Notes under the pieces: model-generated
Told to the model about the DNA's origin: nothing
Database searches by the model: none
Seen by the model: the letters and a program-made list of their open reading frames with translations, nothing else
Position numbers and translations under genes: made by a program
Shown: piece by piece, positions 1 through 64,000 of the stretch
Numbering within the stretch: position 1 is the first letter of the stretch
How the letters are laid out: the number at the start of each line of letters is the position of its first letter
NCBI GenBank assembly: GCA_964577565.1
Contig: CAZNZL010000001.1
Location: 14,566 to 78,565, forward strand
Length of the DNA: 64,000 nt
Reading direction: 5' to 3'
Source of the DNA: an uncultured Candidatus Saccharibacteria bacterium
GTDB taxonomy: Bacteria > Patescibacteriota > Saccharimonadia > Saccharimonadales > JAGQNJ01

Positions 1-255
1 GAAGTATGGCTGCCAAGCCAAAATACATACCGCGAGACTCACACCGCGGATTACATGACCGACTACCAGGCTCGGGCTATGAAGACGAGGGTTCGCCGTT
101 CGGATGGAAGCATTGAATTAGTGCATACCAATGATGCAACCGTTTTTGCGCAACGTCCTTTAATCGGAATCATCGAAAATTATCAAACGAAAGATGGAGA
201 CGTTATGGTGCCTGAAGTGTTGAGAGAATATTTGGGAGGGAGGTCAAAAATTTAA
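1..255 (+). CDS. serS: seryl-tRNA synthetase, C-terminal fragment (5' end lies outside the window)
   Basis: Frame 1 is open from base 1. The C-terminal sequence QRPLIGIIENYQTKDGDVMVPEVLREYLGG matches the conserved class II SerRS C-terminus (ILENYQ..DG..IPxxLxxY). Confidence 0.8.
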   Translation, partial: EVWLPSQNTYRETHTADYMTDYQARAMKTRVRRSDGSIELVHTNDATVFAQRPLIGIIENYQTKDGDVMVPEVLREYLGGRSKI

Positions 256-615
256 ATGTCATTAAAACTAGAAATTAACGCCATCCATACAGAAGTCGGT
301 GATGATTTAAAAAAATACATCACAAAAAAGATCGGTAAACTAGATCGTTATTTACCACGCCGCGCCCGCGAATCATCACGCGGCGCGGTAAGGCTGAAGC
401 AGTCCAGGAGCAAAGACAAAAAACATCATACCTGCGAAGTGGTGCTCTATTTACCTCATGAAACCCTTACCGTGAGTGAGACTACAATAAATATGTTTGC
501 TGCCGTTGATATTGTAGAAACAAAGCTTAAAAATCAACTAAAAAAATACAAAGGAAAACACTCGGTTCTTCGAGGCCACACTCAACGCTTGCTTGGTAAA
601 ATACGTTCGCGTTAG
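256..615 (+). CDS. hpf: ribosome hibernation promoting factor / RaiA family, short form
   Basis: 119 aa. The N-terminus (MSLKLEINAIHTEVGDDLKKYITKKIGKLDRY) and TINMFAAVDIVETKLKNQLKKYK are typical of sigma-54 modulation/HPF family proteins. The gene lies immediately upstream of secA, a common arrangement. Confidence 0.8.
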   Translation: MSLKLEINAIHTEVGDDLKKYITKKIGKLDRYLPRRARESSRGAVRLKQSRSKDKKHHTCEVVLYLPHETLTVSETTINMFAAVDIVETKLKNQLKKYKGKHSVLRGHTQRLLGKIRSR

Positions 616-685
616 ACCCGCCAAGTAAGGTACAATATACCCCCAGAGTGGGACGGTCTTATAAGTTAGGGAAGAATTGAGGATA

Positions 686-3301
686 ATGAAGAAAATCTTA
701 AAAAGAGTTTTAGGCGACCCGCAGGCACAAACGGTAAAACGATTACGTAAGCGCGTAAATGACATTAATGACTTGGCTGATAAGTACAAAAAACTGTCAG
801 ATGCCAAACTAAAAGCGCAAACCGACGTTTTAAAGAAGCGGCTCAAGAAAGAATCGCTTGATAAAATTTTGCCTGATGCCTTTGCTGCCGTGCGGGAAGC
901 TGCAACGCGGACCCTCAAGCAACGTCATTTCGATGTGCAGTTAATTGGAGGTATGGTGCTGCATGAAGGTAAAGTAGCCGAAATGAAAACCGGTGAAGGT
1001 AAAACACTGGTCGCCACATTACCGGTTTATTTAAATGCCTTAACTGGTAAAGGTGTTCATGTGGTCACCGTAAATGATTACTTAGCGCAACGTGATGCTG
1101 GCTGGATGGGACAGGTTTATGATTTTATGGGTTTAAGCGTAGGGGTTATTATACCGGACGGTTCGTTTATTTATGACGCCTCTTACAAAAGCGAAAACCA
1201 TGATGATCCACGCTTGTTGCACCTAAAACCATGTACGCGGCAAGAAGCCTATGCTGCGGACATAACGTATGGTACCAATAATGAGTTTGGTTTTGATTAT
1301 TTGCGTGACAATATGGTTCGCGAAGAAGCGCAATTACGCCAACGGGATCTCCACTATGCAATCGTTGATGAGGTCGACTCTATTTTGATTGATGAAGCAA
1401 GGACGCCACTTATCATTTCGGCTCCGGCGGCAGCAAGCGCTACCGCTTATGAGCAGTTTTCCAAAGTTGTACGGACGCTCGTTAAAGATAAACATTTTAC
1501 GGTCGATGAAAAACATCGCTCCGTTGTTCTAACCGATGAGGGCGTTGAGGCGGTTGAAAAGAAACTTGGCCTTGATAATTTATACGCTACCGAAAACATA
1601 CGTACCATTTACCATCTTGAGCAAGCCCTTAAAGCTGAAGCGATTTTTAAGCGCGATAAAGATTATGTTATTACTAAAGATGGCGAGATTGTAATTGTCG
1701 ATGAGTTTACCGGCCGTTTACTAAAGGGGCGCCGTTATAACGAAGGGCTTCACCAGGCTATTGAAGCCAAAGAGGGCGTTGAGGTAAAAGAAGAGTCTAT
1801 GACACTAGCGACGATCTCGTTCCAAAACTATTTCCGGTTGTATGAAAAACTGGCCGGTATGACAGGAACGGCTGAAACCGAAAGCGAAGAGTTCCATCAA
1901 ATTTATAAACTTGACGTCGTGCAGGTACCTTCAAATAAACCGCTTATTCGAGATGACCGTCCTGACCGCATTTATAAGACTGAAAACGCCAAGTTTCGTG
2001 CCATCATTAAAGAAGTTCAAGTTCTGCACACCAAAGGTCAACCAGTGCTTATCGGGACCGTATCAATCGAACGAAACGAGCTTTTAAGCAATATGCTTAA
2101 AAAAGCCGGTATTCCCCACCAGGTGCTTAATGCAAAAAATAATGAAAAAGAAGCAGCTATTGTTGCTCAGGCGGGGCAAAAGGGAGCAGTTACGCTTGCG
2201 ACTAACATTGCCGGTCGCGGAACCGATATTGTTTTGAGCGACGAAGTTAAGAAGCTTGGCGGCTTGTTTGTGCTGGGTTCTGAACGGCATGAATCACGGC
2301 GTATTGATAACCAGTTGCGTGGGCGATCTGGTAGGCAAGGTGACCCTGGCGTAACACAGTTCTTTGTTTCTTGCGAAGATGATTTAATGCGTATCTTTGG
2401 CGGTGAGCGCATCTTAGCAATTATGGAGCGCCTTAATGTTGATGACGAAACGCCAATTGAAAACAGGGTAATATCTCGCAGCTTAGAGGCCGCCCAAAAG
2501 AAGGTCGAGGGCTTTAATTTCGACCAACGTAAAAATGTTGTTCAGTATGACGATGTCATGAACCGGCACAGAAAAGCCACCTATATCGTCAGACGCGAAA
2601 TACTCAAAGAGGCTGATATAAGCAAGCGTATTCAAGCCTTTATTGTCGATGAGGCGCAAGCTGTGGCTCGATCGCCGCTAGCCCATACAGAAGAGTTTGA
2701 AGAACTATTGAAAGAAGTGTTTCCGCTTGATGAAGCAGCTCTAGATGTTGTGTTTGATGCCGAATACGACCAGTTTGAAAAAGTATTAACCCAAAAAGCC
2801 CTAGAGCTATATGAAAGCCGCGAGGCTGTGTTTGGGCTAGATGTGATGCGAGCCGTAGAGCGCGAAATTTATTTACAGGTACTTGATACATTGTGGATGG
2901 AACACCTTGAAAACATGAACCACCTAAGAGAAGGTATTGGATGGATGGGCGTAGGGCAAAAAGATCCGTTGGTAGAATATCGTCGTCGTGCTCAGGTGTT
3001 GTTTGAAGATATGCAGCTAAAGATGCGCAACGAGATTGTTAAAACAATCTTCACGGCTGCGCCTATCAGCGAAGACGAACCCATTGAAACCGAACTAACC
3101 CGAGCCGCTCGCCGGTCTGTTGATAATGCCGACAAGATTATTGAAACAGAAGATCTTCATGAAAATGACTTTCTTTCTGTTTCTGATAATGCCGCCACAC
3201 TGTCAGAAACTAAGGCAACGAAAAAGCACACCACCGTTAAAAATCGAAAAAAAGCTCGTAAGGCCGAACGTAAGCGGAGGGCTAAGGGGCGCAAGCACTA
3301 A
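686..3301 (+). CDS. secA: preprotein translocase ATPase SecA
   Basis: Diagnostic SecA motifs are present (MKTGEGKTLVATLP, DEVDSILIDEARTPLIIS, TNIAGRGTDI). I prefer the ATG at 686 (MKKILKRVLG) over the TTG at 677. The C-terminus is a Lys/Arg-rich tail with no visible Cys-rich zinc motif. Confidence 0.95.
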   Translation: MKKILKRVLGDPQAQTVKRLRKRVNDINDLADKYKKLSDAKLKAQTDVLKKRLKKESLDKILPDAFAAVREAATRTLKQRHFDVQLIGGMVLHEGKVAEMKTGEGKTLVATLPVYLNALTGKGVHVVTVNDYLAQRDAGWMGQVYDFMGLSVGVIIPDGSFIYDASYKSENHDDPRLLHLKPCTRQEAYAADITYGTNNEFGFDYLRDNMVREEAQLRQRDLHYAIVDEVDSILIDEARTPLIISAPAAASATAYEQFSKVVRTLVKDKHFTVDEKHRSVVLTDEGVEAVEKKLGLDNLYATENIRTIYHLEQALKAEAIFKRDKDYVITKDGEIVIVDEFTGRLLKGRRYNEGLHQAIEAKEGVEVKEESMTLATISFQNYFRLYEKLAGMTGTAETESEEFHQIYKLDVVQVPSNKPLIRDDRPDRIYKTENAKFRAIIKEVQVLHTKGQPVLIGTVSIERNELLSNMLKKAGIPHQVLNAKNNEKEAAIVAQAGQKGAVTLATNIAGRGTDIVLSDEVKKLGGLFVLGSERHESRRIDNQLRGRSGRQGDPGVTQFFVSCEDDLMRIFGGERILAIMERLNVDDETPIENRVISRSLEAAQKKVEGFNFDQRKNVVQYDDVMNRHRKATYIVRREILKEADISKRIQAFIVDEAQAVARSPLAHTEEFEELLKEVFPLDEAALDVVFDAEYDQFEKVLTQKALELYESREAVFGLDVMRAVEREIYLQVLDTLWMEHLENMNHLREGIGWMGVGQKDPLVEYRRRAQVLFEDMQLKMRNEIVKTIFTAAPISEDEPIETELTRAARRSVDNADKIIETEDLHENDFLSVSDNAATLSETKATKKHTTVKNRKKARKAERKRRAKGRKH

Positions 3302-4596
3302 TGAAGCATACGGTTCATGAACTCACCTTAAAAAACGGAGCTAAGGGCTTGTTGGTTCATATACCAGACGCCACCGTCATGACATATGACATCAACTTTC
3401 GAGCTGGTGAATACCTCGTAAAGCGTGACAAATGGGAAACACCTCATTTGATGGAACATGTTTTATTGGGGGCGAACGAGCTATTTCCACGCTCGCGTGA
3501 TTTTCAGGCAGAGTTAGAAAAAAACGGGGCATACGCTAATGCCAGCACCGGCAGCTACGACATTACGTACGAAGCAGAGTGTGCAGATTTTGAATGGGAT
3601 CGTGTCTTGGGGTTGTTACTAACTGCTATTGCCAAGCCGCTGTTTTTACAAGATGAATTTGATGCGGAGGTTGGTAATGTTCGAGAAGAGCTGTTTTCAC
3701 GTTCTAACAACCATTTTCGTTACCTAAATCTTGCCCTGCGTGAGAAGTATGGCTTTAGTGTGATGACTGACCAAGAGCGGCTGAGATTGATGGACAATGT
3801 TGCTCTTAGCGATGTTCAAGAGCATTATAAGAAGACGCACCGCGCACCAAATATGCGTTTTGTTATTGCGGGCAATCTGACGAAGCCTCGGCAAGAGGTT
3901 ATTCGAAAATTATTAACTGCAATCGAGCTAGAGGGTGACGGTTATCGCACACCCTTGCCTGACGAGACGCCGCAAACCCTAACCGAGGCGCTGTATTTAC
4001 ATAACCCGACCATTGAGAACCTCTATTTCTACCTTGATACCTTTACTCGTAGACGGGTAACAGAGTCAGAGAGCTACGGGCTTATGTTAGCAAATATTTT
4101 AATGACCGAGACACTTCATTCGCGTATTTTTGGGCAAGCGCGAGAGAAAGGTCTAGTGTATGGGGTAAGCTCTAATTATTCGCGCTTACTAGGCTCAACC
4201 AATATGTGGCTTGGCGCCCAAGTTATGCCCCAGAACATGCAGGCCCTTGCTTCTATTATTCGGCACGAAATAAATGATATGAAGCGGGGCGGCATTAGTG
4301 AGGACGAACTTAAAGCAGCAAAGCTTTTTGCGCTAGGGCGCTATCAGCGAAGCGCTCAAACCGTAGCTACCACGGCTAATTTGTATAGTAATCGTTATTT
4401 CTACGAAGAAGAAGTAGAGGATTACTATGCGATTCCAGATAAAATCCAAGCCGTCACGCAAGATCAAATGGTAGCAGCCCTCAATGCGGTGTTTGCTGAG
4501 AATGTACGAGGTTTCGGTATCCTGGGTAGTTGCGGTGAAGAATTTGTTGATAAGGCGTATACCTCGCTTGAAAGTTTATGGACCGAGGTTGCATAA
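3301..4596 (+). CDS. M16 (pitrilysin/insulinase) family zinc peptidase
   Basis: 431 aa with the inverted zinc-binding motif HxxEH (HLMEH) near the N-terminus. Length and layout are typical of M16 peptidases. The start overlaps the secA stop. Confidence 0.8.
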   Translation: MKHTVHELTLKNGAKGLLVHIPDATVMTYDINFRAGEYLVKRDKWETPHLMEHVLLGANELFPRSRDFQAELEKNGAYANASTGSYDITYEAECADFEWDRVLGLLLTAIAKPLFLQDEFDAEVGNVREELFSRSNNHFRYLNLALREKYGFSVMTDQERLRLMDNVALSDVQEHYKKTHRAPNMRFVIAGNLTKPRQEVIRKLLTAIELEGDGYRTPLPDETPQTLTEALYLHNPTIENLYFYLDTFTRRRVTESESYGLMLANILMTETLHSRIFGQAREKGLVYGVSSNYSRLLGSTNMWLGAQVMPQNMQALASIIRHEINDMKRGGISEDELKAAKLFALGRYQRSAQTVATTANLYSNRYFYEEEVEDYYAIPDKIQAVTQDQMVAALNAVFAENVRGFGILGSCGEEFVDKAYTSLESLWTEVA

Positions 4597-4656
4597 GCGG
4601 TTATCAGCCAGTACACTAAAGGGTATCGACATCATTAAACATATAGGAGAAGATGC

Positions 4657-5052
4657 ATGAACCCCAACGAAAAAGATATAAATGATCCAGCCGTGAATGT
4701 GCCGGTAGAGCCAGTTACTACTGATAGCCTAAGTCAACCACCAACCGAAACAGATACCCTTGGTGCCACACAGGTAGCGTCAGCCGAACAGCCGCTGGCA
4801 GCCCCCAACTCCGATGCTGTTAATGCGCCAACTCCTTCTAATGAAGGTAATTCAAGTGTAAATACGCCACCGACAACCCAAGGTAATACTGAGGTAACTC
4901 CAACGCCAGCTGATCTGCCTACAACACCGCTTGGCGGCAGCTCAATGCCGGCATCAGCCTCAGGTGCAAAATCAAAAAGCATTCTCGGAATCACTATTGT
5001 AGTACTTGGTGTACTGGTATTGCTTGTCGTGCTCGGTATGATGCTTGCTTAG
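4657..5052 (+). CDS. hypothetical Pro/Thr/Ser-rich protein with a C-terminal transmembrane anchor
   Basis: AGGAG lies 8 nt upstream of the ATG. The body is low-complexity P/T/S/N-rich and ends in a hydrophobic helix (ILGITIVVLGVLVLLVVLGMMLA). No family recognised. Confidence 0.5.
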   Translation: MNPNEKDINDPAVNVPVEPVTTDSLSQPPTETDTLGATQVASAEQPLAAPNSDAVNAPTPSNEGNSSVNTPPTTQGNTEVTPTPADLPTTPLGGSSMPASASGAKSKSILGITIVVLGVLVLLVVLGMMLA

Positions 5053-5080
5053 AAATTTAAACAAGCTTTCCGTTAGTTGC

Positions 5081-5086
5081 TATAAT
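5081..5086 (+). promoter_or_regulatory. -10 box TATAAT (preceded by TGC) 7 nt upstream of the prfB ATG; predicts a leaderless mRNA
   Basis: The sequence reads gttgcTATAATcagacctATG. There is no room for a Shine-Dalgarno sequence between the -10 box and the ATG. Confidence 0.55.
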
Positions 5087-5093
5087 CAGACCT

Positions 5094-6179
5094 ATGTCTG
5101 AGAATACTGGCACTATTAACGCTCTGTTTGAGGAAATTACGAATGCGTATCAACGTCTTGATATAGCGACCCTTAAAGTGAAATTGGCAACATTAGAACG
5201 CGCAACCGAAGAGCAGTCTTTTTGGAATGATTCGCTGTCGGCGCAAGAGACAATGAAGCAAATCGCAGACCTTAGAGGCCGCGTGGAGCCTTGGGAGGAG
5301 CTGCGCCAGGCTATAGTTGAGCTGAAAGAACTAGATGGGCTGGGTGATGCAAGTTTGAATAATGAAATAGCAGCGCAACTTACGCAAATTACTAAGGAGT
5401 TTCAAGCGCGCAAGAGAGATTTATTGTTTTCGGGGCCGTATGATGACCATGGTGCTATACTGAGCATTCATGCCGGAGCGGGAGGAACTGATGCTCAGGA
5501 TTGGGCACAAATGCTGCTTCGAATGTACGTACGGTGGGCTGAAGCAGAAGGCGGCAGGCCAACTTTAGTAGACCAATCAGCGGGTGAAGAAGCAGGCATA
5601 AAGAGTGTCACGCTCCAGATTGATACTTCTTTAGCGTATGGCAAGCTAAAAAGTGAGCACGGAGTTCATCGTTTAGTTCGACTTAGTCCTTTTAATGCAG
5701 ACAATTTGCGGCAGACGAGTTTTGCCAAAGTAGATGTTTTGCCTAAAATTGACAGCCCTGACGAGGTTAAGCTTGAAGATAAAGATCTTAAAGTTGATGT
5801 TTATCGGGCGGGCGGGCACGGCGGTCAATCCGTGAACACTACTGATTCGGCTGTTCGGGTAACGCACATACCGACTGGCATTACCGTTAGTATTCAAAAC
5901 GAGCGCTCACAGCTACAAAATAAAGAGATGGCGCTAACTATCCTTCGTTCGCGGTTAGCCCAACTACAACTAGAGCAACACCAAAGCCACCTCAGTCAGC
6001 TAAAGGGACCAAACCAGTCAGCTGAGTGGGGCAACCAAATTAGAAGCTATGTCTTACACCCCTATAAACAAGTTAAGGATCTTCGTACGCGTTACGAGGT
6101 CTCAGATCCAGATGATGTTCTCAATGGTAACCTCAACGGTTTTATAAATGCTTATTTAAATCACACCATGCACAGTTAA
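5094..6179 (+). CDS. prfB: peptide chain release factor 2, encoded in one uninterrupted frame
   Basis: Contains the SPF tripeptide (RLSPFNA) that marks RF2 and the GGQ motif (GGHGGQSVNTTDSAVR). 361 aa with no internal in-frame stop or +1 frameshift site. Confidence 0.95.
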   Translation: MSENTGTINALFEEITNAYQRLDIATLKVKLATLERATEEQSFWNDSLSAQETMKQIADLRGRVEPWEELRQAIVELKELDGLGDASLNNEIAAQLTQITKEFQARKRDLLFSGPYDDHGAILSIHAGAGGTDAQDWAQMLLRMYVRWAEAEGGRPTLVDQSAGEEAGIKSVTLQIDTSLAYGKLKSEHGVHRLVRLSPFNADNLRQTSFAKVDVLPKIDSPDEVKLEDKDLKVDVYRAGGHGGQSVNTTDSAVRVTHIPTGITVSIQNERSQLQNKEMALTILRSRLAQLQLEQHQSHLSQLKGPNQSAEWGNQIRSYVLHPYKQVKDLRTRYEVSDPDDVLNGNLNGFINAYLNHTMHS

Positions 6180-6208
6180 TAGTAGCTTCTAAACCATTAT
6201 CAATTTGC

Positions 6209-6214
6209 TATAAT
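6209..6214 (+). promoter_or_regulatory. -10 box TATAAT (TGC-extended) 9 nt upstream of the ftsE ATG
   Basis: The sequence reads tttgcTATAATagaagctacATG. Confidence 0.5.
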
Positions 6215-6223
6215 AGAAGCTAC

Positions 6224-6904
6224 ATGATTCTGTTAGATAGGGTAAGTAAAGTCTACGGCAAAACAAATATTGCACTTGACCGGGCCAGTCTTCACGTTCA
6301 GCCCAAAGAGTTTGTGATTATTGTTGGTCCCAGTGGAGCTGGTAAATCAACCTTTCTTAAATTACTAACTCGTGAAGAGCGACCCACAAGCGGCAAAATT
6401 ATTGTGGGCGGCATTGATTATGACCATCTTAAAGATAAGAAAATTCCATTGCTAAGGCGCAAAATAGGAGTTGTCTTTCAAGACTTTAAACTTTTACCAA
6501 ATAAAAATGTGTTCGAAAACGTCGCCTTTGCGCTGGAGATTGTTGGCATGGGTAATAAAGAAATCCAGTATACAGTACCTCGTGTTTTAAACATTGTTGG
6601 CCTCAGTGGTAAAGAGAAGAACTACCCTAAAGAGCTATCTGGTGGTGAGCGACAACGCGTGGCAATTGCTCGTGCAATTGCACGACAACCAAAGATTTTA
6701 ATTGCCGACGAACCCACCGGTAACTTAGATCCAAAACACGCATGGGACGTCATAAAGGTACTTGAAAAAATTAACCGTTACGGCACAACAGTATTACTAA
6801 CAACGCACAACCAAGAAATAGTCAATAAGTTAAAGCGCCGTGTTATAACTATCAAGGCCGGTAAAGTTGTGAGCGATAGAGTTGGTGGGGAGTACAAAGC
6901 CTAA
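6224..6904 (+). CDS. ftsE: cell division ABC transporter ATP-binding protein FtsE
   Basis: Walker A (GPSGAGKST), ABC signature (LSGGERQR) and Walker B (ILIADEPTGNLD) are present. The gene is directly followed by ftsX with a TAATG overlap. Confidence 0.9.
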   Translation: MILLDRVSKVYGKTNIALDRASLHVQPKEFVIIVGPSGAGKSTFLKLLTREERPTSGKIIVGGIDYDHLKDKKIPLLRRKIGVVFQDFKLLPNKNVFENVAFALEIVGMGNKEIQYTVPRVLNIVGLSGKEKNYPKELSGGERQRVAIARAIARQPKILIADEPTGNLDPKHAWDVIKVLEKINRYGTTVLLTTHNQEIVNKLKRRVITIKAGKVVSDRVGGEYKA

Positions 6905-7848
6905 TGCGCCGAAAACTCATCACGATATCACGTATTTTTAAGAGCGGGCTTACTAATTTTATTCGTAATGCCTGGTTAACTGTAGCTGCTATTGCTGTCA
7001 TGGTTATTACGCTAACGATTGTTTTATTCTCTGTTATAGCAAATGCCACTTTTGCAAATACTATCCAGCAAATTACCGATAAGATTGATATATCGATTTA
7101 CCTTAAAGACGGTACCTCAGATGAAAGTAAAGATATGATTATCAATACATTAAACGACCTCAGTAACGTGAGAGAGATAGAATACTTGTCAAAAGAGCAA
7201 GCCAGAGATGAATTTATTGAAAACAATGAAGATGATGTTGATTTGCGTCTGTCTATTGCTCAGGCGGGCGAAAATCCTATACCGGCCACAATCCGCATTA
7301 AACCAGTTGATGTTAATAAGTTAGAAGAGCTTAACCAAGAGATTAACCAACAAAATTGGGGTGAGTTTATCTTGGAGATTTCTTACCAGAAAGATCGAAA
7401 AACAGCCATTGATAATATCGCTAGCGCAACAACGTTTTTCAGAAAAGCAGGGGTTATAGGGGTGGCGGTCTTTGCGCTTATCTCGATGCTGATTATATTT
7501 AACACCTTGCGAATGGCTATATTTAATCGCCGCGAAGAACTTAATATTATGCGTTTGCTTGGTGCTAGTACTTGGTATATTCGCGGTCCTTTTGTGGTAG
7601 AGACGGTGTTGTATGGCATTGTGGCGGCAATTATTTCAGTTGTATTGTGTAATGCATTGTTTGTCGTGTCGTCGTCTGCATTTGGTGCGAGCAGTCTTGG
7701 TCTTTTGGACTTAAAGTTTGCCAACGAGTATTTTGCGAAAAATTTCTGGAAAATTTTGGCTATACAACTGGCTATCGGTATACTAATTGGAGGCGTATCG
7801 TCTATTATTGCTACACGTCGATATCTAAAATTTAAGTCATCAAAATAA
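6904..7848 (+). CDS. ftsX: cell division permease-like protein FtsX
   Basis: 314 aa with an N-terminal TM helix, a large extracytoplasmic domain and three C-terminal TM helices. The start overlaps the ftsE stop. Confidence 0.85.
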   Translation: MRRKLITISRIFKSGLTNFIRNAWLTVAAIAVMVITLTIVLFSVIANATFANTIQQITDKIDISIYLKDGTSDESKDMIINTLNDLSNVREIEYLSKEQARDEFIENNEDDVDLRLSIAQAGENPIPATIRIKPVDVNKLEELNQEINQQNWGEFILEISYQKDRKTAIDNIASATTFFRKAGVIGVAVFALISMLIIFNTLRMAIFNRREELNIMRLLGASTWYIRGPFVVETVLYGIVAAIISVVLCNALFVVSSSAFGASSLGLLDLKFANEYFAKNFWKILAIQLAIGILIGGVSSIIATRRYLKFKSSK

Positions 7849-7860
7849 CGTTCGGCTATT

Positions 7861-7891
7861 AAAAGCTCCTCACAAACACAGGAGCTTTTTT
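7861..7891 (+). terminator. rho-independent terminator after ftsX
   Basis: A hairpin (AGCTCCT cacaaacac AGGAGCT) is followed by a run of six T. Confidence 0.6.
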
Positions 7892-7966
7892 GCGGCCGCA
7901 AACACTTTACGCAGCTTGGAGGGTCATGATACAATGCTAACGGTTACATCAATAAAACAAACAGTT

Positions 7967-9091
7967 ATGTTGCAAACAAAAAAAGTACGCTTGAATATTT
8001 TTAGGGCTTCCAAAAAAGGCTTGCTTGGTTTGAGTGCGTTAATGGTTATTGGGGGCTCAGTAGCGGGCGTCAATATTACGCGCGCTCAGTCATTACAAGA
8101 TCAAATTAATGACTTACAACGACAAAATGCCGAAAACAAGAGTGCCGTCCAGAAATTACGAGAAGTAGCCACCAGTTATCAAAATGCGATTGAAATACTT
8201 GAGCACGACATTGCCGAGACCGAGAAAGCCATTCAGGTGAGTACGCAGCGCCAGGCGGAGCTTGAAAAAGCTATTGCAGAGGCTGAAGCCGAACTTGCCC
8301 GCCAACAAGATCTCCTCGGTAAAAACATCCGGGCTATGTATGTAGAAGGTGACATTTCAACTCTCGAAATGCTTGCCTCGAGTAACGATCTGAGTGAATT
8401 TGTTGACAAACAACAGTACCGTACCTCCGTAAAAAACAAAATAGTCAGTACCCTCGAGAAGATTAATGAGTTGAAGCACCAGCTTAAAACCCAAAAAGAA
8501 CAAGTAGAAATAGAGATTAAAGAACAAAACAATAGCCGAGCACAGCTAGCTGCTGCACGCAGCGAACAGGCAAGATTGTTGTCTATGAACCAATCAGAGC
8601 AAGCTGCTTTTACTGCTAAAACAAAAGCCAATGAAGCCAAAATTCGTGAACTGCAAGCTGCCCAACGAGCTTTGGCGCGAAGTATTGCGTCGGGTAACTT
8701 TGTTAGCCAAGGGCCCGTTAAGCAAGGCGATACGATTGGCCGCGTAGGTAATACGGGCTTTTCTACCGGCGCACATTTGCACTTTGAAGCGATAACGAGC
8801 GGGGGTCAGGATGTAAACCCCAATAACTACATAGGAAACGGCTGGATTCGACCCGTAGAGGGCGGTTATATTTCACAGGGTTACGGCGTAGCTAATAGCT
8901 GGTATATCAAAGGCTATCATACCGGTATAGACTATGCCGGGGTAACGGGAAGACCAGTTTTGGCAGCTGCGGATGGAGAAATCGTCTGGCGGGGCTGTAA
9001 GGGTTCATGCGGCGCGAGCTATGGTTACTATGTCTTAATTCGGCACAGTAACGGCATGTTTAGCCTGTACGCACACATGCAAATACCGTAA
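7967..9091 (+). CDS. coiled-coil M23 (LytM-type) peptidoglycan endopeptidase, EnvC-like architecture
   Basis: The C-terminal M23 motifs are intact (HTGIDYAG, GNTGFSTGAHLHFE). A long coiled coil sits between an N-terminal TM/signal segment and M23. The start is uncertain (7916, 7931 or 7967). I prefer 7967 because TGaTACAAT at 7927-7935 overlaps the earlier ATG. Confidence 0.8.
   Translation: MLQTKKVRLNIFRASKKGLLGLSALMVIGGSVAGVNITRAQSLQDQINDLQRQNAENKSAVQKLREVATSYQNAIEILEHDIAETEKAIQVSTQRQAELEKAIAEAEAELARQQDLLGKNIRAMYVEGDISTLEMLASSNDLSEFVDKQQYRTSVKNKIVSTLEKINELKHQLKTQKEQVEIEIKEQNNSRAQLAAARSEQARLLSMNQSEQAAFTAKTKANEAKIRELQAAQRALARSIASGNFVSQGPVKQGDTIGRVGNTGFSTGAHLHFEAITSGGQDVNPNNYIGNGWIRPVEGGYISQGYGVANSWYIKGYHTGIDYAGVTGRPVLAAADGEIVWRGCKGSCGASYGYYVLIRHSNGMFSLYAHMQIP
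8285..8484 (+). repeat. copy 1 of a 200-bp perfect direct repeat shared by the two hydrolase genes
   Basis: Base-for-base identical to 9422-9621 (offset 1137). It encodes EAELARQQDLLGKNIRAMYVEGDISTLEMLASSNDLSEFVDKQQYRTSVKNKIVSTLEKINELKHQL in both proteins. Confidence 0.95.
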
Positions 9092-9100
9092 GGTAAGTAT

Positions 9101-10255
9101 ATGATGAAACAAATAAACAAGTTTCCACAAAAAACTCATCGCCTATTTACGCGGGGCGCAAGTTTTGTGGGGGCGATGCTAATTGTGGCGTCATGTTTTA
9201 CGAGCCTGTACCAACTGCATGCTCAAACTATCCAGCAGCAAATTCAAGCCCTGCAACGTGAAAACCAACAAAATAGGAGCATCCTACAGCGTCTAAGCGA
9301 AGAAGCTACAAGCTATGAAGATGCTATTGAGCGTCTGCAATCAGAAATTGATGCTTTGCAGGCGCAAATCGATATTAACACCTCTGAGCAAGAACGCCTC
9401 AAACAAGAGATAGCAATTGTCGAAGCCGAACTTGCCCGCCAACAAGATCTCCTCGGTAAAAACATCCGGGCTATGTATGTAGAAGGTGACATTTCAACTC
9501 TCGAAATGCTTGCCTCGAGTAACGATCTGAGTGAATTTGTTGACAAACAACAGTACCGTACCTCCGTAAAAAACAAAATAGTCAGTACCCTCGAGAAGAT
9601 TAATGAGTTGAAGCACCAGCTCCGTGGTCAGAAAGAGCAAGTCGATAAACTACTGAAGCAGCAAACTGATCAGCGAGCCCTGCTTGCAAATAGCAAATTA
9701 GAGCAACGCAATCTTCTTTCTTATAATAGGGGGCAACAAGCAGAGTTTAATGCCAAAACAAGGAACAACCAAAATCGAATTGCTGAGCTCATTGCTGCTC
9801 AGCAGCGTGCTAATGACTCGGCGTCTGGGCTGCAATTCATTCGTATACCAGGCTCGGTTCAGCCGCATGATATAAATAGTGACGATTATCCTTATAAACA
9901 TTATGGGCATAGCCAGCTTGATGAGCCATGCCCCGGACCACCGCGAACAGCTGACTCGACAGATAGGTGGGGATATTGTACTCGACAATGCGTATCGTAC
10001 GTTGCTTGGGCAATTGAGCGCTCTGGCAGAACAGCACCGCGTGGTTGGGGAGATGCCAAGAACTGGGTGGTAATGGCGCCCTCAAGCTGGCTCGTCTTAA
10101 ACCCTATTCCGGGTGATATTGCTGTTATAACAGCTGGCACCTGGGGTCATGTTATGTATGTCGAACGTGTTGAGGGCAATAAAATGCTTGTTTCAGAGTA
10201 TAATCAACGGCTCGATGGCCGCTATCGTAACGATCGGTGGCTGACAATTCGTTAG
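9101..10255 (+). CDS. coiled-coil CHAP-domain peptidoglycan hydrolase, PcsB-like architecture
   Basis: N-terminal TM/signal segment, a coiled coil paralogous to the preceding gene, and a C-terminal CHAP domain with a Cys (CTRQCVSYVAWAI) and a His (GHVMYVERVEG). Confidence 0.8.
   Translation: MMKQINKFPQKTHRLFTRGASFVGAMLIVASCFTSLYQLHAQTIQQQIQALQRENQQNRSILQRLSEEATSYEDAIERLQSEIDALQAQIDINTSEQERLKQEIAIVEAELARQQDLLGKNIRAMYVEGDISTLEMLASSNDLSEFVDKQQYRTSVKNKIVSTLEKINELKHQLRGQKEQVDKLLKQQTDQRALLANSKLEQRNLLSYNRGQQAEFNAKTRNNQNRIAELIAAQQRANDSASGLQFIRIPGSVQPHDINSDDYPYKHYGHSQLDEPCPGPPRTADSTDRWGYCTRQCVSYVAWAIERSGRTAPRGWGDAKNWVVMAPSSWLVLNPIPGDIAVITAGTWGHVMYVERVEGNKMLVSEYNQRLDGRYRNDRWLTIR
9422..9621 (+). repeat. 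copy 2 of the 200-bp perfect direct repeat
   Basis: Identical to 8285-8484. The flanking sequence diverges immediately on both sides. Confidence 0.95.
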
Positions 10256-10302
10256 TCGTTTGCTGGTTTTGAAGCCCTGACTTCGTTATACTATGACTAC
10301 GT

Positions 10303-11520
10303 ATGGAGGAAAAAGAAAAAATCAGCACGTCCTTTAACAGGGCTCCAAAAAAGCAGCCTAAACTCACTAAAGTTATTGCAATAATTTCGGCTTTTGGACT
10401 GGTCTTTTTAGCTGGCATAGGGGTTGGTAACGGGCAAATATCATTTAGCGGGAACCAGTCGCGCCAAACTGCAGGCTTGCCACCAAATTTGTCGTATAGC
10501 TCTGTTGAAAAAGTCTACGACCTTCTTCGTAAGCAGTATGATGGTACGTTAGATGAAGCTAAGCTGCTCGATGGCTTGAAGAGTGGGCTGGTTGAAGCGG
10601 CAGGGGACCCGTATACAGAGTATTTGACCGCTGAGCAAGCTAGAGAGTTTGACGAGGAGCTAAACGGTACATTTAGCGGGATTGGTGCCGAGCTGGGCAA
10701 AGATGGCCAAAATATTGTAATTGTGGCCCCAATTAAGGGTTTTCCAGCAGAAAAGGCAGGCTTAAAGGCGCGTGACGTTGTTATTGAGATTAATGAAGAA
10801 ACCGCTCATGGTTTAAGCGTCAGTGAGGCGGTTCAAAAAATCCGTGGCGAAGCGGGCACGCAAGTAAAATTGAAAGTTTTGCGCAACAATAGTGAGACAC
10901 TTGATTTTACCATTACCAGAGATAACATTAGCATTCCGAGTGTCGAGTCTAGTATTGAGGGAGGAATCGGATATTTAAAAATCAGTCGCTTTTCTGACGA
11001 CACTGCCGCACTTTCGCGTCAAGCAGCAGAAAGTTTCAAACAAGCTGGGGTTAAGGCTGTTATTCTTGATGTTCGGGGTAATCCTGGCGGGTTGCTAGAT
11101 TCAGCAGTCAGCGTTTCGAGTTTATGGCTTACGGGCTCTCAAAAGGTATTAGAAGAAAAGCGCGACGGAATTGTTATAAAAACATATTACGCGCGAGACA
11201 ACCCGGTGCTCCAGCTTATACCAACAGTGGTAATGATTGATGGTGGTAGCGCAAGCGCAAGCGAAATTGTAGCGGGTGCACTAAAAGATAACGGCGCGGC
11301 TACACTTTTGGGTGATAAATCATTTGGTAAGGGGAGTGTGCAGTCTATTGAGCGCTTACCCGACGGGTCTGCGCTTAAGGTTACGATTGCTCGCTGGTTT
11401 ACGCCAAAGGGGCGCAATATTGATAAAGAAGGCATCGAGCCAGATAAAAAAGTTGAACAAACAAATAGTTCAATTTCTGACGTTCAATTGGATGCCGCAA
11501 AGCGTGAGCTACAAAAATAA
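10303..11520 (+). CDS. ctpA: S41 family C-terminal processing peptidase with PDZ domain
   Basis: N-terminal TM, a PDZ region (GIGAELGKDGQNIVIVAPIKGFPAEKAGLKARDVVIEIN), and S41 motifs (DVRGNPGGLLDSAV, GGSASASEIVAGALKD, FGKGSVQ). Confidence 0.9.
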   Translation: MEEKEKISTSFNRAPKKQPKLTKVIAIISAFGLVFLAGIGVGNGQISFSGNQSRQTAGLPPNLSYSSVEKVYDLLRKQYDGTLDEAKLLDGLKSGLVEAAGDPYTEYLTAEQAREFDEELNGTFSGIGAELGKDGQNIVIVAPIKGFPAEKAGLKARDVVIEINEETAHGLSVSEAVQKIRGEAGTQVKLKVLRNNSETLDFTITRDNISIPSVESSIEGGIGYLKISRFSDDTAALSRQAAESFKQAGVKAVILDVRGNPGGLLDSAVSVSSLWLTGSQKVLEEKRDGIVIKTYYARDNPVLQLIPTVVMIDGGSASASEIVAGALKDNGAATLLGDKSFGKGSVQSIERLPDGSALKVTIARWFTPKGRNIDKEGIEPDKKVEQTNSSISDVQLDAAKRELQK

Positions 11521-11586
11521 CCCCTTTATGGCATTTTGTTATTGTGGTACTATCGATGTCGTATATAAGTTTACGGGGGATGAATT

Positions 11587-13227
11587 GTGGCGCTGAGCAA
11601 ACAGCGAACTAAGTATATTTTTGTAACAGGTGGTGTGCTTTCTGGACTTGGGAAGGGTATTTCTGCCGCCTCAATTGGTAATCTGCTAAAAGCACGCGGG
11701 CTTACCGTAAATATCCAAAAATGCGACCCATATCTTAATGTTGATGCCGGGCTGTTAAACCCACGTGAGCATGGGGAATGCTTTGTAACCCATGATGGCG
11801 CAGAAACAGATCTGGACCTTGGTCATTACGAGCGTTTTCTTGACCAAGAAATTGACAGCGCAAGTTCGTTAATGAGCGGGCGAGTTTTACTGAAAGTCAT
11901 TCAAGACGAACGGGCTGGCAAATATGAAGGAGATGACGTTCAGATTATTCCTCATTTTACCTCGGCTATTCAGCGGTTTATTACTGATGCGGCCAAAGGC
12001 TACGATGTTCATATCGTTGAAATTGGTGGAACCGTCGGCGACTATGAATCGCTTAGTTTTATTGAGGCAATTCGCGAGCTCGGCATTAATGTTGGCCTTG
12101 AAAATTGTCTATACGTGCACGTAGTTTATCTGCCATATTTAGGTGCAAGCCAAGAGACAAAAACAAAACCTGCCCAAAATTCAGTGAGAGAACTTCGGGG
12201 CCTCGGAATCACACCTGATATTCTTATTGCCAGAAGCGAGCGGCCAGCTAATGCAGGCGTAAAAAATAAACTAAGCTTATTTTCGGGCGTTTCTAACGAT
12301 GCCATAGCGTTATTACCTAATGCTTCGACTATTTATCAGGTTCCATTAACGCTTGAAGACACTGATATCGCCGATGTAATTACTAAAAAATTACATCTAA
12401 AAACCAAGAAGCCAGATCTTAAGCAATGGCGACAGGTGGTTAAAAAGGCAACGACAAATCATAAACGTAAACTTACGGTTGGCTTGGTTGCAAAGTATAT
12501 GGATAATACCGATACCTATATTTCAGTTTTTGAAGCGTTGCGTGCAGCCTCATGGTTTACCGATACAAAACTTAAAATTAAATGGATAGACGCAGAAAAG
12601 CTAAAGAAAACCCGCGATGTTGAGCGAGCGTTTAAGGACGTAAGCGGCATCGTGGTGCCTGGTGGTTTTGGCACGCGTGGGCTCGAAGGCAAGATCTTAG
12701 CCGCTCGGTATGCCCTTAGTAATAAAATTCCGTACCTGGGGTTGTGTTTAGGTATGCAGATGGCAGTCATTGCAGCGGCCCGTAACGCTGGTTATAAAAA
12801 AGCCACAACGATAGAGTTAGACCCAAAAAGTGATATGCGCGTGATTGATATTATGGGTGATCAGATCGGTAAAGAAAGTACTGGTGGCACTATGCGGCTC
12901 GGTGATTACCCATGCAAGCTAGAAAAGGGCAGTGTGGCAGCCAAGCTTTATAAAGCAGATGCGATTGTAGAACGGCATCGGCACCGCTGCGAGGCTAATA
13001 ACGCCTATCGCGATCAATACTCAGCATGGGGTATTAAAGCATCGGGTACATCACCTGACGGTACGTTAGTAGAGATAATCGAAGCAACCGATCATCCATT
13101 TTTTGTTGCCAGTCAGTTTCATCCTGAGTTTAAATCACGTCCGCATAAGCCACATCCACTCTTTGGTGGTTTTGTGAAGGCTTGTGCAGACCGCCCAAGT
13201 ATTGCGACAACCAACAAAGTAGGGTAG
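11587..13227 (+). CDS. pyrG: CTP synthase
   Basis: 546 aa with a GTG start preceded by GGGGGA. The N-terminus is the canonical KYIFVTGGVLSGLGKGI. The C-terminal glutamine amidotransferase domain carries LGLCLGMQ and a HRHRCE segment. Confidence 0.95.
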   Translation: MALSKQRTKYIFVTGGVLSGLGKGISAASIGNLLKARGLTVNIQKCDPYLNVDAGLLNPREHGECFVTHDGAETDLDLGHYERFLDQEIDSASSLMSGRVLLKVIQDERAGKYEGDDVQIIPHFTSAIQRFITDAAKGYDVHIVEIGGTVGDYESLSFIEAIRELGINVGLENCLYVHVVYLPYLGASQETKTKPAQNSVRELRGLGITPDILIARSERPANAGVKNKLSLFSGVSNDAIALLPNASTIYQVPLTLEDTDIADVITKKLHLKTKKPDLKQWRQVVKKATTNHKRKLTVGLVAKYMDNTDTYISVFEALRAASWFTDTKLKIKWIDAEKLKKTRDVERAFKDVSGIVVPGGFGTRGLEGKILAARYALSNKIPYLGLCLGMQMAVIAAARNAGYKKATTIELDPKSDMRVIDIMGDQIGKESTGGTMRLGDYPCKLEKGSVAAKLYKADAIVERHRHRCEANNAYRDQYSAWGIKASGTSPDGTLVEIIEATDHPFFVASQFHPEFKSRPHKPHPLFGGFVKACADRPSIATTNKVG

Positions 13228-13237
13228 CATAAGTATT

Positions 13238-13636
13238 ATGAACGCAAACGCCAATAATCAAGCAAAAAAAATACTATTAGTAGAAGATGATGACAGCCTC
13301 GCAAACGTTTATCTCGCTCGTCTAGAAGTCGAGGGTTTTCAGGTTCGTCGCGTACCAAACGGGGAAGACGCACTAGCGGCTGCCGTCGAGTTTAAACCAG
13401 ATCTGGTATTACTTGACGTTATGATGCCAAAAGTTAGCGGTTTTGACGTACTGGATATCTTGCGCAACACACCAGAAACCGCAAATCTTAAAATTGTTAT
13501 GCTGACTGCCCTTAGCCAGCCAAATGATAAATCAAAAGCAGATCAGCTTGGCGCCGATGACTATCTCGTCAAATCACAAGTAGTGATTGCCGATGTTATC
13601 GAGCGCATTAAGCATCATCTCGGCGTTCGCGATTAG
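13238..13636 (+). CDS. stand-alone response regulator receiver domain (CheY-like)
   Basis: 132 aa with all receiver hallmarks: VEDDD, DLVLLDVMMP (phospho-acceptor Asp), LTA and YLVKS. There is no output domain. It is a paralog of the receiver at 54834-56132. Confidence 0.85.
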   Translation: MNANANNQAKKILLVEDDDSLANVYLARLEVEGFQVRRVPNGEDALAAAVEFKPDLVLLDVMMPKVSGFDVLDILRNTPETANLKIVMLTALSQPNDKSKADQLGADDYLVKSQVVIADVIERIKHHLGVRD

Positions 13637-13656
13637 GTAAAATTTGTTTACGAACA

Positions 13657-13690
13657 AAGCTTCTCTATTAGTCCAGAAGCTTTTATGTGT
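13657..13690 (+). terminator. rho-independent terminator after the receiver gene
   Basis: A hairpin (AAGCTTCT ctattagtcc AGAAGCTT) is followed by TTATGTGTTT. Confidence 0.5.
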
Positions 13691-13698
13691 TTGGAAAT

Positions 13699-13727
13699 TT
13701 GACAAAGATTACGTAATATGCTACAAT
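13699..13727 (+). promoter_or_regulatory. sigma-70-type promoter (TTGACA, 17 nt spacer, TACAAT) for the FHA gene
   Basis: The sequence reads TTGACAaagattacgtaatatgcTACAAT. It is followed by a CA-rich leader of about 19 nt with no Shine-Dalgarno sequence. Confidence 0.6.
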
Positions 13728-13752
13728 GTAATAGTAACATAAACACAAAAAC

Positions 13753-14376
13753 ATGTCAGAAGATATTCCACAGAACCCCAACCAAGATCAAAGATTCAGT
13801 CCAGAAATGGACCCAGGTACATGTGATGTTGTAGATTTACACGGTGAAACCCTACAACTTCCCCCGGTCCCTGTTATAGATAGAGAAACCGCACTAGCAA
13901 TGCATGGAATCAAGGGAGATATTGTTGCTGTTGTTAACCTACCATGGTCAGATGATGATCCTGTCGGCCAGGGTAATAGGTATAAAAAAATTGCTGTCAT
14001 TGACTACGGAGAAATAGGTGAAGACCCTCCCTATGTACAGTATATGCCGCCTGAAAACAGACCAATACCATTTTTTGGGAAAGTAAAATCTCGCTTTGGA
14101 ACCCAAGCGCTTAACTATTATCCGAAGGATCACGGGGTTACCTATTCACCGTTAAAGGAAGGAAGGACAATAATTGGTACAAGTATACATGGGCCAGAAG
14201 TCACAACTCCTGACAAAAGACGAAAGACTAGCTATAGGCTTGGACTACACGAAGAATTTGCTGGGAATGCTTTGATTTCTGAGGATCATTTTACGATCAC
14301 TAAAGACGGTGATAGATTAAGTATTACAGATCATTCGACTAATGGCACCCAAGTTGTGATTTCTAAAGAGTTATAG
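13753..14376 (+). CDS. FHA domain-containing protein
   Basis: The C-terminal third fits the FHA pattern (RTIIGTS...ISEDHFTITKDGDRLSITDHSTNGTQV). The N-terminal part is not recognised. Confidence 0.6.
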   Translation: MSEDIPQNPNQDQRFSPEMDPGTCDVVDLHGETLQLPPVPVIDRETALAMHGIKGDIVAVVNLPWSDDDPVGQGNRYKKIAVIDYGEIGEDPPYVQYMPPENRPIPFFGKVKSRFGTQALNYYPKDHGVTYSPLKEGRTIIGTSIHGPEVTTPDKRRKTSYRLGLHEEFAGNALISEDHFTITKDGDRLSITDHSTNGTQVVISKEL

Positions 14377-14392
14377 AGAGACGATAAGGAAC

Positions 14393-14665
14393 TTACTCAA
14401 CGGTTACTTCAGTGCGGGGGACTGATTTGCCAGTGAAAAGACGTACTTTTCGCGTTTCAAAGTTAACGACACCGTCTTTAGCGGCATGAATTGTGAAATT
14501 GCGGCTCATATACGTACCGTTGCCAGCACGTTTTGTCATACCAACTTGACGTACGATAACTTGGCCGTTTTTAACTTTTTGGCCACCAAAAAGTTTAACA
14601 CCTAGCCGTTGGCCTGGGCTGTCATGGATGTTTTTACTTGAACCACCTGCTTTAACTTTACTCAT
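14393..14665 (-). CDS. rpmA: 50S ribosomal protein L27
   Basis: 90 aa. MSKVKAGGSSKNIHDSPGQRLGVKLFGGQKV is the canonical L27 N-terminus. Confidence 0.95.
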   Translation of the reverse strand: MSKVKAGGSSKNIHDSPGQRLGVKLFGGQKVKNGQVIVRQVGMTKRAGNGTYMSRNFTIHAAKDGVVNFETRKVRLFTGKSVPRTEVTVE

Positions 14666-14667
14666 TT

Positions 14668-15879
14668 TTACTTCCTTATTAGTACCACGAGTTCGCGCCC
14701 CACGATCTGACCTTCTCTATGATAGATTAGCTCATCGTCTGCAGCGTGAACAAAACTCATACGAGTATAACCCATATCTGTTAAATGGTCAAGTACGGGC
14801 AAGTGTTTTATGCCGTTTTTAGTATGCCAGGCCGGCACCGCAATACACATTCTAAATTCTCTCCCATGCTTTAACTCAGTCACTACGTTAGTGTGTGTTG
14901 CAACATTTTGTAAAAATTTTTTATGAATAGTGTTAACACTATGAATTACTTCTTTGAGTTTGCTAGGGTCTGGTTCAGCGGAGAAGGGACGGCCAAGGTA
15001 TGTTTCGCACGCAATGGTACCAAAGGTACTAATCCAGTCGTAATCAGTTGCATCAGCTACTTCAAGCGTCAACAGCACGCCATCGTAGCCTATAGTTTTG
15101 TGTAACCAGTGGATATTTTCTTTAGTGCTAAGTATCATTTTTTGATCAATATCGCTACCCATCGCAAAGCACCCCATCAGGAGGGCTTCTTGCAGGATGA
15201 CACCGGTACCACAAAATGGATCCAGTACGTGTACTTCCTTCTTATGAGGGTTTTGGCTTCCTATTGCTAGGTTGAGAATAATTTGCGCAAGTTTTGGCGG
15301 GAGCATGCCAACTCGGGCATCGCGAGCAGGGCGAGCTTGATCACGGGCAGCATAGGCATCGATATCTTGCACCTTAATGGTTTGGGCAAGAATAGTTTTG
15401 TTGCCATTTTTTATATATAAAAGTTCTATGCCAAGCTCGGCAGTTAATTTGTTACGCAAAACTTGGGCACTTTTAAGCTCAGGTGAGTCATTAGGGATAA
15501 CTCGCATTGAACGGCCAGCGTCGCGCGCAGCTTTTTTTACCTTGAGGCCGGTGGCATTAATGCTTTTTGGTGAAGTTTTTAAACCGTAAACGCTAATACC
15601 AAACTTAACTTTACCCTCGGGGCGATAGCTCAAGTGTTTCGGTACATTGTCAACTAAGTATTTTTCAAGGCTTTTCCAATCGGTGTAGGGTAGCTCTGTC
15701 AGGGTTTTCGCAAGTTTCAGCGTGCCGCCTAATCGCTTAAAAGGAATATCTTCAACAGGCTTGTTTAACAATGCGGCTGATTCGCCAACGGGTTTTACGG
15801 CTTCCGCTCCAAATAAACTTTCGAGCTCGGCCAGTGATAGGCCTTTTTGCCGTCCTAATATACAAATACTTTCAAACAT
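14668..15879 (-). CDS. putative SAM-dependent RNA methyltransferase (THUMP/UPF0020-like)
   Basis: SAM-binding motif I is present (VLDPFCGTGVILQEALLMG), with an N-terminal domain of THUMP-like size. I prefer the start at ATG 15879 (MFESICILGRQ) because the longer ORF would run through the divergent promoter. Confidence 0.6.
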   Translation of the reverse strand: MFESICILGRQKGLSLAELESLFGAEAVKPVGESAALLNKPVEDIPFKRLGGTLKLAKTLTELPYTDWKSLEKYLVDNVPKHLSYRPEGKVKFGISVYGLKTSPKSINATGLKVKKAARDAGRSMRVIPNDSPELKSAQVLRNKLTAELGIELLYIKNGNKTILAQTIKVQDIDAYAARDQARPARDARVGMLPPKLAQIILNLAIGSQNPHKKEVHVLDPFCGTGVILQEALLMGCFAMGSDIDQKMILSTKENIHWLHKTIGYDGVLLTLEVADATDYDWISTFGTIACETYLGRPFSAEPDPSKLKEVIHSVNTIHKKFLQNVATHTNVVTELKHGREFRMCIAVPAWHTKNGIKHLPVLDHLTDMGYTRMSFVHAADDELIYHREGQIVGRELVVLIRK

Positions 15880-15907
15880 TCTACATACAGTATAATGGTA
15901 TTTGTCT

Positions 15908-16951
15908 ATGGCAGAAGAAAAACGACGAGCACGACTTTGGAAGATCATTATTAATGCCATTACACTTTTAGCGTTAGGACTATTGGTTTACTTGGTTCGA
16001 CACGAAGTGTATGAGACGTTGCAACGAGTAGACGATGTTTACTGGGGGGCGTTGCTACTGATTGTTCCGGTACAGGCATTTAATTTTTATGCTTACACCT
16101 TAATGTATGATGATTTACTGAACTTTTTTAAGGTTCGCCTATCACGAAGCAAGTTATACCGAATAACGTTAGAACTAAATTTTGTAAACCATGTGTTTCC
16201 GAGCGGGGGTGTGTCGGGTTTTTCATATTTTAGTTTGCGTTTGCGTCCATTGGGGGTAACAACTGGTAAGTCTACGCTCATACAAATGATGCGTTTTATT
16301 CTTATTTTTGTCTCTTTTCAGCTGGTGCTTGCATTAGGTCTAGTATTGTTGGCATTTTCTGGCGCGGTAAATAATTTTGTGCTACTTATCGCCGGGTCGC
16401 TCGCAACCTTATTAATAGTCGGAACGTTAATGCTGGCCTATATCATTGGTAGCAAGCGGCGAATCAATAGCTTTTTCACCGCTATCACAAAGCTTTTTAA
16501 TAAAATCATAAACATCTTTCGTCCGAGTCACCCTGAAACTATCGACATCGAGCGTGCTCAAAATGCTTTCACGGAATTGCATGAAAGCTATACACTTATC
16601 AAAAAAGACCTTGGTATTCTGCGTAAGCCGTTGCTTCATGCGCTGATTGCAAACGTAACCGAAATCATTACGCTTTATATTGTCTTTGTGGCGTTTGGGT
16701 TTTGGGTAAACCCCGGAGCGGTAATACTTGCCTATGCGGTAGCGAATTTTGCCGGTTTAATATCTGTGTTACCGGGTGGGGTAGGAGTGTACGAGGCGCT
16801 AATGACAGCTGTATTGGCCTCTGCTGGCGTGCCTCCGGGTATAAGTGTTCCAGTGGTTATTATGTACCGTGTCATTAATACTGTATTGCAGCTGCCGGTG
16901 GGGTACTATCTGTATCACCGGGCAGTTCAAGATAACGATATTAAATTATGA
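15908..16951 (+). CDS. flippase-like / lysylphosphatidylglycerol-synthase transmembrane-region family (UPF0104) membrane protein
   Basis: About 8 predicted TM helices. The length and the conserved C-terminal PGGVGVYEA segment are typical of this family. TATAAT lies at 15891-15896, 11 nt upstream of the ATG at 15908. Confidence 0.65.
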   Translation: MAEEKRRARLWKIIINAITLLALGLLVYLVRHEVYETLQRVDDVYWGALLLIVPVQAFNFYAYTLMYDDLLNFFKVRLSRSKLYRITLELNFVNHVFPSGGVSGFSYFSLRLRPLGVTTGKSTLIQMMRFILIFVSFQLVLALGLVLLAFSGAVNNFVLLIAGSLATLLIVGTLMLAYIIGSKRRINSFFTAITKLFNKIINIFRPSHPETIDIERAQNAFTELHESYTLIKKDLGILRKPLLHALIANVTEIITLYIVFVAFGFWVNPGAVILAYAVANFAGLISVLPGGVGVYEALMTAVLASAGVPPGISVPVVIMYRVINTVLQLPVGYYLYHRAVQDNDIKL

Positions 16952-18063
16952 GCACCAAACCGACCTATTCAGTTAGTGATTTTGTGGCGGTTTTTAACCA
17001 GGTAGTAGACGTCGCTTTTGGGTCAGTCACAATTAGCGGCGAGTTAGCACAATTTAGAATTAGCAAAAACCGATGGGTGTATTTTGATTTAATTGATGAG
17101 TACGCAAGTGTGCGTTTTTTTGGGACGGTAAATAGTTTGCCCGGACCGCTTGAAGACGGCATGACCCTGGTAGTACATGGAATACCGCAACTCCACCCCC
17201 GGTTTGGTTTTAGTATTACCGTTCAATCAATTCAGCTCAAAGGCGAGGGTACAATAAAAAAAGCTTCAGCCCTTCTTGAAGCCCAGCTTGAAAAAGAAGG
17301 TTTATTTGCTGCGGAACGCAAACGCCTTTTACCGTACCCGCCACAAACAATCGGTCTTATTACGTCGAGTGAGTCTGCCGCGTATGCAGATTTTGTAAAG
17401 ATTATAAATGCACGGTGGGGCGGAGTAGAGATTGGTCTTTATGATGTGCACGTTCAGGGCGAGCAGGCGCCTTCACAAATCATAGAAGCTATAAATTACT
17501 TTAATGCACATGCCACGCCGCCAGATGTTTTAGTGATCACGCGGGGCGGGGGTAGCGCTGAAGATCTACAAGCATTTAATACTGAAGGGGTTACCCGAGC
17601 TATCGCTGCCAGCCGTATACCAACACTGGTGGCAATTGGGCATGAGGTAGATTTATCGTTAGCCGAGCGAGCTGCAGATAAACGGGCCAGTACGCCAAGT
17701 AATGCGGCTGAAATGCTAACACCTGATAAGCAGCATCAGCGGGCGTTATTAGAGCAAGCCTCCAGGCAAATATTGTATTACACCGAACAGACACTTCATG
17801 CTGAAAAGCAGTCAATTAAACAAATACTAGAGCGGCTAGATCAAGCGACTCAACATACTTTACAATCTCTACGGCAAGAATTAGATATCGCGCACAATAC
17901 CATTACACTGCTTAACCCACTTGAGGTATTAAAGCGTGGTTATGTCATGGTGCGCCAGGGCAGTAGCTTTGTAGTTAGGGCCCAACAACTTAACACAAAG
18001 GCCGAGCTTTCGTTACGCTTTTACGACAAAGAGGTTACAATTAAGCCAACATCAGGAGATTAG
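16948..18063 (+). CDS. xseA: exodeoxyribonuclease VII large subunit
   Basis: An N-terminal OB-fold region (YSVSDFVAVFNQVVDVAFGSVTISGELAQF) and the core segment ITRGGGSAEDL are present. Followed by xseB. Confidence 0.9.
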   Translation: MSTKPTYSVSDFVAVFNQVVDVAFGSVTISGELAQFRISKNRWVYFDLIDEYASVRFFGTVNSLPGPLEDGMTLVVHGIPQLHPRFGFSITVQSIQLKGEGTIKKASALLEAQLEKEGLFAAERKRLLPYPPQTIGLITSSESAAYADFVKIINARWGGVEIGLYDVHVQGEQAPSQIIEAINYFNAHATPPDVLVITRGGGSAEDLQAFNTEGVTRAIAASRIPTLVAIGHEVDLSLAERAADKRASTPSNAAEMLTPDKQHQRALLEQASRQILYYTEQTLHAEKQSIKQILERLDQATQHTLQSLRQELDIAHNTITLLNPLEVLKRGYVMVRQGSSFVVRAQQLNTKAELSLRFYDKEVTIKPTSGD

Positions 18064-18066
18064 ACA

Positions 18067-18252
18067 ATGTCTACGTATCAAGAACTATCACACCAACTAG
18101 AAGTAACTATGAATAAGCTGCAAAGTGGCGAACTTAGCTTAGATGAAACCATTGATGCCTACAATGAAGGGATAGCAATCATCAAAAAAATGGAAAAACA
18201 ACTCTTACTGGCAGAAAATAAAATTAAGAAGATAAAAGACAGCTTACAATAA
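18067..18252 (+). CDS. xseB: exodeoxyribonuclease VII small subunit
   Basis: A 61-aa helical protein (ELSLDETIDAYNEGIAIIKKMEKQL) immediately downstream of xseA. Confidence 0.8.
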   Translation: MSTYQELSHQLEVTMNKLQSGELSLDETIDAYNEGIAIIKKMEKQLLLAENKIKKIKDSLQ

Positions 18253-18776
18253 TGCAACTCGCATGGAACATTGCTTTAGTAAGCTGCGCTTTGTTATTTA
18301 TAGCATTTACCTTTGTTGTTGCGTTCGGTGCCCCATACTTGCCAACGTTACGAAAGCGCGTCCCTGAAGCCTTAGATTTAATTGACTTAAAACCAGGTCA
18401 GATTTTAGTAGAGCTTGGTAGCGGCGATGGTCGTGTGCTGGCTGAGGCTGCTCGCAGAGGCATTACATGCATAGGCTATGAGTTAAATCCGTTTTTAGTG
18501 TTGTATTCAAAAGTGCGGCTTATTAAATATCATAAATTCACCAAAGTAATTTGGGGGAACTACTGGCATAAACAGTGGCCAAAAGCGCAGGGAATATTCG
18601 TATTTTTATTACAGCCATATATGGAAAAGTTGGGTACAAAAATTGAACAAAATTATCCTGAGGGCATAAAGCTGGTTAGCTTTGCCTTTACCATACCAGG
18701 CAAACAACCCGTCAAAGAAAGTAACGGTTTATACCTCTACCGTTTCGGTAAGCAATTGAAAAAAACACGCCAGTAG
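18252..18776 (+). CDS. class I SAM-dependent methyltransferase with an N-terminal TM helix
   Basis: Motif I is present (VELGSGDGRVLAEAARRG). The target cannot be inferred. Confidence 0.6.
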   Translation: MQLAWNIALVSCALLFIAFTFVVAFGAPYLPTLRKRVPEALDLIDLKPGQILVELGSGDGRVLAEAARRGITCIGYELNPFLVLYSKVRLIKYHKFTKVIWGNYWHKQWPKAQGIFVFLLQPYMEKLGTKIEQNYPEGIKLVSFAFTIPGKQPVKESNGLYLYRFGKQLKKTRQ

Positions 18777-18791
18777 GTTACCATTAGCGGT

Positions 18792-19469
18792 ATGAATAAA
18801 CTGCATAAGCTCACTGCCAGCCAAGCTGGTACGGTTAATGCGCTTTTAATTCCACTAGTGGTTAGTATTATTTTGCTGATAGCCACCGCTAGCTTTGCGG
18901 TGTGGGCTTATATGGAACGAACGGATTATAAAAATAACGTTGAGGCCAAGGTCAAAACTGCGGTTGGCGTTGCGGTTAAAGAGACTGAGACTAGGAAAGA
19001 CAATGAGTTTCAAGAGAAAGAAAAGCAACCCTTAACCAACTATCAAGGCCCATCAGCATTTGGAAGTATTCTGGTTAAGTATCCAAAAAGCTGGAGTGCC
19101 TATGTAGACGAAAGCGGTAGAGGTAGCGCCCCGGTTGACGGGTATTTTCATCCTACGACGGTCCCCGGTACTCAATCCGGTGCTACGTATGCATTGCGGA
19201 TACAGGTAGTTGAGCGTTCATTTTCTGACGAGGTTAAAAGCTTTGACAGTGCGGTTAAACAAGGTAAGGTGCGCTCACAAGCATACGCTCCAGCTAACGT
19301 AAAAAATGTTGTAGGTGTGCGTATTGAAGGCGAAATTGCTCCAAAACAACAAGGCATTATAGTATTATTGCCGCTCAGAGACAAAACAGTTAAACTTTAC
19401 ACCCAATCTAACCAGTTCTTTAACGATTTTAATGCACATATCTTGCCAAACTTTACGTTTACGCCATAA
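18792..19469 (+). CDS. hypothetical membrane-anchored extracytoplasmic protein
   Basis: One N-terminal TM helix (ALLIPLVVSIILLIATASFAVWAY) followed by a beta-rich soluble domain. No family recognised. Confidence 0.5.
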   Translation: MNKLHKLTASQAGTVNALLIPLVVSIILLIATASFAVWAYMERTDYKNNVEAKVKTAVGVAVKETETRKDNEFQEKEKQPLTNYQGPSAFGSILVKYPKSWSAYVDESGRGSAPVDGYFHPTTVPGTQSGATYALRIQVVERSFSDEVKSFDSAVKQGKVRSQAYAPANVKNVVGVRIEGEIAPKQQGIIVLLPLRDKTVKLYTQSNQFFNDFNAHILPNFTFTP

Positions 19470-19511
19470 GCACCCGTGGTATCATTAGAATAATTAATAA
19501 GAGGGTTACGA

Positions 19512-20228
19512 GTGCAGAGCAGTGGCGATGACCATTTATGGGAGCAAACCGGTATTTTGCGTAATATTGCAGAAGATATTAAATTGCCCCTAATGCGTAT
19601 TATGACGCACATCCAACTTGCTACTATCCAGTCAAAATCTGCTGATACAGACTACATTGAAACAACCGCAGCCGGGGTATTAAAGCTGCTCGATAGCTAT
19701 ATTTTAAGTACGCAGGTGTACGCGGGCCAACAGCAACTGCAATTACAACCGCTTTCAGTGGCGGCAGTTATGCATGACACCGCCCAGTACCTATCTAAAA
19801 TAGCGGCTTTACATGACTGCAAACTGAGGGTAGATACACCGGCAAAATTGAGTTTAGCTATGGCTAACCCAGTGGCATTACAGGGCGCCTTGATCGGCCT
19901 TGGCTATAGTTTTCTTAATGCCATACAAAAAGAATCTAAGTACCCAGGTACAATTATTTTTTCTGCCAAACGTACACCAGAAGGGGTTGAAGCGGGCATA
20001 TTTAGCGATAATGTCGAGTTGTCTGTGCAAGAATTGCGGTGGGCACGCAAATTAACGGGCGTAGCAAGGCAACCATTTATGAAGCTAAAGCCAGGTAGCA
20101 GTGCAGGGATTGTGATTGCCGACCAGCTTTTTCGGGCCATGGAGAGTGAAATGCAAGCAGTGCGTCGGCGCAACCGCACAGGGATCGTGGCCAATTTATT
20201 ACCAAGCCGCCAGCTTGCGTTACTATAG
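19512..20228 (+). CDS. degenerate histidine-kinase-like protein (no phospho-acceptor His, weak ATP-lid motifs)
   Basis: It has the layout of a DHp plus catalytic domain. The H-box position reads AEDIKLPL instead of SHELRTPL. An N-box-like segment LGYSFLNAI is present. The G1 and G2 boxes are degenerate. GTG start. Confidence 0.45.
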   Translation: MQSSGDDHLWEQTGILRNIAEDIKLPLMRIMTHIQLATIQSKSADTDYIETTAAGVLKLLDSYILSTQVYAGQQQLQLQPLSVAAVMHDTAQYLSKIAALHDCKLRVDTPAKLSLAMANPVALQGALIGLGYSFLNAIQKESKYPGTIIFSAKRTPEGVEAGIFSDNVELSVQELRWARKLTGVARQPFMKLKPGSSAGIVIADQLFRAMESEMQAVRRRNRTGIVANLLPSRQLALL

Positions 20229-20232
20229 AGTC

Positions 20233-20625
20233 ATGTCAACACGTGCAGGTAGAATAGATGTCTTGGTTGTGGAGCCAGACGATCAGTTAGGCGAGACATA
20301 CCAGCGCGTACTAAATGACGCCGGCGTAAAAGTTAAGCGAGTTCAAAACGCAGAAGAAGCGCTCGTAAAACTTGAGGCGAGCAACCCTAGGCTGATGACG
20401 CTTGAGGTTCAGTTGCCAGGACATAATGGCATTGAACTGCTGCACGAAATGCGATCATACTCTGATTGGCGTTCGATACCGGTATTATTTATGACAATTG
20501 TCCCCGAGGCTGAACTGGGGTTGAGCCAGCATGAAGAAGGAGTAATCGGCCATTGCTATAAACCACAAACGTCTTTACAGCAATTAACCGACACGGTTTT
20601 GTCTGCATTGGAGCAGCTGTCATGA
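20233..20625 (+). CDS. receiver-like domain with Glu in place of the phospho-acceptor Asp (pseudo-receiver)
   Basis: The acidic pocket (VVEPDD), the conserved Thr (FMT) and the conserved Lys (YKP) are present. The beta-3 position reads RLMTLEVQLPG where receivers have DLVLLDxxMPG. I prefer the ATG at 20233 (MSTRAGRIDVLVV). Confidence 0.6.
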   Translation: MSTRAGRIDVLVVEPDDQLGETYQRVLNDAGVKVKRVQNAEEALVKLEASNPRLMTLEVQLPGHNGIELLHEMRSYSDWRSIPVLFMTIVPEAELGLSQHEEGVIGHCYKPQTSLQQLTDTVLSALEQLS

Positions 20626-21311
20626 ACCAGGTGGTAACTCATGGCATTATCCTTAGTCGGCTCAATTATGGCGAGGCCGACAAAATTATCACGGTCATAA
20701 CGCCGGACCACGGCAAAATTCGTCTAATGGCGAGGGGTGTACGTAAGGTTAAAAGCAAGCTGGCAGGTGGGATAGAGCTCTTTAGCATTAGCACGCTGGT
20801 GTATATTCCCGGCAAAAAAGATATTAGCACGCTCGTTTCAACGCGTTTAATTACGCATTTTAATCACATTGTTGAAGACCTAGACCGAACCATGATAGGT
20901 TACGACATTTTAAAAATTACAAACAAAGCAACCGAAGATGAATGCGACAGCGATTACTACGAGTTATTATTACAAGCACTTACTAATTTAAATGACAAAG
21001 AGGTTGATGCTATATTAACCAAATGTTGGTTTATGGCGCGGCTGCTTAAAGTTATGGGACATTCGCCCAATATAGCAAAGGACACAAACGGCCAGGAGTT
21101 TTCAGCAACTACGGCTTACAACTTTGATTACCAAGCCATGGGGTTTTATGCCCACGCCCGTGGCAGCCTTAAAGCTAACCATATCAAGATGCTTCGATTA
21201 TTACTGTCAACCGAACCACATAAATTGCAGCTCATTAGTGGGGTAGAAAAAGTGCTGCCTGGCTTGGAGCAACTGTTGCGCCAGAGTTTAGGAATGTATA
21301 TAAAAATATAA
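20622..21311 (+). CDS. recO: DNA repair protein RecO
   Basis: The N-terminal OB-fold pattern is present (THGIILSRLNYGEADKIITVITPDHGKIRLMARGVRK). The start overlaps the previous stop (ATGA). Confidence 0.85.
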   Translation: MNQVVTHGIILSRLNYGEADKIITVITPDHGKIRLMARGVRKVKSKLAGGIELFSISTLVYIPGKKDISTLVSTRLITHFNHIVEDLDRTMIGYDILKITNKATEDECDSDYYELLLQALTNLNDKEVDAILTKCWFMARLLKVMGHSPNIAKDTNGQEFSATTAYNFDYQAMGFYAHARGSLKANHIKMLRLLLSTEPHKLQLISGVEKVLPGLEQLLRQSLGMYIKI

Positions 21312-21449
21312 TGCTATCAATACTAAAACATAGAATATACAGATGAGGTGGGGTATAATACGGCCAAGATGAGTCCCGTAGAGTCAACGCAATAAAGCAG
21401 AGTTGTGGTCAAAATCAAAAATAACGGGACAAAGGAGATTCTAAACGGG

Positions 21450-22754
21450 ATGAGTGACAAAAAAGTGAGTATGGAAGACATCGTCAGTCTGTGTAAGCGG
21501 CGCGGCTTTATTTATCAAGGCTCAGAGGTCTATGGTGGTTTGAGCGGTACGTGGGATTACGGCCCGCTCGGCGTTGCTTTAAAGCGCAATATTATGAACC
21601 TATGGTGGAAGATGTTTGTCGAAGATCGCGATGACATGTACGGCGTTGATGCCGCGATTTTAATGAACCAAAAAGTCTGGCAGGCCAGCGGTCATGTTGA
21701 TACGTTTACCGATCCGCTGGTTGAGTGTAGTAATTGCAAGGGTCGCTTCAGAGCAGACAAAATAGACACCAGTAAATGCCCAACATGTGGAGCAAAGAAC
21801 TCGTTTGGAAAGGTGCGCCAATTCAATATGATGTTTAAAACCAGTGTTGGCCCGGTTGAAGACGAGAGTTCTATTAGTTATTTGCGGCCTGAAACTGCCC
21901 AAGGCATTTTTACCAATTATAAAAACATTGTTGATAGTTTTAGCCCCGATATGCCGTTTGGTATTGCCCAAGCTGGTAAGGCGTTTCGTAATGAAATTAG
22001 CCCCCGTGATTTTGTGTTTCGTTCGCGTGAGTTTGAGCAAATGGAGATTGAATATTTTGTTCAGCCCGGTAACTGGCAGCCAGTCTTTGAACAGTGGATT
22101 AAAGATATCCATTCATTCCTTGAGGCGCTTGGTTTACCAAAAGACAGCGTACACGAGCTTGATGTGCCTGCAGAGGATCTTGCACACTACAGTAAACGAA
22201 CCATAGATTTTGAGTTTGATTACCCGCATGGTCGTGATGAGCTGCTTGGTTTGGCGTATCGAACAGATTTTGATTTGCAGAATGTGCAACGAGTGTCTGG
22301 CAAAAACATGGAATATCGTCCAAAAGATGGTAGTAAGCCGTTTGTGCCACATGTTATTGAACCCTCATTTGGTGTTGAGCGTGCCGTAATGGCGGTGCTT
22401 GTCAGTGCCTATGCAGAAGACGAACAAAATGGTGAAAAACGTACCTATCTTAAACTTCCTTACCATTTAGCTCCGGTAAAGTATGCAGTGTCACCCTTAC
22501 TTAAAAACAAACCAGAGCTAGTAGAGAAGGCGCGTGACGTTTATAAATTGCTAAAAGAAAATTATGGCAACGTCATGTGGGATGACAACGGTAACATCGG
22601 TAAACGTTACCGCCGCCAGGATGAAATTGGTACACCATACTGTGTAACCATAGATTTCCAAACGCTTGAAGACAACACCGTAACCGTCCGCGACCGCGAC
22701 ACAACCGGACAAAAACGCGTTAATATACCGGAAATACAACAAAAGGCTAAGTAA
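21450..22754 (+). CDS. glyQS: glycine--tRNA ligase (dimeric GlyQS type)
   Basis: SLCKRRGFIYQGSEVYGGLSGTWDYGPLG and class II motifs are present. I prefer the ATG at 21450 because AAGGAG lies 10-12 nt upstream. Confidence 0.95.
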   Translation: MSDKKVSMEDIVSLCKRRGFIYQGSEVYGGLSGTWDYGPLGVALKRNIMNLWWKMFVEDRDDMYGVDAAILMNQKVWQASGHVDTFTDPLVECSNCKGRFRADKIDTSKCPTCGAKNSFGKVRQFNMMFKTSVGPVEDESSISYLRPETAQGIFTNYKNIVDSFSPDMPFGIAQAGKAFRNEISPRDFVFRSREFEQMEIEYFVQPGNWQPVFEQWIKDIHSFLEALGLPKDSVHELDVPAEDLAHYSKRTIDFEFDYPHGRDELLGLAYRTDFDLQNVQRVSGKNMEYRPKDGSKPFVPHVIEPSFGVERAVMAVLVSAYAEDEQNGEKRTYLKLPYHLAPVKYAVSPLLKNKPELVEKARDVYKLLKENYGNVMWDDNGNIGKRYRRQDEIGTPYCVTIDFQTLEDNTVTVRDRDTTGQKRVNIPEIQQKAK

Positions 22755-22760
22755 TGTGAA

Positions 22761-23042
22761 ATGAAAACACAAATTATTACAATTATTGGTGCACTTACCA
22801 CAGTTGTGGCTATTGTTGTCAAGGTAGTTGGTTTACCAGACCAGATTCGTAAGAATCATAAGCGTAAATCTACATCTGGCCTTTCGCACTGGTTTTTTGG
22901 TCTTGGTTTTTTATCGTATACACTTTGGACTCTTTACGGTATTTTAAAAAGTGATTGGGTTTTAATTTTAGGCCAAGGCGCCGGTATGATAACAATGGGT
23001 ATAATTGCATACCAAATATATATCTACCGCGGAAACGAATAG
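22761..23042 (+). CDS. PQ-loop / SemiSWEET-like small membrane transporter
   Basis: 93 aa with three predicted TM helices. After TM1 the sequence reads GLPDQIRKNHKRKSTSGLS, which resembles the SemiSWEET PQ-loop signature (LPQxxKxxKxKSxxGxS). Confidence 0.55.
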   Translation: MKTQIITIIGALTTVVAIVVKVVGLPDQIRKNHKRKSTSGLSHWFFGLGFLSYTLWTLYGILKSDWVLILGQGAGMITMGIIAYQIYIYRGNE

Positions 23043-23760
23043 TACAGTGCTAAACGCGGTAGAACTACAAAATGAACTGGCGAAGCATGCGAGTGATGCA
23101 GATGCAATATTTTTGCAGCGGTTTTTCAAGACAGGCAAGGGCCAGTATGGCGAAGGTGATCAGTTTATTGGTGTACGCGTGCCGATGACGCGCAAAGTCT
23201 GCAAGCAATTTAAAGATTTACCACTGCCAGAAGTGCAAAAATTGTTAGACTCACCAATTCATGAGCACCGCCTAGCTGGCGTAATTTTGCTTGCCACTAC
23301 ATACTCTAAAGCTAGTAAAGAGACACAAGAGCAAATATATGACATGTATCTACGCAATGTTTATAAAAGGCGTATCAATAACTGGGATTTAGTTGACGTG
23401 ACAGCAGAACACGTTGTTGGCGCTCACGAGTATAAAACAGATCGTAAAATTTTATTTGAGCTGGCACGCTCACCTGATATATGGCAAAAGCGGGTCGCAA
23501 TTATGAGTGCGTTTTACTTTATTAAACGTGGCGATGCATCAACTACTTTGCAGCTGGCAGAAATACTTCTAAACGATACACATGATTTGATTCAAAAAGC
23601 CGTTGGCTGGCAGTTGCGAGAAGTCGGTAAGCGCGTTGACCGTCAGTCGCTACTAAACTTTTTAAACAAGCACGCGGCGACCATGCCACGAACCACGCTC
23701 CGCTATGCCATCGAACACCTCAACAAAAGCACAAGACAGTATTATATGTCACTGAAGTAA
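23005..23760 (+). CDS. DNA alkylation repair protein (AlkD-like HEAT-repeat family)
   Basis: LQRFFKTGKGQYGEGDQFIGVRVPMTRK and NNWDLVD are characteristic of this family. The start is uncertain: ATG 23005 overlaps the previous gene by 38 nt, and the in-frame GTG at 23047 is an alternative. Confidence 0.75.
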   Translation: MHTKYISTAETNSTVLNAVELQNELAKHASDADAIFLQRFFKTGKGQYGEGDQFIGVRVPMTRKVCKQFKDLPLPEVQKLLDSPIHEHRLAGVILLATTYSKASKETQEQIYDMYLRNVYKRRINNWDLVDVTAEHVVGAHEYKTDRKILFELARSPDIWQKRVAIMSAFYFIKRGDASTTLQLAEILLNDTHDLIQKAVGWQLREVGKRVDRQSLLNFLNKHAATMPRTTLRYAIEHLNKSTRQYYMSLK

Positions 23761-23787
23761 ATTGTTGCCTAGCTATAATTAAAGACC

Positions 23788-24354
23788 ATGAGTAATGGCG
23801 TGCGAATAGAAGAGGTGTTTAGCTATATTAATCGGGTGGATTTTTTGCCGCCGGAGGTGGTCCATGAAGCGCACCTTGATATTCCGCTGCCGATAGGTTA
23901 TGGGCAAACAAACAGCCAACCTTCAACGGTTAAGCAAATGCTTGAGTGGCTTGATGTACAACCCGGCCAGACGGTACTTGATGTTGGTGCAGGGTCGGGC
24001 TGGACGAGCGCTCTATTGTCGCAGCTTGTTGGTAAAAAAGGCAAGGTTATCGCAGTAGAGAAAGTGCCCGAGCTGGTTATGTTTGGCAAAGAAAATTGCC
24101 AAAAATTAAAACTACACAACGTAGAGTTCAAGCAAGCTGATAATCAACTTGGCTGGCCGCACAAAGCGCCATATGATCGTATTCTTGTAAGTGCTGCCGC
24201 TCATGAACTGCCACAAGAATTGATAGAACAGCTAGCTGAGGGCGGCACTATGGTTATGCCGGTACAGAGCAGCATCTTGAAGATTCATAAATCACGACAA
24301 GGCAAGATAGTAATCGATGAACATCCTGGCTTTGCCTTTGTGCCGTTGCTGTAG
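23788..24354 (+). CDS. pcm: protein-L-isoaspartate O-methyltransferase
   Basis: SQPSTVKQMLEWLDVQPGQTVLDVGAGSGWTSALLSQLVG matches the PCMT motif I region. TATAAT lies at 23774-23779, 8 nt upstream of the ATG. Confidence 0.85.
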   Translation: MSNGVRIEEVFSYINRVDFLPPEVVHEAHLDIPLPIGYGQTNSQPSTVKQMLEWLDVQPGQTVLDVGAGSGWTSALLSQLVGKKGKVIAVEKVPELVMFGKENCQKLKLHNVEFKQADNQLGWPHKAPYDRILVSAAAHELPQELIEQLAEGGTMVMPVQSSILKIHKSRQGKIVIDEHPGFAFVPLL

Positions 24355-24386
24355 CTATTATTGCGATATTATTGTAAAATTAGCAT

Positions 24387-24959
24387 ATGACAGAAGCAAT
24401 TCTTATTCACGGTAAGCCAAGCAGGGAGAAATTTGAAAGCCCTGGTACTCCTAAGCCCAGCGAATCAAACTGGTTACCGTGGGCAAAACGAGAGCTTGAA
24501 GTCCGGGGGATTCGAGTAGCTACACCCGATATGCCGGTGCCGTATCAACCGATTTACGCAGCGTGGGCGTCTGTGTTAGGGCGCTATAATCCCGGAGTAG
24601 GAACAGGCTTAGTAGGTTTAAGTGCGGGTGCGGGTTTTATTACAGAGTGGATGAGTCGTAAGCCAGATATGGTCGTAGACACCGTTGCCTTGGTAGCACC
24701 ATGGATTGACCCAAATAATAGATATCCGGGCTTCTTTGATGACGTAGAGATTGACGAAACGATTCCAGAGCGGTGTCTAGGGGGCATGGTAATTTTTTAT
24801 AGCTCACGTGACGACGCCGAGGCATTGCAAAGCTTTGAGATCTTACATGAGAAACTACCAGGTGCAAAAGTTATTGATATCCCGGAATATGGCCATTACA
24901 TGCTTGGCAACACCATGCAGACAGAGCGTTTTCCAGAGCTTATCGACGAAATCATTTAA
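24387..24959 (+). CDS. alpha/beta serine hydrolase, YdeN/RBBP9-like
   Basis: ILIHG...NWLPWAKRELEVRGIRVATPDMP and a nucleophile elbow GLSAGAG are present. The size is about 190 aa. TGtAAAAT lies 6 nt upstream of the ATG. Confidence 0.6.
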   Translation: MTEAILIHGKPSREKFESPGTPKPSESNWLPWAKRELEVRGIRVATPDMPVPYQPIYAAWASVLGRYNPGVGTGLVGLSAGAGFITEWMSRKPDMVVDTVALVAPWIDPNNRYPGFFDDVEIDETIPERCLGGMVIFYSSRDDAEALQSFEILHEKLPGAKVIDIPEYGHYMLGNTMQTERFPELIDEII

Positions 24960-24963
24960 AAAA

Positions 24964-25869
24964 ATGCAACAAATCGGGGCTAGCTTATCAATCAAACAGT
25001 GCCGTAATTTTGGGCTTAACCCGGATAGTGTGTTGCGGGCAGCCATGAAAGACCTTGGCTTGCGGCGTTTTAGGCTTATGACCTATTGGGATGAACATGA
25101 AAAAGTGCAAGGTAAATACGATTTTGCGGCTATAGACCAACACATAAAAATAATTGAACAATACGGCGGCGAGATAACGATGTGTCTCGGCGTTAGGCAG
25201 CCGCGTTGGCCAGAAAGTCATTGGCCAAAGTGGGTAACAGGCCTCAATAAAACTGATCGCAATAAGGCATTGCTGAAGTATATCGAGATCGTTATCAAAA
25301 GGTATAAAAAACACAAAAGCATAGTTGAATGGCAGCTTGAAAACGAAGCGCTACTGAAAACGTTTGGCCATGCGGGTGACTTTAGTCGACCGCGACTAAG
25401 AAAAGAGTATGCATTGGTTAAAAAGCTTGATCCAGGTCGGCCGGTTGTAATGACTACCAGTACATCGTGGGGCATTCCCGTGTTTGGGCAGATTCCTGAC
25501 CGGGTGGGTTTTTCGCTTTACCGCGTTGTATTTAATAAAGGCGCGTATACATATTCGCTGTATAAACCATGGGTATTTAAATGGCGCGCAAGACTTATAA
25601 AATTGCTGTGGCGCAAGCCTAGCTTTATTCATGAATTGCAAGCGGAGCCATGGGGGCATAAAGAAATTTGGCAGATGACAAAATCAGAACAGAACATTTC
25701 AATGAGTCTCGATAAACTGAACGCTAATATACAGGCTGCGCTTAAAACTAATCTAAACCCGATTGATTTATGGGGGTTAGAGTGGTGGTTTTGGCGCAAA
25801 CAACAAGGTGACGCTCGGTTTTGGAAGGCCGTACACCAATTGATTAACCAGTCGAGCCGTTCTGAATAA
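24964..25869 (+). CDS. putative clan GH-A (TIM-barrel) glycoside hydrolase
   Basis: The sequence (YWDEHEKVQGKYDFAAIDQHIKIIEQYGGEITMCLG, then WQLENEA) contains the Asn-Glu acid/base pair typical of clan A hydrolases. I prefer the start at ATG 24964 because the longer ORF overlaps the previous gene. The family assignment is tentative. Confidence 0.5.
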   Translation: MQQIGASLSIKQCRNFGLNPDSVLRAAMKDLGLRRFRLMTYWDEHEKVQGKYDFAAIDQHIKIIEQYGGEITMCLGVRQPRWPESHWPKWVTGLNKTDRNKALLKYIEIVIKRYKKHKSIVEWQLENEALLKTFGHAGDFSRPRLRKEYALVKKLDPGRPVVMTTSTSWGIPVFGQIPDRVGFSLYRVVFNKGAYTYSLYKPWVFKWRARLIKLLWRKPSFIHELQAEPWGHKEIWQMTKSEQNISMSLDKLNANIQAALKTNLNPIDLWGLEWWFWRKQQGDARFWKAVHQLINQSSRSE

Positions 25870-25914
25870 TAAATATTACATCGTAAGTAATAAACGAGTG
25901 ATACAATTACAATT

Positions 25915-26637
25915 ATGAATGAACCAAATTACGATTTTTCTGGTATAAAAGCACTATTTTTTAACTGTACGTTAAAAAAGTCACCCGAGAAGAGCAACAC
26001 TGAGGGGTTACTAAAAGTTAGTACCGCAATCATGCAGAAGCAGGGGGTGGACACAGAGGTTATTCGCCCAATTGATCACGATATAGCAACAGGAGTTTAC
26101 CCAGACATGACCGAGCATGGTTGGAGTAGTGACGAATGGCCAAGTATCTATAAAAAAATTCAGGCAGCAGATATTGTGGTATTATGCGGGCCCATCTGGC
26201 TTGGTGATAACAGTTCACAGACGAAAAAAATCATCGAGCGGCTGTACGGTAATTCGGGTGAATTAAATGACCAAGGCCAGTATGCTTATTATGGTAAAGT
26301 TGGCGGGGCAATTATTACCGGCAATGAAGATGGTGCAAAGCATTGCGCCATGAATATTCTCTATAGTCTTCAGCACATTGGTTTTACGATTCCGCCCCAA
26401 GCTGATGCGGCTTGGCTTGGCGATATTGGGCCAGGACCCAGCTACCTAGATGAAGGTTCTGGTGGGCCCGAGAATGACTTTACAAACCGCAACACTACCT
26501 TTATGACCTGGAACCTCATGCATCTGGCAAAACTACTGAAAGACAACAAGGGTATACCAGCTTACGGTAACCAGCGTAGTGAATGGGATAAGGGTAAGCG
26601 GCTTGGCTTTGAAAGCCCCAACCCTGAGTACCGTTAG
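25915..26637 (+). CDS. flavodoxin-like NAD(P)H-dependent FMN reductase family protein
   Basis: ALFFNCTLKKSPEKSNTEGLL and ADIVVLCGPIWLG match the FMN_red/flavodoxin-like fold pattern. TGaTACAAT lies 7 nt upstream of the ATG. Confidence 0.7.
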   Translation: MNEPNYDFSGIKALFFNCTLKKSPEKSNTEGLLKVSTAIMQKQGVDTEVIRPIDHDIATGVYPDMTEHGWSSDEWPSIYKKIQAADIVVLCGPIWLGDNSSQTKKIIERLYGNSGELNDQGQYAYYGKVGGAIITGNEDGAKHCAMNILYSLQHIGFTIPPQADAAWLGDIGPGPSYLDEGSGGPENDFTNRNTTFMTWNLMHLAKLLKDNKGIPAYGNQRSEWDKGKRLGFESPNPEYR

Positions 26638-26692
26638 TTACATCTAGACAAAATACTATGCTGAGCGCATACTACAACTATAAAGACTACGA

Positions 26693-27265
26693 ATGAGATT
26701 TAGAAAGAAGCCAAAACAGGCAGAGAAAAAAAACGAAGTTTACGCCTTTATTGATAGTCAAAACTTAAATTTAGGCGTACAGCGAGTCGGCTGGAAGATG
26801 GACTGGCGTAAGTTTCGCGAGTTTTTGCGCGACAAATACCACGTTACCAAAGCGTACATGTTTGTTGGTTATGTTGCAGAGTACGAAGATTTGTATAACC
26901 AGTTGCACGAAGCTGGTTATTTAGTTGTTCTTAAGCCGACCGTTGATATGAGCAGCAATCAAGAAGACAAAAATAAAGACAGTAAGCCTCAGGTTAAGGG
27001 TAATATTGATGCCGAGCTTGTTTTGTATGCCATGAAAGAACTGCCAAATTACAGCAAGGCAATTATCGTGTCTGGCGATGGTGATTTTTATTGTTTGGCA
27101 GAGTATCTGGCTGACAAAAATCGTTTGTTGCATATCATGACACCAAACTGGCGCTACTCAACACTGCTAAAGCCGTTTGAGCAGTACATTATTCGGCTCG
27201 ATCAGCGCCGCAAAGAACTTGAGCACAAAGACTATCGCAAACGGCCTGCCAATAAAAGAAAGTAA
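26693..27265 (+). CDS. NYN (LabA-like) domain protein, putative RNase
   Basis: VYAFIDSQNLNLG, GNIDAELVLYAM and IIVSGDGDFYCLAEYL match the NYN domain acidic motifs. Confidence 0.7.
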   Translation: MRFRKKPKQAEKKNEVYAFIDSQNLNLGVQRVGWKMDWRKFREFLRDKYHVTKAYMFVGYVAEYEDLYNQLHEAGYLVVLKPTVDMSSNQEDKNKDSKPQVKGNIDAELVLYAMKELPNYSKAIIVSGDGDFYCLAEYLADKNRLLHIMTPNWRYSTLLKPFEQYIIRLDQRRKELEHKDYRKRPANKRK

Positions 27266-27744
27266 TGCTCCAAGAACGATATGCAGCTGGCAGGGTTGGG
27301 GTACGGCGTGATTTTCTGCCACGCTCGATGTTTGATGATCTGGTAGCATTGGCGAAACGGCAAGAAGTGCGTAAGCGTGTTTGGCCGTTGGATATGACAA
27401 CTACAGCTCCGCAGATTCAACAAACATCAAACTACATTTTAGAGCGCTTACTGGTGCCAAGCAACATTGGCATCATCAAACGTTATCAGCCAGACGAAGT
27501 ATACATCAGTCGTGCTTACAATACTCACACCGACCCGCCAGAATATGGCTTTGGCAAATTACTAACACTTACCCTCAGCGGGGCGGCGGCAATGCAGGTT
27601 GTTGATGCAGCTCGTGAAGAATCGTTTGATGTTACGGCAAACACTCTTGTGGTTATGGATCCTGATGTTGAGCATTCTGTAACACCGCCACTCAACAATG
27701 AAGAGCGCCTGGTACTTTTTTTGGGCCGAGTGGCACGACGATAG
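27265..27744 (+). CDS. hypothetical protein, possible 2OG-Fe(II) oxygenase-like fold
   Basis: An HxD...H arrangement is present (NTHTDPP, then about 55 aa, then DVEHSV). The start overlaps the NYN gene stop (TAATG). The assignment is weak. Confidence 0.35.
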   Translation: MLQERYAAGRVGVRRDFLPRSMFDDLVALAKRQEVRKRVWPLDMTTTAPQIQQTSNYILERLLVPSNIGIIKRYQPDEVYISRAYNTHTDPPEYGFGKLLTLTLSGAAAMQVVDAAREESFDVTANTLVVMDPDVEHSVTPPLNNEERLVLFLGRVARR

Positions 27745-27855
27745 CCAACAGGTTATAGTTGGTTAATAAAATTTGATTCAACTTCGTAACTAATCAGCCA
27801 GATAAAAAAGAGCCCGATAAAAAGCAGGGTAAGTAAGATGATTGTGCGCTTTTTT

Positions 27856-28476
27856 TCATTCATTGCTGGTGTCCTTTATTAAGTTAGCGACTACAACTAA
27901 ACGTTGCTTTGCGGTCCACATAGGCGTACAGGTGTATAGCGTTAAAATCGGCTCTTTCGTGTTGTCCTCTACATAAACGTCAGTTGGCTCAACTACCTTA
28001 ACTTCACGCACTTGGTAGATGTACTCTTTTTCATTCCAAAAGAGCGAAAACTTATCACCCGTTTTAAGTTTATCAAGGTGATAAAAAATTGAAGGCGAAC
28101 GGTACGTAAAGCGATGAGCCACTAATACCGTATTGCCGCCCTTGTCAGGGGTGCTAGTGTGTGGCCGCCGCCAGATGCCTTTTTTTAGTGTACTGGCGTA
28201 ACGTCCTTCGTGCACCATGCCGTCAAGATTCATTTGCGGAATCACTAAACGGTTATCTTTTGCCGGCGGCTTTTCATTGTTGTCTGCATCACTGTTAAGA
28301 GCGCTGTGGTATGGCACGGATTGGTCGTTATTTTTTGACTGAAGCCAAAACAAAAGTTGCGGCCAAAAGGGCATTACAATGAGGTATAAGCCAACACACA
28401 TCACCGCTACGGTAAGAAAGTTGTTGAATATCCTCAATTTTCTGTGCTTATTTTTTGTTATCACATTTAGCGGCAT
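27856..28476 (-). CDS. sortase family transpeptidase
   Basis: N-terminal TM helix, the conserved His (VLVAHR), and the catalytic TLxTC motif (ILTLYTCTP). Confidence 0.85.
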   Translation of the reverse strand: MPLNVITKNKHRKLRIFNNFLTVAVMCVGLYLIVMPFWPQLLFWLQSKNNDQSVPYHSALNSDADNNEKPPAKDNRLVIPQMNLDGMVHEGRYASTLKKGIWRRPHTSTPDKGGNTVLVAHRFTYRSPSIFYHLDKLKTGDKFSLFWNEKEYIYQVREVKVVEPTDVYVEDNTKEPILTLYTCTPMWTAKQRLVVVANLIKDTSNE

Positions 28477-28526
28477 ACCATAAGTAGTATAACAAGTTCA
28501 GGCTCTGATGCTGCTATGATATAAAG

Positions 28527-29462
28527 ATGAAAACGGCAAAAATGCGCACAGTACCCAAAGCCTCGTTGCCGTATGATCACATTGCCCTTATCTATAACCC
28601 AAATAGTACCGGCAATGCAGCTTCGGCCGCTCGCCGACTATCAAAAAAACTTACTTCACTAACTGATGTAACGGTCGCGCTAATGCCAACACAGGCGCCA
28701 GGGCATGGCAGGCAGCTTGCGTACCAGATTGCCAAGGCCAATAAACATCCCTTAATTATATCGGTTAGTGGTGATGGTGGTTATCACGAAGTGATCAATG
28801 GTTGCATGCGAGCTGTCAGAGAAGGTAAGGCTGGTGCGCCGGTTTGTGCAGTAGAGGCTGCCGGCAATGCTAACGACCATTATGGCTATCGGCGCAAAAG
28901 TGACACCTTGCTTCAGGCAATTAAGAAAGACGCGCCAAAAAACATGGAGGTTCTTCGGGTTGAGGTCGCCAGCAAAACCAAAGCCAAGCAGGTATTATAT
29001 GCGCATTCATACTGGGGAATCGGGCTAACTTCTAAGGCAATCGATACGTTAAACCAAACCAAATTAAACCCTGTTAAAGAAAAGGTCCTGGTTGCCAAAG
29101 AGCTTATGAACCACAAGGCCATCAGTTTACAAATCAAAGGTAAAAAAGAAACCGTTAATAACATTATTGTGTCAATCGTGCCGCGCATGGCTAAATTGAT
29201 AAAAATCCAAAAACGATTGGTACAAAAACCTCGTGGTAAATTTTGGCTATTAATTGACCGCCAACACACCAAAACAGCTATCATAAAACATATTGTTAAA
29301 GGAGCTTTAAAAAATCTAAAAGACGAGAGCGGCCTAGAAGCTACCTTTTCATGCACAATGTTAGAGGCGTGGCCTATGCAGCTTGACGGTGAGGTATACC
29401 GCCTCAACAAAGGCGACAGAGTTACCATTAGCGTTGAAAAAAACGCGCTCATGACGCTGTAG
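28527..29462 (+). CDS. diacylglycerol kinase catalytic-domain lipid kinase (YegS/LCB5 family)
   Basis: ALIYNPNSTGN and ISVSGDGGYHEVING (the GDG motif) are present. TATGAT lies 6 nt upstream of the ATG. Confidence 0.8.
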   Translation: MKTAKMRTVPKASLPYDHIALIYNPNSTGNAASAARRLSKKLTSLTDVTVALMPTQAPGHGRQLAYQIAKANKHPLIISVSGDGGYHEVINGCMRAVREGKAGAPVCAVEAAGNANDHYGYRRKSDTLLQAIKKDAPKNMEVLRVEVASKTKAKQVLYAHSYWGIGLTSKAIDTLNQTKLNPVKEKVLVAKELMNHKAISLQIKGKKETVNNIIVSIVPRMAKLIKIQKRLVQKPRGKFWLLIDRQHTKTAIIKHIVKGALKNLKDESGLEATFSCTMLEAWPMQLDGEVYRLNKGDRVTISVEKNALMTL

Positions 29463-29500
29463 TTTGAAACAGCAGCGCTTGGTAGGGTAAAGTAGATACA

Positions 29501-30757
29501 ATGGATAAATACAAAAACCAGTTTCCTAAAAATTTTTTATGGGGCGCAAGTACGGCCAGCCATCAGGTTGAGGGGGGTAACCATAATCAGTGGAGCGTGT
29601 GGGAACTACAATACGCGCAAGATTTAGCTAAAACTGCAAAAGAACGCCTTGGTTGGATGCCCAACTGGGAGCATATTAAAGATCAGGCTGAAGACCCAAA
29701 CAATTATATCTCTGGCCGCGGTGTCGATCACTACAAAAAATATAAAGATGACTTCAAGCTCATTAAGCAGTTAAATCTAAACAGCTTTCGGTTTGGTATT
29801 GAATGGTCGCGGCTAGAACCGCAAGAGGGCAAGTGGGACCCTAGCGCAGTTGATTACTATCGCAATTACATAAAAGAACTCAAAAAACAGGGCATCGAGC
29901 CAATGCTTAATATTTGGCACTGGACGTTGCCGGTGTGGTTTGCAGACCGTGGTGGGTTTAAAAAGGGTGAAAACCTAAAGTACTGGGACCGTTTTGTTAC
30001 AAAGGTGTCAGAAGAGTTCGGGCCATTAGTGCGTAATATCATTACTATCAACGAGCCAAATGTATACACCAGCCATTCGTACGCAATGGGCTGGTGGCCT
30101 CCCCAAGAAAAAAACTGGGCGAACGCTTCATTTGTTATTTGGAACCTTGTGCGCGCTCATAAGCGTGCGTACCGGATTCTAAAAAAACGTAAACCCAGTC
30201 TTAATATCGGTGTTGCTACGCAGCTGGCTAATATTCAGGCCAAGCGGCCGCACAACATCATTGACCAAGTCATGACCAAATGGATGCGCTATTTCTGGAA
30301 CTGGTGGTTTTTAAACCGCATCAATAAATACCAAGATTTTGTTGGTTTTAACTTTTACTTTTCTGATTACTACAAGGGTACGCAGCGGGCTAACCCAGAA
30401 GTGCCCACCAGTGATCTTAATTGGTATATGGAGCCAGAAGGCTTGTATCAGTTATTGCTGCGCGTATGGGCGCGCTACCAAAAGCCAATTATCGTCACCG
30501 AAAACGGCGTTGCCGACAGCGATGAGCAGTATCGCCAGTGGTGGCTAGAAGAAACTATTGTGGCCATGGAGAAAGCCCTAAGCGAGGGCGTAAAGCTAGT
30601 GGGCTACTACCATTGGAGCTTGCTTGATAACTTTGAGTGGGCGTTTGGCTGGTGGCCAAAATTTGGCCTGGTTGAGGTAGATCGTAAAACCATGAAACGC
30701 GAGCTTCGCCCCAGTGCAAAATGGTTTGCCAAAGAAGTAAAACGCATTCGGTCCTAA
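29501..30757 (+). CDS. GH1 family beta-glucosidase
   Basis: FLWGASTASHQVEGG at the N-terminus, TINEPN (acid/base Glu) and IIVTENG (nucleophile Glu) are present. Confidence 0.9.
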   Translation: MDKYKNQFPKNFLWGASTASHQVEGGNHNQWSVWELQYAQDLAKTAKERLGWMPNWEHIKDQAEDPNNYISGRGVDHYKKYKDDFKLIKQLNLNSFRFGIEWSRLEPQEGKWDPSAVDYYRNYIKELKKQGIEPMLNIWHWTLPVWFADRGGFKKGENLKYWDRFVTKVSEEFGPLVRNIITINEPNVYTSHSYAMGWWPPQEKNWANASFVIWNLVRAHKRAYRILKKRKPSLNIGVATQLANIQAKRPHNIIDQVMTKWMRYFWNWWFLNRINKYQDFVGFNFYFSDYYKGTQRANPEVPTSDLNWYMEPEGLYQLLLRVWARYQKPIIVTENGVADSDEQYRQWWLEETIVAMEKALSEGVKLVGYYHWSLLDNFEWAFGWWPKFGLVEVDRKTMKRELRPSAKWFAKEVKRIRS

Positions 30758-30775
30758 AGTAAAAAGACTATATTC

Positions 30776-30804
30776 TTGACAAAGCGTAACGGTTATGCTA
30801 TACT
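30776..30804 (+). promoter_or_regulatory. consensus sigma-70 promoter (TTGACA, 17 nt spacer, TATACT) 7 nt upstream of the ATG at 30812; predicts a leaderless mRNA
   Basis: The sequence reads TTGACAaagcgtaacggttatgcTATACTgcaaagtATG. Confidence 0.65.
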
Positions 30805-30811
30805 GCAAAGT

Positions 30812-31183
30812 ATGGAAAATCCCAACAAATTAGTACCAAAAAATCGAGCCCAAGCATTACGTCGTCAAGTAGGCGCTGTAACTCTAACAGGCTTAGCCTT
30901 GGTAGGCGGCAAAGTTGCTCACGATGCGATTACTAGCGAAGCTGCCCCTCGACCAACCAGAGATGTACAGGTAGAGGCAGGTGATGTAGGTGTTGTATGG
31001 GATGAGGCTCGAACATTTGCAAAAGCACAAAATGTCGATACACGAGACGTTGTAGACGACATTAGAGAGGCTTCTCCTGACTATCAAGATGGTGTGGCCA
31101 ATCCTGGTGATGTACTTCATGTACCGCTAACTGATGAAGAAATTGCTGCTAAAGAACAAGCCGATGACCAACCGCGCGGATAA
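30812..31183 (+). CDS. hypothetical membrane-anchored protein
   Basis: MENPNKL..., one TM helix (VTLTGLALVGGKVA) and an acidic C-terminal domain. I prefer the start at 30812 because of the promoter geometry. Confidence 0.5.
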   Translation: MENPNKLVPKNRAQALRRQVGAVTLTGLALVGGKVAHDAITSEAAPRPTRDVQVEAGDVGVVWDEARTFAKAQNVDTRDVVDDIREASPDYQDGVANPGDVLHVPLTDEEIAAKEQADDQPRG

Positions 31184-31204
31184 ATTTAAATAGTCTAATA
31201 ATTG

Positions 31205-31238
31205 CTCACTACACTATATGTTGTGGTGAGTTTTTTTT
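31205..31238 (+). terminator. rho-independent terminator
   Basis: A 9-bp stem (CTCACTACA / TGTGGTGAG, with one G-T pair), an 8-nt loop, and then eight T. Confidence 0.7.
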
Positions 31239-31294
31239 GTGGACACAATTGTGGATAAGTATGTCAAAAACATATGAAAAACCTCAAAAAGTGC

Positions 31295-31346
31295 TTGCAA
31301 GTGGGTAGTGGTGGGTTGTATGCTCTTGGTAGTGGGTAGACGTGGG
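31295..31346 (+). promoter_or_regulatory. putative dcw promoter (TTGCAA, 18 nt spacer, TATGCT) overlapped by four GTGGG boxes (candidate MraZ operator)
   Basis: GTGGG occurs at 31301, 31311, 31332 and 31342. That makes two pairs with exact 10-bp spacing, with the pairs 21 bp apart, located 75-120 nt upstream of mraZ. Confidence 0.6.
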
Positions 31347-31418
31347 TAACCCATCCTAAACCAAAAAACAAAAACAACCACGAGAGAATTAATAACAAGA
31401 GAGATCCCTGACTTTACA

Positions 31419-31772
31419 ATGGTGGACTACTTCGAGAGAAAACTTGACGATAAGCGTCGGCTGACAATTCCGGCTGAGCTTAGAGCCGAGTTTGACAGCG
31501 GTGTAGTCATAACCCGTGGGTTCAAGCAATATTTGCACATGTACCCAAAGTCTGTCTGGGATGAACTGGTTGAGCCGCAGCTTCAGGGTAGTATCCTTGA
31601 TGAGAAAGTGGCCGACCTTAACGTTCAGTTCAGGCTAGGCAAGACGGATAACACCATAGATAGCAAACAGGGACGCGTTACACTCGAGCAGCACTTGCTT
31701 GACTATGCCGGTATTCGACGAAACGTCGTAGCAGTACGGGCAGGCAAGTATTGGCGTATTTCAGCCGCTTGA
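31419..31772 (+). CDS. mraZ: transcriptional regulator MraZ
   Basis: 117 aa with two DXXXR-type repeats (LDDKRRLTIPAELR and DSKQGRVTLEQHL). It is the first gene of the dcw cluster. Confidence 0.8.
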   Translation: MVDYFERKLDDKRRLTIPAELRAEFDSGVVITRGFKQYLHMYPKSVWDELVEPQLQGSILDEKVADLNVQFRLGKTDNTIDSKQGRVTLEQHLLDYAGIRRNVVAVRAGKYWRISAA

Positions 31773-31986
31773 GTGGTGGTTGTAACCCCGTACCTTAACA
31801 AACAATAGCAAAAGAAATTATCAAATTTCATACTTGTGTGCTATACAAGGAAGCAAAGAAAGCGCAGTGAAGCGTATATGCGATACGGTGAGCGAGCATT
31901 TCTGAAGCTGACGAAGCAGAGCGCCAAGAGTGATCGCGGTGCAGTCAGCTGAGCTGACTGGCAGGCGAGCACGGTATGAATTTTGA

Positions 31987-32008
31987 GGTCAGCTATTCGG
32001 CAGTCAAC
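31987..32008. repeat. left arm of a 22-nt inverted repeat in the mraZ-rsmH spacer
   Basis: GGTCAGCTATTCGGCAGTCAAC is complementary to 32211-32232. As RNA this gives 20 Watson-Crick pairs, 1 G-U pair and 1 mismatch. Confidence 0.85.
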
Positions 32009-32210
32009 AAGTGGGCGAAGGTAACCACTTAAAACACCTTAGCACTTTGCATAAAACACCTCCCAAAACTCCACCTCACACAAAAGTCTCTCAAACTGCA
32101 AAATTGGTAAAAAGCACAAGCGTGATTTAACCCAAATCACACTCGTTTATAGCTCTTTACTACAAAAGTTTTGCAGGCTAACAAAAACAAAAACAATCAA
32201 AAAACAAAAA

Positions 32211-32232
32211 GTTGACTGCTGAATAGGTGACC
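32211..32232. repeat. right arm of the 22-nt inverted repeat
   Basis: The sequence is GTTGACTGCTGAATAGGTGACC. It ends 29 nt upstream of the rsmH ATG. Confidence 0.85.
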
Positions 32233-32261
32233 TTACAAAACAAAAATGTAAAAATAAAAAG

Positions 32262-33152
32262 ATGAAGGATCACCAAACCAATCATCACCACCCAGTGTTG
32301 CTATATGAAGTGCTTGAGCAGCTGGCGCCAGAAAAGGGGGATAGGCTCCTTGATGTGACGGCAGGCTACGGTGGGCACGCCAGGGCAATACTGGAACGGA
32401 CAGGCCAAATGCAGAATAGCGTGCTTATTGACCGCGACATCAATGCGGTCAAGGTGCTGAAAAAGCAGTTTGCGGACCAGGGTATTGAAATCACCCATAG
32501 TGATTTTGCCCGCGCCACGAAGCAGCTTGCAGCAACAGCAAGGCGATTTGAGCTAATTTTGGCCGACCTGGGCGTTTCATCGCCGCACCTTAACAACGCA
32601 AGTAGAGGTTTCTCGTTTCAGCAAGACGGGCCACTTGATATGCGCATGGACGACTCGTTAGAGTTAACCGCTGCAGATCTCGTGAATACGTCTAGTGAAG
32701 CAGCCCTTGTTGATATGCTCCGTACGTACGGAGAAGAGCCAAAAGCAACCAAAATTGCCCAAGCAATTATTCAACACCGACCCATCGAGACAACCACACA
32801 ACTTGCACAACTTGTTACCGCCGTTTATGGGGGTAGGGGAAGATACAAAGTACACCCTGCGACCAAGACGTTTCAGGCGCTACGAATAGCTGTTAATGAC
32901 GAGCTAAACCAACTGCGCGCAGCATTGCCGCTCTGGCTTGATATGCTGGCCTCAGGAGGTAGAATTGCTATCATTAGCTTTCATAGCCTTGAAGATCGCA
33001 TAGTCAAACAAATATTACAGGACAATGCCGGTAACCGCTACGACGCAACGATTACCGTACTAACCAAAAAACCAGTTGTGTCAGGCAAAGAAGAACTAGT
33101 TTTCAATCCGCGAGCTCGGAGTGCTAAGCTCAGAGCCGCAGTGAAAAAATAA
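32262..33152 (+). CDS. rsmH: 16S rRNA (cytosine1402-N4)-methyltransferase
   Basis: HHPVLLYEVLEQL, DVTAGYGGHA, ADLGVSSPHL and SFHSLEDRIVK are present. Confidence 0.95.
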   Translation: MKDHQTNHHHPVLLYEVLEQLAPEKGDRLLDVTAGYGGHARAILERTGQMQNSVLIDRDINAVKVLKKQFADQGIEITHSDFARATKQLAATARRFELILADLGVSSPHLNNASRGFSFQQDGPLDMRMDDSLELTAADLVNTSSEAALVDMLRTYGEEPKATKIAQAIIQHRPIETTTQLAQLVTAVYGGRGRYKVHPATKTFQALRIAVNDELNQLRAALPLWLDMLASGGRIAIISFHSLEDRIVKQILQDNAGNRYDATITVLTKKPVVSGKEELVFNPRARSAKLRAAVKK

Positions 33153-33303
33153 AAACAGAAAGGGAAGCTCATGCCAATTCAGGTAAAAGGTAGCTCCCGC
33201 ACTTACAAGGTACGCGTAAAAGTACTATAAGTGCCAAAAAAGCTCTTCGTGCTCGTAACCCGGGTGCGAAGAGCACCAATACAAACATAAAAACAAACAT
33301 CTT

Positions 33304-33651
33304 ATGACATATTCAAGTACCCTTGCGGCTGGCCGAGGCCAATACATGCGCCGCAACCAAAATACAACCACCTTTAAAGCTAAAGAGAATGCCATCGGGC
33401 CTGTTAGCAACACGATTATTCTAATTGTGTTAGCATGTTTATTGGGTCTTTTGTATCTGACGCAGGTAACCAAGACCAATGCATTTGGTTATCGTATTAA
33501 TGCGCTGAATGAGCAGCAACAAAGCTTGCAACAAGAGCATGACGAGTTAGAAGTAGCCTCTGCACGTTTACAGGCAGTTGATCGCGTGAAAGCAAGCGAG
33601 CCTGCCAACCAGCTCGTTTCAGCAGCCCCAAGCACTACACTACAAAATTAG
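33304..33651 (+). CDS. ftsL: FtsL-like cell division protein (TM helix plus coiled coil)
   Basis: 115 aa with a single TM helix (IILIVLACLLGLLYL) followed by a heptad-like Q/L/E-rich segment. It sits between rsmH and ftsI. The call rests on position and architecture. Confidence 0.6.
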   Translation: MTYSSTLAAGRGQYMRRNQNTTTFKAKENAIGPVSNTIILIVLACLLGLLYLTQVTKTNAFGYRINALNEQQQSLQQEHDELEVASARLQAVDRVKASEPANQLVSAAPSTTLQN

Positions 33652-33657
33652 GAGCCT

Positions 33658-35427
33658 ATGCAACCAACACACGCCGGCGAGACCAGACATCATTTATTTC
33701 GTATTCGTTTATGGTACGGAATTTTGGTTATTGTGGTTGGTATTTTTTTGGTGCGGTTGTTTTATCTTCAGGTTATCAAACATGATTTTTATAAAACAGC
33801 GGCTTTGAGCGGCCAGTATAAAGAGTACGAGATACAGCCCAGAAGAGGCGTTATCGAGGTTAAAAACGGCGAACAGACTGTCCCAATCGTCTTAAATGAG
33901 GTCAAGTATACGCTTTTTGCCGACCCGGTTTATGTTAAAGACAAGCAAGATGCAGCCGAGAAAATACAATCAGTCATTGGCGGCAAGACAGAAGACATTA
34001 CAAAGCAGCTTGATAAAGATACGCGTTACGCAGTACTGGCGAAAAAGCTTGATAAGGGTCACAAAGAGCAGATCGAAAAACTTAAAATTAAAGGCGTTGG
34101 TTTGCGGGAACACTCTTATAGAACGTACCCGCAAGGCGAATTAGCTGCGAATGTACTTGGCTTTGTGAACGATGAAGGTGAAGGCAAGTACGGCATTGAA
34201 CAAGCGCTTGATAAAGAGTTGGGGGGCAAGCCGGGGCAGCTAAAAGCCATTACTGATGCACGCGGTGTGCCGCTGGTTGCTAACCACGACAATGTTATTG
34301 AAGAGCCGCTTGACGGCAAACGGGTGGTGCTAACACTAGATTTACCAATGCAGCAGCAAGTAGAAGAGTTTTTAAAAACCGGGCTTGAAGCAAGCAAGTC
34401 TGAATCTGGCAGCGTGTTTATTATGGAGGCCAAAACAGGCGCCATTAAAGCAATGGCGAGTTATCCTACCTATAATCCTGCAGAGTTCTTTAAGCAAGAG
34501 GACGCCCGGGCGTTTAATAATATTAACGTCAGTGCACCGTATGAGATCGGCTCTGTTATGAAACCGCTTACTATGGCAGCCGCTCTTAATACAGGCGCGG
34601 TTGATCGAAATACCAGTTTTTATGACCCGGGATTTATGCAAATTGATGATGCCAAAATTACCAATGTTGAAGAATCAGGCGGGGCGGGTACCCGTAGTAT
34701 GGCAGATATTTTGCGCCTGTCGTTAAACACGGGGACAGCGTGGCTGCTAATGCAAATGGGCGGAGGTACCATTAACGAGAAAGCTCGTACCACCTGGCAT
34801 GATTACATGGTAAATAAGTATCGTTTTACGCACAAAACTGGCATTGAGCAAGGGTTTGAGGGCACGGGGGTTGTGCCTGATCCAAACGAGGGTTTTGGGC
34901 TCAATATTCAATACGCCAACACAGCATTTGGGCAGGGTATGACGGCAACCCCGATTCAGACGGGGGCTGCCATAGCGAGTGTTCTTAATGGCGGCACGTA
35001 CTATCGCCCGCGGCTGGTAGCAGAAGTGATTAGTCCCGACGGAACAATAGAAAAGAAAAAACCAGACGTAATTAGTAATAATATTGTGAGCCGACAAACG
35101 AGCGACACTGTTCGTGACTTCATGGTCAACGTTATAAATTCTAACCACCGTGTCTATGGTCTACAAACGCTTCGCCCAAATTATTTAATAGGCGGAAAAA
35201 CTGGAACGGCCCAAATTGCTGATCCGGCAGGGGGTTATTATGAAGACAAATATAACGGTAGTTTTATAGGTTTTGTGGGCGGTGATGAAGTTGAGTATGT
35301 GATTATTGTGAGGGTAGATGCGCCGTCAGTACCTGGGTACGCGGGTTCAAAGGCAGCCGGGCCTATTTTCAGCAATATTACGAATGCATTAATTGATAAT
35401 TTTGGTGTGTTACCAAAGAGTAATTAA
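33658..35427 (+). CDS. ftsI: class B penicillin-binding protein (FtsI/PBP2 type transpeptidase)
   Basis: N-terminal TM helix, SxxK (GSVMKP), SxN (SLNTG) and KTG (GKTGTA). Confidence 0.9.
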   Translation: MQPTHAGETRHHLFRIRLWYGILVIVVGIFLVRLFYLQVIKHDFYKTAALSGQYKEYEIQPRRGVIEVKNGEQTVPIVLNEVKYTLFADPVYVKDKQDAAEKIQSVIGGKTEDITKQLDKDTRYAVLAKKLDKGHKEQIEKLKIKGVGLREHSYRTYPQGELAANVLGFVNDEGEGKYGIEQALDKELGGKPGQLKAITDARGVPLVANHDNVIEEPLDGKRVVLTLDLPMQQQVEEFLKTGLEASKSESGSVFIMEAKTGAIKAMASYPTYNPAEFFKQEDARAFNNINVSAPYEIGSVMKPLTMAAALNTGAVDRNTSFYDPGFMQIDDAKITNVEESGGAGTRSMADILRLSLNTGTAWLLMQMGGGTINEKARTTWHDYMVNKYRFTHKTGIEQGFEGTGVVPDPNEGFGLNIQYANTAFGQGMTATPIQTGAAIASVLNGGTYYRPRLVAEVISPDGTIEKKKPDVISNNIVSRQTSDTVRDFMVNVINSNHRVYGLQTLRPNYLIGGKTGTAQIADPAGGYYEDKYNGSFIGFVGGDEVEYVIIVRVDAPSVPGYAGSKAAGPIFSNITNALIDNFGVLPKSN

Positions 35428-35451
35428 GGTTATAATAAGCGGTAACACATT

Positions 35452-36495
35452 ATGACACCAACACTCGATATTATCGTAAATAGTAGCACCGTGATTCGTG
35501 TTCTTGGGCTTGGTTTTATTGCATTTTTGCTCAGTATAATCATTACGCCTATTTATACAACAGCTAGCTACCGCTGGCAGTGGTGGAAAAAGCCACGAAC
35601 AACAAGCGTAACCGGCGAGGTTGCCAAGGTATTCACCAAACTTCATGCTAAAAAACACGAACGCCATATTCCGACCATGGCCGGGATTATTTTTTTAGTG
35701 TCTGTAGCAATCGTTACGTTGTTATTTAACCTGGAGCGGACCGAAACCTGGCTGCCCTTAGCTGCCTTTGCCGGAGCAGGCATGGTTGGGTTGCTTGATG
35801 ACATTATTAACATTCGCGGCACAGGCAATGGCGTGGCAGGCTTGCCCTCAAAACTTAAGCTGTTGTTGACTACTGTAGTGGCGGCTATTGGCGGCTGGTT
35901 TTTTTATTTTAAGCTTGACGTTAGTGATATTCACATACCGTTTATAGGGGAATGGCAACTTGGCATTCTTATAATTCCGCTGTTTATATTTGTAGTGGTA
36001 GCAACCGCAAACGCTGTTAATATAACTGACGGATTAGATGGGTTAGCGGGTGGTTTAACGGCAATTGCATTTGCGGTGTATGCAGTTATTGCATTTCTAG
36101 AAGGGCGATACGGAATTGCTGGTTTTTGTATGACGGTTGTCGGAGGTTTAATGGCCTACACCTGGTTCAATATTTATCCGGCCCGCTTCTTTATGGGTGA
36201 CGTTGGCTCATTTGCGTTAGGTACTGCTTTAGGCGTTATTGCCATGCTGACCAACACCGTCACGCTACTACCCATTATTGGTATTTTGTTTGTGGCAGAA
36301 ACAGGTTCGGTCATTTTGCAGGTAGCATCAAAGAAGCTGCGCAATGGTAAGAAAATTTTTAAGGTTTCGCCTCTACATCATCATTTCGAGGCGAGCGGCT
36401 GGCCTGAAACAAAGGTTACGATGCGTTTCTGGGTCTTAGGGCAGGTGGCTGCCGTGGTTGGGCTTATCTTGTTTATAGTTGGAGGATATATCTAA
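35452..36495 (+). CDS. mraY: phospho-N-acetylmuramoyl-pentapeptide transferase
   Basis: A polytopic membrane protein with NAVNITDGLDGLAGG and PARFFMGDVGS. Confidence 0.95.
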   Translation: MTPTLDIIVNSSTVIRVLGLGFIAFLLSIIITPIYTTASYRWQWWKKPRTTSVTGEVAKVFTKLHAKKHERHIPTMAGIIFLVSVAIVTLLFNLERTETWLPLAAFAGAGMVGLLDDIINIRGTGNGVAGLPSKLKLLLTTVVAAIGGWFFYFKLDVSDIHIPFIGEWQLGILIIPLFIFVVVATANAVNITDGLDGLAGGLTAIAFAVYAVIAFLEGRYGIAGFCMTVVGGLMAYTWFNIYPARFFMGDVGSFALGTALGVIAMLTNTVTLLPIIGILFVAETGSVILQVASKKLRNGKKIFKVSPLHHHFEASGWPETKVTMRFWVLGQVAAVVGLILFIVGGYI

Positions 36496-37733
36496 TGTAC
36501 GTGCCCGGTCAGCGCGGGGCTGCAACTGACCAGGCAGTCCAAAGAAAGCATCGCCCAGATTATGGCTTGCCAATTTTGGGTGTGGCTTTGACCGTAGTAG
36601 GGTTGATTGTCTTGTTTGCAATCAGCCCAGCACTGGCGGCTCAAAAGCAAGTAGCAGAGAATTTTTTTATTAACCGCCAAGTGATAGCGGTTTTAATAAG
36701 CGTCGTCATTTTTTTGGTTGTGTCACGGATACCATTAAACCAGTGGTCATTCTTAGAAAAGCCTCTGTTAATTAGTGCTGGCGTGGCTTCTGTCGCGGTA
36801 CGCTTATTTGGCGAGGAGGTTAATGGGGCATACCGCTGGATTCAGATTGGCGGACTGTCGTTTCAGCCAGCCGAGCTTATTAAATTTGTTTTATTAATTT
36901 GGTTAGCAGCTTTTTTTGCCGATCGGATAAAAAAGGGCACGCTGGGAGATTTTCAACAAACCCTCAAACCTTTACTGATTGCACTGGGCTTGGTTGGCGG
37001 GGTAGTAGCAATCTTGCAAAGTGACCTTGGTTCTGCGGCCGTTATGGTAGCTATGATGGCTTCTATGGCATTTGTAGCAGGCTTACCTATGAAGCGGATA
37101 ATGATGATAGGGGGGGTTATTGCAGTAGGGGTTGTGTTGCTTATTAGTGCAACACCGTATCGGCGGGACCGCCTTAGCACCTTTTTAAATCCCGCCGCTG
37201 ATTGCCAGACAACGGGTTACCAAACCTGCCAGGCGCTTATTGCGGTAGGGTCGGGCGGTGTTTTTGGTTTGGGCCTTGCCAGAAGTGTCCAGGCGTATGG
37301 TTATTTGCCAGAAGCAGCCAATGATTCTATTTTTGCTATTTATGCAGAAAAGTTTGGTTTTATTGGCGCAGCAGTACTATTAGCGCTGTTTATAGCCTTA
37401 TTTGCTCGCATTATTAAAATAGCTGAGCGAGCCCCTGATGATTACACGCGGCTGATAACCGTTGGTGTGCTTGCATGGCTGAGTACGCAGGCAATGATTA
37501 ACATTGGCGCCATGATTGGACTTTTGCCACTAAAAGGTATTACGTTGCCGTTTATTAGTTATGGTGGCACCAGCCTTATCTTTGTAACCGCGGCGCTTGG
37601 TCTGGTCTTTAATATCTCACGATATACATCACTGCGGGCAACTAATTTAGGGAGAGGAGCAAGGCATGAAGATTTTGCTCGTCGGGGGAGGAACCGGCGG
37701 CCATATTACACCTCTGTTAGCCGTCGCCCATGA
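36495..37733 (+). CDS. ftsW: SEDS family peptidoglycan polymerase FtsW/RodA
   Basis: A polytopic membrane protein with QALIAVGSGGVFGLGL...YLPEAANDSIFA and LPLKGITLPFISYGGTS. The start overlaps the mraY stop. Confidence 0.9.
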   Translation: MYVPGQRGAATDQAVQRKHRPDYGLPILGVALTVVGLIVLFAISPALAAQKQVAENFFINRQVIAVLISVVIFLVVSRIPLNQWSFLEKPLLISAGVASVAVRLFGEEVNGAYRWIQIGGLSFQPAELIKFVLLIWLAAFFADRIKKGTLGDFQQTLKPLLIALGLVGGVVAILQSDLGSAAVMVAMMASMAFVAGLPMKRIMMIGGVIAVGVVLLISATPYRRDRLSTFLNPAADCQTTGYQTCQALIAVGSGGVFGLGLARSVQAYGYLPEAANDSIFAIYAEKFGFIGAAVLLALFIALFARIIKIAERAPDDYTRLITVGVLAWLSTQAMINIGAMIGLLPLKGITLPFISYGGTSLIFVTAALGLVFNISRYTSLRATNLGRGARHEDFARRGRNRRPYYTSVSRRP

Positions 37734-38805
37734 GTTAAAAAAACACGACGCTCAAGCGGATATTTGTGTCGTGACCGATAACAATGCATGGTTATCGTCA
37801 TTACAGAACTCAGCCGATATCTCTCACGTTACGGTCATTTCGGCCGGTAAGCTGCGACGTTATCCTAACCAATCATGGCTACAAAAAATCACCGATATCA
37901 AAACAATAAGCCTGAATCTTCGTGATGCATTTCGTACGTTTCGTGGCTGTTGGCAGGCGTTGAGAGCCATCGGTCGCAGCAACCCAGATATTATCTTTAT
38001 AAAGGGTGGTTTTGTAGGGGTGCCGGTTGGTGTAGCGGCGCATATAAAACGAGTACCGTTTATAACCCATGACTCTGATACCAAACCGGGTTTAGCTAAC
38101 AAAATTATTGGCCGGTGGGCAGCGGTTCATGCTGTCGGTATGCCAAGCCAGTTCTACACCTATCCTAAGCAAAAAACGGTTCATGTTGGCATTCCGCTTA
38201 CCAAAAACTATAAACATGTCTCAGATAAGCTTAAATTAGCGTACAGGCGAGATCTTGAGCTGCCCGCAAGGGCACACGTTGTTGCGGTAACGGGTGGTAG
38301 CCAGGGTGCTGCTCGTATTAATAAAATTGTAAAATTAGTTCTTAAAGAGCTTACCGCCAACGAAGAGACATACTTATTGCACCAAACAGGGAATCAGACC
38401 AACGATTTACCCTCAGTGTCCAGCCAATATCGGCCGTTTGCCTATCGCGATGATCTTTATAAAGTTACGGGTGCGGCCGATGTGGTTATAGCAAGGGCAG
38501 GGGCGAGCACATTAGCAGAGCTTGCCACGCAAGAAAAGGCGGTAATTGTTATTCCGAGCCCCTTTTTAGCAAGTGGACATCAGCTTGAAAACGCTAAACA
38601 ACTGCAAGAAAAAGAAGCCGTGATTATGCTGGACGAGACAAAGTTACTAAATAATCCGTTCGCGTTACTTAATACTGTGCAGCAATTACTAAACGATACA
38701 AGCCTACGCAAGCGATTGAGTAGAAACTTGCGATCATTGTACCTACCTGATTCAGCAGCACGTATCGCCGAGCTTATTATTAAAACAGGTGTTAAACCTC
38801 AATGA
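37666..38805 (+). CDS. murG: UDP-GlcNAc:lipid I N-acetylglucosaminyltransferase MurG
   Basis: MKILLVGGGTGGHITPLLAVA at the N-terminus and the C-terminal GASTLAEL motif. It overlaps the ftsW 3' end by 68 nt. Confidence 0.9.
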   Translation: MKILLVGGGTGGHITPLLAVAHELKKHDAQADICVVTDNNAWLSSLQNSADISHVTVISAGKLRRYPNQSWLQKITDIKTISLNLRDAFRTFRGCWQALRAIGRSNPDIIFIKGGFVGVPVGVAAHIKRVPFITHDSDTKPGLANKIIGRWAAVHAVGMPSQFYTYPKQKTVHVGIPLTKNYKHVSDKLKLAYRRDLELPARAHVVAVTGGSQGAARINKIVKLVLKELTANEETYLLHQTGNQTNDLPSVSSQYRPFAYRDDLYKVTGAADVVIARAGASTLAELATQEKAVIVIPSPFLASGHQLENAKQLQEKEAVIMLDETKLLNNPFALLNTVQQLLNDTSLRKRLSRNLRSLYLPDSAARIAELIIKTGVKPQ

Positions 38806-39719
38806 GTATATTTGGGCAAAAATCTAGCCGGCAAAGACAACGCAATCGGCAGACGCCTGATGCCCAAAGCGCTGTTTATTCGTACTATCAACGGCGGTCT
38901 GCTCGTAACGATGCGGTCGGCCGAGATCCAGAAGCTATCGAGTCTCAAAAACGTAAAAAGCCGCGCGCTATCCAGCACATACCATCGCTTATTTTACTGG
39001 TAGCCATACTGGTAAGTATGTTTTATGTATCAACGATTGACCCAAGGGTTAAAGTTAATCAAATAGACCAGCCCTCCAGTTCAGCTGTGCTCAATTTACG
39101 CAATGATGGCATCTACCAAGCGGCTGCTCAGCATTTTATAGAAAAATCATTAGTTAACCGTTCAAAGTTTTTAATTGATAGCGATGGATTACGGGCAGAT
39201 TTACAAAGGCAGTTTCCTGAGCTGGCTGCCGTAACTGTGACGTTACCAATTATGGGACGGCGCCCCGTGATAAGCATTCAAACTACCAAACCGGCTTTTA
39301 TTTTGGCCTCAGGAACCCAGTCGGTTTTAGTGGGAAACAATGGTGTAGCTCTAGTCGATGTACGCGACGTCGACCATAAAGAGCGTTTAAACCTTAAAAC
39401 AGTGCAAGACGAATCAGGGCTTGCAATCGAGCCAGGTAAAGCTGCGCTGCCCAAAGAACAAGCGCTCTTTATTGCCTCGGTTGTCGAGCAGCTAGAAAGC
39501 CAGCATATACCAATTGAACGCCTTACAATTCCTCGTAGTCCATATGATCTTCATGTGCGCATTAAAGACAGGCCGTACTTTGTAAAGTTTAATGTCCTTG
39601 AAGACCCTTTGCAGCAGTCGGGGGCATTCGTTGCTTTGCAGCAAAAGCTTGAGGCAGAGCAGGGGGAGCCTAAAGAATATATCGACGTAAGGGTAGGGGA
39701 AAGAGTGTTTTATCGCTAG
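38802..39719 (+). CDS. ftsQ: FtsQ/DivIB-like cell division protein (TM helix plus POTRA)
   Basis: A basic N-terminus, one TM helix (IPSLILLVAILVSMFYV), and a POTRA-like segment (LRADLQRQFPELAAVTVTLPIMGRRPVISI). It follows murG. Confidence 0.6.
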   Translation: MSIFGQKSSRQRQRNRQTPDAQSAVYSYYQRRSARNDAVGRDPEAIESQKRKKPRAIQHIPSLILLVAILVSMFYVSTIDPRVKVNQIDQPSSSAVLNLRNDGIYQAAAQHFIEKSLVNRSKFLIDSDGLRADLQRQFPELAAVTVTLPIMGRRPVISIQTTKPAFILASGTQSVLVGNNGVALVDVRDVDHKERLNLKTVQDESGLAIEPGKAALPKEQALFIASVVEQLESQHIPIERLTIPRSPYDLHVRIKDRPYFVKFNVLEDPLQQSGAFVALQQKLEAEQGEPKEYIDVRVGERVFYR

Positions 39720-40367
39720 CGTATTATTGCGTGGGCAGTGAGCCGCGTGTAAATTTAGAAAGCATACAACATAAACGTTTTGTGGCTGCACCCTCTCTGC
39801 TTTTCTCTCTTTTGAATGTTCGTAATTTGTTCATTGTGTGTTTGAATCACGCATTGAAAACTATATAAAACTATCAAAAACGTGAAAAATCAAATAGTAT
39901 GCGTGAAAATAGCAGGGCACGAGCAAAAACATATAAAACATAACAAAAATAGTAAAATGCAAATAATGTTGTGGAAAACTTTGCAAAAAGCACAAAAAAC
40001 GACATAGATACCGTTTAAGAGCATGCAGTAATAAATTGTTAACTAAGCATAGATAAATAGGCTATCAAACACGTTAAATGATAGAATTTGCGTACTACTC
40101 CCCTATATGAGATGTATCAATAGTCATCTATAAATACGTATACAAAGTCGCAAAATATACATTGTGCGACGTACTATCACTATGTCAGGGGGAAGCCCTA
40201 TTTTGCTGTTTTCAATCATTATTTCATTACTTATGATTCTGGTTTTGTATTTTTTGTGCCCTTTTGCTTTATGCAAGTTTACTGTGTTTTTAGTTGCCTT
40301 TATGTATTTACTCTAAACTCGTTGATTATTACAATGTTCGCAAAATGTTTATAAAAAATAAAACATT

Positions 40368-40916
40368 TTAAGCACGCATGTGATTGCGGCTGTGTGCATC
40401 AGAATGGCGCCGTAGCCGTGGTTCTATATCTACCATGACCCAATCATGGTCTTGTAGCTCGCCATCTTCCCTTGCCTGTCCGAATATAAACTGCTCATTT
40501 TTAAGATCTATAAGCATGCCGTTATGATTTCGGTACCGAAAAATACCAAAGCGCACATGAAATGGTAGGTGTTTGGGTCTAACATCTTTAACGAGGGCTA
40601 CTCGAGCAGCCAGAATGCGGCCCTCGGGCATCAGCGAGGGGTCATGATAGGGAGCAATATGAGGTCGATCTAACACCGGATAGAGCCCAAACTCGTGCTC
40701 GACAACTTTCGCGCCACAATAGTGGCGTACCTTATCAAATTCTTCTGCGGCAATACGTAGGCGCTCAGCAAGACTCACGTGTGGGTCAGCAACCGTTTGT
40801 ATGCGCCGCAATATACTTTCTTGATCTAAATCACCAACTTCTTTTAATTGTGGCTTGTGTAAGTAAATATGCTCTTCAGGATCAAACTCTGGCAAATCCA
40901 GCCCGTAAAATTTCAT
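40368..40916 (-). CDS. hypothetical protein, paralog A of an unrecognised family
   Basis: 182 aa. It shares GxxPxFxP at the N-terminus, CGAxVVxHxxGL in the middle and VDIEP near the C-terminus with the gene immediately upstream. The ATG lies 1 nt after that gene's stop (TGAAATG). Confidence 0.6.
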   Translation of the reverse strand: MKFYGLDLPEFDPEEHIYLHKPQLKEVGDLDQESILRRIQTVADPHVSLAERLRIAAEEFDKVRHYCGAKVVEHEFGLYPVLDRPHIAPYHDPSLMPEGRILAARVALVKDVRPKHLPFHVRFGIFRYRNHNGMLIDLKNEQFIFGQAREDGELQDHDWVMVDIEPRLRRHSDAHSRNHMRA

Positions 40917-40917
40917 T

Positions 40918-41502
40918 TCAGAAACCCCCGCCTTGCTTTTGGCGAAACACAGGCTCGATATCTACTAAAAACAGAGTAGGGTCAGTTTGGTCAGGATTAT
41001 TTGTATTACACCCATACATAAATTGAAACGGTTTCATATCATAAAGGTGGCTCCTGCGTATACGGTTCAAGGGGCGGTTGTAGCGTGCCAAACCTTCATG
41101 AACCTGTTCTTGTATACTCATTGGCAAACTCGCTGAAGAATCAATGCATCTAGGTACCGTAGCACCATCGATATAGTCTACTTTTGCAACCAGTCTTAAA
41201 CCGACATAATTGTTCCAAGGTAGTTTTGGGTACGTAGAACTGGCCAATCCCCAGGTGTGGGGTACAACTTCTGCGCCACACAAGTCTGCGCATTTTTGTA
41301 GTTCTTTGTCAGTAGTAGCGAGCGTGTGCTGAAGTGATTTTAATGAAAAATACGGCGGATAGACATCTATATCACGTACGAATTGCTTTGGTACTGATTC
41401 AGGACTTGATACCGTAGTACTCAGCTCTGCTGCAAGACACCGGCTTAATACCCTCGCATCGCCTGGTTCAAACCCGGGTATAGCACCGAGGCTCTTAACA
41501 AT
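40918..41502 (-). CDS. hypothetical protein, paralog B of the same family, with no canonical start codon
   Basis: The frame is open from 41529 down to the stop at 40918. It aligns with paralog A from about codon position 41499 onward (KSLGAIPGFEPGD vs KFYGLDLPEFDPEE). The first ATG, GTG or TTG in frame is the TTG at 41283. An ATT at 41502-41500 overlaps the upstream TAA. Confidence 0.45.
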   Translation of the reverse strand: MVKSLGAIPGFEPGDARVLSRCLAAELSTTVSSPESVPKQFVRDIDVYPPYFSLKSLQHTLATTDKELQKCADLCGAEVVPHTWGLASSTYPKLPWNNYVGLRLVAKVDYIDGATVPRCIDSSASLPMSIQEQVHEGLARYNRPLNRIRRSHLYDMKPFQFMYGCNTNNPDQTDPTLFLVDIEPVFRQKQGGGF

Positions 41503-42542
41503 TAGTCCTCGGCGAGGGCGTAGGTGGCTTTAGCAACGCGCTTAAATTGCTTTTTGCCTTGTAGGTTCAATAAAATCGTCGTTTCTTTAACGTAACGGGT
41601 TTTAAGTACGTTCTTAACAATCTCGTCACGGTGCAGTGGTTCACCTGCCTTTTTCAAGATGTCGGCAATAACGTCAGATACGGTGCCCTTTTTGTAACCC
41701 CATTCTTTCAGGGCGTAAATGCCTCGCCCTACGAGCACAAAGCGATCGTCTTTGATGAGCTCGTTGTGAATGGCTTGCGTCGTGACATCTTTACGCTTAA
41801 AACTAGAGGCTTTAATTTTTTTGGCAATGTCACTAAAGTGCATTTGCTTGCCGTTTTCTTTCAAAATAACGTAAATTTTGTCGCGAATGTTTTTAGGGTT
41901 AACGGTTGGCCACTTGGTAAGACCCCACACGCCGTTTAAGTGTGCCAGTTGTTTTGACAGGCTTGCTAAGGCCTCTGTCTTAGCCGCTTCGGCTTCGTTC
42001 ATGGCTTTGGCTACGTCTTCAATTGCTGAAGGCTTGCCAATCTCTTTAATGGCCTTAACAACCTTATCAACTTGTTGTGTTACTGCTTTATTGTCGCGAT
42101 ATGTCTTTTTAACAGCTACACCTTGGTGATAAAAGTCGTTTTCATCTACGGTAACAAGCTCAGGGCACAGCGCACATAAAAAAGCTACCCTTGCCTGGTT
42201 AACCTTGCTATCGTCTCCTGTCAGTTCTTTTGATAAAACACTAATTCGTTTGGCTTGGCCGGTTTTTTGTAGCATTTCAGTGACCGTTGCCTGTACCTCT
42301 TTTACATGAGGGACACTCCCCTGCTCTGCCTGGTTTTTAAGACGAGTGATAATAGCTTTTTCTAGCTGACGGACGCGCTCACGGGTAATGCCTAATAGTT
42401 CACCAATTTGCTCGAGCGTTTCTTTGCGGTCAAAAAGACCATAGCGCCTTGATACAATCTCGCGTTCACGCTCTTTCTCGATGGTTGCGAGTATGTCTTT
42501 GGTAATTTGTTCCACTGGTAACGTGTTAGTTTCGGTAGTCAT
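41502..42542 (-). CDS. sigma-70 region 4-like plus HARE-HTH domain DNA-binding protein
   Basis: The N-terminal part reads RYGLFDRKETLEQIGELLGITRERVRQLEKAIITRLK, a sigma region 4 HTH. The C-terminal part reads MHFSDIAKKIK...IHNELIKDDRFVLVGRGIYALKEWGY, a HARE-HTH-like pattern as in the RNA polymerase delta subunit N-domain. Confidence 0.65.
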   Translation of the reverse strand: MTTETNTLPVEQITKDILATIEKEREREIVSRRYGLFDRKETLEQIGELLGITRERVRQLEKAIITRLKNQAEQGSVPHVKEVQATVTEMLQKTGQAKRISVLSKELTGDDSKVNQARVAFLCALCPELVTVDENDFYHQGVAVKKTYRDNKAVTQQVDKVVKAIKEIGKPSAIEDVAKAMNEAEAAKTEALASLSKQLAHLNGVWGLTKWPTVNPKNIRDKIYVILKENGKQMHFSDIAKKIKASSFKRKDVTTQAIHNELIKDDRFVLVGRGIYALKEWGYKKGTVSDVIADILKKAGEPLHRDEIVKNVLKTRYVKETTILLNLQGKKQFKRVAKATYALAED

Positions 42543-42631
42543 TACACTTCTCTACTATCCTATTTAATATAATGTACATATAAATTATAAACTAATAACT
42601 ATAAAAGTCAAGAGTTTTATTACTATGACTT

Positions 42632-42640
42632 ATTATAGCA
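42632..42640 (-). promoter_or_regulatory. TGCTATAAT extended -10 element on the minus strand, about 90 nt upstream of the sigma/HARE-HTH gene
   Basis: The plus strand reads attatagca, which is TGCTATAAT on the minus strand. This matches the -10 consensus seen across the window. Confidence 0.45.
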
Positions 42641-42779
42641 CTAAATAGACATTTATGCGTACTGTTGAAATAACAATACTATTACTTAATAGAGGTGCAA
42701 AAGATAAAAATATGTAGTCTAATTTACTACTTCATGATACAAAATATTTATTATTCAATAATGTATCATTAAGATCAGC

Positions 42780-43238
42780 TTAATTTTCAGAATCGATTAT
42801 CTGAAATTCACCATTCTTGCCATAACTATTTGGTTCGAAGAATTCGGGGTACATTTCGTCTTTGACACCTTTTATCTCTCGAGCTCGCTGAATGGCTGCT
42901 CGCATCTGTTCTAATTCTTTGGCTTTTTCATCTATTTCTGCTAACTCTGGCCGTAATTTACGATCCGACATACCCCTTAAATCATCTGGAATCCCATACT
43001 CTTCACCCGTAAAAGTTGTAGTATCCATATCCCTTGTTGACGGAGAAGGAATACCCGCGCGATGCAACGCATCCTGTCCAAACTGTTGTTCATAAGTTGC
43101 ATCCCCATCAGGACCTATATCAAAGCCTTTTCCAGATGCTGTTAGTTTAGGAACATTATGTAGGCCCCTTACTTCAGGCTCTTGGTGAGGGTCAATGAGT
43201 TCTCCTCTTGCTTCAAAATCATCATCAAATCCTGTCAT
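42780..43238 (-). CDS. hypothetical acidic protein
   Basis: 152 aa, rich in D/E, with no TM helix and no family recognised. TATAAA on the minus strand (43251-43246) lies 7 nt upstream of the ATG, a leaderless-type geometry. Confidence 0.5.
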   Translation of the reverse strand: MTGFDDDFEARGELIDPHQEPEVRGLHNVPKLTASGKGFDIGPDGDATYEQQFGQDALHRAGIPSPSTRDMDTTTFTGEEYGIPDDLRGMSDRKLRPELAEIDEKAKELEQMRAAIQRAREIKGVKDEMYPEFFEPNSYGKNGEFQIIDSEN

Positions 43239-43938
43239 ATGAAAATTTATACCAGAAAAATAGAATAATTCAATACCTTTCTTTCGCCTGCATTAGAACG
43301 GGCTTCGACAATCTCTTTCTCGTATTACATAGAAATATTCCAATTTTCTCAGTAAAAAACCCAGCCTTGTTCTCTTTTGTTTCGGCAAATTTATTCCCAT
43401 TTTCTGTCCGGCCGGACAAGTTTTGTGAATACTTATTCTTTCACTCGCTTGCTAACACAAGCTATCAGCGACCCACTTTTCTCAGTAGCAAGAAAAGATG
43501 GGGCAAAAGTGCCACTGGCAACTGAAAAACAATGATGTTCACTCACTTGTCTGGCATCCGGATTCTACGTAACGACCCGCCAGCTGGCGGGGTCGCCCGT
43601 CAGTAGCCGGGTGAGCCTCGAATCACGGTATACCAGACTACGTTCATTCTTTTCAGTTTTTCAGAGCCAGATAAGCTTAAAGCAATATGTGGCTTGGTTT
43701 GCTCCTGGTACAAGGTGCGTCAAAAATACAATTATAGTCTGAGGACTTCCCGGCAGTTGCCGGGCGACCGTTAGGGAGTTGTCCGAAGCATTGTATTTAT
43801 TGACAAGCACCTTGCCAAGAGTAAACCATTGCCACGAGGGGTTTTGCCTTCTTTTGACCCAGCTGCAAAAGGAGGTCGCCTACAGCTCACGGAGTGAGCG
43901 GGGCGAAATACTTATGATAATTCAAATACTTTTATTGT

Positions 43939-43993
43939 CTTCGCTTTCGTCCTTTTGGACTCATCAGCGTAAGTACACACTTACGGAGCGAAG
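43939..43993 (-). ncRNA. hammerhead self-cleaving ribozyme, type III topology
   Basis: The minus strand reads CUUCGCU-C-CGUAAG-UGUGUA-CUUACG-CUGAUGA-GUCC-AAAA-GGAC-GAA-AGCGAAG. The complete conserved core is present (CUGAUGA, GAA, the A15.1-U16.1 pair, C17). Stem I has 6 bp, stem II has 4 bp starting with a G-C pair, and the open stem III has 7 bp. Confidence 0.85.
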
Positions 43994-44094
43994 ATGACAA
44001 GAAGACAATAGTTTAGGAACAGAAGAAGTGGCAATGAGAGCCAAACGTCTGAGAAAACCCCAAACTACTCTCTGCTTGCCACCGTCGCTGGTGA

Positions 44095-44568
44095 TCAGTC
44101 GCCGCCAATGAACGAGTAGTCCGCGTCCATCACGCCGCCCTGACGAGTCATCTCGTTCCGGCAGATGGCGATGATGGCAGAAGCCATCCACTCGGCGATC
44201 ATCTCATCAAAGACAGCTTGGACGCCGCTGAAAGCGACGATCAGCCCGTCACGGATGACGCTGCCGCCCCACTTGACGTCGCCGTCTTGCAGCAGGTGCG
44301 GTGCACGCTGCTGAACCTCGCGGCTCGACATCTTCGTTCGCTTGGAGAGCTGCGCCTTGGCATGGGCGATGCGCTTGTACTTGTCGTCATCGCGCGTGCC
44401 ATTGGTCTCGATGGTCTCCGTGAAGAGGACACTGCCATCGCGAGGGTGGAGCACCACGATGGTTCCGGCTAGCTTGTTGGTCACGCCGTCATTACGAGCG
44501 GCATTGACCCCTTGGCGAACCATACACCATGCAAGGTCGCAGATTTCCTCGGAAATTCCTCGGTACAT
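44095..44568 (-). CDS. GC-rich ORF, possible GlcG/HbpS-like (DUF336) protein
   Basis: WGGSVIRDGLIVAFSGVQAVFDEMIAEW resembles the DUF336 core GGxPxxxDGxxIGAxGVSG..xxDxxxA. Hand counts of three 60-nt lines give 38, 32 and 40 G+C, against 25 of 60 in a topA line. Both strands carry long shadow ORFs, as expected for high GC. I prefer the ATG at 44568 (MYRGISEE) over the TTG at 44592. Confidence 0.45.
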   Translation of the reverse strand: MYRGISEEICDLAWCMVRQGVNAARNDGVTNKLAGTIVVLHPRDGSVLFTETIETNGTRDDDKYKRIAHAKAQLSKRTKMSSREVQQRAPHLLQDGDVKWGGSVIRDGLIVAFSGVQAVFDEMIAEWMASAIIAICRNEMTRQGGVMDADYSFIGGD

Positions 44569-44718
44569 GCTTGTCTCATCTCTGTGACTCAACTGTGTTA
44601 ACAGTGAGACAAAAAGCTTAAAAGTTAAGCCCTTTATCTCACCGCTAACAATAAACTATGTCTGCTTGTCAAATAACAGGGGTGGAATAGATATAATTAC
44701 TCAACACCCTATACTTAT

Positions 44719-44748
44719 ATTATAGCATAGATAGTAGTTAAATGTCAA
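44719..44748 (-). promoter_or_regulatory. sigma-70 promoter on the minus strand (TTGACA, 18 nt spacer, TATAAT, with TGC before the -10) upstream of the GC-rich ORF
   Basis: The minus strand reads TTGACAtttaactactatctatgcTATAAT. Confidence 0.55.
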
Positions 44749-44776
44749 TAGCCATTCAGGGGTGAGAGGTACCAAC

Positions 44777-47065
44777 TTATTTCTTGGTGGCTCTTTTTGG
44801 GAATCTGCGGCGTTTGGCTGGCGCGTCAGCTAACAGTTTTTTGGCTTGGTCTTCTGTTACCTTCTCTGGCTTGACGTCATCAGGTATTTTGGCATTCTTT
44901 TTACCGTCGGTAATATACGGGCCATAGGGGCCGTTTAATACTTTAATGGTGCCAAAATCAGCGATGTTGCGCTTTTTATCTTTGGCAAGTTTCTCTTTGT
45001 ACAGTTTACGTGCCGCTTCTTCTTTGATGGTAAACGGATCATGCGGTTCTTTTAACGAAACAAACGTTTTGTCTACCTTAATGTATGGCCCAAAACGCCC
45101 AATATCAGCCGTAATCTCTTGACCGTCAGCAGTTTTACCGACCACGCGAGGTAACTTAAACATTTTTAGGGCTTCTTCAAGCGTGACTTCTTTAATGTCG
45201 CGACCGGCGGGCATGGGCGCAAATTGTGGTTTTTCTTCATCCTCTACGTCGCCGATTTGCAGCATCGGGCCATACTTGCCGTAGCGTGCAATAACCGGCT
45301 TGCCGGTTTTAGGGTCCTTGCCGAGTTTGCGGCTTTGCGAGGCAACATCACGCGGTACGTCTTCTGCCTTCTTAATTAACGGATGAAAATCTTTATAAAA
45401 TTTAGCGAGCATAGCCTGCCACTTAATTTTGCCGTCTGCAATCTTGTCAAACTCATCTTCAACCTCGGCCGTAAAGCCATAATCTAAGATATCTTCAAAG
45501 TTCTTTACTAAAAAGTCGGTCACCTGTTCTGCTAAAAAGGTCGGCATTAATTTATTGCGGTCAGCGCCGTAGGTTTGCGTATCTTGTTTTTCAGTTACCT
45601 TGTTTTTGGCGAGCGTTAATACTGTGACTTCGCGTTCTTCGCCCTCGGTGTCGCGCTTTTCTACGTACCCGCGGTCTTGGATGGTGCTGATGGTAGGAGC
45701 GTACGTACTTGGCCGGCCAATGCCAAGCTCCTCTAGCTTTTTAACTAGACTGGCCTCTGAATAACGCGCTGGTGCTTTTTTAAACTGCTCGGTTGAGATA
45801 ACTTGGCTAAGATCAACTGTTTGGCCTTCTGTGAGTTCTGGTAGCAGGCTGTCTTTTTGCCCGACGCTGTAAACTTTTATAAAGCCATCAAACTGTAAAA
45901 TTTCACCTTTCGCCAAGAAAGTTTCTTTGCGGGTACTGGGCGTAATAATGGCTTCAGTACGTTCGACTTTGGCGGCGGCCATTTGGCTGGCGACGGCTCG
46001 CTGCCAGATCAAACGGTATAACTTTTTGCTCTGCTCGGTCTTACCTGCACTGGTGGTGCTAATACTCGTGGGCCGAATGGCTTCGTGGGCTTCTTGGGCG
46101 CCCTTTGATTTGGTGGCGAATTTTCGGTTTTCTAGATACTTATCGCCAAACGTCTTTTTAACGTAATCAGTTATTGCCGTAATGGCGGTCTGCGACAGAT
46201 TGGTGCTATCGGTACGCATATAAGTAATGTGGCCGCTTTCATATAGTTCTTGGGCGAGGCGCATGGTTTGCCGTACGCTGTAACCGAGCCGTTGTGAGGC
46301 GATTTGTTGTAAGGTGCTGGTGGTAAACGGTGCGGAAGGGTTACGCGAGGCTGGCTTGTTTGTCACGCTGCTAACGGTAAAATCGGCCTTAACAATATCT
46401 TCTAAAAACTTTTTTGCCTTTTTGTTGTCGTCAAAGCGGACGCTTAACTCGGCATCAAAGGTGCCTTTGGCTGCCTTAAAGGTGCCTATCGTCTTAAAGA
46501 AGGTTTCTTTGGCAAAGTTTTCGATCTCGCGCTCGCGCTCAACAATTAAACGCACAGCTACGGATTGTACACGGCCGGCACTAAGGCCGGTTTTGACTTT
46601 CTTCCAGAGTACCGGGCTAAGCTCATACCCTACTAAGCGATCCAGCACGCGGCGAGCTTGCTGTGCGTCGACCAGTTTAATATCAACGTTACGCGGCTTG
46701 GCCACGGCGGCCTCAATAGCTGGTTTGGTAATCTCGTGAAAGACAATGCGCTTGGTTTTTTTAGCGTCAAGATTTAGGGCTGAGCATAAATGCCACGCAA
46801 TGGCTTCGCCTTCGCGGTCTTCATCGCTGGCGAGCCAGACAGTTTTGCCTTTAGCGGCTTTTTTAAGCTCATTCACCACCTTTTTCTTATCTTCAGAAAT
46901 TTCGTAGGTTGGCTCAAAATTTTTCTCAATATCAACCGAGATGCCTTTACTTGGAAGGTCTCTAATGTGCCCAAAACTACTCTTAACGGTAAAGTCTTTG
47001 CCTAAATAATTGGCAATGGTCTTAGCTTTGGCTGGGCTCTCAACAATGACTAAGTTTTTGCTCAT
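44777..47065 (-). CDS. topA: DNA topoisomerase I
   Basis: The Toprim N-terminus is present (LVIVESPAKAKTIANYLG), along with the active-site region ITYMRTDS and a C-terminal Lys-rich tail. 762 aa. Confidence 0.95.
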   Translation of the reverse strand: MSKNLVIVESPAKAKTIANYLGKDFTVKSSFGHIRDLPSKGISVDIEKNFEPTYEISEDKKKVVNELKKAAKGKTVWLASDEDREGEAIAWHLCSALNLDAKKTKRIVFHEITKPAIEAAVAKPRNVDIKLVDAQQARRVLDRLVGYELSPVLWKKVKTGLSAGRVQSVAVRLIVEREREIENFAKETFFKTIGTFKAAKGTFDAELSVRFDDNKKAKKFLEDIVKADFTVSSVTNKPASRNPSAPFTTSTLQQIASQRLGYSVRQTMRLAQELYESGHITYMRTDSTNLSQTAITAITDYVKKTFGDKYLENRKFATKSKGAQEAHEAIRPTSISTTSAGKTEQSKKLYRLIWQRAVASQMAAAKVERTEAIITPSTRKETFLAKGEILQFDGFIKVYSVGQKDSLLPELTEGQTVDLSQVISTEQFKKAPARYSEASLVKKLEELGIGRPSTYAPTISTIQDRGYVEKRDTEGEEREVTVLTLAKNKVTEKQDTQTYGADRNKLMPTFLAEQVTDFLVKNFEDILDYGFTAEVEDEFDKIADGKIKWQAMLAKFYKDFHPLIKKAEDVPRDVASQSRKLGKDPKTGKPVIARYGKYGPMLQIGDVEDEEKPQFAPMPAGRDIKEVTLEEALKMFKLPRVVGKTADGQEITADIGRFGPYIKVDKTFVSLKEPHDPFTIKEEAARKLYKEKLAKDKKRNIADFGTIKVLNGPYGPYITDGKKNAKIPDDVKPEKVTEDQAKKLLADAPAKRRRFPKRATKK

Positions 47066-47201
47066 TCGCCTGCCTTAGTATAAAATTTATGATTCTTCAG
47101 ATGTAGTTTTTGCATGACTGTGCTCATATTGCTTTAGTTTATCAAAATATTTACGATACCAAAGCGTGATAATAAGCTAAATAGATATAATATGCAAACT
47201 T

Positions 47202-48065
47202 TTAAACCAGGCGCCAGTGGTTATTGCCGAGTGGTTGTATCACGGCGTTAATTTCTAAGATAGTTAGTGTTTGGTTAAAGATTTGTGGTTCAAGCTGGCT
47301 CTCAGCAAGCAATACAGAACCATCAGTTATGCCTTGCTTTAGTAAGGTAATAAGTGCCTGTTCCTCTGCGCTATAAGCTTGTACAGTCGCTTGCTGTTTG
47401 GTATCTATACCAAGTAGATCGAGCACGTCTTTTGTGGCGGTTAATGGCAATGCTCCTGCTTTTATAAGATTGTTTGTGCCTTTGCTGAGCGGGCTGGTAA
47501 TTGGCCCTGGCACTGCCATGACCGTTTTACCTTGGTTTAAGGCAAATGATGCGGTATGGATGGTGCCGCTATTCTCTGCTGCCTCAGTTATGATGACAAT
47601 ATCACCCAAAGCTGAGACGAGACGATTTCGAGCAATAAAATTTTGCCGCAGCGGCGGTGTGCCTTCATCGAACTCGGTTAGGAGTGCGCCGCCCGTATCA
47701 ATGATTTGTTTTGCAAGACCTCGGTGAGTTGCCGGATAAACCATTTCTGGACCGCAAGGTAATACTGCGATTGTTTGGCCGTCTGCCTCAATGCAGGCTT
47801 GGTGGGCAACGCTATCGATGCCGAGCGCCAAACCGCTTATAATGACACCGCCTGACCGGGCAATTTCAGTGGCTAATTTTTGGGTCACTGCTCGACCGTA
47901 AGGTGTTGGCTTGCGGCTTCCAACAATACTTACAGTGGGCTTAAAAAGCAGTTCACGGGGGTTACTACCCCTGTAGAAAATTTGTCTTGGCGGTGCATCA
48001 ATAACGCGCAAACGTTCTGGTATCTGCTGACCTACGAGCTTATGCTTAGTATAATTATTTTGCAT
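47202..48065 (-). CDS. dprA: DNA processing protein DprA (Smf)
   Basis: VSIVGSRKPTPYG and SGLALGIDSVAHQACI are present. It lies adjacent to topA, a frequent synteny. Confidence 0.9.
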   Translation of the reverse strand: MQNNYTKHKLVGQQIPERLRVIDAPPRQIFYRGSNPRELLFKPTVSIVGSRKPTPYGRAVTQKLATEIARSGGVIISGLALGIDSVAHQACIEADGQTIAVLPCGPEMVYPATHRGLAKQIIDTGGALLTEFDEGTPPLRQNFIARNRLVSALGDIVIITEAAENSGTIHTASFALNQGKTVMAVPGPITSPLSKGTNNLIKAGALPLTATKDVLDLLGIDTKQQATVQAYSAEEQALITLLKQGITDGSVLLAESQLEPQIFNQTLTILEINAVIQPLGNNHWRLV

Positions 48066-48088
48066 GACTTACAAAATCGTTAAATAGT

Positions 48089-48117
48089 ATTGACATAATG
48101 TAACATATTTGCTAAAA
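48089..48117 (+). promoter_or_regulatory. consensus sigma-70 promoter (TTGACA, 17 nt spacer, TAAAAT, with TGC before the -10) driving the ORF-free structured region
   Basis: The sequence reads TTGACAtaatgtaacatatttgcTAAAAT. The predicted transcription start is near 48124. Confidence 0.6.
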
Positions 48118-48123
48118 TAGCAA

Positions 48124-48570
48124 CCCGTAAGTCCTTGTTAGGATTTTACGTACCTTATACCCCCATTCTAACATCCGTATTTACGGATATCGTTAGATTG
48201 TTTTAGAGCGCGCTTATTCGAGTTGTTACCCTCCACTTGGTGAGCATAAGCCGGCCTAGCCGGTAACGCTCTAAAACAGACTAACCCCTTTAACTCCCCC
48301 ACAAAAAGGCAACTTTTTGCGGGGGCCCCTGTTAATCAGGGTTCCCAATCAATGGTGAATATCAAGTATGGCTCATAGAGCCGGCGCAAGTCTTTATGGA
48401 GTTTTGGACATTGACGCTTCACCGGGGTGGGTTGAAGGGTGTATTGGTTCCCCATAAATCAAAAGCTAACGCTGAGATTTATGGGGACCCCTAGTTTTAA
48501 GGCTTGAGCGTGTGTTTGAGCCCTGAAATCGGCTTACAGCGGTGCCCACCCCCTCTGTAGGCCGTTTTTT
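48124..48570 (+). ncRNA. candidate structured ncRNA of unknown class (about 450 nt)
   Basis: A promoter lies upstream and an intrinsic terminator at the 3' end. No ORF of 60 aa or more exists in any frame. Seven local helices include two perfect 11-bp stems (48199-48209/48266-48276 and 48449-48459/48475-48485) and a 13-position stem capped by a GCAA tetraloop (48295-48324). There are many G-runs and C-runs with long-range complementarity. Confidence 0.5.
48530..48570 (+). terminator. rho-independent terminator closing the candidate ncRNA
   Basis: GGCTTACAG at 48530-48538 pairs with CTGTAGGCC at 48554-48562 (9 bp including one G-T pair). A GTTTTTTG tract follows. Confidence 0.6.
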
Positions 48571-48696
48571 GTGCCCAACCACTTTCAGTGGTCTCAGCTC
48601 TTCGTATATGGCAACAAGTTTCCATCAGAAGATGCCCTTGCAGACAGTCACCGACTGTCTTCACCCTCTAGAGGCTCTTTTAGTAGAATGATAGTT

Positions 48697-49272
48697 ATGA
48701 AAATCACTGAACAATACGAATTTACAGAACTTACACCTGAAGCAGTAGATTGCTGTGTTGAACATGGAGCAGCGAATCTTTCTGGCTTTCTTTCAGAAGC
48801 CACGCTTAGATATATCAAAGAAAGAGGTTTTCCTGTTCGGCAAGAGGTTGCAGAGACGGTTGATGCAAAACTAACTAAATTAATGAGGGTTTTCGGTATC
48901 GGCGGCTTACCTAAGGTCAGTATAGAGCAAGCCTCGCTTGTGCAAATGGCAATTGAAACTATTCCGAGCTTCGATGATCCCGCACGTCTAGACTTTCATA
49001 CTGATAGTATTCAGCGCAACGGTGTATCCTTTTTGATACCTATAAGTGGCAGTTCAGCTCGGTTTGAATTTAGGGATATAGGTGAATACGAGCCAGAGGC
49101 TGTAACCTACATGCCAGGCGACATATTGTTACTGAGGCAATATATTGAAACCTATAACGGCAGGATCATTAGACGACCTCAAATAGAACATCGCGGTATA
49201 GCACCCAGCCCGCGAAGCATCTATACTGTAGACCTACACGATAAGCATTTGGTTACTGACTTTACAGTATAA
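48697..49272 (+). CDS. hypothetical protein, possible HxD...H (cupin/2OG-oxygenase-like) fold
   Basis: DFHTDS, then about 75 aa, then IEHRG. I prefer the ATG at 48697 (MKITEQYEF) because TAGAAT at 48684-48689 lies 7 nt upstream. The longer ORF from the GTG at 48571 would start inside the terminator. Confidence 0.45.
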   Translation: MKITEQYEFTELTPEAVDCCVEHGAANLSGFLSEATLRYIKERGFPVRQEVAETVDAKLTKLMRVFGIGGLPKVSIEQASLVQMAIETIPSFDDPARLDFHTDSIQRNGVSFLIPISGSSARFEFRDIGEYEPEAVTYMPGDILLLRQYIETYNGRIIRRPQIEHRGIAPSPRSIYTVDLHDKHLVTDFTV

Positions 49273-49897
49273 AATTTCGCGTGTCTGGGTAAAGCTCGCC
49301 GCGATAAATAACTTCTACAAGTATGCTCTGTACTTCACGCATAAGGAGTGGCAGGTGTTTTTGCTCTTCGCCTGAAAATTTAGATAAAACAAAATCAGAG
49401 GTGTCTTCACCGTGAGGCTTGCCGTTTTCAATACCGATGCGAACTCTGCCAAAGTTATCACCAACATGGTTCACGAGTGACTTTATACCGTTATGGCCCG
49501 CTGTACCGCCGCCTATGCGTGTTCTGATTTGACCAAACGGCAGATCAAGCTCGTCGTGTACGACAACACAGTGCGTAATGGGCACTTTAAAGTAATCTAA
49601 AACCGCCCTAACGCTTCTGCCGCTTTCATTCATATATGTTGACGGTTTTAAAAGCAGTACCTTGGTTGCACCAAACGTACCGGCTGCCAGGCTTCCCTGC
49701 AGCGCTTTCTTCTCTTGCCAGGCTGAAAACTCACTCTGAGCGCTCTGGAGGGCGTCTACGCAGGCAAAACCAACGTTATGCCGGGTTTTATCGTATTGCT
49801 TGCCGACATTGCCCAGGCCGACGATTACAATGGTCTTATCGGTGGCTGCGGTGTAACTGGCGCTATGCTCGATATTTTTATTAACAAACAATCCCAT
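49262..49897 (-). CDS. pth: peptidyl-tRNA hydrolase
   Basis: IVIVGLGNVGKQYDKTRHNVGF and GTAGHNGIKS are present. Confidence 0.9.
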   Translation of the reverse strand: MGLFVNKNIEHSASYTAATDKTIVIVGLGNVGKQYDKTRHNVGFACVDALQSAQSEFSAWQEKKALQGSLAAGTFGATKVLLLKPSTYMNESGRSVRAVLDYFKVPITHCVVVHDELDLPFGQIRTRIGGGTAGHNGIKSLVNHVGDNFGRVRIGIENGKPHGEDTSDFVLSKFSGEEQKHLPLLMREVQSILVEVIYRGELYPDTRNFIL

Positions 49898-49920
49898 ATG
49901 CTACTGAGTATAGCAGAGGC

Positions 49921-50523
49921 TTATTTTGTTGGCGCGGTAGGTGCGGAAGAAGGTTGTATTGATGCATGTGCAACGTAGACCCGAGATGATTGCTGGGTAG
50001 TCCATACAGCGAGACTTGTTACATGAAGCCCTCCCCGAGAAACATAATATGGTCGACCACAGATTGTTTGGTAAGTCTTGCCGCTTCCATTCAGGGATTG
50101 ATTTCTATATCCATCTCGGGCTGTTCCTGTTGTAACACCAAGGGTAAATTTACTCGTTGAACTAACTCCCCTTGCCTTTACACAGATGCGAAAATAGCCA
50201 CCACCATCCATGACAACCTCCTTATCTCTACTTACTGATCCACCGGGTTCAATCGCGATAACGTTTTTGTTAGCTTTGTCAGTGTCAGCAGTATTGTCTA
50301 TAACAATGGAGGATCCGGTGCTAATTCTAGCATTACTAGCATTTAATATATGATAGGTAGTAGCGGCAAAACTCCTATACGTAAACCAACCACCACCCAT
50401 GACTGCTACAAGCAATATGACGGCAATAAAGCGGTTTCTTGATGAATTTAGGTTAATTTTGCCGAAAAGACTTATTTTATTCGCACTGCTGGTGCGTTTA
50501 GTTGATTTGGTCGTTTTTGCCAT
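49921..50523 (-). CDS. hypothetical membrane-anchored secreted protein (paralog 1)
   Basis: The basic N-terminus plus TM helix (RFIAVILLVAVMGGGWFTYRSFAAT) is nearly identical to that of the next gene. The ectodomain is divergent and beta-rich. Confidence 0.5.
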   Translation of the reverse strand: MAKTTKSTKRTSSANKISLFGKINLNSSRNRFIAVILLVAVMGGGWFTYRSFAATTYHILNASNARISTGSSIVIDNTADTDKANKNVIAIEPGGSVSRDKEVVMDGGGYFRICVKARGVSSTSKFTLGVTTGTARDGYRNQSLNGSGKTYQTICGRPYYVSRGGLHVTSLAVWTTQQSSRVYVAHASIQPSSAPTAPTK

Positions 50524-50558
50524 TGTTTGTCCTTTCTGGTTCTATGGGTCTATGCTTA

Positions 50559-51155
50559 CTATTTGACTGGTGTAGATGGAGCGGGTTTGCTATCTGTTTT
50601 AACAAAAATTTTTGCTACGTAGACATTGACACTAGTTGGGTTGCTTACAGAAAGAACGCCACCTGTTAATGCCGAACCGAATGGTCCTTGATTGTCACCA
50701 CATACATCAGTCCAACCCGTAGTTGCTTTAATATCCCATACTCCACCTCTATTTGTGAAGCCAATACCTGCGTTAATCGTAACGGCTTTATCTGCGCGTA
50801 CGGTGGCACAGTACTGTAGGGTCGCATTTCCTGGAATCGTAAGACTTTTTGTATAAGCCTCACCGCCTTTAGCTAGCCTATACATCGGCATGTTATTTTT
50901 ATTCGAATCTGTGGCATTAAATGCATTAACTCCTAATGTTTTGGCGTTCAAACAGTTGGAAGGTGTACATTGAACGTATATATTTGTAGGTGTTGCGGCA
51001 AAACTCCTATAGGTAAACCACCCACCACCCATGACTGCTACAAGCAATATTGCTGCGACGAAGCGCGTCTTTGGGGAGCTTAAATTGATTTTACTGAAAA
51101 TGCCTTTTCTCTTCGCACTAGTCGTACGTTTAGTTGTTTTGCTGGTTTTTGCCAT
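50559..51155 (-). CDS. hypothetical membrane-anchored secreted protein (paralog 2)
   Basis: It shares MAKT.K.TKRT.SA... and LLVAVMGGGWFTYRSFAAT with 49921-50523. The C-terminal end is similar (VYVA...P.S.P..P.K). Confidence 0.5.
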   Translation of the reverse strand: MAKTSKTTKRTTSAKRKGIFSKINLSSPKTRFVAAILLVAVMGGGWFTYRSFAATPTNIYVQCTPSNCLNAKTLGVNAFNATDSNKNNMPMYRLAKGGEAYTKSLTIPGNATLQYCATVRADKAVTINAGIGFTNRGGVWDIKATTGWTDVCGDNQGPFGSALTGGVLSVSNPTSVNVYVAKIFVKTDSKPAPSTPVK

Positions 51156-51286
51156 GGTATTCCTTTTTATGTTTGGTTATTTATAAGCATAAGGGTAATG
51201 GATAGCGGTTAGTTTGTCAAATGCCTGTATGCATCGTTTAGCAAATCTTACAATGGTACGCTATATATAGCGTATATACACCATAT

Positions 51287-52717
51287 TTAGCGTACCTTTC
51301 TTTTCTTGGCCTGCTTCGCGCTCTTTCTTTGGCGTTTAGCTAATGCTTTGTAGGTCCTAGAGTGAGGGAGCCACCGTATAATAAACGCGCCTGCAATAAT
51401 CGCCCCAATCCAGACAAGCCATTCCCCAACTTGCGTGTAAAACGTGTGCTTGGTATTGTTTTGCACGGTAACGTCTACCACTTGAATGCCTGTGGCTTCT
51501 TTTAGGGTTTTGCCGTTGTGGTCTAGGGCGTAAGCACGTGCGCTATTGGCAGATTGTAAAAAGTAACGGGCATTGGCGGTGGCCATAAAGCGGGCCAATG
51601 ACTTTTGCTGCCATGCAAACAGCGGCGAGCCCTTAAAAATAGTTAGCGAGGCCGAGTTCGTAAAGGCAGTAGCGCCCTGGCTGGCAAACAGACGGTAATC
51701 TTGGGGCGAAATGATACTAGAGCATACTGCCGAACCAATGACGGTATTCTCGCCCAAATTGTATGGCTGTAATGCTCGAGGACCCTTTAAGACCCCTTTG
51801 GCATAACTAAAGTAATCGAGGGTGTCTTTTTGGTTGGTGGCTCGCAGGCCGGTACGCACGGCAAATGGCAAGTCTTCACCGCCCGGAATAAGGCGGTATT
51901 TATCCTGGCGCGAGATGATGCCGTTTTTACTATCGCCAAAGAGTAATGAATTATAGTGCCCTACTCTATCATCAGGATTAATTTGCTTTGACCCTAAAAA
52001 GAAGGTGGCGGTTGTAGAATTATCGCTTTTTTGTATTCGGTCTTGATAGTTGGTGTTGTCGATGTTGTCTAGGCCGTATTCCGGAAACACCACCAGTTTG
52101 GTGTTGTGGCCATTAATGACAGGTACGCGCTCGTTGAGCGTCTCGGTAATGATTTTTGCATCAAATTGCGAGCCCTCGGCCTTATTCCAGGTGGCGTGTC
52201 CAATAATGGCAGTAAGGCACAAAAGGATAATGACCGGTATTGACCAGACTCGGTATGTTTTATTCCACAGCAGATAGCTACCCAACCAAAAAAAGCCAGC
52301 TAGCCCGTAAAAGCCAACTAGACGGCTGGCAAACCCTAACGGGGTGTTAATTAAAATGAGCGCTGGCGAACTTAACGGCAGTACGTTATCAAGGCTGCCT
52401 TCTGGTCCGATCCAGATTATGGCTGGCAACCATGAAATCAAGAAATCTACCAGTGCAAAAAGCGGAATGCTGGCTAAAATAGCTAGGGGCAACGGGATTT
52501 TTCTAAACAGGTGGCCAATTAAGCGCAGCGACTTCCAAAAAATTGCAACCGACAGCGCCGTATTAAAAATTAAGACAATGATGGCAACGGTTAGACCCTG
52601 GTACGGGTCGCCTGCGAGGTCTAACGAGTCGGTAAACAGTACCCACGACCACGAAAACGCAAACCATGAGGCCAGCACCAGCAGTGCGCGATTTTCTAAG
52701 TATTTTTTGATGTTCAT
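51287..52717 (-). CDS. lnt: apolipoprotein N-acyltransferase-like protein (polytopic N-terminal domain plus CN-hydrolase domain)
   Basis: Multiple N-terminal TM helices are followed by a nitrilase/CN-hydrolase domain with the catalytic Glu context VVFPEYG and the Cys context GSAVCSS. I prefer the start at ATG 52717 (MNIKKYLE). Confidence 0.65.
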   Translation of the reverse strand: MNIKKYLENRALLVLASWFAFSWSWVLFTDSLDLAGDPYQGLTVAIIVLIFNTALSVAIFWKSLRLIGHLFRKIPLPLAILASIPLFALVDFLISWLPAIIWIGPEGSLDNVLPLSSPALILINTPLGFASRLVGFYGLAGFFWLGSYLLWNKTYRVWSIPVIILLCLTAIIGHATWNKAEGSQFDAKIITETLNERVPVINGHNTKLVVFPEYGLDNIDNTNYQDRIQKSDNSTTATFFLGSKQINPDDRVGHYNSLLFGDSKNGIISRQDKYRLIPGGEDLPFAVRTGLRATNQKDTLDYFSYAKGVLKGPRALQPYNLGENTVIGSAVCSSIISPQDYRLFASQGATAFTNSASLTIFKGSPLFAWQQKSLARFMATANARYFLQSANSARAYALDHNGKTLKEATGIQVVDVTVQNNTKHTFYTQVGEWLVWIGAIIAGAFIIRWLPHSRTYKALAKRQRKSAKQAKKRKVR

Positions 52718-52785
52718 AACGATATGCTTACTTAAAGCATAGAGGTTACGCTTACATACTGTCAAGGCGTTGACCAACGCAGGGC

Positions 52786-54129
52786 TTACTTGTCGGCGTT
52801 TTTGTCGATGAACCAAAATTTTATTGGCGTACCGGTGATGTCATAGGTTTCACGAAAGGCGCGCTCCATGTAGCGTTTGTAGCTCCAGTGTAAAAACTTG
52901 GTTTGGTTGCCAAATACTTTAAAACTAGGGTTTGGGTTGCCTTCTTCATGCACAATGTAATTAAGTTTGGGCATCGTATTTTTGAGCCCAGCTGGCGGGT
53001 GGCTGTTGACAACGTTGCGCAACCAACGATTCAGTTCGCTGGTTTTGTAGGTACGTTTGCGGGTTTCATCAATCTCAAGGGCAAGGTCAAATAGTTTAGT
53101 AACATTTTGTCCAGTTTCGGCGCTGGTAAAGATAAGCGGTGCCCACGGCACAAACGCAAAGTGATGCCGAATTTGGGGGGCAATTGTATCGCGCGTAAAA
53201 GCATCTTTTTCAATACTGTCCCATTTGCTAACGGCAATTACTAGGCCCTTGCCGGCCTCTTTGATCATGCCGGCTATTTTTTGGTCGAGCTGGGTGTTGA
53301 GCTCATTGGCGTCCATAAGCAGTAAACATATGTCGGCTTGTTCAATAGCGCTCAGGCTACGAATAACACTAAAGCGTTCGATGCCTCGTTCGATCTTGCC
53401 GCTACGGCGAATACCGGCGGTGTCTAGTAATTCTATTTCTCTACCTTTGTAGCGGACTGTTTGGCGATTGATATCACGGGTGGTGCCTGCTCTGTCGGCA
53501 ACAATGGCTTGCTGCTTTTTAGCCAGCGTGTTAAACAAATACGACTTGCCGACATTAGGCCGGCCAAGCAGCGCAACCGTAATGCGGTTGGGTTGTTCTT
53601 TGATCTTGGCTTTTGGCAGGACGGCGGTAAGGTCGTTAAGCAGCGCCTCTATGCCCCGGTTTTGAGTAGCACTGGTTAAGGCAATATTTTTTATACCCAG
53701 GTTCTGATAACTAGACTCCATGGCACCAGGCGCTTTATCAGCCTTATTCACAACTAAGAAGACTGGTTTTTTTGATTTTAAGGCCATTTTTGCCACGCGC
53801 CGGTCTTCTTCGGTGATGGCAATATGAGCTTCAATCATAACAATAATAACGTCGGCGCTGTCAGTGGCCTGCTGGATTTGTTCTTGGATGGTAAATTCAA
53901 AGTCGTCTTCGGGGTCTTTTATGCCGGCGGTGTCGACCAGCCAGAAGTTTTGCCCGTTCCACTCAGCCTTGGCAAAAATACTATCACGCGTTGTACCGGG
54001 CTCGTTGGCTACAATCGCCTCGCGGCGTTTTAAGATAGCGTTAAAAATGCTGGATTTACCAACATTAGCACGGCCGACAATAGCTACAATCGGAACTTTT
54101 TTCACCTTTGTAGTATAACTGAAAAACAC
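52786..54129 (-). CDS. der: ribosome-associated GTPase Der (EngA)
   Basis: Two tandem G domains (GRANVGKSS and GRPNVGKSY, each with a DTAG motif) plus a C-terminal KH-like domain. Confidence 0.95.
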   Translation of the reverse strand: MFFSYTTKVKKVPIVAIVGRANVGKSSIFNAILKRREAIVANEPGTTRDSIFAKAEWNGQNFWLVDTAGIKDPEDDFEFTIQEQIQQATDSADVIIVMIEAHIAITEEDRRVAKMALKSKKPVFLVVNKADKAPGAMESSYQNLGIKNIALTSATQNRGIEALLNDLTAVLPKAKIKEQPNRITVALLGRPNVGKSYLFNTLAKKQQAIVADRAGTTRDINRQTVRYKGREIELLDTAGIRRSGKIERGIERFSVIRSLSAIEQADICLLLMDANELNTQLDQKIAGMIKEAGKGLVIAVSKWDSIEKDAFTRDTIAPQIRHHFAFVPWAPLIFTSAETGQNVTKLFDLALEIDETRKRTYKTSELNRWLRNVVNSHPPAGLKNTMPKLNYIVHEEGNPNPSFKVFGNQTKFLHWSYKRYMERAFRETYDITGTPIKFWFIDKNADK

Positions 54130-54165
54130 ATATTGACAAACAGTAAATATTAAATTCTAATATTG

Positions 54166-54819
54166 CTAATTTAGATCAGCGCTGGTGAACGCACCTTTTG
54201 CAAGCGTGCCGAGCGCAAATTGACCAAACTGTGTACGGTGCAGGTGCGTTACGTTATAGCCGAGGTTGGCAAACGTTCGTCTGATTTGCCGGTTGCGGCC
54301 CTCGCTCATAACCACCTGCCAGTTGCTGCCCTGCCCGCTCAGTTTTAGTTTACTGATGCCGTCGTCAAGCATAATGCCCTGTTCAATCTGTTGCTTATCG
54401 TTTGCGGCAAGCGGTTTATCAAGCGATACTTCATATACCTTTGTTTTTTGGAACGATGGGTGCGCCAGCTTATGGGCAAGATTGCCGTCGTTGGTTAAAA
54501 TAAGCAGTCCGCTTGAGTCTTTGTCAAGACGCCCAACGGGTTTAAGGTGTGCGTAGTCTTTTGGAAGGATGTCATAAATTGTCTTACTGCCTTGCCCGTT
54601 TCGTGAGCACACATAACCGGTTGGTTTATGAAATATAATGGTGGTTTTGACGCTGCGGGTTAAAGGTTTGCCATTGAGCGTTACGACGTCATGCTCGGTA
54701 ATAGTCTGGCCTACCGATGCCACCACGTCGTTTACATATATCTTGCCTGCCCTAATTAAGGCATCGGCACTCCGCCTAGAGTGGCCGGTAGCTAGCGCGA
54801 TAAACTTATTAAGACGCAT
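54166..54819 (-). CDS. rRNA pseudouridine synthase, RsuA/RluB family
   Basis: An N-terminal S4 domain (MRLNKFIALATGHSRRSADALIRAGKIYVN) and the catalytic Asp motif VGRLDKDSSGLLILTNDG. Confidence 0.9.
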   Translation of the reverse strand: MRLNKFIALATGHSRRSADALIRAGKIYVNDVVASVGQTITEHDVVTLNGKPLTRSVKTTIIFHKPTGYVCSRNGQGSKTIYDILPKDYAHLKPVGRLDKDSSGLLILTNDGNLAHKLAHPSFQKTKVYEVSLDKPLAANDKQQIEQGIMLDDGISKLKLSGQGSNWQVVMSEGRNRQIRRTFANLGYNVTHLHRTQFGQFALGTLAKGAFTSADLN

Positions 54820-54833
54820 GTAGTTAGTATAGC

Positions 54834-56132
54834 TTACGAAGATGTAGGCGGGGTTGTTTGGGGGTTGTTTGGCGGCTGTTGTGGGGTTGCCGGCGCGCTG
54901 GCTTGTTGCGGTGTAGGCACAGCTGAAATTTCTTGGCCTGGATTAGCTTGCGTGCCATTTGTCGTAGTTGAAACAGTAGGATTTTGGGTAATAAACTCTT
55001 CAATTTGAGCCTGTAGAGCCGCTTCTTCTTCTGCTGTGGTTGAGGTTTCTGGCATTGAGCTGTTGGGCGCGGTCATGTTTACGGGCTGCTGATTGGGGTC
55101 AGGCGTGAACTTGTCTGGTTGTTGGGGAGCAATAACTGGTGTTTGCGGGGTGGAGGGATCGGGTGAAGTGGCAGGCGGGCTGCCTGCTGGTGTTGATTGA
55201 GTTGGCTGAGCAACGTTAGGCGGGGTGGCTGGCATGGTAACGCCTTCTGGTGTAATGACCGAGTTTGCGGCCGGTTGTGGCGCAGGAACCGCTGCCTTCT
55301 CTTCTTCTAAAAGTTCGTTAATGTTAGGCCCATTGGTAATAACATCTGATATTGGTTGAATGACTTTCTTGCGCCCACTAATTGACGGGTCTATGTACGC
55401 CTCTGATCCGGCTGCCACGGCAGCAGCATTATTCTTAACAATAATTTGCTCGCCGGCTGGTTTGTCTTCAGGCAAGGCTGCCGTTGCTGGGTCGTTACTA
55501 GCCGTGCTTGGAGGGGTCGTAACCATTGTTGATGGTGGTTCAGTGGCCGATTGCGCTGCCCCTGCTGGCGGCGTGGGGTCGGGTGCAGGTTGCGCTGCCG
55601 GTTGTGGTGGCACGGGAGCGGGTTGCACTATTTGCGGGGTGGTTGTTGGCGAGTTCGCAATCGGTACCGCTTGCGTGTTGTTGGTTAGCGAGGTAGCGGT
55701 TGGAGGGGTGACTGAAGGCGTCACGGGGTGTTCAACAGGAATACCGCCGACACTTGATGGGTTTTGGTCGCCAAGCATTTGCTGGGCAGCCTTCACCACA
55801 TCTTCTAGGGTGACTTGTGATTTAACAAGATATAAATCTGCCCCCAATTGCTCTGCTTTGGCTTTATCTTCAGCTTGGTTCAAGGCTGTCATCATAATAA
55901 TTTTGGCATTTTTGGTTTCGGTGGTGCTGCGCAGAATATCAAGCATGTCAAAGCCGCTTACTTTGGGCATCATTATGTCCGAGATTATCAGATCTGGCTT
56001 TTCTTTAATGGCAAGCGCCAGGGCAGCTTCACCATCTGCTGCCGAAATAATTTCATAACCCTCAGCAGCCAACCTAGCCTCGTATATCTCACGAAGATTA
56101 TTGTCGTCCTCGACCAGCATTACTTTTGCCAT
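54834..56132 (-). CDS. response regulator receiver domain fused to a low-complexity tail of about 300 aa rich in Pro/Thr/Ala/Gln
   Basis: The receiver motifs are intact (VEDDN, DLIISDIMMP, MTA, YLVKS). The remaining part is P/T/A/Q-rich with no recognisable output domain. It lies immediately downstream of the histidine kinase. Confidence 0.8.
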   Translation of the reverse strand: MAKVMLVEDDNNLREIYEARLAAEGYEIISAADGEAALALAIKEKPDLIISDIMMPKVSGFDMLDILRSTTETKNAKIIMMTALNQAEDKAKAEQLGADLYLVKSQVTLEDVVKAAQQMLGDQNPSSVGGIPVEHPVTPSVTPPTATSLTNNTQAVPIANSPTTTPQIVQPAPVPPQPAAQPAPDPTPPAGAAQSATEPPSTMVTTPPSTASNDPATAALPEDKPAGEQIIVKNNAAAVAAGSEAYIDPSISGRKKVIQPISDVITNGPNINELLEEEKAAVPAPQPAANSVITPEGVTMPATPPNVAQPTQSTPAGSPPATSPDPSTPQTPVIAPQQPDKFTPDPNQQPVNMTAPNSSMPETSTTAEEEAALQAQIEEFITQNPTVSTTTNGTQANPGQEISAVPTPQQASAPATPQQPPNNPQTTPPTSS

Positions 56133-56183
56133 ATAGTGAACCTTATTTAATTGTGCTTATGTATGAAAACATTGTAACATGAA

Positions 56184-57929
56184 CTAGTTTTTAGCTACAT
56201 TATTTGCTTGTGCTTGCTGCGCCTGCAGTGCCTGTACTTGACTAGTGTTTAGGCGCGGTAAATTAACGTAAAAGGTGCTTCCCTGGCCTACTTTGCTTTC
56301 AACCCATATGCGGCCATGATAAAGATCAAGTATTTTCTTGCATAAAAATAAACCAAGTCCTGTACCGCCCGTGGTTCGGGTAGCCGAACTATCAACTCGA
56401 TAAAACTTCTGAAACAAGTGCGGAATATCGTCTTGTGAAATGCCTATACCGGTATCACGTATAAAGAACTGAACCACGTTATTATCGCCGGTAAGACCTA
56501 CCGTGACTTTTCCGTGATTAGTATATTTAATTGCGTTGGTTAGTAAGTTAACAAAAATTTCTCTGATTCTGTCGGGATCAACATGGGCATAATATAGCGG
56601 TTTAATTGATTTCAGGGCGTTATGTTGGGTGTTTTGATTGTCGGCTGAGGCAGTTATGAATTCTAAGGCCAGGTCTTTCTTTTGGGCTGACAAGCGATAG
56701 GTTTCAACTTGCTGCTCGATAAGTTCGCCAATTTCAACGATTTGTGGGTTGCTTTTTAAGCGGCCATCCTCTGCTTTAGAGCTCATGAGTAGGTCTTGAA
56801 AAAGCCGTCCAAGATGCTGGGTGCTGGCGTGCGCCTTCTGAAGAAACCCCTTGGCTCGTTCGTCAATGGTACTCACCCGTTCATTAAGCGCTAGGCCCAA
56901 GTAACCTTCAATGGCGGCAATTGGGGTACGCATTTCGTGCGACGCGGTGCTTATGAACTCGCTTTTTTCTTGCTCTTCTTGTTTCTTTTTGCTGACATCG
57001 CGCATGATTATTACGGCACCATAGGGTTCATCTGGAGATGCCTGCTCAGCAATGACAGAAACAGACACATCAACATATATCGGCGGTTTGTTATTAATTG
57101 CCAAGATAAGTTCTTTGCTGACAGATTGTTTTTGCTGGAGGGCTATGGCAATGGGTTCTTCTTCAAGCGGGAGCTCGGCATTGTCGAGTTGCTTAAACTT
57201 CAAAACACTGCGGTAGTTTAGGTCAAGTACGTCTTTTTCAGTTGCGTTGAGTAACTTGAGGGCCGGCGGATTAATCGACCGCACAATTTGCTTGCTGTCT
57301 ATAATAACAACACCGTCACCAATGCTGTCAGTAAGCAGCCGTACCACTTCGTTTTTTACAAAATAATGCTCAATATAATTTTGCTTTGCAGGCGCCGCCG
57401 TATGGTACCTGTCTTTAAATAAGATAATTAGTAGTATTACCCCTAAGACACGGACCATCATAACAATTGCATCACCAGTAAGGCCAAGCTGGGTTGCTTC
57501 AAGCGTGCCGGCAACCGACATTGCAAATATAGCACCGATAAGACCAATAATTACCATGGCCAAAAATGGCCCCAGTGTAGTCGCCATGAAAGCAATGATA
57601 ATATTGTGGATCAAAAATACAATCGAACTGCTGTGTTCAAGTGATGCCTCTGAGGCCGCGTTACATGTTAACGCAAAACAAACAAAGGTTATGCAGTACG
57701 CCAGCCATATACTGGTTTTTCTTACGAGCCTAAAAAATAATAAAAAATAAATAAGGCCAATTAATGCAAAGGTAATGGTTGCGCTACTAAGGCCAAAAAA
57801 TTCTTGGCCTGTGACAATTATACGGTGTTGTTTAATTGCAAAGTACGCATATATAGCAACAAAAGCCACCATAATAACTACGTAGTAATAGTTAAGTAGT
57901 TTTAGCCATTTTTCATTAATATATTGCAT
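56184..57929 (-). CDS. membrane sensor histidine kinase (TM region, PAS-like segment, HisKA, HATPase_c)
   Basis: H-box (FISTASHEMRTPIAAIEGY), N-box (NLLTNAIKYT), G1 (IRDTGIGI) and G2 (GGTGLGLFLCK) are present, with five or six N-terminal TM helices. Confidence 0.9.
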   Translation of the reverse strand: MQYINEKWLKLLNYYYVVIMVAFVAIYAYFAIKQHRIIVTGQEFFGLSSATITFALIGLIYFLLFFRLVRKTSIWLAYCITFVCFALTCNAASEASLEHSSSIVFLIHNIIIAFMATTLGPFLAMVIIGLIGAIFAMSVAGTLEATQLGLTGDAIVMMVRVLGVILLIILFKDRYHTAAPAKQNYIEHYFVKNEVVRLLTDSIGDGVVIIDSKQIVRSINPPALKLLNATEKDVLDLNYRSVLKFKQLDNAELPLEEEPIAIALQQKQSVSKELILAINNKPPIYVDVSVSVIAEQASPDEPYGAVIIMRDVSKKKQEEQEKSEFISTASHEMRTPIAAIEGYLGLALNERVSTIDERAKGFLQKAHASTQHLGRLFQDLLMSSKAEDGRLKSNPQIVEIGELIEQQVETYRLSAQKKDLALEFITASADNQNTQHNALKSIKPLYYAHVDPDRIREIFVNLLTNAIKYTNHGKVTVGLTGDNNVVQFFIRDTGIGISQDDIPHLFQKFYRVDSSATRTTGGTGLGLFLCKKILDLYHGRIWVESKVGQGSTFYVNLPRLNTSQVQALQAQQAQANNVAKN

Positions 57930-58259
57930 TAAGTCGGTCCCACCGAATTGCTTATTTTTATTATCTCTGTTTCGCTCATGCTTTGCAACGTTTGAATTAT
58001 ATGACCCAATATGGTACTATTTGTATCTGCTAATGGACTGAATCATGAAGCCAATTTTTCAGGCCAATGAGCGGCTTTGCCGACTCGACTGCTTGGAAAA
58101 TTGAGAGGAAGAAACGACTAGAGCATGAAATAAAGCAGCTTCGCTCGTTTTATGGAAGCCGACCGTCGATTCTGACGAGGCCTCATACTTTGTATGAAGC
58201 CCCGATTTCTCAGAAATATGCGAAAATATAAATACTTTCGCATGCTTCACTCGAAATCT

Positions 58260-58334
58260 GGCCTCATCGTCTAACGGTTAGGACACCAGGTTCTCATCCT
58301 GGCAATAGGGGTTCGATTCCCCTTGAGGTCACCA
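58260..58334 (+). tRNA. tRNA-Glu (anticodon CTC), with CCA encoded
   Basis: The cloverleaf folds by hand. Acceptor stem GGCCTCA/TGAGGTC, D-arm GTCTAACGGTTAGGAC, anticodon stem CCAGG/CCTGG with loop TTCTCAT, T-arm AGGGG-TTCGATT-CCCCT, discriminator A, then CCA. Confidence 0.9.
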
Positions 58335-58342
58335 CGAAAGAT

Positions 58343-58367
58343 GCTCACCTTTAGGGTGGGCTTTTTA
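58343..58367 (+). terminator. rho-independent terminator after the tRNA
   Basis: A hairpin (GCTCACC tttag GGTGGGC) is followed by TTTTTAT. Confidence 0.65.
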
Positions 58368-58447
58368 TTATCCTTGTACTCGGTTTAGGATTCAAATTTA
58401 TAAAGCACGTTGTTAGACCAGGTGAAGAAATTTAGAACAAACAATCG

Positions 58448-58951
58448 TTAATTACGAATATTAATCTGCACGTCTTTATTGACGAGACCTTGTTCAAATA
58501 AACTTGAGCCTTCTTCTTTGTGTGACTGCAGGGTGGGCTTACTCTCGCCAGTTTTCGTAACTTCTAATTTATTGCCCCTGATGTCTATTCTCATTATCCT
58601 GCCATTGTTTGCATCTTTTATAACTTTCTCCAGGGGTACTTCTTTTAATTGGTTAGGGGGTGATATAAAAAATAACAACACTAATATCGCTAAAATACAT
58701 AAAGCGATTACGACTACATTTTGTGAGGTTAGTGTGGTGTGTCTAGCAGTGGTCTTATTTTTTTTGCTTTCATTTCTGTACATTACAAAATAATAAATTA
58801 CCTCGCCAACAATCCCGCCAAGTAGCAGAACGAAAAGCCATAAGAGCTTATTGGGAATGTCTTTGTTTATAGCGTGAGTTAGCATAAGTACCCAAAATAT
58901 CAGGGCGAACCCGATTAATAGGGGGGGCACTATCGACAATATGACTTCCAT
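58448..58951 (-). CDS. membrane protein with a PLD-N-terminal-like small TM domain
   Basis: The N-terminus reads ...LLWLFVLLLGGIVGEVIYYF, typical of the short PLDc_N membrane motif. A third TM helix and a soluble C-terminal domain follow. Confidence 0.45.
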   Translation of the reverse strand: MEVILSIVPPLLIGFALIFWVLMLTHAINKDIPNKLLWLFVLLLGGIVGEVIYYFVMYRNESKKNKTTARHTTLTSQNVVVIALCILAILVLLFFISPPNQLKEVPLEKVIKDANNGRIMRIDIRGNKLEVTKTGESKPTLQSHKEEGSSLFEQGLVNKDVQINIRN

Positions 58952-59055
58952 AGATATTAATTGTAACCGAAGCCATTCCTTATAAATAATAAATAGGCTG
59001 TCATTTAAGTAAGTAATGATTTCGATATAATTTGTTCTAGACTATACTATCTGCA

Positions 59056-60051
59056 ATGAATGAGGCTGAAAAAATCGAATTTATTGCTGAAAAGCCTAAA
59101 ATGATAGATGATGGCATACTTGCACCGTGGCCAGCAGATACTGTCTTTGAAGCATTACGTAACTCAGAATACTCTCGTGAGGAAGGCGCAGACACAAAAG
59201 ATGGCAATAACTGGCAATACGAAAACGCGATGTATAACTTGCGGGATGAATATTTTCGAATGCGTTATCGCGGTGCTTTGTGGCCTTATGAAAAGTTTTT
59301 CAATGAACCGTTAGCTGAAGACCCTAAACAACGCCTCGAACAATTATTAGTAACTGGCATGTGGGCGCCCGCCGTAGATCAAGCCAGTCAGCTATTTGCA
59401 GATACAGAAGAAGATCAATACCGTCAAACAGCTATTTTCGCATGCGGGTTACATATTGCCGATGTCCTAGACCATAGCTGGACATTTTTAAATCCACGCC
59501 TTGCCCAAGACAGTACCGTACGTGAAAAACATTTTTTAATTTTTCTAAGCCGTATTGCAGGAGTTGGCACACTGCCTATGTCGCCCGTAGAGGCAGCTTA
59601 TTTTGAGCCGTTGCGGATGCAATTTAACCTGGCATATGCAGAGATGGCTGCACAAAGCCCCTACACAGCTTCACGTGACTTGCTTTCGTTTGATCCACAA
59701 GCCCGCGAAGCAGAAGAATATCATGGTGTTCTTAGTGTTGCACGAGCTTCAAATATAAATTTTGTTGAGGCCCCTAACGAGATTAAAGAACGAGTGATTG
59801 AGCGGTTTAAGCATGCAGCCTGGGAGTCGTTTAGGCCGCATGCACAATACAGACTTGAAGCCGATCCATATGCTTTAATGCGTTGTTTGCATCTATTTGG
59901 TCTAGCCGCTGCGCCCAACTTTTATGCTGAGTCTACAGAGCTTCAATGGTGGCGCTTAACGCCAGCAGAAATTATGGCCGGTGATGTCAGCCGCGTTCAT
60001 AAATTGACGTCAGAAGCAGAAGAAACTTTCACCCAAGACAGTTTATTTTGA
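59056..60051 (+). CDS. hypothetical protein
   Basis: A 331-aa helical soluble protein with coding-like composition. No motif recognised. Confidence 0.5.
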   Translation: MNEAEKIEFIAEKPKMIDDGILAPWPADTVFEALRNSEYSREEGADTKDGNNWQYENAMYNLRDEYFRMRYRGALWPYEKFFNEPLAEDPKQRLEQLLVTGMWAPAVDQASQLFADTEEDQYRQTAIFACGLHIADVLDHSWTFLNPRLAQDSTVREKHFLIFLSRIAGVGTLPMSPVEAAYFEPLRMQFNLAYAEMAAQSPYTASRDLLSFDPQAREAEEYHGVLSVARASNINFVEAPNEIKERVIERFKHAAWESFRPHAQYRLEADPYALMRCLHLFGLAAAPNFYAESTELQWWRLTPAEIMAGDVSRVHKLTSEAEETFTQDSLF

Positions 60052-60055
60052 ACCA

Positions 60056-61294
60056 CTAGATATCACGGACGCTGCCGAACGGTACGCGCTTAATGATGAC
60101 ATCCTGCATATTAGCCATTGTGGCCGGTACAATTGTATATTCACCGTAGCGGTTATTGATGGCGTCGGCGGCTCTTGCGAGCGAGCGAGTATCGAGGCGC
60201 GTACCGTCAAACAAGCCTAGCTGAATGGGTGTGGCAGGTACAAGGTTAAAAACCGCGATATTCAAATGTGTTACCCGTGCCGGTATGTCTACTTGGTTAA
60301 AAAGCCGCATTACTGCCATATAAATTTCTTGGGTAGAGTACAGTAGCGAGTGGGTCTTATGGCTTTTGCCCCACCATGTTCGGTTTTCAAAGCCCATGCC
60401 TAAAAAAATGCCCTGCGCTTGGTAATCATGTTTTCGAATGCGGCGGCCGGCCTTCTCGCAGAGCTTCATGAGCATGCGGGCTATCTCATATCGGTCGCTG
60501 GTTTTGTTGCCTACCGCGTAGTCATTACCAAAGCTTCGGGTTGCGGTTTTAACGCTGTCAATTTCATAACCACGCAAGCGTAAATACCAATAGTACCCCA
60601 CAATACTTTTAAAGACCTCTTTTTTAAGGGTAGGAATTGAGGCCTCTAAAAAATCTAGCGGTGTCATGATGCCGGCCATCATAAGCCGAGCTTTATAGCG
60701 GTTGTTGATACCGGGCAAATCAACCAAATCTAATTGGCCATACAGGTTATAGATATCTTTGGCGGTTATAACATCAAGACCATCTGGTTTGTCGAGGCCA
60801 GCGGCAACCTTCGCTAAAAACCGGTTAGGCGCAATGCCAATATTAACCGTCACGTATTCGCCGAGCATCTGTCGAATATCATTTTTAATCTGATAGCCAA
60901 CATCTACTAAGCTTCGGTTCTTTCTGAGGGCCTCCGAGCCTTTAAAATCTATAACAAATTCATCAATTGATTTTGGGGTTACCGAGTCAGTGTAGCGCTC
61001 TAGCACAGCCTTAAAACGCCGGTGGGCATCAAAGTACTTCTCTGGGTCTGGGGTTAAGATGATGATATCGCGGCTGATTTCCCAGGCGTCTCTAATACGC
61101 ATCAGCTTTATGCCCATTCGCTTAGCTTCATAAGACGAGGCAATAATGAAACCGCCCGGCGAATTATAGGCGGCGACTGCAACCGGTTTATGACGAATTA
61201 AGGGATTAGCCTGCTGCTCAATAATGGCGTAACAAGAGTTAAGGTCGATGTGCATTATAAGCGGTTTTTCATCGTTAAGTTGCAAGTCCATCAT
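60056..61294 (-). CDS. dinB: Y-family DNA polymerase (DinB/Pol IV-like)
   Basis: IMHIDLNSCYAIIEQQANPLIRHKPVAVA and SIDEFVIDF (catalytic acidic residues) are present. I prefer the start at ATG 61294 (MMDLQLND) because the longer ORF overlaps the upstream small gene. Confidence 0.85.
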   Translation of the reverse strand: MMDLQLNDEKPLIMHIDLNSCYAIIEQQANPLIRHKPVAVAAYNSPGGFIIASSYEAKRMGIKLMRIRDAWEISRDIIILTPDPEKYFDAHRRFKAVLERYTDSVTPKSIDEFVIDFKGSEALRKNRSLVDVGYQIKNDIRQMLGEYVTVNIGIAPNRFLAKVAAGLDKPDGLDVITAKDIYNLYGQLDLVDLPGINNRYKARLMMAGIMTPLDFLEASIPTLKKEVFKSIVGYYWYLRLRGYEIDSVKTATRSFGNDYAVGNKTSDRYEIARMLMKLCEKAGRRIRKHDYQAQGIFLGMGFENRTWWGKSHKTHSLLYSTQEIYMAVMRLFNQVDIPARVTHLNIAVFNLVPATPIQLGLFDGTRLDTRSLARAADAINNRYGEYTIVPATMANMQDVIIKRVPFGSVRDI

Positions 61295-61541
61295 GTACTG
61301 CCTCCAATGTCCAATGTAAGTTACTTGAGTCAAGCCGCAGTCTAAAAAACAGGGTCTGCTCTTTGTCGACAAGCTCAAAAATATGCTGCCGCTCCCTACC
61401 GTCCATGTAGCTGTGTTGATAGCCGATTTTGCCAACCCGATACTCTTGGTTTTGCCACACAATAAGATGCGGCATGGCAACACGTTGCTTGGCTGAGTAG
61501 TACATGACTACGCTTACTTCTTCGTTAATTTTCTGCCTCAT
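61275..61541 (-). CDS. small hypothetical protein translationally coupled to dinB
   Basis: 88 aa. A strong AAGGAG lies 7 nt upstream of the ATG. The 3' end overlaps the dinB start by 20 nt. No family recognised. Confidence 0.55.
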   Translation of the reverse strand: MRQKINEEVSVVMYYSAKQRVAMPHLIVWQNQEYRVGKIGYQHSYMDGRERQHIFELVDKEQTLFFRLRLDSSNLHWTLEAVHDGLAT

Positions 61542-61566
61542 GGTAGATCTCCTTTACAATGTAACT

Positions 61567-62280
61567 ATGAATTTTATGCAATATGATGATGGCTGTGGCC
61601 GCTACACGCTGGATGCTTCTGCGGGCGCTTTAAAAAAACGCTATAACCTGGCTACAAAACCACCTGATTTTCACCCTAGTCTAAATATCTCACCCGGCAA
61701 CACCATGCCGGTTATAGTTGCGGATGAAAACGGTAAGCCGAAACTCAAAACGATGAAATGGGGTCTTATTCCCGTTTGGGCCAAAGATCCAAAAATGGGT
61801 TATAGATTATTTAATGCTCGTGACGATCATTTGTTTTCGAGTGGCATCTGGAAGCAAGTTATATATAAAAAACGTGTCCTTGTGCCCGCCACCGGTTTTT
61901 TTGAATGGACAAAGCCCGATAAGGCTTCTCGGCAAGCAAAACAGAAGTTTTACTTTCATCCCAGACAGATAGATATTTTTAGCTTTGCAGGTGTCTGGTC
62001 ATCCTGGAAAGACAGTGAGGGTAAAGAGATTAAGACATATTCATTAATCACAACCGAACCAAACAAAGAGATGCGTTCAGTCCATGATCGTATGCCGGTT
62101 ATTTTGCACCCCGAGGATGAATCCTCGTGGTTAGAGTCATCAAACGTGACCAGAGATGACATAGAGCCTCTGCTGCGACCGCTCGAAGACAATGGATTAG
62201 AAGTCTATGAAGTTAACAACGATACAAAAGGAATCGAATTTAACGATAAGGCACTCATCGCTCCTCTCAACTCCCAATAA
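61567..62280 (+). CDS. SOS response-associated peptidase (SRAP/YedK/HMCES family) with an N-terminal extension before the catalytic Cys
   Basis: CGRYTL, MPVIV, KWGLIPVWAK, PATGFFEW and HDRMPVIL are SRAP signatures. TACAAT at 61555-61560 lies 6 nt upstream of the ATG at 61567. The Cys codon is at 61594-61596. Confidence 0.8.
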   Translation: MNFMQYDDGCGRYTLDASAGALKKRYNLATKPPDFHPSLNISPGNTMPVIVADENGKPKLKTMKWGLIPVWAKDPKMGYRLFNARDDHLFSSGIWKQVIYKKRVLVPATGFFEWTKPDKASRQAKQKFYFHPRQIDIFSFAGVWSSWKDSEGKEIKTYSLITTEPNKEMRSVHDRMPVILHPEDESSWLESSNVTRDDIEPLLRPLEDNGLEVYEVNNDTKGIEFNDKALIAPLNSQ

Positions 62281-62369
62281 ATGTTGCGTGTAAATAAGCT
62301 TGTAAGTAGAAATTCGGTTACCCAAAAGTACCTACACTGCTAGGTATTATTATAGCAGGCGCGCGCAAG

Positions 62370-63551
62370 CTACGGTGTAACCGTTACGTCAGTCGCTGCT
62401 GCCGCAACCGTAAACCAGGTTTGGCCCGGGATGAGTTTAAGTGTTTGACCATCGGCAGTTTTGAACCTAAATTGTCCACTACGGCCGGCTTTTTCCCACG
62501 TGCCCTCGGTGACAGTTCCGTTTTGGAACACATACACTTTGCCGCTGCCGTTGACGGCGTAAACTGAGTAAATGCCATTTTGGCTACGCGGAATAACCGG
62601 AACAATTATTACCTTAGGCGTAATTTGCGCGCCAGATTTAGCGTCGACGTGCGGTTGGCCGGCTAAATTGCGTTTGTATAGGTTGTTAGCAGCGTCATAC
62701 TCAAACGACACGTTATACAAAGCTCGTGACATGCGTACATTGACTACACTGGCGGTGGGGGTTGCGGCTGGCTTGTCGGTCTCGCCTCGTTCTAAGCTCT
62801 GATATTCAGATGCTGCCCAGCCTTTTTGTGATTCAAGCTCTTTTAACTTAACTACGTTAGTGTACATGTTGTGGGGCGCGTAGCGGCTACTTTCACGCCA
62901 ATAAGCACTCGAGTTCGCAAACTGGTCAAGGTCTCTAATGCCTTCTGCCCTGATTTCATTCAAGGCCTGGCCGCTACCACCAACATGGGCAATGGCAGCG
63001 TTGTATGGCCCCAAAAAATCAAGGTAGTACGGCCGAACACTGCGGACTGGCCCAACATATTCTGGCAGGTTGTCCTGAAAGAGTGCCAAAAAGCGCGTGA
63101 TACCGCCTTCTGCTACTGCCTCATACACCACGCCGGCTTCACGCAAGCCAGATTGCGGCCGAGCTTCTGGGCTGTTCTCAATCATAATTCCTGTTACGGT
63201 GCGTTTGTTTACATCAAAGGGGACTTCTAGGCCGGTCAGGTGCGAAGGCTCGGTGGTTTTGGGCGGTTCTGGTGGTGGCTCAACGGCGGTTTTAATCTCT
63301 TTTGGCGCTGTCTCGCGTTGGTTAAGAATAATTGCCGTGGTAATGCCGGCGATAACAAGCAGTATTGCAACAATAACAGCGATCAGCTGTTGCTTACGCG
63401 TTAGTTTAAGGCGAAATCGCTTACCTTTTGCGTTGGGCGTTGGCTTTGTATCGGGTTGGTTGGTTGGGGCGGATTGGGTGTTTAGGTTCTCTGTGGCTGT
63501 GGGGCTTTTAATAGAGGGCCTTTCTTCACGAGGCTTTATATCATTTTGCAT
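62370..63551 (-). CDS. DUF3048 (YerB-like) domain protein, membrane anchored
   Basis: N-terminal TM helix, then VTGIMIENSPEARPQSGLREAGVVYEAVAEGGITRFLALF, which is characteristic of DUF3048. Confidence 0.7.
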   Translation of the reverse strand: MQNDIKPREERPSIKSPTATENLNTQSAPTNQPDTKPTPNAKGKRFRLKLTRKQQLIAVIVAILLVIAGITTAIILNQRETAPKEIKTAVEPPPEPPKTTEPSHLTGLEVPFDVNKRTVTGIMIENSPEARPQSGLREAGVVYEAVAEGGITRFLALFQDNLPEYVGPVRSVRPYYLDFLGPYNAAIAHVGGSGQALNEIRAEGIRDLDQFANSSAYWRESSRYAPHNMYTNVVKLKELESQKGWAASEYQSLERGETDKPAATPTASVVNVRMSRALYNVSFEYDAANNLYKRNLAGQPHVDAKSGAQITPKVIIVPVIPRSQNGIYSVYAVNGSGKVYVFQNGTVTEGTWEKAGRSGQFRFKTADGQTLKLIPGQTWFTVAAAATDVTVTP

Positions 63552-63625
63552 AACAGGTATTATAACAAAGAACTAAATACTGCTCATGATTGCAAATAAG
63601 CTCAATAAATAGTATAATATATCAA

Positions 63626-64000
63626 ATGACACAAACTTCTCGTTCTGTCCAATCAAAACTGTTATTACTGCGTGTTCCTCGCACCAACGATAAAAAAGAA
63701 CTGGCGGCTGAACAGATGTTTGCCAGTATCCATGGCCTGCTTTTAAAAGAGCGCACTAGTATTTTTGCGAAAACCGGCCGCGAGCACCTTAGTTTTGAAA
63801 TTGCTGCCCTACATAAGCAAACCGGTTTTTATATTTGGGTGCCAGAATACCTAGTTTCATATATTGAGGAGCAAGTCTATGCCCAGTACCCATCCGTACA
63901 AATTGCTGAGGTTGAAGATTACATGTTGCACGGTAACGAGTATCAGACGCATATGTATGCCGATGTGGTGTTGCAAGCCAATGATGTTTTGCCTATCAAA
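63626..64000 (+). CDS. hypothetical protein, N-terminal fragment (runs off the window)
   Basis: The frame is open for 125 codons to the window edge. TATAAT at 63613-63618 lies 7 nt upstream of the ATG. No family confidently recognised. Confidence 0.5.
   Translation, partial: MTQTSRSVQSKLLLLRVPRTNDKKELAAEQMFASIHGLLLKERTSIFAKTGREHLSFEIAALHKQTGFYIWVPEYLVSYIEEQVYAQYPSVQIAEVEDYMLHGNEYQTHMYADVVLQANDVLPIK

Follow-up and report, generated by a model that had tools for sequence, protein, structure and literature searches.

The window analysed here, a stretch of 64,000 nucleotides, holds a cassette that consists of a promoter, a leader, a GC-rich 157-aa ORF, a long hairpin (P0) and a type III hammerhead ribozyme, and that is self-contained. 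Downstream of the ribozyme lie a non-coding spacer (X) and an orphan acidic ORF, and the whole arrangement occupies a chromosomal slot between topA and a sigma-like gene (Table 1). The initial annotation treated 43239-44094 as a single hairpin-rich block surrounding the ribozyme. The block indeed lacks a credible ORF, with only short or low-complexity frames present, but the hammerhead sits at one end of it rather than in the middle. The interval is a composite of two parts, the 3' end of the cassette (43938-44094) and X, which is a separate spacer. No tRNA or tmRNA was found in 40000-49000, and the skew profile gives no decisive sign of a replication terminus or dif site.

Table 1. Positions of the features at the locus, in window coordinates.
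Feature	Position	Strand	Description
Cassette promoter	44719..44748	-	TTGACA, 18-nt spacer with TG, TATAAT; 12/12 consensus positions
Conserved cassette 5' leader	44569..44718	-	hairpin P1, motif L, hairpin 44652-44596
GC-rich ORF, 157 aa	44095..44568	-	62% GC; true start ATG 44568
Cassette 3' UTR, long hairpin P0	43987..44094	-	GGCAAGCAGAG...TTGTCTTCTTGTC; covariation, strand-biased folding
Type III hammerhead ribozyme	43938..43994	-	predicted cleavage 3' of C17, between 43986 and 43985
Spacer X	43239..43937		non-coding, hairpin-saturated, ~700 nt; lineage-specific
Weak ~20-nt direct repeat	43917..43936	-	AATAAAAGTATTTGAATTAT; second copy 43283-43265; pair brackets X
Fold-back hp2	43689..43836		50-nt arms around CCCGGCAGTTGCCGGG hairpin; arms match at 40/45 aligned positions
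Fold-back hp1	43515..43670		~150-nt imperfect hairpin closed by CTGAAAAAC/GTTTTTCAG
Small-hairpin run	43400..43514		TGTCCGGCCGGACA, GTGAA..TTCAC, GCTTG..CAAGC, CCCAC..GTGGG-type; z -1.7 to -2.5
Orphan acidic ORF, 152 aa	42780..43238	-	codon periodicity
Hairpin 3' of acidic ORF	42730..42773	-	homology with relatives resumes at 42731/42732

A cassette from promoter to ribozyme

The cassette promoter also precedes cassettes with unrelated ORFs at the loci L100, L044, L004 and others. A profile made from the leaders of 12 other cassettes matches 44752-44566 (E = 2.3e-33), and the leader folds better on the minus strand (z = -4.9) than on the plus strand (z = -2.9). The loop of leader hairpin P1 starts with GTTGAG, and motif L (TTGACAAGCAGACA) is located at 44672-44659. 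Segment L is complementary to the sequence immediately 5' of the ribozyme (H3). The GC-rich ORF has strong codon periodicity, an exact match (P0001) and 87 homologs in Saccharibacteria, with relatives also in Demequina and other Actinomycetota. Its match to Pfam PF03928 (E = 0.005) is too weak for the family cut-off, and by sequence the protein appears weakly HbpS/GlcG-like. No terminator-like site was found on the minus strand from the cassette promoter to 43239. The neighbourhood of the cassette lacks phage genes, and scans of IMG/VR for the GC-rich ORF family and two cassette-specific patterns yielded no match.

P0 forms 30 consensus pairs in an RNAalifold analysis of seven cassettes, 12 of them with compensatory changes. 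Five mismatches between its arms are G:U pairs on the minus strand and none are on the plus strand, and the folding z-scores (-5.1 for the minus strand versus -1.9 for the plus strand) have the same bias. The earlier proposal that the block is a long structured 3' UTR therefore holds for 43987-44094, a conserved and covarying hairpin that reaches up to the predicted cleavage site, and fails for the remainder. The base of P0, GCGACGG, can alternatively pair with CAUCUUCGC, the 5' strand of hammerhead helix III. As in integron cassettes, unrelated small ORFs share one chromosomal slot across genomes, and each ORF is followed by an imperfect hairpin with a conserved base. Integron attC sites have the cores RYYYAAC (R'') and GTTRRRY (R'). 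Unlike attC, the consensus of the P0 base (GRCAAGCAGA/TCTGCTTGTC) mismatches these cores, and each cassette here has its own promoter and a ribozyme after the hairpin. We rejected P0 as an attC site, given that its base (GGCAAGCAGA/TCTTCTTGTC) lacks the cores and that no integrase is present among the flanking genes.

Catalysis by a hammerhead requires the core C3-U4-G5-A6-N7-G8-A9 and G12-A13-A14, together with an N-U-H cleavage triplet. The catalytic core is present in the cassette (CUGAUGAG...CGAAA, with UC at the cleavage site), and helices I and II are capped by loops while helix III is open, with covariation. Across 15 sequences, double changes occur in 15 of 19 pairs and 93.6% of cells are paired, a level reached by none of 500 shuffles and compared with 33-41% in slid controls. 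The core is invariant across full-length matches except for position 7 and two changes in L100. The match to Rfam RF00008 (29.2 bits, E = 0.001) is under the gathering score of 48.5, whereas a custom model, R1, scores 79.3 bits at 43938-43994 and matched 14 further places. We take the sub-threshold Rfam score to reflect a short helix II/loop variant, not non-membership. Each cassette has one ribozyme, always 3' of the ORF, and a search of 40000-48500 with filters off found no second, degenerate hammerhead. The ribozyme shares with RF00008 hammerheads the CUGAUGA...GAAA core, three helices with helix III open and the UC cleavage dinucleotide, and with bacterial hammerheads an intergenic position adjoining a small, poorly conserved ORF. 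Unlike RF00008 hammerheads, it follows a long covarying hairpin that can compete for the 5' strand of helix III, and it occurs together with a conserved promoter and leader, the latter containing the complementary segment L.

The hammerhead is predicted to cut a read-through transcript at the position given in Table 1, which would leave the cassette mRNA with a 2',3'-cyclic phosphate at its 3' end. The last nucleotides of this mRNA, the 5' strand of helix III, may fold back onto the base of P0, and the adjacent segment H3 may pair with leader segment L; either pairing would protect the mRNA 3' end. All RNA downstream of the cut would be a separate molecule with a 5'-OH. Both the cleavage of the cassette mRNA and the protection of its 3' end are what we infer from these elements.

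The slot and its extra segment

The slot between topA and the sigma-like gene is hypervariable and contains differing genes in different genomes. At L044 and L100-102, where the sigma-like protein is 77% identical, the slot holds a cassette with a different GC-rich ORF, and the hammerhead directly adjoins sequence equal to window position 42731 and below. The window thus has 1208 extra nt (42732-43939). In L098 and L104, the slot holds a native gene of 147-149 aa without a ribozyme. Alignments of L044, L098, L100 and L104 stop at 42727-42733, and what resumes at 42731/42732 is the conserved sequence upstream of the sigma-like/HARE-HTH gene. In blastn, nhmmer and tblastx searches, the 1.2-kb extra segment as a whole had no match in the fetched loci or elsewhere in the window.

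One previous suggestion was that the block is what remains, in degraded form, of a mobile or phage element that had introduced both the ribozyme and the GC-rich gene. Several observations argue against it. The cassette recurs in other Saccharibacteria in differing genomic surroundings. L040, L039 and L030 share it as one conserved unit (about 44752 to 43938), with 82-89% nucleotide identity over 44750-43939, and this homology ends exactly at the 3' end of the ribozyme, beyond which the flanking genes differ. Among 12 other hammerhead loci, 11 have their next gene no more than 180 nt away and show no unusual structure. The profiles of the cassette leader and 3' module have no match in the 700 nt of X. 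In addition, X-like sequence is missing downstream of all 12 other hammerheads examined, where the 400 nt that follow the ribozyme have folding z-scores of -3.2 to +0.9 versus -8.2 here.

The acidic ORF is probably a real gene. The codon-position GC spread is 0.2-0.5 in both flanking ORFs, acidic and GC-rich, and a promoter-like sequence upstream of the acidic ORF (TTGAAT-16-TGgTATAAA at 43272-43245) would give a near-leaderless mRNA. No homologs of the acidic protein were found in 5.8e9 proteins or in a full HMMER search of 1.84e9 representatives, nor did it match a PHROG, Pfam or NCBIfam family or IMG/VR. Its AF2 model (pLDDT 57.7) has no recognisable fold and is too poor to serve as a search query.

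Anatomy and distribution of X

The block 43239-44094 has a minimum free energy of -299.8 kcal/mol on the minus strand and -289.3 kcal/mol on the plus strand, versus shuffle means of -237 and -226 (z = -8.8 and -8.7, respectively). For 200-nt windows across the 64 kb, the mean z-score is -0.4 with a standard deviation of 1.5. The structured core is 43515-43900, with z about -5 to -7. X folds to an equally extreme degree on both RNA strands and as single-stranded DNA (ssDNA; z = -8.0). The window has two further ORF-free gaps with equally strong structure, 31773-32261 and 48066-48570. The structured gap at 48080-48295 is conserved, and structure in this genome can therefore mean function.

Most of the hairpins described in the initial annotation are located where it placed them. 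These include CCCGCC-AGCT-GGCGGG at 43576-43591, CCCGGC-AGTT-GCCGGG at 43749-43764 and GCTCAC-GGA-GTGAGC at 43885-43899, as well as the pairing of 43522-43530 with 43656-43664 that closes the hairpin of about 150 nt (hp1). TGTCC-GGCC-GGACA is likewise a real hairpin, but its position is 43405-43418, 3 nt to the left of 43408-43421 as originally given. The heptamer GGTCGCC is found as described at 43591 and 43874 and its reverse complement GGCGACC at 43763, and the copies are mirror-placed in X; the window contains nine occurrences versus 4.55 expected, three of the nine inside 290 nt.

The apex of hp1 is a 16-bp perfect palindrome (CCCGCCAGCTGGCGGG), and the arms of hp1 agree at 41 of 56 positions; its folding z-scores are -6.7 (plus strand) and -5.9 (minus strand). 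Folded as DNA, hp2 has an energy of -38.7 kcal/mol (z = -7.1), and it is more stable on the plus strand (-101 kcal/mol) than on the minus strand (-89.5 kcal/mol). Its stem contains a promoter-like sequence, TTGGCA-17-TACAAT (43818-43790, minus strand), which matches the consensus at 10 of 12 positions, and the partner arm reads CTGGTA-16-TACAAT. We considered whether hp1 and hp2 are copies of one element and rejected this, as their likeness is limited to the 21-nt apex. Local alignment of the left half of X with the right half in reverse complement shows a resemblance (z = 4.3). Mismatches between the arms in X, including G:U pairs, have no strand bias. The direct repeat that brackets X has 17 of 20 matches by local alignment and is suggestive only (shuffle p about 0.013). 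The GC content of the X core, 47-51%, is intermediate between the genome average and the cassette ORFs.

No homologs of X were detected by blastn, nhmmer or tblastx in 109 fetched loci or the rest of the window, and no second copy occurs within the 64 kb. The homolog search took in fetched loci of about 1 Mb, together with phages, plasmids and scans for exact patterns. Phages and 72,556 plasmids gave no match to blastn in distant mode, and IMG/VR gave none to two X patterns. A generic hammerhead core pattern matched 48 IMG/VR viral contigs, none of which resembles X. A metagenome scan with GACCCGCCNNNNGGCGGGGTCGCCCG produced five matches, all of them chance matches inside coding DNA of 70% GC. 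At the syntenic locus of relatives, the block is not conserved.

Rfam 15, applied at the gathering score to the whole window and at E-value thresholds to 43100-44750 and 43380-43940, returned only the sub-threshold hammerhead and noise. A group II intron was rejected as a candidate, since the sole match was to group-II-D1D4-3 at 16-21 bits (gathering score 32) and domain V is missing; other Rfam matches in X have E > 0.1. There is no codon-position GC periodicity in 43239-43940, the stop-free frames of X have no match in Pfam or NCBIfam, and tblastx against relatives detected nothing. Likewise, no coding or tblastx signal indicative of a frameshifted pseudogene extends across the block. X is also not recognisable by tblastn as a remnant of the native slot gene of L098 and L104.

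Origin of X and implications of the cassette

We assign a probability of roughly one half to the explanation that 43239-44094 joins the cassette 3' module to X as a lineage-specific fold-back insertion or recombination scar that is not part of the ribozyme element. X would be an insertion of about 650-700 nt in the hypervariable slot, a degenerate inverted duplication composed of two 150-nt fold-backs, small perfect palindromes and mirrored heptamer copies. If X is fold-back (MITE-like) DNA or a recombination scar, its strong fold would be a property of the DNA, not of a selected RNA. X would then act as a spacer ahead of the orphan acidic gene, which has its own promoter, and any X transcribed from the cassette promoter would be a downstream by-product of cleavage with a 5'-OH. 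Like MITEs and fold-back elements, X contains non-coding, intergenic 150-nt units with imperfect inverted-repeat arms and is missing from the orthologous site in relatives. Unlike MITEs, it is single-copy within the 64 kb, no short target-site duplication was seen at the ends of hp1 or hp2, and no related transposase or family members were found in the window and the 109 loci. Both the origin and the neutrality of X are inferred here, and the imperfect but maintained hairpins, the 10/12 promoter match and the perfect palindromes could instead reflect function.

An unlikely alternative to the fold-back insertion is that X is a functional structured RNA of the minus strand, either an ncRNA that the hammerhead releases with a 5'-OH or a long 5' UTR that regulates the acidic ORF. 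The neighbouring genes are all on the minus strand, no terminator separates the cassette promoter from X, and cleavage would place the ribozyme body at the 5' end of an X transcript. The minus-strand fold is extreme (z -8.2 to -8.8), and RNA-level structure is clear in the leader and 3' UTR of this cassette. However, the minus strand of X folds no better than the plus strand, hp2 is better on the plus strand, and the G:U pairs lack strand bias. A functional RNA is further disfavoured because relatives lack X at this locus, 12 further hammerhead loci lack it too, the Rfam result is negative and a promoter-like site lies directly upstream of the acidic ORF.

It is more doubtful still that X is regulatory DNA, in which the hp2 promoter is rebuilt as a duplex on the single-stranded plus strand, as in Frpo or ssi elements, or serves as an ordinary promoter with palindromic operators. 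In the first case, the acidic orphan protein would be expressed from ssDNA as it enters. An Frpo element is a long ssDNA hairpin that holds -35 and -10 sequences in its stem and lies upstream of early anti-defence genes (PMC11541004). By consensus matches only, hp2 is similar, a long ssDNA hairpin of the template strand whose stem contains hexamers resembling -35 and -10 elements and which precedes a small acidic protein. For the acidic ORF, the template is the plus strand, which folds strongly as ssDNA (z -7 to -8), the second arm of hp2 retains TACAAT, and perfect palindromes of 14-16 bp are present. Unlike Frpo and ssi elements, hp2 is at a chromosomal Saccharibacteria locus next to topA and a sigma-like gene, with no oriT and no conjugation or transfer genes close by, and neither it nor the rest of X has sequence similarity to any plasmid searched. 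The -35 of the surrogate arm (CTGGTA) is poor, about 545 nt of hairpins separate the site from an ORF that has a closer promoter-like site, and the acidic protein has no recognisable fold. The entire idea is based on consensus matches.

Equally doubtful is a broader proposal, that Saccharibacteria possess a cassette platform with swapped cargo and that X is a non-coding cargo or fold-back element of it, or an RNA or ssDNA promoter for the acidic gene. The parts of the platform may be the consensus promoter, structured leader, cargo, long hairpin and type III hammerhead, with the cargo enclosed by a covarying complementarity of 13-19 nt between the leader and the 3' end. Unrelated GC-rich genes, some of them common to Actinomycetota hosts, may be installed and swapped at fixed chromosomal slots, and X may have entered at a recombination point of the platform immediately 3' of the ribozyme. 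If this reading is true, such a platform in Saccharibacteria may be previously undescribed.

X is very unlikely to be the decayed form of a protein-coding gene or of an earlier cassette. The content of the slot differs between genomes, the GC content of the X core is intermediate, and TGACAAGCA at 43801 resembles the leader motif. Against this, X lacks codon periodicity, tblastx, tblastn, Pfam and NCBIfam searches are empty, the leader and 3' module profiles miss X, no degenerate hammerhead is present, and decay leaves a z-score of about -8 unexplained. Least credible of all is a chimeric or fold-back join in this metagenome-assembled genome: two short-read assemblies, independent of each other and 100% identical to the window, do stop immediately ahead of the variable segment, at 42574 and 42621, and the contig of one relative ends at the equivalent of 42710, but these breaks fall in a stretch of 23-27% GC that would break assemblies anyway, the arms in X differ from artefactual palindromes in being imperfect (73-89% identity, indels), and the flanks of X, a complete hammerhead and a periodic ORF, are ordinary.

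For X as a fold-back insertion or scar, the value of the analysis is mostly negative, in that annotations should treat X neither as a component of the ribozyme element nor as a conserved RNA. The case illustrates that an extreme folding z-score can arise from inverted duplication at the DNA level. Prokaryotic hammerheads often flank small, non-conserved ORFs, in a role described as an open question in a 2017 review (PMC6155905), and this locus provides a testable setting for that question. Here a unit that extends from promoter to ribozyme is found with unrelated cargo genes, the ribozyme is always the exact 3' boundary, a hairpin can trap the predicted cleaved 3' end, and the content of the topA/sigma-like slot varies among close relatives. 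This arrangement points to a use of ribozyme-defined mRNA 3' ends in the expression of acquired genes by these reduced, competence-dependent epibionts.

Two components of the gene-free interval

Every gene around 43239-44094 lies on the minus strand, and homologs of the proteins encoded in the window come almost only from Saccharibacteria (TM7) assemblies. The initial annotation described this interval as an ORF-free, hairpin-rich block surrounding the hammerhead. The absence of a credible ORF was borne out: the frames there are all short or low-complexity, stop-free frames have no family matches, and the codon-position GC periodicity present in both flanking ORFs is missing. The hairpins, 9-bp closing helix, and three heptamers it listed were also found in place, with one hairpin 3 nt off. 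Three of the nine copies of GGTCGCC in the 64 kb lie in the interval, clustered inside a 290-nt stretch. Folding is extreme on both strands (z = -8.8, minus; -8.7, plus), against -0.4 +/- 1.5 for 200-nt windows across the whole window.

The interval is two unrelated things: the 3' end of a hammerhead cassette (43938-44094) and a hairpin-rich non-coding spacer (43239-43937). DNA homology to comparison loci L040, L039, and L030 (82-89%) runs from ~44750 to 43939 and ends at the last base pair of hammerhead helix III. Within it lie the promoter, a perfect TTGACA-18-TATAAT, the structured leader, the ORF, a hairpin of ~105 nt, and the ribozyme. The genes flanking the cassette differ at each of these loci.

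Features of the locus, and of the corresponding slot between topA and the sigma-like gene in relatives
Feature	Coordinates	Strand	Remarks
topA	47065-44777	minus	first in transcription order
Cassette 5' leader	44569-44752	minus	also at L004, L006, L008, L024, L002, L003, L040, L100, L039, L001, L044
Leader/3'-end complementarity	44655-44672 with 43995-44012		same pair in 9 other cassettes; 13-19 nt
GC-rich ORF, 157 aa	44568-44095	minus	cargo; ATG at 44568 is the true start; follows topA
Gene-free interval	43239-44094		between GC-rich and acidic ORFs
Type III hammerhead	43945-43987	minus
hp2 fold-back	43689-43836		arms match at 40/45 positions
hp1 fold-back	43515-43670		arms match at 41/56 positions
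Acidic ORF, 152 aa	43238-42780	minus	follows gene-free interval
Sigma-70-region-4/HARE-HTH gene	42542-41502	minus	last in transcription order
Slot in L098, L104			native AT-rich gene, 147-149 aa; no ribozyme
Slot in L100-102			cassette with 168-aa GC-rich ORF
Slot in L044			cassette with 114-aa GC-rich ORF; second cassette (122 aa) upstream of topA
Segments with GC-rich cargo ORFs, L044	2318-2844; 5328-5805
Segment with GC-rich cargo ORF, L100	5083-5796

Origin of the spacer

The best-supported reading, to which we assign a probability of about 0.5, makes the spacer specific to this lineage: an insertion of fold-back or inverted-duplication type, or else a scar of recombination, within a hypervariable slot. 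The interval between topA and the sigma-like gene varies among relatives that share 77-78% identity with the window in the sigma-like protein. At L044 and L100, the hammerhead directly adjoins the conserved region upstream of the sigma-like gene; because that region resumes at 42731 in the window, the window has 1208 extra bases (42732-43939), made up of the spacer plus the acidic ORF, which has a promoter-like site of its own and a trailing hairpin. The acidic ORF appears coding; it is a strict orphan for which no homologs were found, and its structure model was uninformative.

Besides two long fold-backs, the spacer holds small perfect palindromes. Its right half, reverse-complemented, resembles its left half (z = 4.3), which explains the mirror-placed GGTCGCC and GGCGACC copies. 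Its stability is equally extreme for both RNA strands and for single-stranded DNA, and its arm mismatches show no strand bias, unlike the cassette hairpin, in which G:U pairs occur on the minus strand only. A weak 20-nt direct repeat brackets it (p about 0.013). If the spacer is an insertion or scar, its structure would be a DNA-level property and, as RNA, it would be merely the 5'-OH downstream cleavage product.

No relatives of the spacer were detected by blastn, nhmmer, or tblastx in 109 loci (~1 Mb) or the rest of the window, in phages and plasmids, in IMG/VR pattern scans, or in Rfam. A metagenome scan gave chance matches only; the genome-collection scan covered only the GC-rich ORF family. 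Profiles of the cassette leader and 3' module gave no match in the spacer, and no second, degenerate hammerhead was found. At 11 of 12 other hammerhead loci the following gene starts within 180 nt, and the downstream sequence folds in an ordinary way (z from -3.2 to +0.9 for all 12, versus -8.2 in the window). The spacer is therefore not a companion of the ribozyme. It is an orphan, fold-back in anatomy, that cannot be classified. Gaps 31773-32261 and 48066-48570 are structured as strongly as 43239-44094, and one is strongly conserved in relatives, so folding by itself cannot tell function from accident in this genome.

Among the rivals, a functional RNA from the minus strand, or a long 5' untranslated region, is a doubtful alternative. 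Regulatory DNA is improbable; here a promoter-like TTGGCA-17-TACAAT in the hp2 stem might be rebuilt in single-stranded plus-strand DNA, with Frpo elements as the model. We consider a decayed gene or cassette very unlikely. An assembly artefact is least likely of all: contigs L041-L043 stop 20-160 nt short of the variable segment, but their ends sit in 23-27% GC DNA, and the breaks could reflect strain heterogeneity at the slot or simply this low-GC stretch. These contigs are independent assemblies: two match the window at 100% identity, and the third is from an 88% relative.

Other structured or conserved gaps

The gene-free gap at 48066-48570, which separates a dprA-like gene from the one after it (z = -6.1), has no Rfam match at E <= 1 and no sequence relation to the spacer. 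Its core, 48080-48295, shows 80-88% identity in relatives with proteins at ~77% identity, and probably represents a conserved but unannotated non-coding RNA. The ~490-nt ORF-free gap at 31773-32261, upstream of the gene at 32262 (z = -6.1, plus strand), contains a 28-nt inverted repeat (31981-32008/32211-32238) and matches no Rfam family at gathering score. Within gap 39720-40367, where gene orientation switches from plus to minus strand, ~105 nt (40096-40202) are 82-83% identical in relatives L043 and L044, and thus conserved for non-coding DNA.

The hammerhead cassette

The hammerhead scores 29.2 bits in Rfam (E = 0.001), under the gathering score, and is recovered at 79 bits by a covariance model made from ten relatives, as well as by a motif scan. 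Together these recovered 14 further full-length hammerheads, 12 of them 3' of GC-rich-ORF homologs or of unrelated GC-rich ORFs and two in duplicate assemblies of the L100 locus. Compensatory changes occur in 15 of 19 pairs, matched by none of 500 shuffles. Cleavage is predicted between 43986 and 43985. The exact core CTGANGAGTCCAAAAGGACGAAA (helix II GUCC-AAAA-GGAC) is present in 48 viral contigs (IMG/VR, L045-L092), indicating that this minimal variant is widespread in phage-like sequences; IMG/VR pattern scans did not find the Saccharibacteria cassette-specific flanks to be widespread there.

At least four unrelated small GC-rich ORFs (55-62% GC, in genomes of roughly 43-45% GC) occupy the same promoter/hammerhead platform, and topA in L044 is flanked by two cassettes. 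No cargo ORF matched a Pfam or PHROG family over threshold. The 157-aa ORF family also occurs, at 40-48% identity, in Actinomycetota (Demequina, Mycolicibacterium, and others; L009-L023, L026-L029, L031), the host phylum of Saccharibacteria, where the copies have no hammerhead. This distribution suggests that the gene passed between epibiont and host and was then installed on the cassette platform.

The leader is kept upstream of unrelated ORFs and has no Rfam match. After the consensus promoter come a 5'-terminal hairpin, with a covarying stem and a loop that begins with GTTGAG and ends with YTCC, then the motif TTGACAAGCAGACA and a second hairpin; the leader could be a new cis-regulatory RNA. 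The motif, which extends to 18 nt, can pair with its complement immediately 5' of the ribozyme. The two complementary segments covary from cassette to cassette (GACAAGTATTGAG/CTCAATACTTGTC in L002; AGATAGACAGAG/CTCTGTCTATCT in L044b, one of the L044 cassettes), and cognate duplexes average -22.1 kcal/mol versus -15.6 kcal/mol for non-cognate ones. In L002, L004, and L008 nothing nearby pairs with the 3' segment, which makes the long-range pairing (or inverted repeat) the feature that is conserved.

The cassette hairpin has a 30-pair consensus with double changes in 12 pairs. Its base, GCGACGG, is complementary to CAUCUUCGC, the 5' strand of hammerhead helix III; the new 3' end can therefore fold into the hairpin after cleavage. 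Downstream of the cassette, the minus strand carries nothing that resembles a terminator. Bacterial hammerheads next to small ORFs that are not conserved have been described, and they have no known role (PMC6155905). Neither that review nor the titles found in literature searches mention the fixed promoter-leader-cargo-hairpin-ribozyme architecture, the competition in pairing for helix III, or the covarying complementarity of leader and 3' end. We infer that the ribozyme would set the mRNA 3' end and leave it base-paired, and that it may separate a strongly transcribed cassette from whatever lies downstream.

Follow-up and report, generated by a model that had tools for sequence, protein, structure and literature searches.

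The GC-rich open reading frame (ORF) just downstream of topA in this stretch of a Candidatus Saccharimonadales genome is probably the foreign cargo of a horizontally spreading cassette, whose mRNA is predicted to be trimmed by a ribozyme and paired at its ends. (We use "window" for the whole 64-kb stretch of DNA analysed; topA homologs place it in Saccharimonadales.) The cassette consists, in order, of a promoter, a box in the 5'UTR, the coding sequence, a complementary box in the 3'UTR, and a type III hammerhead (Table 1), and is likely to be a self-contained unit that was inserted into the genome. The ORF itself is foreign in composition, while its promoter is of native type. Its third codon positions carry a foreign high-GC signature, which is being eroded as the ORF approaches the lower GC of the resident genome.

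Table 1. Features of the cassette, in the order of transcription (MFE, minimum free energy)
Feature	Position	Strand	Remarks
Single-gene expression cassette	44748..43939	minus	~810 bp, just downstream of topA
Sigma-70-type promoter	44719..44748	minus	-35 TTGACA 44748-44743, 18-nt spacer, TG-extended -10 TGCTATAAT 44727-44719
5'UTR hairpin 1 (AUAGGGUG...CACCCCUGU)	44676..44712	minus	At predicted transcript start; in MFE and centroid folds
Box R (UUGACAAGCAGACAUAGUUUA)	44652..44672	minus	5'UTR; complement of box F
5'UTR hairpin 2	44596..44650	minus	Long, near-perfect; between box R and ribosome-binding region; from transcript fold
GC-rich CDS	44095..44568	minus	157 aa, DUF336/HbpS-like fold; GC 59.9%, GC3 0.76
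GCGA + box R2 (GGCAAGCAGAGAGUAGUUUGGGG)	44058..44088	minus	Second R-like copy, directly past stop codon
Alternative 3'UTR hairpin (GUGGCAAGCAGAGAG...CUCUCAUUGCCAC)	44028..44082	minus	In whole-transcript MFE and centroid folds
Box F (UAAACUAUUGUCUUCUUGUCA)	43995..44015	minus	Reverse complement of box R; 1 nt upstream of hammerhead
Type III hammerhead (predicted)	43939..43993	minus	Stem III CUUCGCU / AGCGAAG; from core, fold and covariation
Predicted cleavage site	3' of C43986	minus	
Hammerhead stem I	43985-43968	minus	
Hammerhead core CUGAUGA	43967-43961	minus	
Hammerhead stem II	43960-43949	minus	
GAAA + 3' strand of stem III	43948-43939	minus	GAAA itself 43948-43945

A preliminary description of this DNA had drawn attention to an ORF with GC far above its surroundings, and this is borne out: at 59.9% versus 44.8% for the window, the ORF is the top 474-nt GC peak of the 64 kb. 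Nearly all of the excess is at third positions, where GC3 is 0.759 compared to 0.426 ± 0.058 for 61 other ORFs (z = 5.7), a synonymous-site composition that is atypical of the resident genome, as expected of a horizontally acquired gene. GC1 and GC2 deviate from the other ORFs by no more than about 1 SD and, because they are normal, amino-acid composition is ruled out as the source of the high GC. The GC step is sharp and falls at the start and stop codons. The overlapping ORFs reported on both strands are present (44218-44472 and 44342-44587 on the plus strand, 44241-44438 on the minus strand), and the proposed product length of 157 residues fits a start at the ATG at 44568, with which the N-termini of homologs agree. 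A second GC peak in the window (54834-56132) is not a like phenomenon, GC3 there being 0.45.

What does the cassette encode? A resemblance to GlcG/HbpS (DUF336) proteins had been proposed, and is clear by fold but weak by sequence. The Pfam profile PF03928 gives 17.5 bits (E = 0.0044) with the window protein, under its 25-bit cutoff, and matches 9 of 27 family members at E ≤ 0.01 (best 3.3e-6). The AF2 model (pLDDT 93.5, pTM 0.88), in contrast to these sequence scores, gave 23 best Foldseek matches in the PDB that are all of the DUF336 fold (among them 2a2l, 4nkp, 3fpv, 6bws, 4clc, 5cx7 and 9jth), with probability 1.0 and TM-scores of 0.50-0.68. With PF03928 proteins (GlcG, HbpS, EfgA, the PduO C-domain, OrfY, NahX), which bind haem, iron, cobalamin or formaldehyde according to the member, the window protein shares the predicted fold (Foldseek probability 1.0, TM-score 0.55-0.63), a similar size and glycine-rich core motifs. 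Like GlcG-type genes, a Rhodococcus homolog belongs to an operon with aldehyde dehydrogenase and GMC oxidoreductase genes. It differs from them in its low identity (only 14-22%), in falling below the Pfam cutoff, and in having invariant residues of its own (C10, C136, K71, K99-W100-G-G and D121-E122); the N-terminal third of the family is hypervariable and fast-evolving. NCBIfam, PADLOC and PHROGs gave no match for the protein, nor did the family profile when compared to PDB sequences. At the level of fold only, the protein can be placed with the small proteins of the GlcG/HbpS/EfgA type that bind a ligand or cofactor. Nothing supports descent from a phage or satellite; the phage collection contained no homolog of the protein, and the pattern of box F plus hammerhead had no match in viral contigs.

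Covariation identifies the element at the 3' end of the cassette as a type III hammerhead, for which self-cleavage is predicted. The window has the full catalytic core (C3 U4 G5 A6 N7 G8 A9 and G12 A13 A14), the 15.1-16.1 pair and an H17 residue, the sequence reading ...CUUCGC-U(16.1)-C(17) and then stem I, with an A of the GAAA pairing with U16.1. It also has the three helices, stems I and II being closed by loops and stem III open. In an alignment of 17 hammerheads the core is invariant with three exceptions: position N7, whose variation the consensus permits; a U4 to C change in L057 (L numbers denote loci in our collection); and a U-U at 10.1/11.1 in L055a, the gene of which is frameshifted. 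The 15.1/16.1 pair is UA in 14 of 14 scorable rows. Overall 96.5% of alignment cells are paired, with compensatory changes in 14 of 17 pairs; slid controls gave 33-47% paired, and none of 500 shuffles attained the observed values. The Rfam model Hammerhead_3 (RF00008) matches the element at 29.2 bits (E = 0.001 in a 1.65-kb search) over model positions 7-48 only, which is under the 48.5-bit gathering score. At gathering thresholds Rfam finds tRNA-Glu alone in the whole window, and in E-value mode it adds this sub-threshold hammerhead and nothing else credible. A by-eye resemblance to RNase P at 43540-43790 has no support from Rfam and was discarded.

A custom model (R1) built from the relatives scores the window hammerhead at 82.6 bits. 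Searched on both strands of 1.25 Mb + 120 kb, R1 gave 28 matches, 26 of them on the sense strand behind a copy of the gene; of these, 23 are full-length, one is truncated where its contig stops, and one is weak. The weak one (L056, 18.9 bits) is a remnant of box F only. Two matches lie behind other GC3-rich ORFs in a like layout (L055 and L106), and one weak match in L106 is overlapping and antisense (E = 0.68). No match was found in the loci of named actinobacterial genera in this search space; L011, which has one, comes from a metagenome-assembled genome (MAG) whose Actinomycetota label is unverified. On the evidence of these sequences, a like layout recurs across many Saccharibacteria.

The preliminary description was also correct in giving the gene a native-type promoter (TTGACA, 18-nt spacer, extended TATAAT), which scores 12/12 in a consensus scan and is kept in the close relatives L098 and L099; the 1.6-kb region has six promoter-like sites as against 1.5 ± 1.1 in shuffles. 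The transcription start was placed from the promoter position. Hairpin 1, which would stand at the very start of the transcript, is conserved in sequence in the same two relatives. Hairpin 2 has counterparts in L100, L001, L011 and L066 with conserved stem sequences and variable loops, and is hypervariable among near-identical strains.

Boxes R and F are predicted to form a helix of 13-20 bp that closes the RNA from 5' to 3', and it is again covariation that shows this: across 15 loci 96.9% of positions are paired, with compensatory changes in 7 of 13 pairs. When the 725-nt transcript is folded (z-score -7.0), the MFE and centroid structures both contain the helix. Copies that have a terminator in place of the hammerhead have their own 14-bp 5'-3' helix, U-G wobbles included; generic duplex scoring with 140-160-nt 5'UTR and 3'UTR arms did not discriminate, whereas short-arm scoring did. 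Two local partners are open to box R2, namely box F and the 5' strand of hammerhead stem III, and RNAalifold on seven loci supports this local pairing with 28 pairs, 11 of them with compensatory changes. The alternative 3'UTR hairpin and the R2-F pairing exclude each other.

Is the high GC3 a relic of a foreign source, or is it maintained? Comparisons among close sequences bear on this. In four independent groups, synonymous third positions changed from GC to AT 53 times and from AT to GC 11 times; a simulation of equilibrium that includes the parsimony artefact gives a ratio of ~1.5, and P is ~3e-4 for the observed counts. On the window's own branch the changes are 8 to 1 in the same direction. 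The net flux means that the cassette copies are losing GC, and some are already partly ameliorated (GC3 of 0.50 in L028, 0.55 in L027 and 0.60 in L066). Such decay supports an ameliorating import from a high-GC donor, of which it would be the expectation. The concept of amelioration of horizontally acquired genes is reportedly due to Lawrence and Ochman, and the cassette conforms to it in having its anomaly at third positions and substitutions directed towards the recipient's composition. It departs from it in that the anomaly extends across the whole recipient clade, whose proteins are 50-76% identical, and in that decay seems slower than flanking synonymous turnover predicts.

An alternative is that high GC3 is kept by selection within Saccharibacteria and is not a foreign relic. 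The selected trait could be a stable, RNase-resistant, structured mRNA or a special translation regime, in which case hammerhead, end-pairing and GC-rich body would be parts of one stable-mRNA design. Three unrelated hammerhead-cassette cargos are all GC3-rich (the window gene; the L106 ORF, GC3 0.82; the L055 ORF, 57% GC), and L080, L083 and L086 hold GC3 at 0.87-0.92 despite saturated synonymous sites in their flanks. At syntenic loci synonymous turnover is slower in the gene (synonymous-site identity 0.70-0.79 versus 0.44-0.52 in its neighbours) while its amino-acid divergence equals or exceeds theirs; this low synonymous divergence fits recent allele exchange and, equally, selection on synonymous sites. 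Relative to codon-shuffled versions, the family's coding sequences also have somewhat more stable folds (mean z of -1.7, versus -0.4 in control genes), and the whole-transcript fold points the same way; the structure z-scores are modest, however, and the homologs are not independent. A selective balance moreover demands equal numbers of GC→AT and AT→GC changes, which the 53:11 flux contradicts, as do the partly ameliorated copies. We therefore regard maintenance by selection as rather unlikely and favour a decaying import.

The genomic contexts support insertion of the cassette. In relatives of the window the order at the orthologous site is dprA, topA, a variable segment and a sigma70_r4 gene, and the gene is absent from this site in five relatives whose topA is 92, 86, 82, 72 and 69% identical (comparison of loci L104 to L109). 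In the relative with 92% identity the cassette occurs at another site, flanked by a Pyr_redox_2 and a GH63 gene. A possible homology between orf42780 and small ORFs downstream of topA in relatives was dropped for want of tblastn support. Genomic context differs among all lineages examined, and nucleotide homology between copies in unrelated contexts ends at the edges of the unit, from box R to the hammerhead. One hotspot is occupied by different cassettes, alleles are mosaic among near-identical strains, and L055 has two cassettes within 1.6 kb, the second with a 144-aa ORF that is an orphan with no homologs and no Pfam match.

Could the boxes instead be DNA inverted repeats used by a recombinase or transposase supplied in trans, making the cassette a mobile element to which the hammerhead is incidental? 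The arms do flank the gene and co-vary, and the variable insertion sites between housekeeping genes, the shared hotspot and the mosaic alleles would all suit such an element. The box sequences differ by cargo type, however (UGACAAGCAGACA, GAGACAGAGAGA and CGACAAUCAGAC), which argues against a site recognized by a common protein, and the conserved unit reaches ~55 nt past box F, hammerhead included, but only ~12 nt past box R, which suits an RNA unit and not symmetrical ends. Wobble pairs on the sense strand also speak for RNA, although G-U pairs outnumber A-C mismatches in the R-F helix by only 6 to 3. No recombinase or transposase gene, target-site duplication or other mobility mechanism was found at the loci. 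A DNA-level role for the inverted repeat may exist, but as the whole explanation we judge it improbable, and we retain the RNA cassette.

Where might the cargo have come from? Altogether 87 homologs of the protein were found, and more distant ones lie on Proteobacteria megaplasmids; the family numbers 842 clusters. The preliminary description had set best matches among close relatives of similar GC against a foreign origin. The best homologs are indeed other Saccharibacteria genes (73-76% amino-acid identity), yet those genes are GC outliers too within their own genomes. In low-GC loci of Saccharibacteria type, the GC of the gene is mostly 55-66% (the full range among copies being 49-66%) between flanks of 40-57%, with a GC3 usually of 0.74-0.92; the excess is +5 to +17 points in nearly all Saccharibacteria copies, with two exceptions at +1-2, and the gene is usually the sole high-GC segment within ±10 kb. 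In Actinomycetota loci, on the other hand, gene GC equals flank GC. A scan of GTDB species genomes found the close subfamily only in Actinomycetota and in Saccharibacteria-type genomes (their labels being Saccharibacteria, Saccharimonadales, Patescibacteria or, for two MAGs, just "bacterium"), a two-phylum distribution that may be biased since the scan used two peptide patterns only. In a neighbour-joining tree the window falls in a Saccharibacteria clade beside a Demequina/Actinomycetota clade, and a second Saccharibacteria clade groups with Rhodococcus; the deep nodes have low bootstrap values.

Horizontal acquisition from Actinobacteria had been put forward, and part of that proposal stands: the foreign composition, the absence of the gene from the orthologous site in relatives and the GC→AT decay agree with it. 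The part that does not is a recent host-to-symbiont event in this genome, in which the gene would have come directly from a host among high-GC Actinobacteria and then acquired a local promoter. To be sure, the gene is GC3-rich amid low-GC surroundings, Actinomycetota are the other phylum recovered for the subfamily, relatives lack the gene at this site, and the window branch shows its 8 to 1 flux. But identity to the closest homologs from Actinomycetota is just 40-48%, and these are devoid of the cassette's RNA elements (none above 48% was found in the GTDB species-genome scan), and the window's nearest kin are Saccharibacteria genes that share both the GC excess and the RNA elements. From the 5'UTR through the boxes to the hammerhead, the entire cassette is 77-89% identical in nucleotides to its counterparts in Saccharibacteria MAGs, and no locus from a named actinobacterial genus has it (L011, with its unverified label, being the exception); the high GC ends exactly at the ends of the coding sequence. 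Recent direct transfer is thus very unlikely. That assembly or binning spliced a piece of actinobacterial DNA into a Saccharibacteria contig is a negligible prospect. In one related MAG the contig does break within the gene (L004/L033), but these two fragments share a 55-nt overlap. The GC shift coincides with codon boundaries, and a chimera is excluded by the recurrence of the gene with its low-GC native promoter and UTRs in >30 independent assemblies; these come from different projects, and some of the contigs are 100-800 kb long.

The favoured history and mechanism of the cassette can be set out as follows. The cargo would have come some time ago from a high-GC donor, possibly in Actinomycetota, the other phylum with the close subfamily, and Saccharibacteria would then have passed the cassette among themselves, with insertion between housekeeping genes at varied sites. 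Its transcript would start from the strong native-type promoter and end in the hammerhead, which would cut at the predicted site, removing the downstream RNA and leaving a 2',3'-cyclic phosphate and a 5'-OH at the two new ends. The new 3' end would be locked in a duplex with box R of the 5'UTR or with the local R2, giving a closed-loop, end-paired mRNA, probably with a long life and shielded from the influence of the genomic surroundings. A broader proposal, which we offer as a possibility on the doubtful side, is that Saccharibacteria have a modular system in which foreign GC-rich ORFs, possibly from actinobacterial hosts, are exchanged as promoter-to-hammerhead units with ribozyme-trimmed, helix-closed mRNAs. 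More speculatively, stable mRNAs with host-like codon usage might act outside the symbiont cell.

How does this arrangement compare to known ones? Type III hammerheads are found in the genomes of bacteria and prophages (Rfam RF00008; Perreault et al. 2011, PMC3088659). The window element shares with them the core CUGAUGA, the GAAA, the A15.1-U16.1 pair, the C17 cleavage site, the three-helix type III topology, and a place beside single genes whose mRNAs it would process. It differs in its lack of a prophage or integrase context, in its association with one Saccharibacteria chromosomal gene family and at least two other GC3-rich ORFs, in its invariable position in the sense-strand 3'UTR with a 5'UTR-pairing box ahead, and in its sub-threshold Rfam score. 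Ribozymes in 3'UTRs that modulate expression include the Clec2 hammerhead and twister reporters, in which cleavage lowers expression (reviewed in PMC6765202). These share with the cassette a self-cleaving RNA past the stop codon that sets the mRNA 3' end (a prediction in our case), whereas here a long helix with the 5'UTR is predicted to hide the cut end, pointing to stabilisation. Integron cassettes are likewise short single-ORF modules with unrelated cargo and an imperfect inverted repeat 3' of the ORF, and hotspot exchange is possible in both. Unlike them, each cassette of the present type has its own promoter and a ribozyme as its 3' element, the repeat arms flank the ORF, and the cassettes are solitary, not in arrays (L055 has two). 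Nor was an attC with an integrase/attI platform seen: there is no integrase-like gene among the genes called around the loci inspected, and the 3' element is a hammerhead.

The biological role of bacterial hammerheads is still undefined (PMC6765202), and a literature search found no paper tying them to Saccharibacteria or Patescibacteria. The locus offers a conserved, gene-specific and structurally explicit hammerhead arrangement beside a covarying closing helix, and with it a concrete, testable prediction about mRNA 3'-end formation and stability. If the modular cassette system exists, it would amount to ribozyme-based domestication and insulation of acquired genes in an ultra-small symbiont genome, and would give bacterial hammerheads their first defined physiological role. 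Saccharibacteria genomes are small and highly syntenic, and solitary, fast-evolving GC3-rich genes that hop between their housekeeping genes and swap at hotspots bear on how episymbionts gain genes, possibly from high-GC hosts. There is also a lesson for annotation, since Rfam thresholds miss the ribozyme and gene callers mis-call such cassettes; in L106 it is an antisense ORF that was called in place of the cargo.

The cargo ORF (44568..44095 (-), 157 aa counted from its ATG) is 59.9% GC in a window of 44.8% and is the top 474-nt GC peak within the 64 kb. GC3 (its GC at third codon positions) reaches 0.759, against 0.426±0.058 for the 61 other ORFs of the window (z=5.7), whereas GC1 and GC2 deviate from those ORFs by no more than about 1 SD; amino-acid composition is therefore ruled out as the source of the excess. 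The GC step falls at the start and stop codons. The preliminary description of this DNA had reported a GC-rich gene with a native-type promoter and overlapping ORFs on both strands. Both points are borne out: the promoter matches the consensus throughout, and spurious ORFs overlap the gene on both strands. The next-highest peak in the window (54834-56132, 52% GC over the ORF) is not the same phenomenon, as its GC comes from amino-acid composition (GC1 0.61, GC2 0.51) and its GC3 is normal at 0.45.

Features of the window cassette and of the cassette in L106, a locus of another genome
Feature	Position	Strand	Sequence or remark
Promoter	44748-44719	(-)	TTGACA, 18-nt spacer, TG-extended TATAAT; consensus match 12/12
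Box R	44671..44659	(-)	UGACAAGCAGACA; reverse complement of box F; 5'UTR, about 100 nt upstream of start codon
Box F	44007..43995	(-)	UGUCUUCUUGUCA; directly 5' of stem III
Predicted hammerhead	43993..43939	(-)	stem III CUUCGCU / AGCGAAG
Hammerhead core	within 43993..43939	(-)	CUGAUGA
Hammerhead stem II	within 43993..43939	(-)	GUCC/GGAC, AAAA loop, then GAAA
Predicted cleavage site	3' of C43986	(-)	hammerhead of the window
L106 promoter			TTGATT-N17-TGCTATAAT
L106 R-like box			GAGACAGAGAGA
L106 cargo	5378-5683		unrelated 101-aa ORF, GC3 0.82 in a 44% GC locus
L106 3' hairpin	between 101-aa ORF and F-like box		
L106 F-like box			UCUCUGUCUC
L106 hammerhead			score 66.9 bits

The likeness to GlcG/HbpS (DUF336) proteins noted at that stage proved right at the level of fold. 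Pfam PF03928 (HbpS-like) matches the protein at 17.5 bits, short of the cutoff of 25 (E=0.0044), and is found at E≤0.01 in 9 of 27 family members; NCBIfam, PADLOC and PHROGs gave no match to the protein, and the phage collection no homolog. An AlphaFold2 model made from 27 homologs is confident (pLDDT 93.5), and its best 23 PDB matches are all DUF336-fold proteins, among them OrfY 2a2l, HbpS 3fpv, EfgA 6bws, PduO-C 5cx7, Ybr137w 4clc and NahX 9jth (probability 1.0, TM-score 0.50-0.68, identity 14-22%). Residues invariant in the close subfamily include C10, K71, K99, G102, F113, G115, D121-E122 and C136. The protein is presumably a small ligand- or cofactor-binding protein, and any more specific function would be conjecture.

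What the preliminary description missed is the ribozyme cassette. In E-value mode Rfam reports Hammerhead_3 with a sub-threshold score on the strand of the gene, 110 nt past its stop codon, and the core pattern recurs at the same relative position behind homologs. A covariance model (R1) built from 8 hammerhead sequences was run over both strands of the window and 99 loci of other genomes (1.25 Mb). It found 23 matches, all on the sense strand just downstream of the cargo gene except one behind a neighbouring ORF of locus L055; there were none in the loci of named actinobacterial genera and one in L011, a MAG labelled Actinomycetota (label taken as given). Further loci gave four more matches behind the cargo gene and one behind another ORF, and L104, L105 and L107-L109 none. 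In 20 distinct sequences the stems are paired at 96.5% of positions, with compensatory changes in 14 of 17 pairs, compared with 33-47% paired in slid controls. Judged by its sequence, the predicted element of the window has the defining sequence and structural features of a hammerhead, with a score below the Rfam gathering value. In L100 a terminator lies directly 3' of the ribozyme. What is left at L056:3000-3040 and at about 6775 in L064 is box F with the stem III 5' strand; the ribozyme body is gone, apparently a secondary loss of the hammerhead in these copies.

Every hammerhead-type locus with enough sequence also has the R/F pair. Over 15 loci 96.9% of the R-F helix positions pair, and 7 of 13 pairs show two-sided changes (for example L059 CAUG/CAUG; L055 GAUAAG...AGAAA / UUUCU...CUUAUC; L005 GUAUUGA/UCAAUAC). 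When the 725-nt transcript from predicted start to predicted cleavage site is folded, this helix closes the entire molecule in the MFE and centroid structures alike (z=-7.0 against dinucleotide shuffles). A second R-like copy, R2, is found just 3' of the stop codon in the window and its relatives; together, R2 and a GCGA upstream of it are able to base-pair with box F and the stem III 5' strand (28 pairs, 11 compensatory), a pairing that could compete with ribozyme folding or lock the new 3' end after cleavage. In four copies without hammerhead, which end in a terminator (L080, L083, L086, L087), the 5'UTR pairs in a 14-bp helix of its own with sequence immediately 3' of the stop codon, with U-G wobbles and one compensatory change.

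The cassette architecture is modular and carries more than one cargo type. L106, from a relative with 86% identical topA, has a different hammerhead cassette (L106:5260-5817) at the very same topA-downstream site. Its 101-aa ORF has no match in Pfam or the phage collection; the public gene call there, an antisense 67-aa ORF, is probably a mis-call. L055:800-3160 holds three successive GC-rich ORFs separated by spacers of 30-38% GC with native-type promoters, including two cassettes within 1.6 kb, each terminated by box F plus hammerhead. The cargo of one is an orphan 144-aa ORF (57% GC). The DUF336-like copy has a frameshift and a U-U at hammerhead positions 10.1/11.1, so that this cassette looks to be decaying. 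The GC-rich ORF between them is lipoprotein-like (MKKLAAAIAVVAVVAGCGG...) and has a terminator-like hairpin.

The cargo gene is an insertion at a variable site. The order dprA, topA, variable segment, sigma70_r4/HARE-HTH gene, murG, ftsW is kept in relatives with topA 92, 86, 82, 72 and 69% identical, and in none of these five does the variable segment contain the cargo gene. It holds a 130-aa ORF in the 72% and 69% relatives, a low-GC 141-aa ORF in the 82% relative, and 553 cassette-free nt in the 92% relative. The last shares its sample and its MAG with loci L098 and L004 and has the cassette at another place, between Pyr_redox_2 and GH63 genes. Other genomes have the gene in gatC/uvrB, clpB/nusA or hpf/serS intervals, and none of the window's flanking genes was found near any homolog. 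When the window is aligned with its nearest relative, nucleotide homology is confined to 44727-43940; L009 and L061 share homology that begins about 12 nt upstream of box R and stops at the hammerhead 3' end.

Which organisms carry the gene? Named homologs of the neighbouring topA are found only in Candidatus Saccharimonadales, which assigns the window to Saccharibacteria, and the closest homologs of the 157-aa protein (73-76% identity) are from Saccharibacteria wherever the source is named. A GTDB scan (one genome per species, two conserved peptide patterns) yielded 50 loci, from Saccharibacteria-type MAGs (labelled Saccharibacteria, Saccharimonadales or Patescibacteria, plus two labelled only "bacterium") and from Actinomycetota (many Demequina, Rhodococcus, one Mycolicibacterium MAG, Flavimobilis). 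Among 1.84 billion representative proteins searched by profile, 842 clusters match at E≤1e-3. Remoter homologs (28-42% identity) are on Proteobacteria megaplasmids, and the two-phylum picture is therefore limited to the close subfamily. In Actinomycetota the gene is 63-71% GC, the same as its flanks. In Saccharibacteria-type loci with low-GC flanks (40-57%) it is usually 55-66% (49-52% in three copies), 5 to 17 points over the flanks in almost all and 1-2 points in two, with GC3 usually 0.74-0.92, and it is usually the sole high-GC segment within ±10 kb. The anomaly is thus family-wide across Saccharibacteria and not peculiar to the window genome.

Some contexts may be recorded here. At L016:10001-10977 (Demequina) the homolog overlaps the start of an ORF that, from its translation, we take to be a YbaK/ProX-like deacylase. 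At L039:7347-10483 (Rhodococcus) it lies 3' of two ORFs, with stop and start codons overlapping, which from their translations are presumably an aldehyde dehydrogenase and a GMC oxidoreductase; such an operon is a typical context of GlcG-type proteins. At L011:9878-10651 (flank GC 57%) both boxes, R and F, accompany the gene together with a CUGAAGAG-variant hammerhead; L011:14163-18366 holds two further ORFs, one resembling an OLD-family ATPase/nuclease and one a UvrD-like helicase, by eye a putative Gabija-like pair.

Synonymous third-position changes were counted on the terminal branches of four independent groups of close sequences, giving 53 GC→AT against 11 AT→GC (8 against 1 on the window's own branch). 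Simulated compositional equilibrium of the same design, with the known parsimony artefact included, gives an expected ratio of about 1.5 and matched the observed fraction in 0.03% of runs. The copies are losing GC, as expected of an ameliorating import from a GC-rich donor, and some are already partly ameliorated (GC3 0.50 in L028, 0.55 in L027, 0.60 in L066).

Synonymous sites of the cargo gene nevertheless turn over slowly. In two sets of loci with syntenic flanks (L098/L099/L004 and L083/L080/L086) those of the neighbours are saturated (0.44-0.52 identity), whereas the cargo gene has synonymous identity of 0.70-0.79, with amino-acid identity equal to or below the neighbours' and dN/dS of 0.2-0.7. 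This may reflect allele exchange among strains after flank divergence or, alternatively, constraint on synonymous sites. Exchange is directly visible between L098 and L004/L033: identity is 95-100% in the flanks and the 3' half of the cassette but merely 35-75% over the 5'UTR hairpin and first ~70 codons (L098:7930-8210), and the L004/L033 allele is N-terminally L099-like and C-terminally identical to L098. Such a mosaic points to recombination, or to diversifying selection acting on the N-terminal helix. A codon-shuffle test gave a weak signal of additional mRNA structure (mean z -1.70 for 8 homologs, -0.39 for 12 control genes).

We infer that the cargo derives from a high-GC donor and that the cassette spreads among Saccharibacteria, predicted cleavage and end-pairing giving an insulated, stabilised mRNA. 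As to the Actinobacterial origin proposed earlier, foreign GC3 and net GC loss speak for an import and Actinomycetota would be the leading candidate, but with a best identity of 48% no recent donor is identified. The main alternative, that high GC3 is itself selected as a component of the same stable-mRNA design, would account for the slow synonymous turnover and for GC-rich cargo in all three cassette types; it is contradicted by the 53:11 asymmetry and we consider it unlikely. Boxes R and F might possibly act at the DNA level, but their sequences vary with cargo type, which speaks for a structural role in the RNA rather than for a common site recognised by a protein. A chimeric origin of the gene is excluded by its recurrence in >30 assemblies.

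Hammerheads have been described in bacteria before, frequently close to integrases or on either side of prophage genes, with a suggested role in mRNA processing (PMC3088659); what they do is still unsettled (PMC6765202). The arrangement here differs: the cassette stands alone in the chromosome, brings its own promoter and a GC3-rich cargo, and has a 3'UTR hammerhead adjoining a long-range closing helix. Our literature search found no paper joining hammerheads with Saccharibacteria, Patescibacteria or DUF336 genes. Horizontal transfer by itself would be ordinary; it is the ribozyme cassette that makes the locus more interesting than first described, and the earlier interpretation as a whole is upheld in part.

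Downstream of the cassette about 700 nt (43240-43935) are ORF-free. A 200-nt core (43687-43887) is 87.6% identical, inverted, to the topA-downstream segment of L104/L105, loci of the 92% relative. An Rfam group-II-D1D4-3 match at 43366-43462 (-) (20.8 bits against a gathering value of 32; E=0.06 in a 700-nt search) is probably due to chance. An RNase P reading of 43540-43790 (-), from motifs picked by eye (GGGAAGUCC, ACCCGGCUA, GGUCGCCCG/CGGGCGACC), was rejected, as Rfam finds nothing there. This segment has a fold z of -3.0, and a promoter-like site is present at 43818-43790 (-). From its sequence, the 43240-43935 stretch may be an unannotated small RNA gene.

Follow-up and report, generated by a model that had tools for sequence, protein, structure and literature searches.

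A conserved multi-domain structured RNA gene of Saccharibacteria that is absent from Rfam

In the stretch of DNA analysed here (64,000 nt of a contig from an uncultured Candidatus Saccharibacteria bacterium, hereafter the window), positions 48124-48570 of the + strand are, by their sequence signals, an independently transcribed, non-coding, multi-domain structured RNA gene of about 447 nt, and this RNA belongs to a family which is conserved in Saccharibacteria (order Saccharimonadales) and absent from Rfam. The Saccharimonadales are ultra-small epibiotic CPR bacteria, and in Saccharibacteria, whose genomes measure about 1 Mb, non-coding DNA is very scarce and hardly any ncRNAs have been described. 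The initial annotation, made from the letters of the window, had proposed at this place a discrete promoter-to-terminator unit, non-coding, densely structured and of no recognised class, and this core claim survived every test run; its features are all present in the sequence, though every one of its coordinates was too low by one. The general marks of an independent structured ncRNA gene, namely a promoter and a terminator, compensatory base changes, an asymmetry of G·U pairs and no conserved ORF, were all found, and we hold that the locus is very probably a genuine new ncRNA gene.

Regarding transcription, the predicted + strand product of ~447 nt would run from a strong sigma-70 promoter to its own 3' hairpin and U tract, with a start that sequence signals place at about 48124-48126. 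The promoter is kept in relatives: among 114 distinct upstream regions, TTGACA occurs in 106, the 17-nt spacer in 107 and the upstream TG in 110, and the -10 hexamer is TAAAAT or TAGAAT in 91. A U tract follows the 3' hairpin in 101 of 109 copies; a simple terminator scan missed this hairpin only because its 15-nt loop is longer than 8 nt. The single + strand ORF of at least 30 aa has 32 aa and lies inside a non-conserved part, and no consistent ORF is found across the 109 copies, in which the longest ORF on either strand has 26-119 aa; a small protein product was thus rejected. The promoter, the intrinsic terminator and the lack of an ORF had all been claimed beforehand, and all three hold. 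The gene in relatives is ~290-560 nt long, with a median of ~390. Its features in the window are as follows.

48090-48118, + strand: near-consensus sigma-70 promoter, score 11/12 with upstream TG (-35 TTGACA at 48090-95; spacer of 17 nt; extended -10 TGcTAAAAT with its hexamer at 48113-18)
48127-48149, + strand: H1, the 5' hairpin (48127-35 with 48141-49), base GUnAA/UUnAC, tip variable
48150-48166, + strand: unpaired conserved stretch G(C/U)ACCUUAUACCCCCA, with almost no variation in alignment A1 or among the DprA-anchored loci
48166-48197, + strand: H2, UUCUAAC at 48166-72 with GUUAGA at 48192-97, an optional hairpin being inserted at 48174-88
48192-48285, + strand: 5' domain, a three-way junction closed by H3 (48200-10/48267-77), with a possible extension 48192-96/48281-85
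48220-48238, + strand: hairpin H3a (48220-23 with 48235-38), 11-nt loop UGUUACCCUCC at 48224-34 containing CCUCC
48250-48264, + strand: variable hairpin H3b, third arm of the junction, folded in the MFE structure and not in the pair-by-pair model
48278-48295, + strand: conserved A-N-ACUAAC junction and 5' strand of H4, CCCUUUAACU (48286-95)
48296-48341, + strand: two lineage-specific hairpins, a stem with a GCAA loop and CCCCUGUUAAUCAGGG
48354-48423, + strand: central four-way junction, made of J (48354-58/48419-23), a (48359-69), b (48370-82) and c (48383-92/48407-18)
48424-48439, + strand: G-rich strand GGGGUGGG (48424-31) and 3' strand of H4, GGUUGAAGGG (48430-39)
48450-86 and ~48494-48529, + strand: two optional hairpins, which the shortest copies lack and in place of which others have unrelated hairpins
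48530-48570, + strand: 3' hairpin and intrinsic terminator, stem 48530-39 with 48555-64, 15-nt loop CGGUGCCCACCCCCU at 48540-54, U tract at 48565-70

Conservation and covariation in relatives, on which the initial annotation had made its reading depend, were both found. The RNA is present in all 13 Saccharibacteria loci that were fetched through DprA alone, whose DprA proteins are 45-78% identical to that of the window, and 57 of the 84 modelled base pairs show compensatory changes. Moreover, at least 120 metagenome contigs carry it, with one copy per contig, and 70 clusters below 90% identity were counted. These 120 copies were fetched by a pattern from two conserved blocks, whose invariance in this set therefore follows from the way of fetching; members that diverge further, such as that of locus L136, are under-sampled. 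The RNA is absent from the one proteobacterial dprA locus examined, and a phage collection gave no match to it. A single match in IMG/VR looks like a host region beside a mobile element. When the window copy (801 nt around it) and 12 homologues were compared with Rfam 15, as had been proposed at the outset, no family matched at the gathering score or at E<=10, and the literature gave no report of a Saccharibacteria, TM7 or dprA-associated RNA motif.

The fold is far more stable than chance would give: the + strand reaches an MFE of -185.7 kcal/mol, where shuffled sequences reach -130.8 ± 6.5 (z = -8.5; 0 of 100 shuffles as stable), and nearly all helices supported by covariation are already seen in this single-sequence MFE structure. 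In both halves together, 94-95% of the alignment cells at modelled pairs are paired, a value somewhat inflated by the fitting of alignments A2 and A4 to the models, against 34-53% when the partners are slid. For the 5' half, 94.1% of cells are paired over 33 pairs and 19 pairs are compensatory, whereas none of 500 shuffles reached as high and sliding gave 35-48%; for the 3' half, with 46 nested and 5 pseudoknot pairs, 94.9% are paired and 38 pairs are compensatory, against 34-53% after sliding. An unsupervised mutual-information scan recovers modelled pairs only, and no extra pseudoknots beyond the nested model came out of it. G·U cells number 671 and A·C cells 94, an excess which fixes the + strand as the RNA strand. 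Read from its 5' end, the fold opens with a hairpin; then come a C-rich stretch of single strand that is conserved, a three-way junction exposing the invariant loop with CCUCC, and helix H4 around a variable central domain (usually a four-way junction), and after these the G-rich strand and a 3' hairpin whose C-rich loop of 15 nt is invariant. About 60 near-invariant nucleotides are spread over five blocks, and sequence-invariant loops and junctions stand beside helices that freely change their sequence, while whole sub-domains are optional.

Seven helices had been drawn from the single sequence, and five of them, H1, H2, the 11-bp H3, hairpin b (48370-82) and the terminator, are features of the family; those at 48296-48341 and 48450-48486 turned out to be lineage-specific or optional, at sites variable in relatives, and the list lacked H4 (48286-95/48430-39), J (48354-58/48419-23) and hairpin c (48383-92/48407-18). 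In the 5' half, 7 of the 8 modelled pairs of H1 are changed on both sides, and the single strand at 48150-48166 finds no partner by covariation in the mutual-information scan. H2 can show no covariation because its sequence is invariant; variable, covarying hairpin insertions always fall inside its loop, and one copy (L012) is without its upstream strand. The GUUAG of H2 can alternatively pair with CUAAC at 48281-85, which is the pairing chosen by RNAalifold; this extension of H3 and H2 are mutually alternative, and all three strands are invariant. As for H3 itself, GTTTTAGAGCG at 48200-48210 has its exact complement at 48267-48277 with no further exact copies in the window, which confirms the perfect 11-bp helix claimed before. 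The H3 region has 19 pairs with 95.8% paired and 10 changed on both sides, and in L136 the helix is entirely replaced in sequence (GCAUGCAACG/CGUUGCGUGC). The H3a loop shows no mismatch in 13 of 14 DprA-anchored loci and two in L136, its invariance in the 120 pattern-fetched loci being by construction, and at the site of H3b the relatives carry hairpins of unrelated sequence and length.

In the 3' half, the long-range helix H4 is 98.4% paired; at one of its pairs 84 copies have C-G and 16 have G-C, and no copy breaks it. Within it, the site 48296-48341 holds zero, one or two hairpins of unrelated sequence in relatives, and all 23 modelled pairs of the central junction are changed on both sides and are also the top pairs by mutual information; the junction takes another arrangement in ~11 copies and is missing in L136. 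The terminator stem is 99% paired with 10 of 10 pairs changed on both sides, and its loop is invariant in alignments A3/A4, with the core UGCCCACCC kept even in L136.

The conserved strands may also contact each other. The G run GGGGTGGG at 48424-48431 is exactly complementary to CCCACCCC at 48545-48552 in the terminator loop, from which the initial annotation had derived a pseudoknot or an anti-terminator-like switch. The complementarity stands, and by sequence 104 of 108 copies could form the pseudoknot. Covariation does not support it, and in the other 4, which lost the G run, the loop stays invariant; we put the pseudoknot forward as a hypothesis. The anti-terminator found no support, for the G run is complementary to the loop and not to the stem, so that formation of the stem would not be prevented, and there is no conserved downstream gene to regulate. 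By duplex energies, each of the four C-rich elements is a possible partner of the G-rich strand, with values from -13.5 to -21.8 kcal/mol, and therefore thermodynamics alone does not choose among them. Since invariant elements give no covariation, these tertiary contacts stay candidates. Two more may be considered, a pairing of GYACC on the 5' side with loop GGUGC, and a kissing dimer made through GGUG..CACC of the loop.

What kind of RNA this is may be judged first by its likeness to other large orphan RNAs. Bacterial RNAs that are both large (>300 nt) and intricately folded make up no more than some dozen known classes, and nearly all of those solved so far have proved to be ribozymes, the cores of RNPs or unusual assemblies of RNA. 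Like OLE, the raiA motif (ModT), ROOL and GOLLD, the present RNA is a stand-alone gene of several hundred nt in one lineage, multi-junction, with strong covariation, invariant loop and junction blocks and optional sub-domains, and its function is not deducible from neighbour genes. Unlike them, it matches no Rfam model, it belongs to Saccharibacteria of the CPR, its conserved elements are C-rich single strands, and neither oapA/B/C-type protein genes nor a phage association are evident. The resemblance to these RNAs and to HEARO is thus one of kind only: large, ornate and orphan. Taking all the evidence as a whole, the best explanation, and in our judgement a probable one, is a new trans-acting structured RNA, either a scaffold or RNP subunit or an RNA machine. 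Such an RNA would act in trans as a stable folded particle, as a ribonucleoprotein subunit or scaffold or as a machine in its own right; its helices would hold the four near-invariant C-rich single strands and the G-rich strand in fixed positions as contact surfaces, and these surfaces may serve to bind a protein or a second RNA, or to make tertiary contacts, for example the pseudoknot between the G run and the terminator loop. The pattern is scaffold-like: loops and junctions keep their sequence next to helices that change freely, H3 is wholly replaced in L136, and entire sub-domains are optional. On the narrower question of whether it acts as a scaffold or machine rather than as a base-pairing regulator, we lean slightly to the former.

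A base-pairing regulator or sponge in trans, whose C-rich strands would bind G-rich targets, for instance Shine-Dalgarno sequences, in the way of RsaE/RoxS of Firmicutes, is unlikely, yet it is the strongest of the other readings. The strands which would serve are the H3a loop UGUUACCCUCC with its anti-Shine-Dalgarno core CCUCC, ACCUUAUACCCCC on the 5' side and the 3' loop GCCCACCCCC; the four C-rich elements are near-invariant and unpaired, and such a regulator would account just as well for the CCUCC loop and the remaining C-rich single strands. RsaE/RoxS likewise have unpaired C-rich motifs able to pair with G-rich, Shine-Dalgarno-like sequences, and likewise their own promoter and Rho-independent terminator, and the present gene, with its own promoter and terminator, has no link to one downstream gene. 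However, those sRNAs have ~100 nt in two or three simple hairpins, whereas the present RNA has 3-5 times their size and two junction domains, and its ~290-560 nt, two multi-helix junctions and ~60 near-invariant nucleotides go far beyond known seed-type sRNAs. Sponge RNAs repeat one motif, whereas the C-rich elements here differ from each other. A search of the 64-kb window for targets of these elements returned self matches only and no extended complementary site outside the gene, although this search space is too small to mean much.

That the RNA is a ribozyme of a new class is somewhat less probable still. Its size, invariant junction nucleotides and pseudoknot potential resemble catalytic RNAs, the conservation pattern and multi-domain architecture fit, and large, highly conserved bacterial RNAs without a known function have often been argued to be ribozymes or RNPs. 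Nevertheless, nothing in the data points to a substrate or to a site of cleavage, the known ribozyme families do not match, and, in contrast to most self-cleaving ribozymes, the RNA occurs once and in conserved synteny.

A role in cis would make the RNA a leader or attenuator of the downstream gene, a long 5' leader of dprA-topA on the minus strand, or a strong divergent promoter whose transcription tunes the supercoiling at the topA operon. In favour of it, the RNA lies directly beside the dprA-topA operon in most loci, the divergent promoters stand ~25 nt from the dprA start, and in the window the terminator precedes a small gene at 48688. The structure also ends in an intrinsic terminator and has an upstream segment complementary to the terminator hairpin, as in T-box and ydaO leaders; here the segment matches the loop and not the stem, and no model match is found. 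The c-di-AMP riboswitch (ydaO-yuaA, RF00379) is marked by a conserved pseudo-two-fold core and a place upstream of a regulated gene. The ydaO-like strings GGGGACCC and AGCUAAC, remarked on in the initial annotation, belong to the hairpin at 48450-86, an optional one that most copies lack or replace by something unrelated, so that this resemblance falls away. A T-box was rejected because the minus-strand loop GGGUGGGCACCGC, which resembles a T-box sequence, has an extra base, lies on the wrong strand by the G·U pairs and matches no model. No conserved, regulated gene on the same strand was found downstream: the next gene is a convergent pth in 55 of the 66 loci with enough sequence, while only 3 of these loci carry the 194-aa gene of the window, which is too rare for the RNA to be its leader. 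As the downstream neighbour varies, the RNA is not a leader. A functional link to dprA was rejected as well, dprA being missing in 16 of 87 loci, most of them with topA adjacent, and in locus L130 both dprA and topA are replaced by other (mobile-element) genes while the RNA is intact. The 7:1 ratio of G·U to A·C excludes the minus strand, and a promoter effect alone would not conserve 79 nested base pairs. Thus we regard any cis-acting element as very improbable.

Least probable of all, and hardly to be credited, is an extremely diverged housekeeping RNA (RNase P RNA, tmRNA, 6S or SRP RNA), for neither RF00010/RF00011 nor the tmRNA, 6S and SRP models match the window copy or the 12 homologues at E<=10. 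The size and the strong, constitutive-looking promoter would fit RNase P RNA or tmRNA, and the window copy shares with RNase P RNA long-range helices, possible pseudoknots and look-alike strings: a P4-like helix that has a bulged U can be drawn from GUAAGUCC and GGCUUAC, and GGGGUGGGUUGAAGGGUG has a loose resemblance to the E. coli RNase P string GGGUGAAAGGGUG. RNase P P4 is a long-range helix of 5' CR-I (GAGGAAAGUCC) with 3' CR-V (ACAGAAnnCGGCUUA), both conserved in sequence, and this RNA contains no CR-I, CR-V or P4. The P4 resemblance noted initially dissolves on comparison, since GUAAGUCC lies in the local 5' hairpin and GGCUUAC in the terminator stem, neither is conserved in sequence (GUAAUCAUC and UGGCCUGU in L008, CUACGCUCC and GAGCCUAC in L009), and each covaries with its local partner (7 of 8 pairs in H1, 10 of 10 in the terminator stem). 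The caveat given with it, that the full signatures of RNase P and ydaO were lacking, proved right, as shown by these covarying partners and by the optional hairpin. It is true that CPR bacteria carry RNase P RNAs below the Rfam thresholds (PMC8172020), for some of which Lui et al. needed a threshold of 5 bits. The weakest of the listed Rfam matches have ~15 bits, so any RNase P score would be lower than this. A tmRNA, of RF00023 or of a permuted form, combines a tRNA-like domain (acceptor stem, T arm, CCA) with a tag-peptide reading frame; ARAGORN finds only a tRNA-Glu in the window, and the RNA has neither the T-arm motif GGUUCGAnUCC nor a CCA end. 6S RNA is a single extended rod with a central bubble and SRP RNA a hairpin with a GGAA-type loop and a symmetric loop, and both were rejected on the three-way and four-way junctions, which are not a 6S-type rod, and on the lack of an Rfam match. 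Canonical rnpB, ssrA and ffs were not in ~346 kb of Saccharibacteria contigs, which as partial genomes are uninformative and gave only tRNAs and one LOOT RNA. In the same way, ydaO, OLE, ROOL, GOLLD, HEARO and raiA were rejected for want of model matches, and a CRISPR repeat or tracrRNA from GUUUUAGAGC was rejected since this string occurs nowhere but in the two arms of H3, no array is present and the L136 helix differs.

Returning to a new trans-acting structured RNA, all the DprA-anchored loci that were examined keep an RNA gene of ~400 nt in the same place on the chromosome, with a near-perfect promoter and with loops whose invariance reaches rRNA-like levels, and therefore the RNA likely does something important for Saccharibacteria. 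A much more tentative proposal, which we find rather doubtful, is that it may represent a new large functional RNA class in the core gene set of Saccharimonadales, being a ribozyme, an RNP subunit or a self-assembling particle with the C-rich loops and the G-rich strand as active or contact surfaces. For annotators there is a caution that the locus is neither empty nor a diverged RNase P, and the two covariance models (R1 and R2) together with the structure could seed an Rfam family. What is more, the finding yields a concrete and testable new gene for the biology of the CPR.

Judging from the DprA relatives, the host of the window belongs to Candidatus Saccharibacteria, order Saccharimonadales. 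The RNA unit (48124-48570, plus strand, ~447 nt) is flanked by dprA (47202-48065, minus strand; Pfam DNA_processg_A, E = 3e-66) and by a 194-aa ORF (48688-49272, plus strand) without a match in a Pfam search, in agreement with the initial annotation, which had put it between dprA and a small hypothetical gene; outside these two genes, one flank continues with topA and the opposite one with pth and der. All coordinates of that annotation, whose finding spanned 48089-48575, were 1 too low, e.g. the helix strand GTTTTAGAGCG is at 48200-48210 and not at 48199-48209. The near-consensus promoter it proposed is found at 48090-48118 (TTGACA, 17-nt spacer, TAAAAT with upstream TG; 11 of 12 consensus positions), and is kept in the relatives: across 114 distinct upstream regions, TTGACA occurs in 106, the 17-nt spacer in 107, the extended -10 TG in 110, and a -10 of TAAAAT or TAGAAT in 91. 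The proposed intrinsic terminator also stands, being a 3' hairpin whose 10-bp stem (48530-39 with 48555-64) carries a 15-nt loop; the U tract (48565-70) is present after the hairpin in 101 of 109 copies, and a simple terminator scan overlooked the hairpin solely because the scan's maximum loop was 8 nt. We infer from sequence both the transcription start, near 48124, and the 3' end of the RNA. A mechanical ORF at 48571-49272 has its GTG start inside the terminator U tract, and the 194-aa gene more likely starts at ATG 48688 or 48697.

Searching with the window sequence, as the initial annotation had advised, nhmmer located the element upstream of dprA, in opposite orientation to it, in all Saccharibacteria loci that had been retrieved by way of DprA, and found none in one proteobacterial dprA locus. 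A pattern from two conserved blocks then gave at least 120 metagenome contigs with one copy per contig, and 109 distinct full-length copies among the matches listed; a length-filtered subset of 75 copies forms 70 clusters at <90% identity, and copy lengths are ~290-560 nt (median ~390). Because this set is biased toward copies keeping the two pattern blocks, six further loci were picked by DprA alone (45-51% identical to the window protein), and the RNA is present in all six with model scores of 62-168 bits, making 13 of 13 DprA-anchored Saccharibacteria loci, i.e. those fetched by the protein only. The conserved blocks in these loci have 0-1 mismatches, except for 3-mismatch cells in L009, L132 and L134, the 3'-truncated L001 and L003, and the divergent L136. 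The last (L136:2152-2453, minus strand of the locus) is a minimal copy of ~300 nt, which has no four-way junction and a completely different H3 sequence, and keeps the single-stranded blocks, with loops UUCUACCCUCC in H3a and GAUGCCCACCCUU in the 3' hairpin; the family thus reaches beyond copies retrievable by an exact-pattern scan.

The dense structure seen earlier is borne out by folding: the plus strand has a minimum free energy of -185.7 kcal/mol, which against dinucleotide shuffles (-130.8 ± 6.5) gives z = -8.5, and the minus strand has z = -6.6. The parts of the fold are as follows.

Features of the RNA (window coordinates)
48127-35 with 48141-49, plus strand: helix H1
48150-66, plus strand: conserved strand G(C/U)ACCUUAUACCCCCA
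48166-72 with 48192-97, plus strand: helix H2, UUCUAAC with GUUAGA; the window copy has a hairpin inserted in the H2 loop
48200-10 with 48267-77, plus strand: helix H3, 11 bp, closing the three-way junction of the 5' domain
48224-34, plus strand: invariant loop UGUUACCCUCC of arm H3a
In the 5' three-way junction: variable arm H3b
Between the 5' domain and H4: junction strand ACUAAC
48286-95 with 48430-39, plus strand: long-range helix H4, CCCUUUAAC with GUUGAAGGG
48354-48423, plus strand: central four-way junction, 23/23 pairs covarying
48424-31, plus strand: G run GGGGTGGG
48450-86 and 48494-529, plus strand: optional hairpins
At the 3' end: 3' hairpin, with invariant loop CGGUGCCCACCCCCU and 10/10 stem pairs covarying

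For the covariation test, covariance models R1 (5' half) and R2 (3' half) were built from MAFFT alignments with hand-checked structures, and all copies were realigned to both; their E-values are rough owing to short calibration. The models hold 33 pairs in the 5' half, and 46 nested plus 5 pseudoknot pairs in the 3' half, with 94.1% and 94.9% of cells paired, percentages tilted upward since model-fitted alignments lean toward structure, vs 35-48% and 34-53% with the partners slid. Changes on both sides occur in 19 and 38 pairs, and 0/500 shuffles reach the observed value in either half. The modelled pairs also rank top in an unsupervised mutual-information scan of all column pairs, which gave no strong extra pairs. 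The sequence of the perfect 11-bp H3, as first described, has no exact copy in the 64-kb window besides the two strands of the helix itself, and one H4 pair reads C-G in 84 copies and the reverse, G-C, in 16, with zero breaks. Constraint is weakest in the central domain, where ~11 copies have another arrangement. GUUAG (48192-96) may pair with the upstream CUAAC (H2) or with CUAAC at 48281-85, extending H3; covariation does not distinguish the two because all three strands are invariant, and one copy (L012) is without the upstream strand. The modelled helices contain 671 G·U cells vs 94 A·C cells, and therefore the RNA is read from the plus strand. Comparison of the copies establishes a single-copy, non-coding RNA with predicted independent transcription, whose helices are selected for pairing and whose loops and junctions are selected for sequence.

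The exact complementarity first noticed between the G run and CCCACCCC in the terminator loop (48545-48552) is confirmed, and extends to 104 of 108 copies. The pseudoknot proposed from it is plausible; there is no covariation among the 108 copies because the loop never changes, and the 4 copies that have no G run show an unchanged loop all the same, so pairing cannot be the sole reason for its conservation. By duplex energies, the G-rich strand is able to pair with any of four C-rich elements.

As to what the RNA does, pairing with Shine-Dalgarno-like sequences is kept alive by the presence of a CCUCC-containing loop, and a ribozyme is possible. RNase P was tested explicitly because RNase P RNAs of CPR bacteria can score under Rfam thresholds (Lui et al., PMC8172020); the strings GUAAGUCC and GGCUUAC, in which the initial annotation had seen a likeness to helix P4 without the full signature, are not conserved (L008 and L009 have unrelated sequences) and covary with local partners in H1 and the terminator stem, respectively. 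The ydaO-like strings, also noted earlier as lacking the full signature, are confined to an optional hairpin.

A leader of the downstream gene is rejected, since that gene, in the 66 loci whose sequence runs far enough, is a convergent pth in 55 and the 194-aa gene in 3 (relatives include L002 and L072). A link in function to dprA is likewise rejected: the RNA adjoins dprA in 71 of 87 loci and dprA is missing in 16, most with topA adjacent instead. In 12 loci without dprA (L010, L015, L068, L071, L072, L078, L088, L091, L097, L106, L119, L123) the RNA lies directly beside topA; DprA loss has thus recurred in the group while the RNA was kept. In L130:1-8444 (IMGVR_UViG_3300049064_000004), the sole match in the IMG/VR viral-contig collection, the RNA is intact, and upstream of it dprA and topA are replaced by genes for a D12 N6-adenine methyltransferase, a C5 cytosine methyltransferase, an FtsK/SpoIIIE protein with a PD-(D/E)XK nuclease domain and a RecT-like protein; a mobile element or prophage seems to have entered beside the RNA gene. 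A small TrmB-family HTH gene occurs beside dprA at L131:2136-2438 (between RNA and dprA) and L134:3349-3672 (just after dprA). Elsewhere in the window, a tandem duplication on the minus strand has produced two neighbouring paralogues of a probable surface or secreted protein, 200 aa (49921-50523) and 198 aa (50559-51155) long, with a common, signal- or anchor-like N-terminus, MAKT.K.TKRT...FIAVILLVAVMGGGWFTYRSFAAT. A 432-aa protein (54834-56132, minus strand) with a response-regulator receiver-like start and a ~300-aa tail rich in Pro, Thr, Gln and Ala adjoins a 581-aa histidine kinase-like ORF (56184-57929).

A protein-coding reading falls, as the initial annotation had it, with no ORF of note on the plus strand of the element and no consistent ORF across copies, and the likeness of GUUUUAGAGC to a Cas9 CRISPR repeat is coincidental.

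The earlier view that the RNA fits no class holds in Rfam 15, which over the whole window gave just one tRNA at gathering score, on the element nothing but scattered junk at E<=10, and no recurring family in 12 homologous loci; ARAGORN found no tmRNA, and the library searched has no paper describing such an RNA. One Saccharibacteria contig carries a LOOT RNA (RF03000; L017:10868-10985; 53.6 bits vs a gathering score of 46.4) at a distance of ~9 kb from the new RNA. We rate the RNA as a new family with no detectable relative, novelty being meant in the family sense, apart from mechanistic distance from known systems.

Its helices may be exchanged wholesale, its sub-domains are optional, and it keeps five near-invariant, mostly C-rich single-strand blocks and one G-rich strand, the same pattern as in RNase P, OLE and raiA, which are RNA scaffolds or machines. 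By this analogy we favour a trans-acting folded particle, in which the invariant strands would be contact surfaces for protein, another RNA or tertiary contacts.
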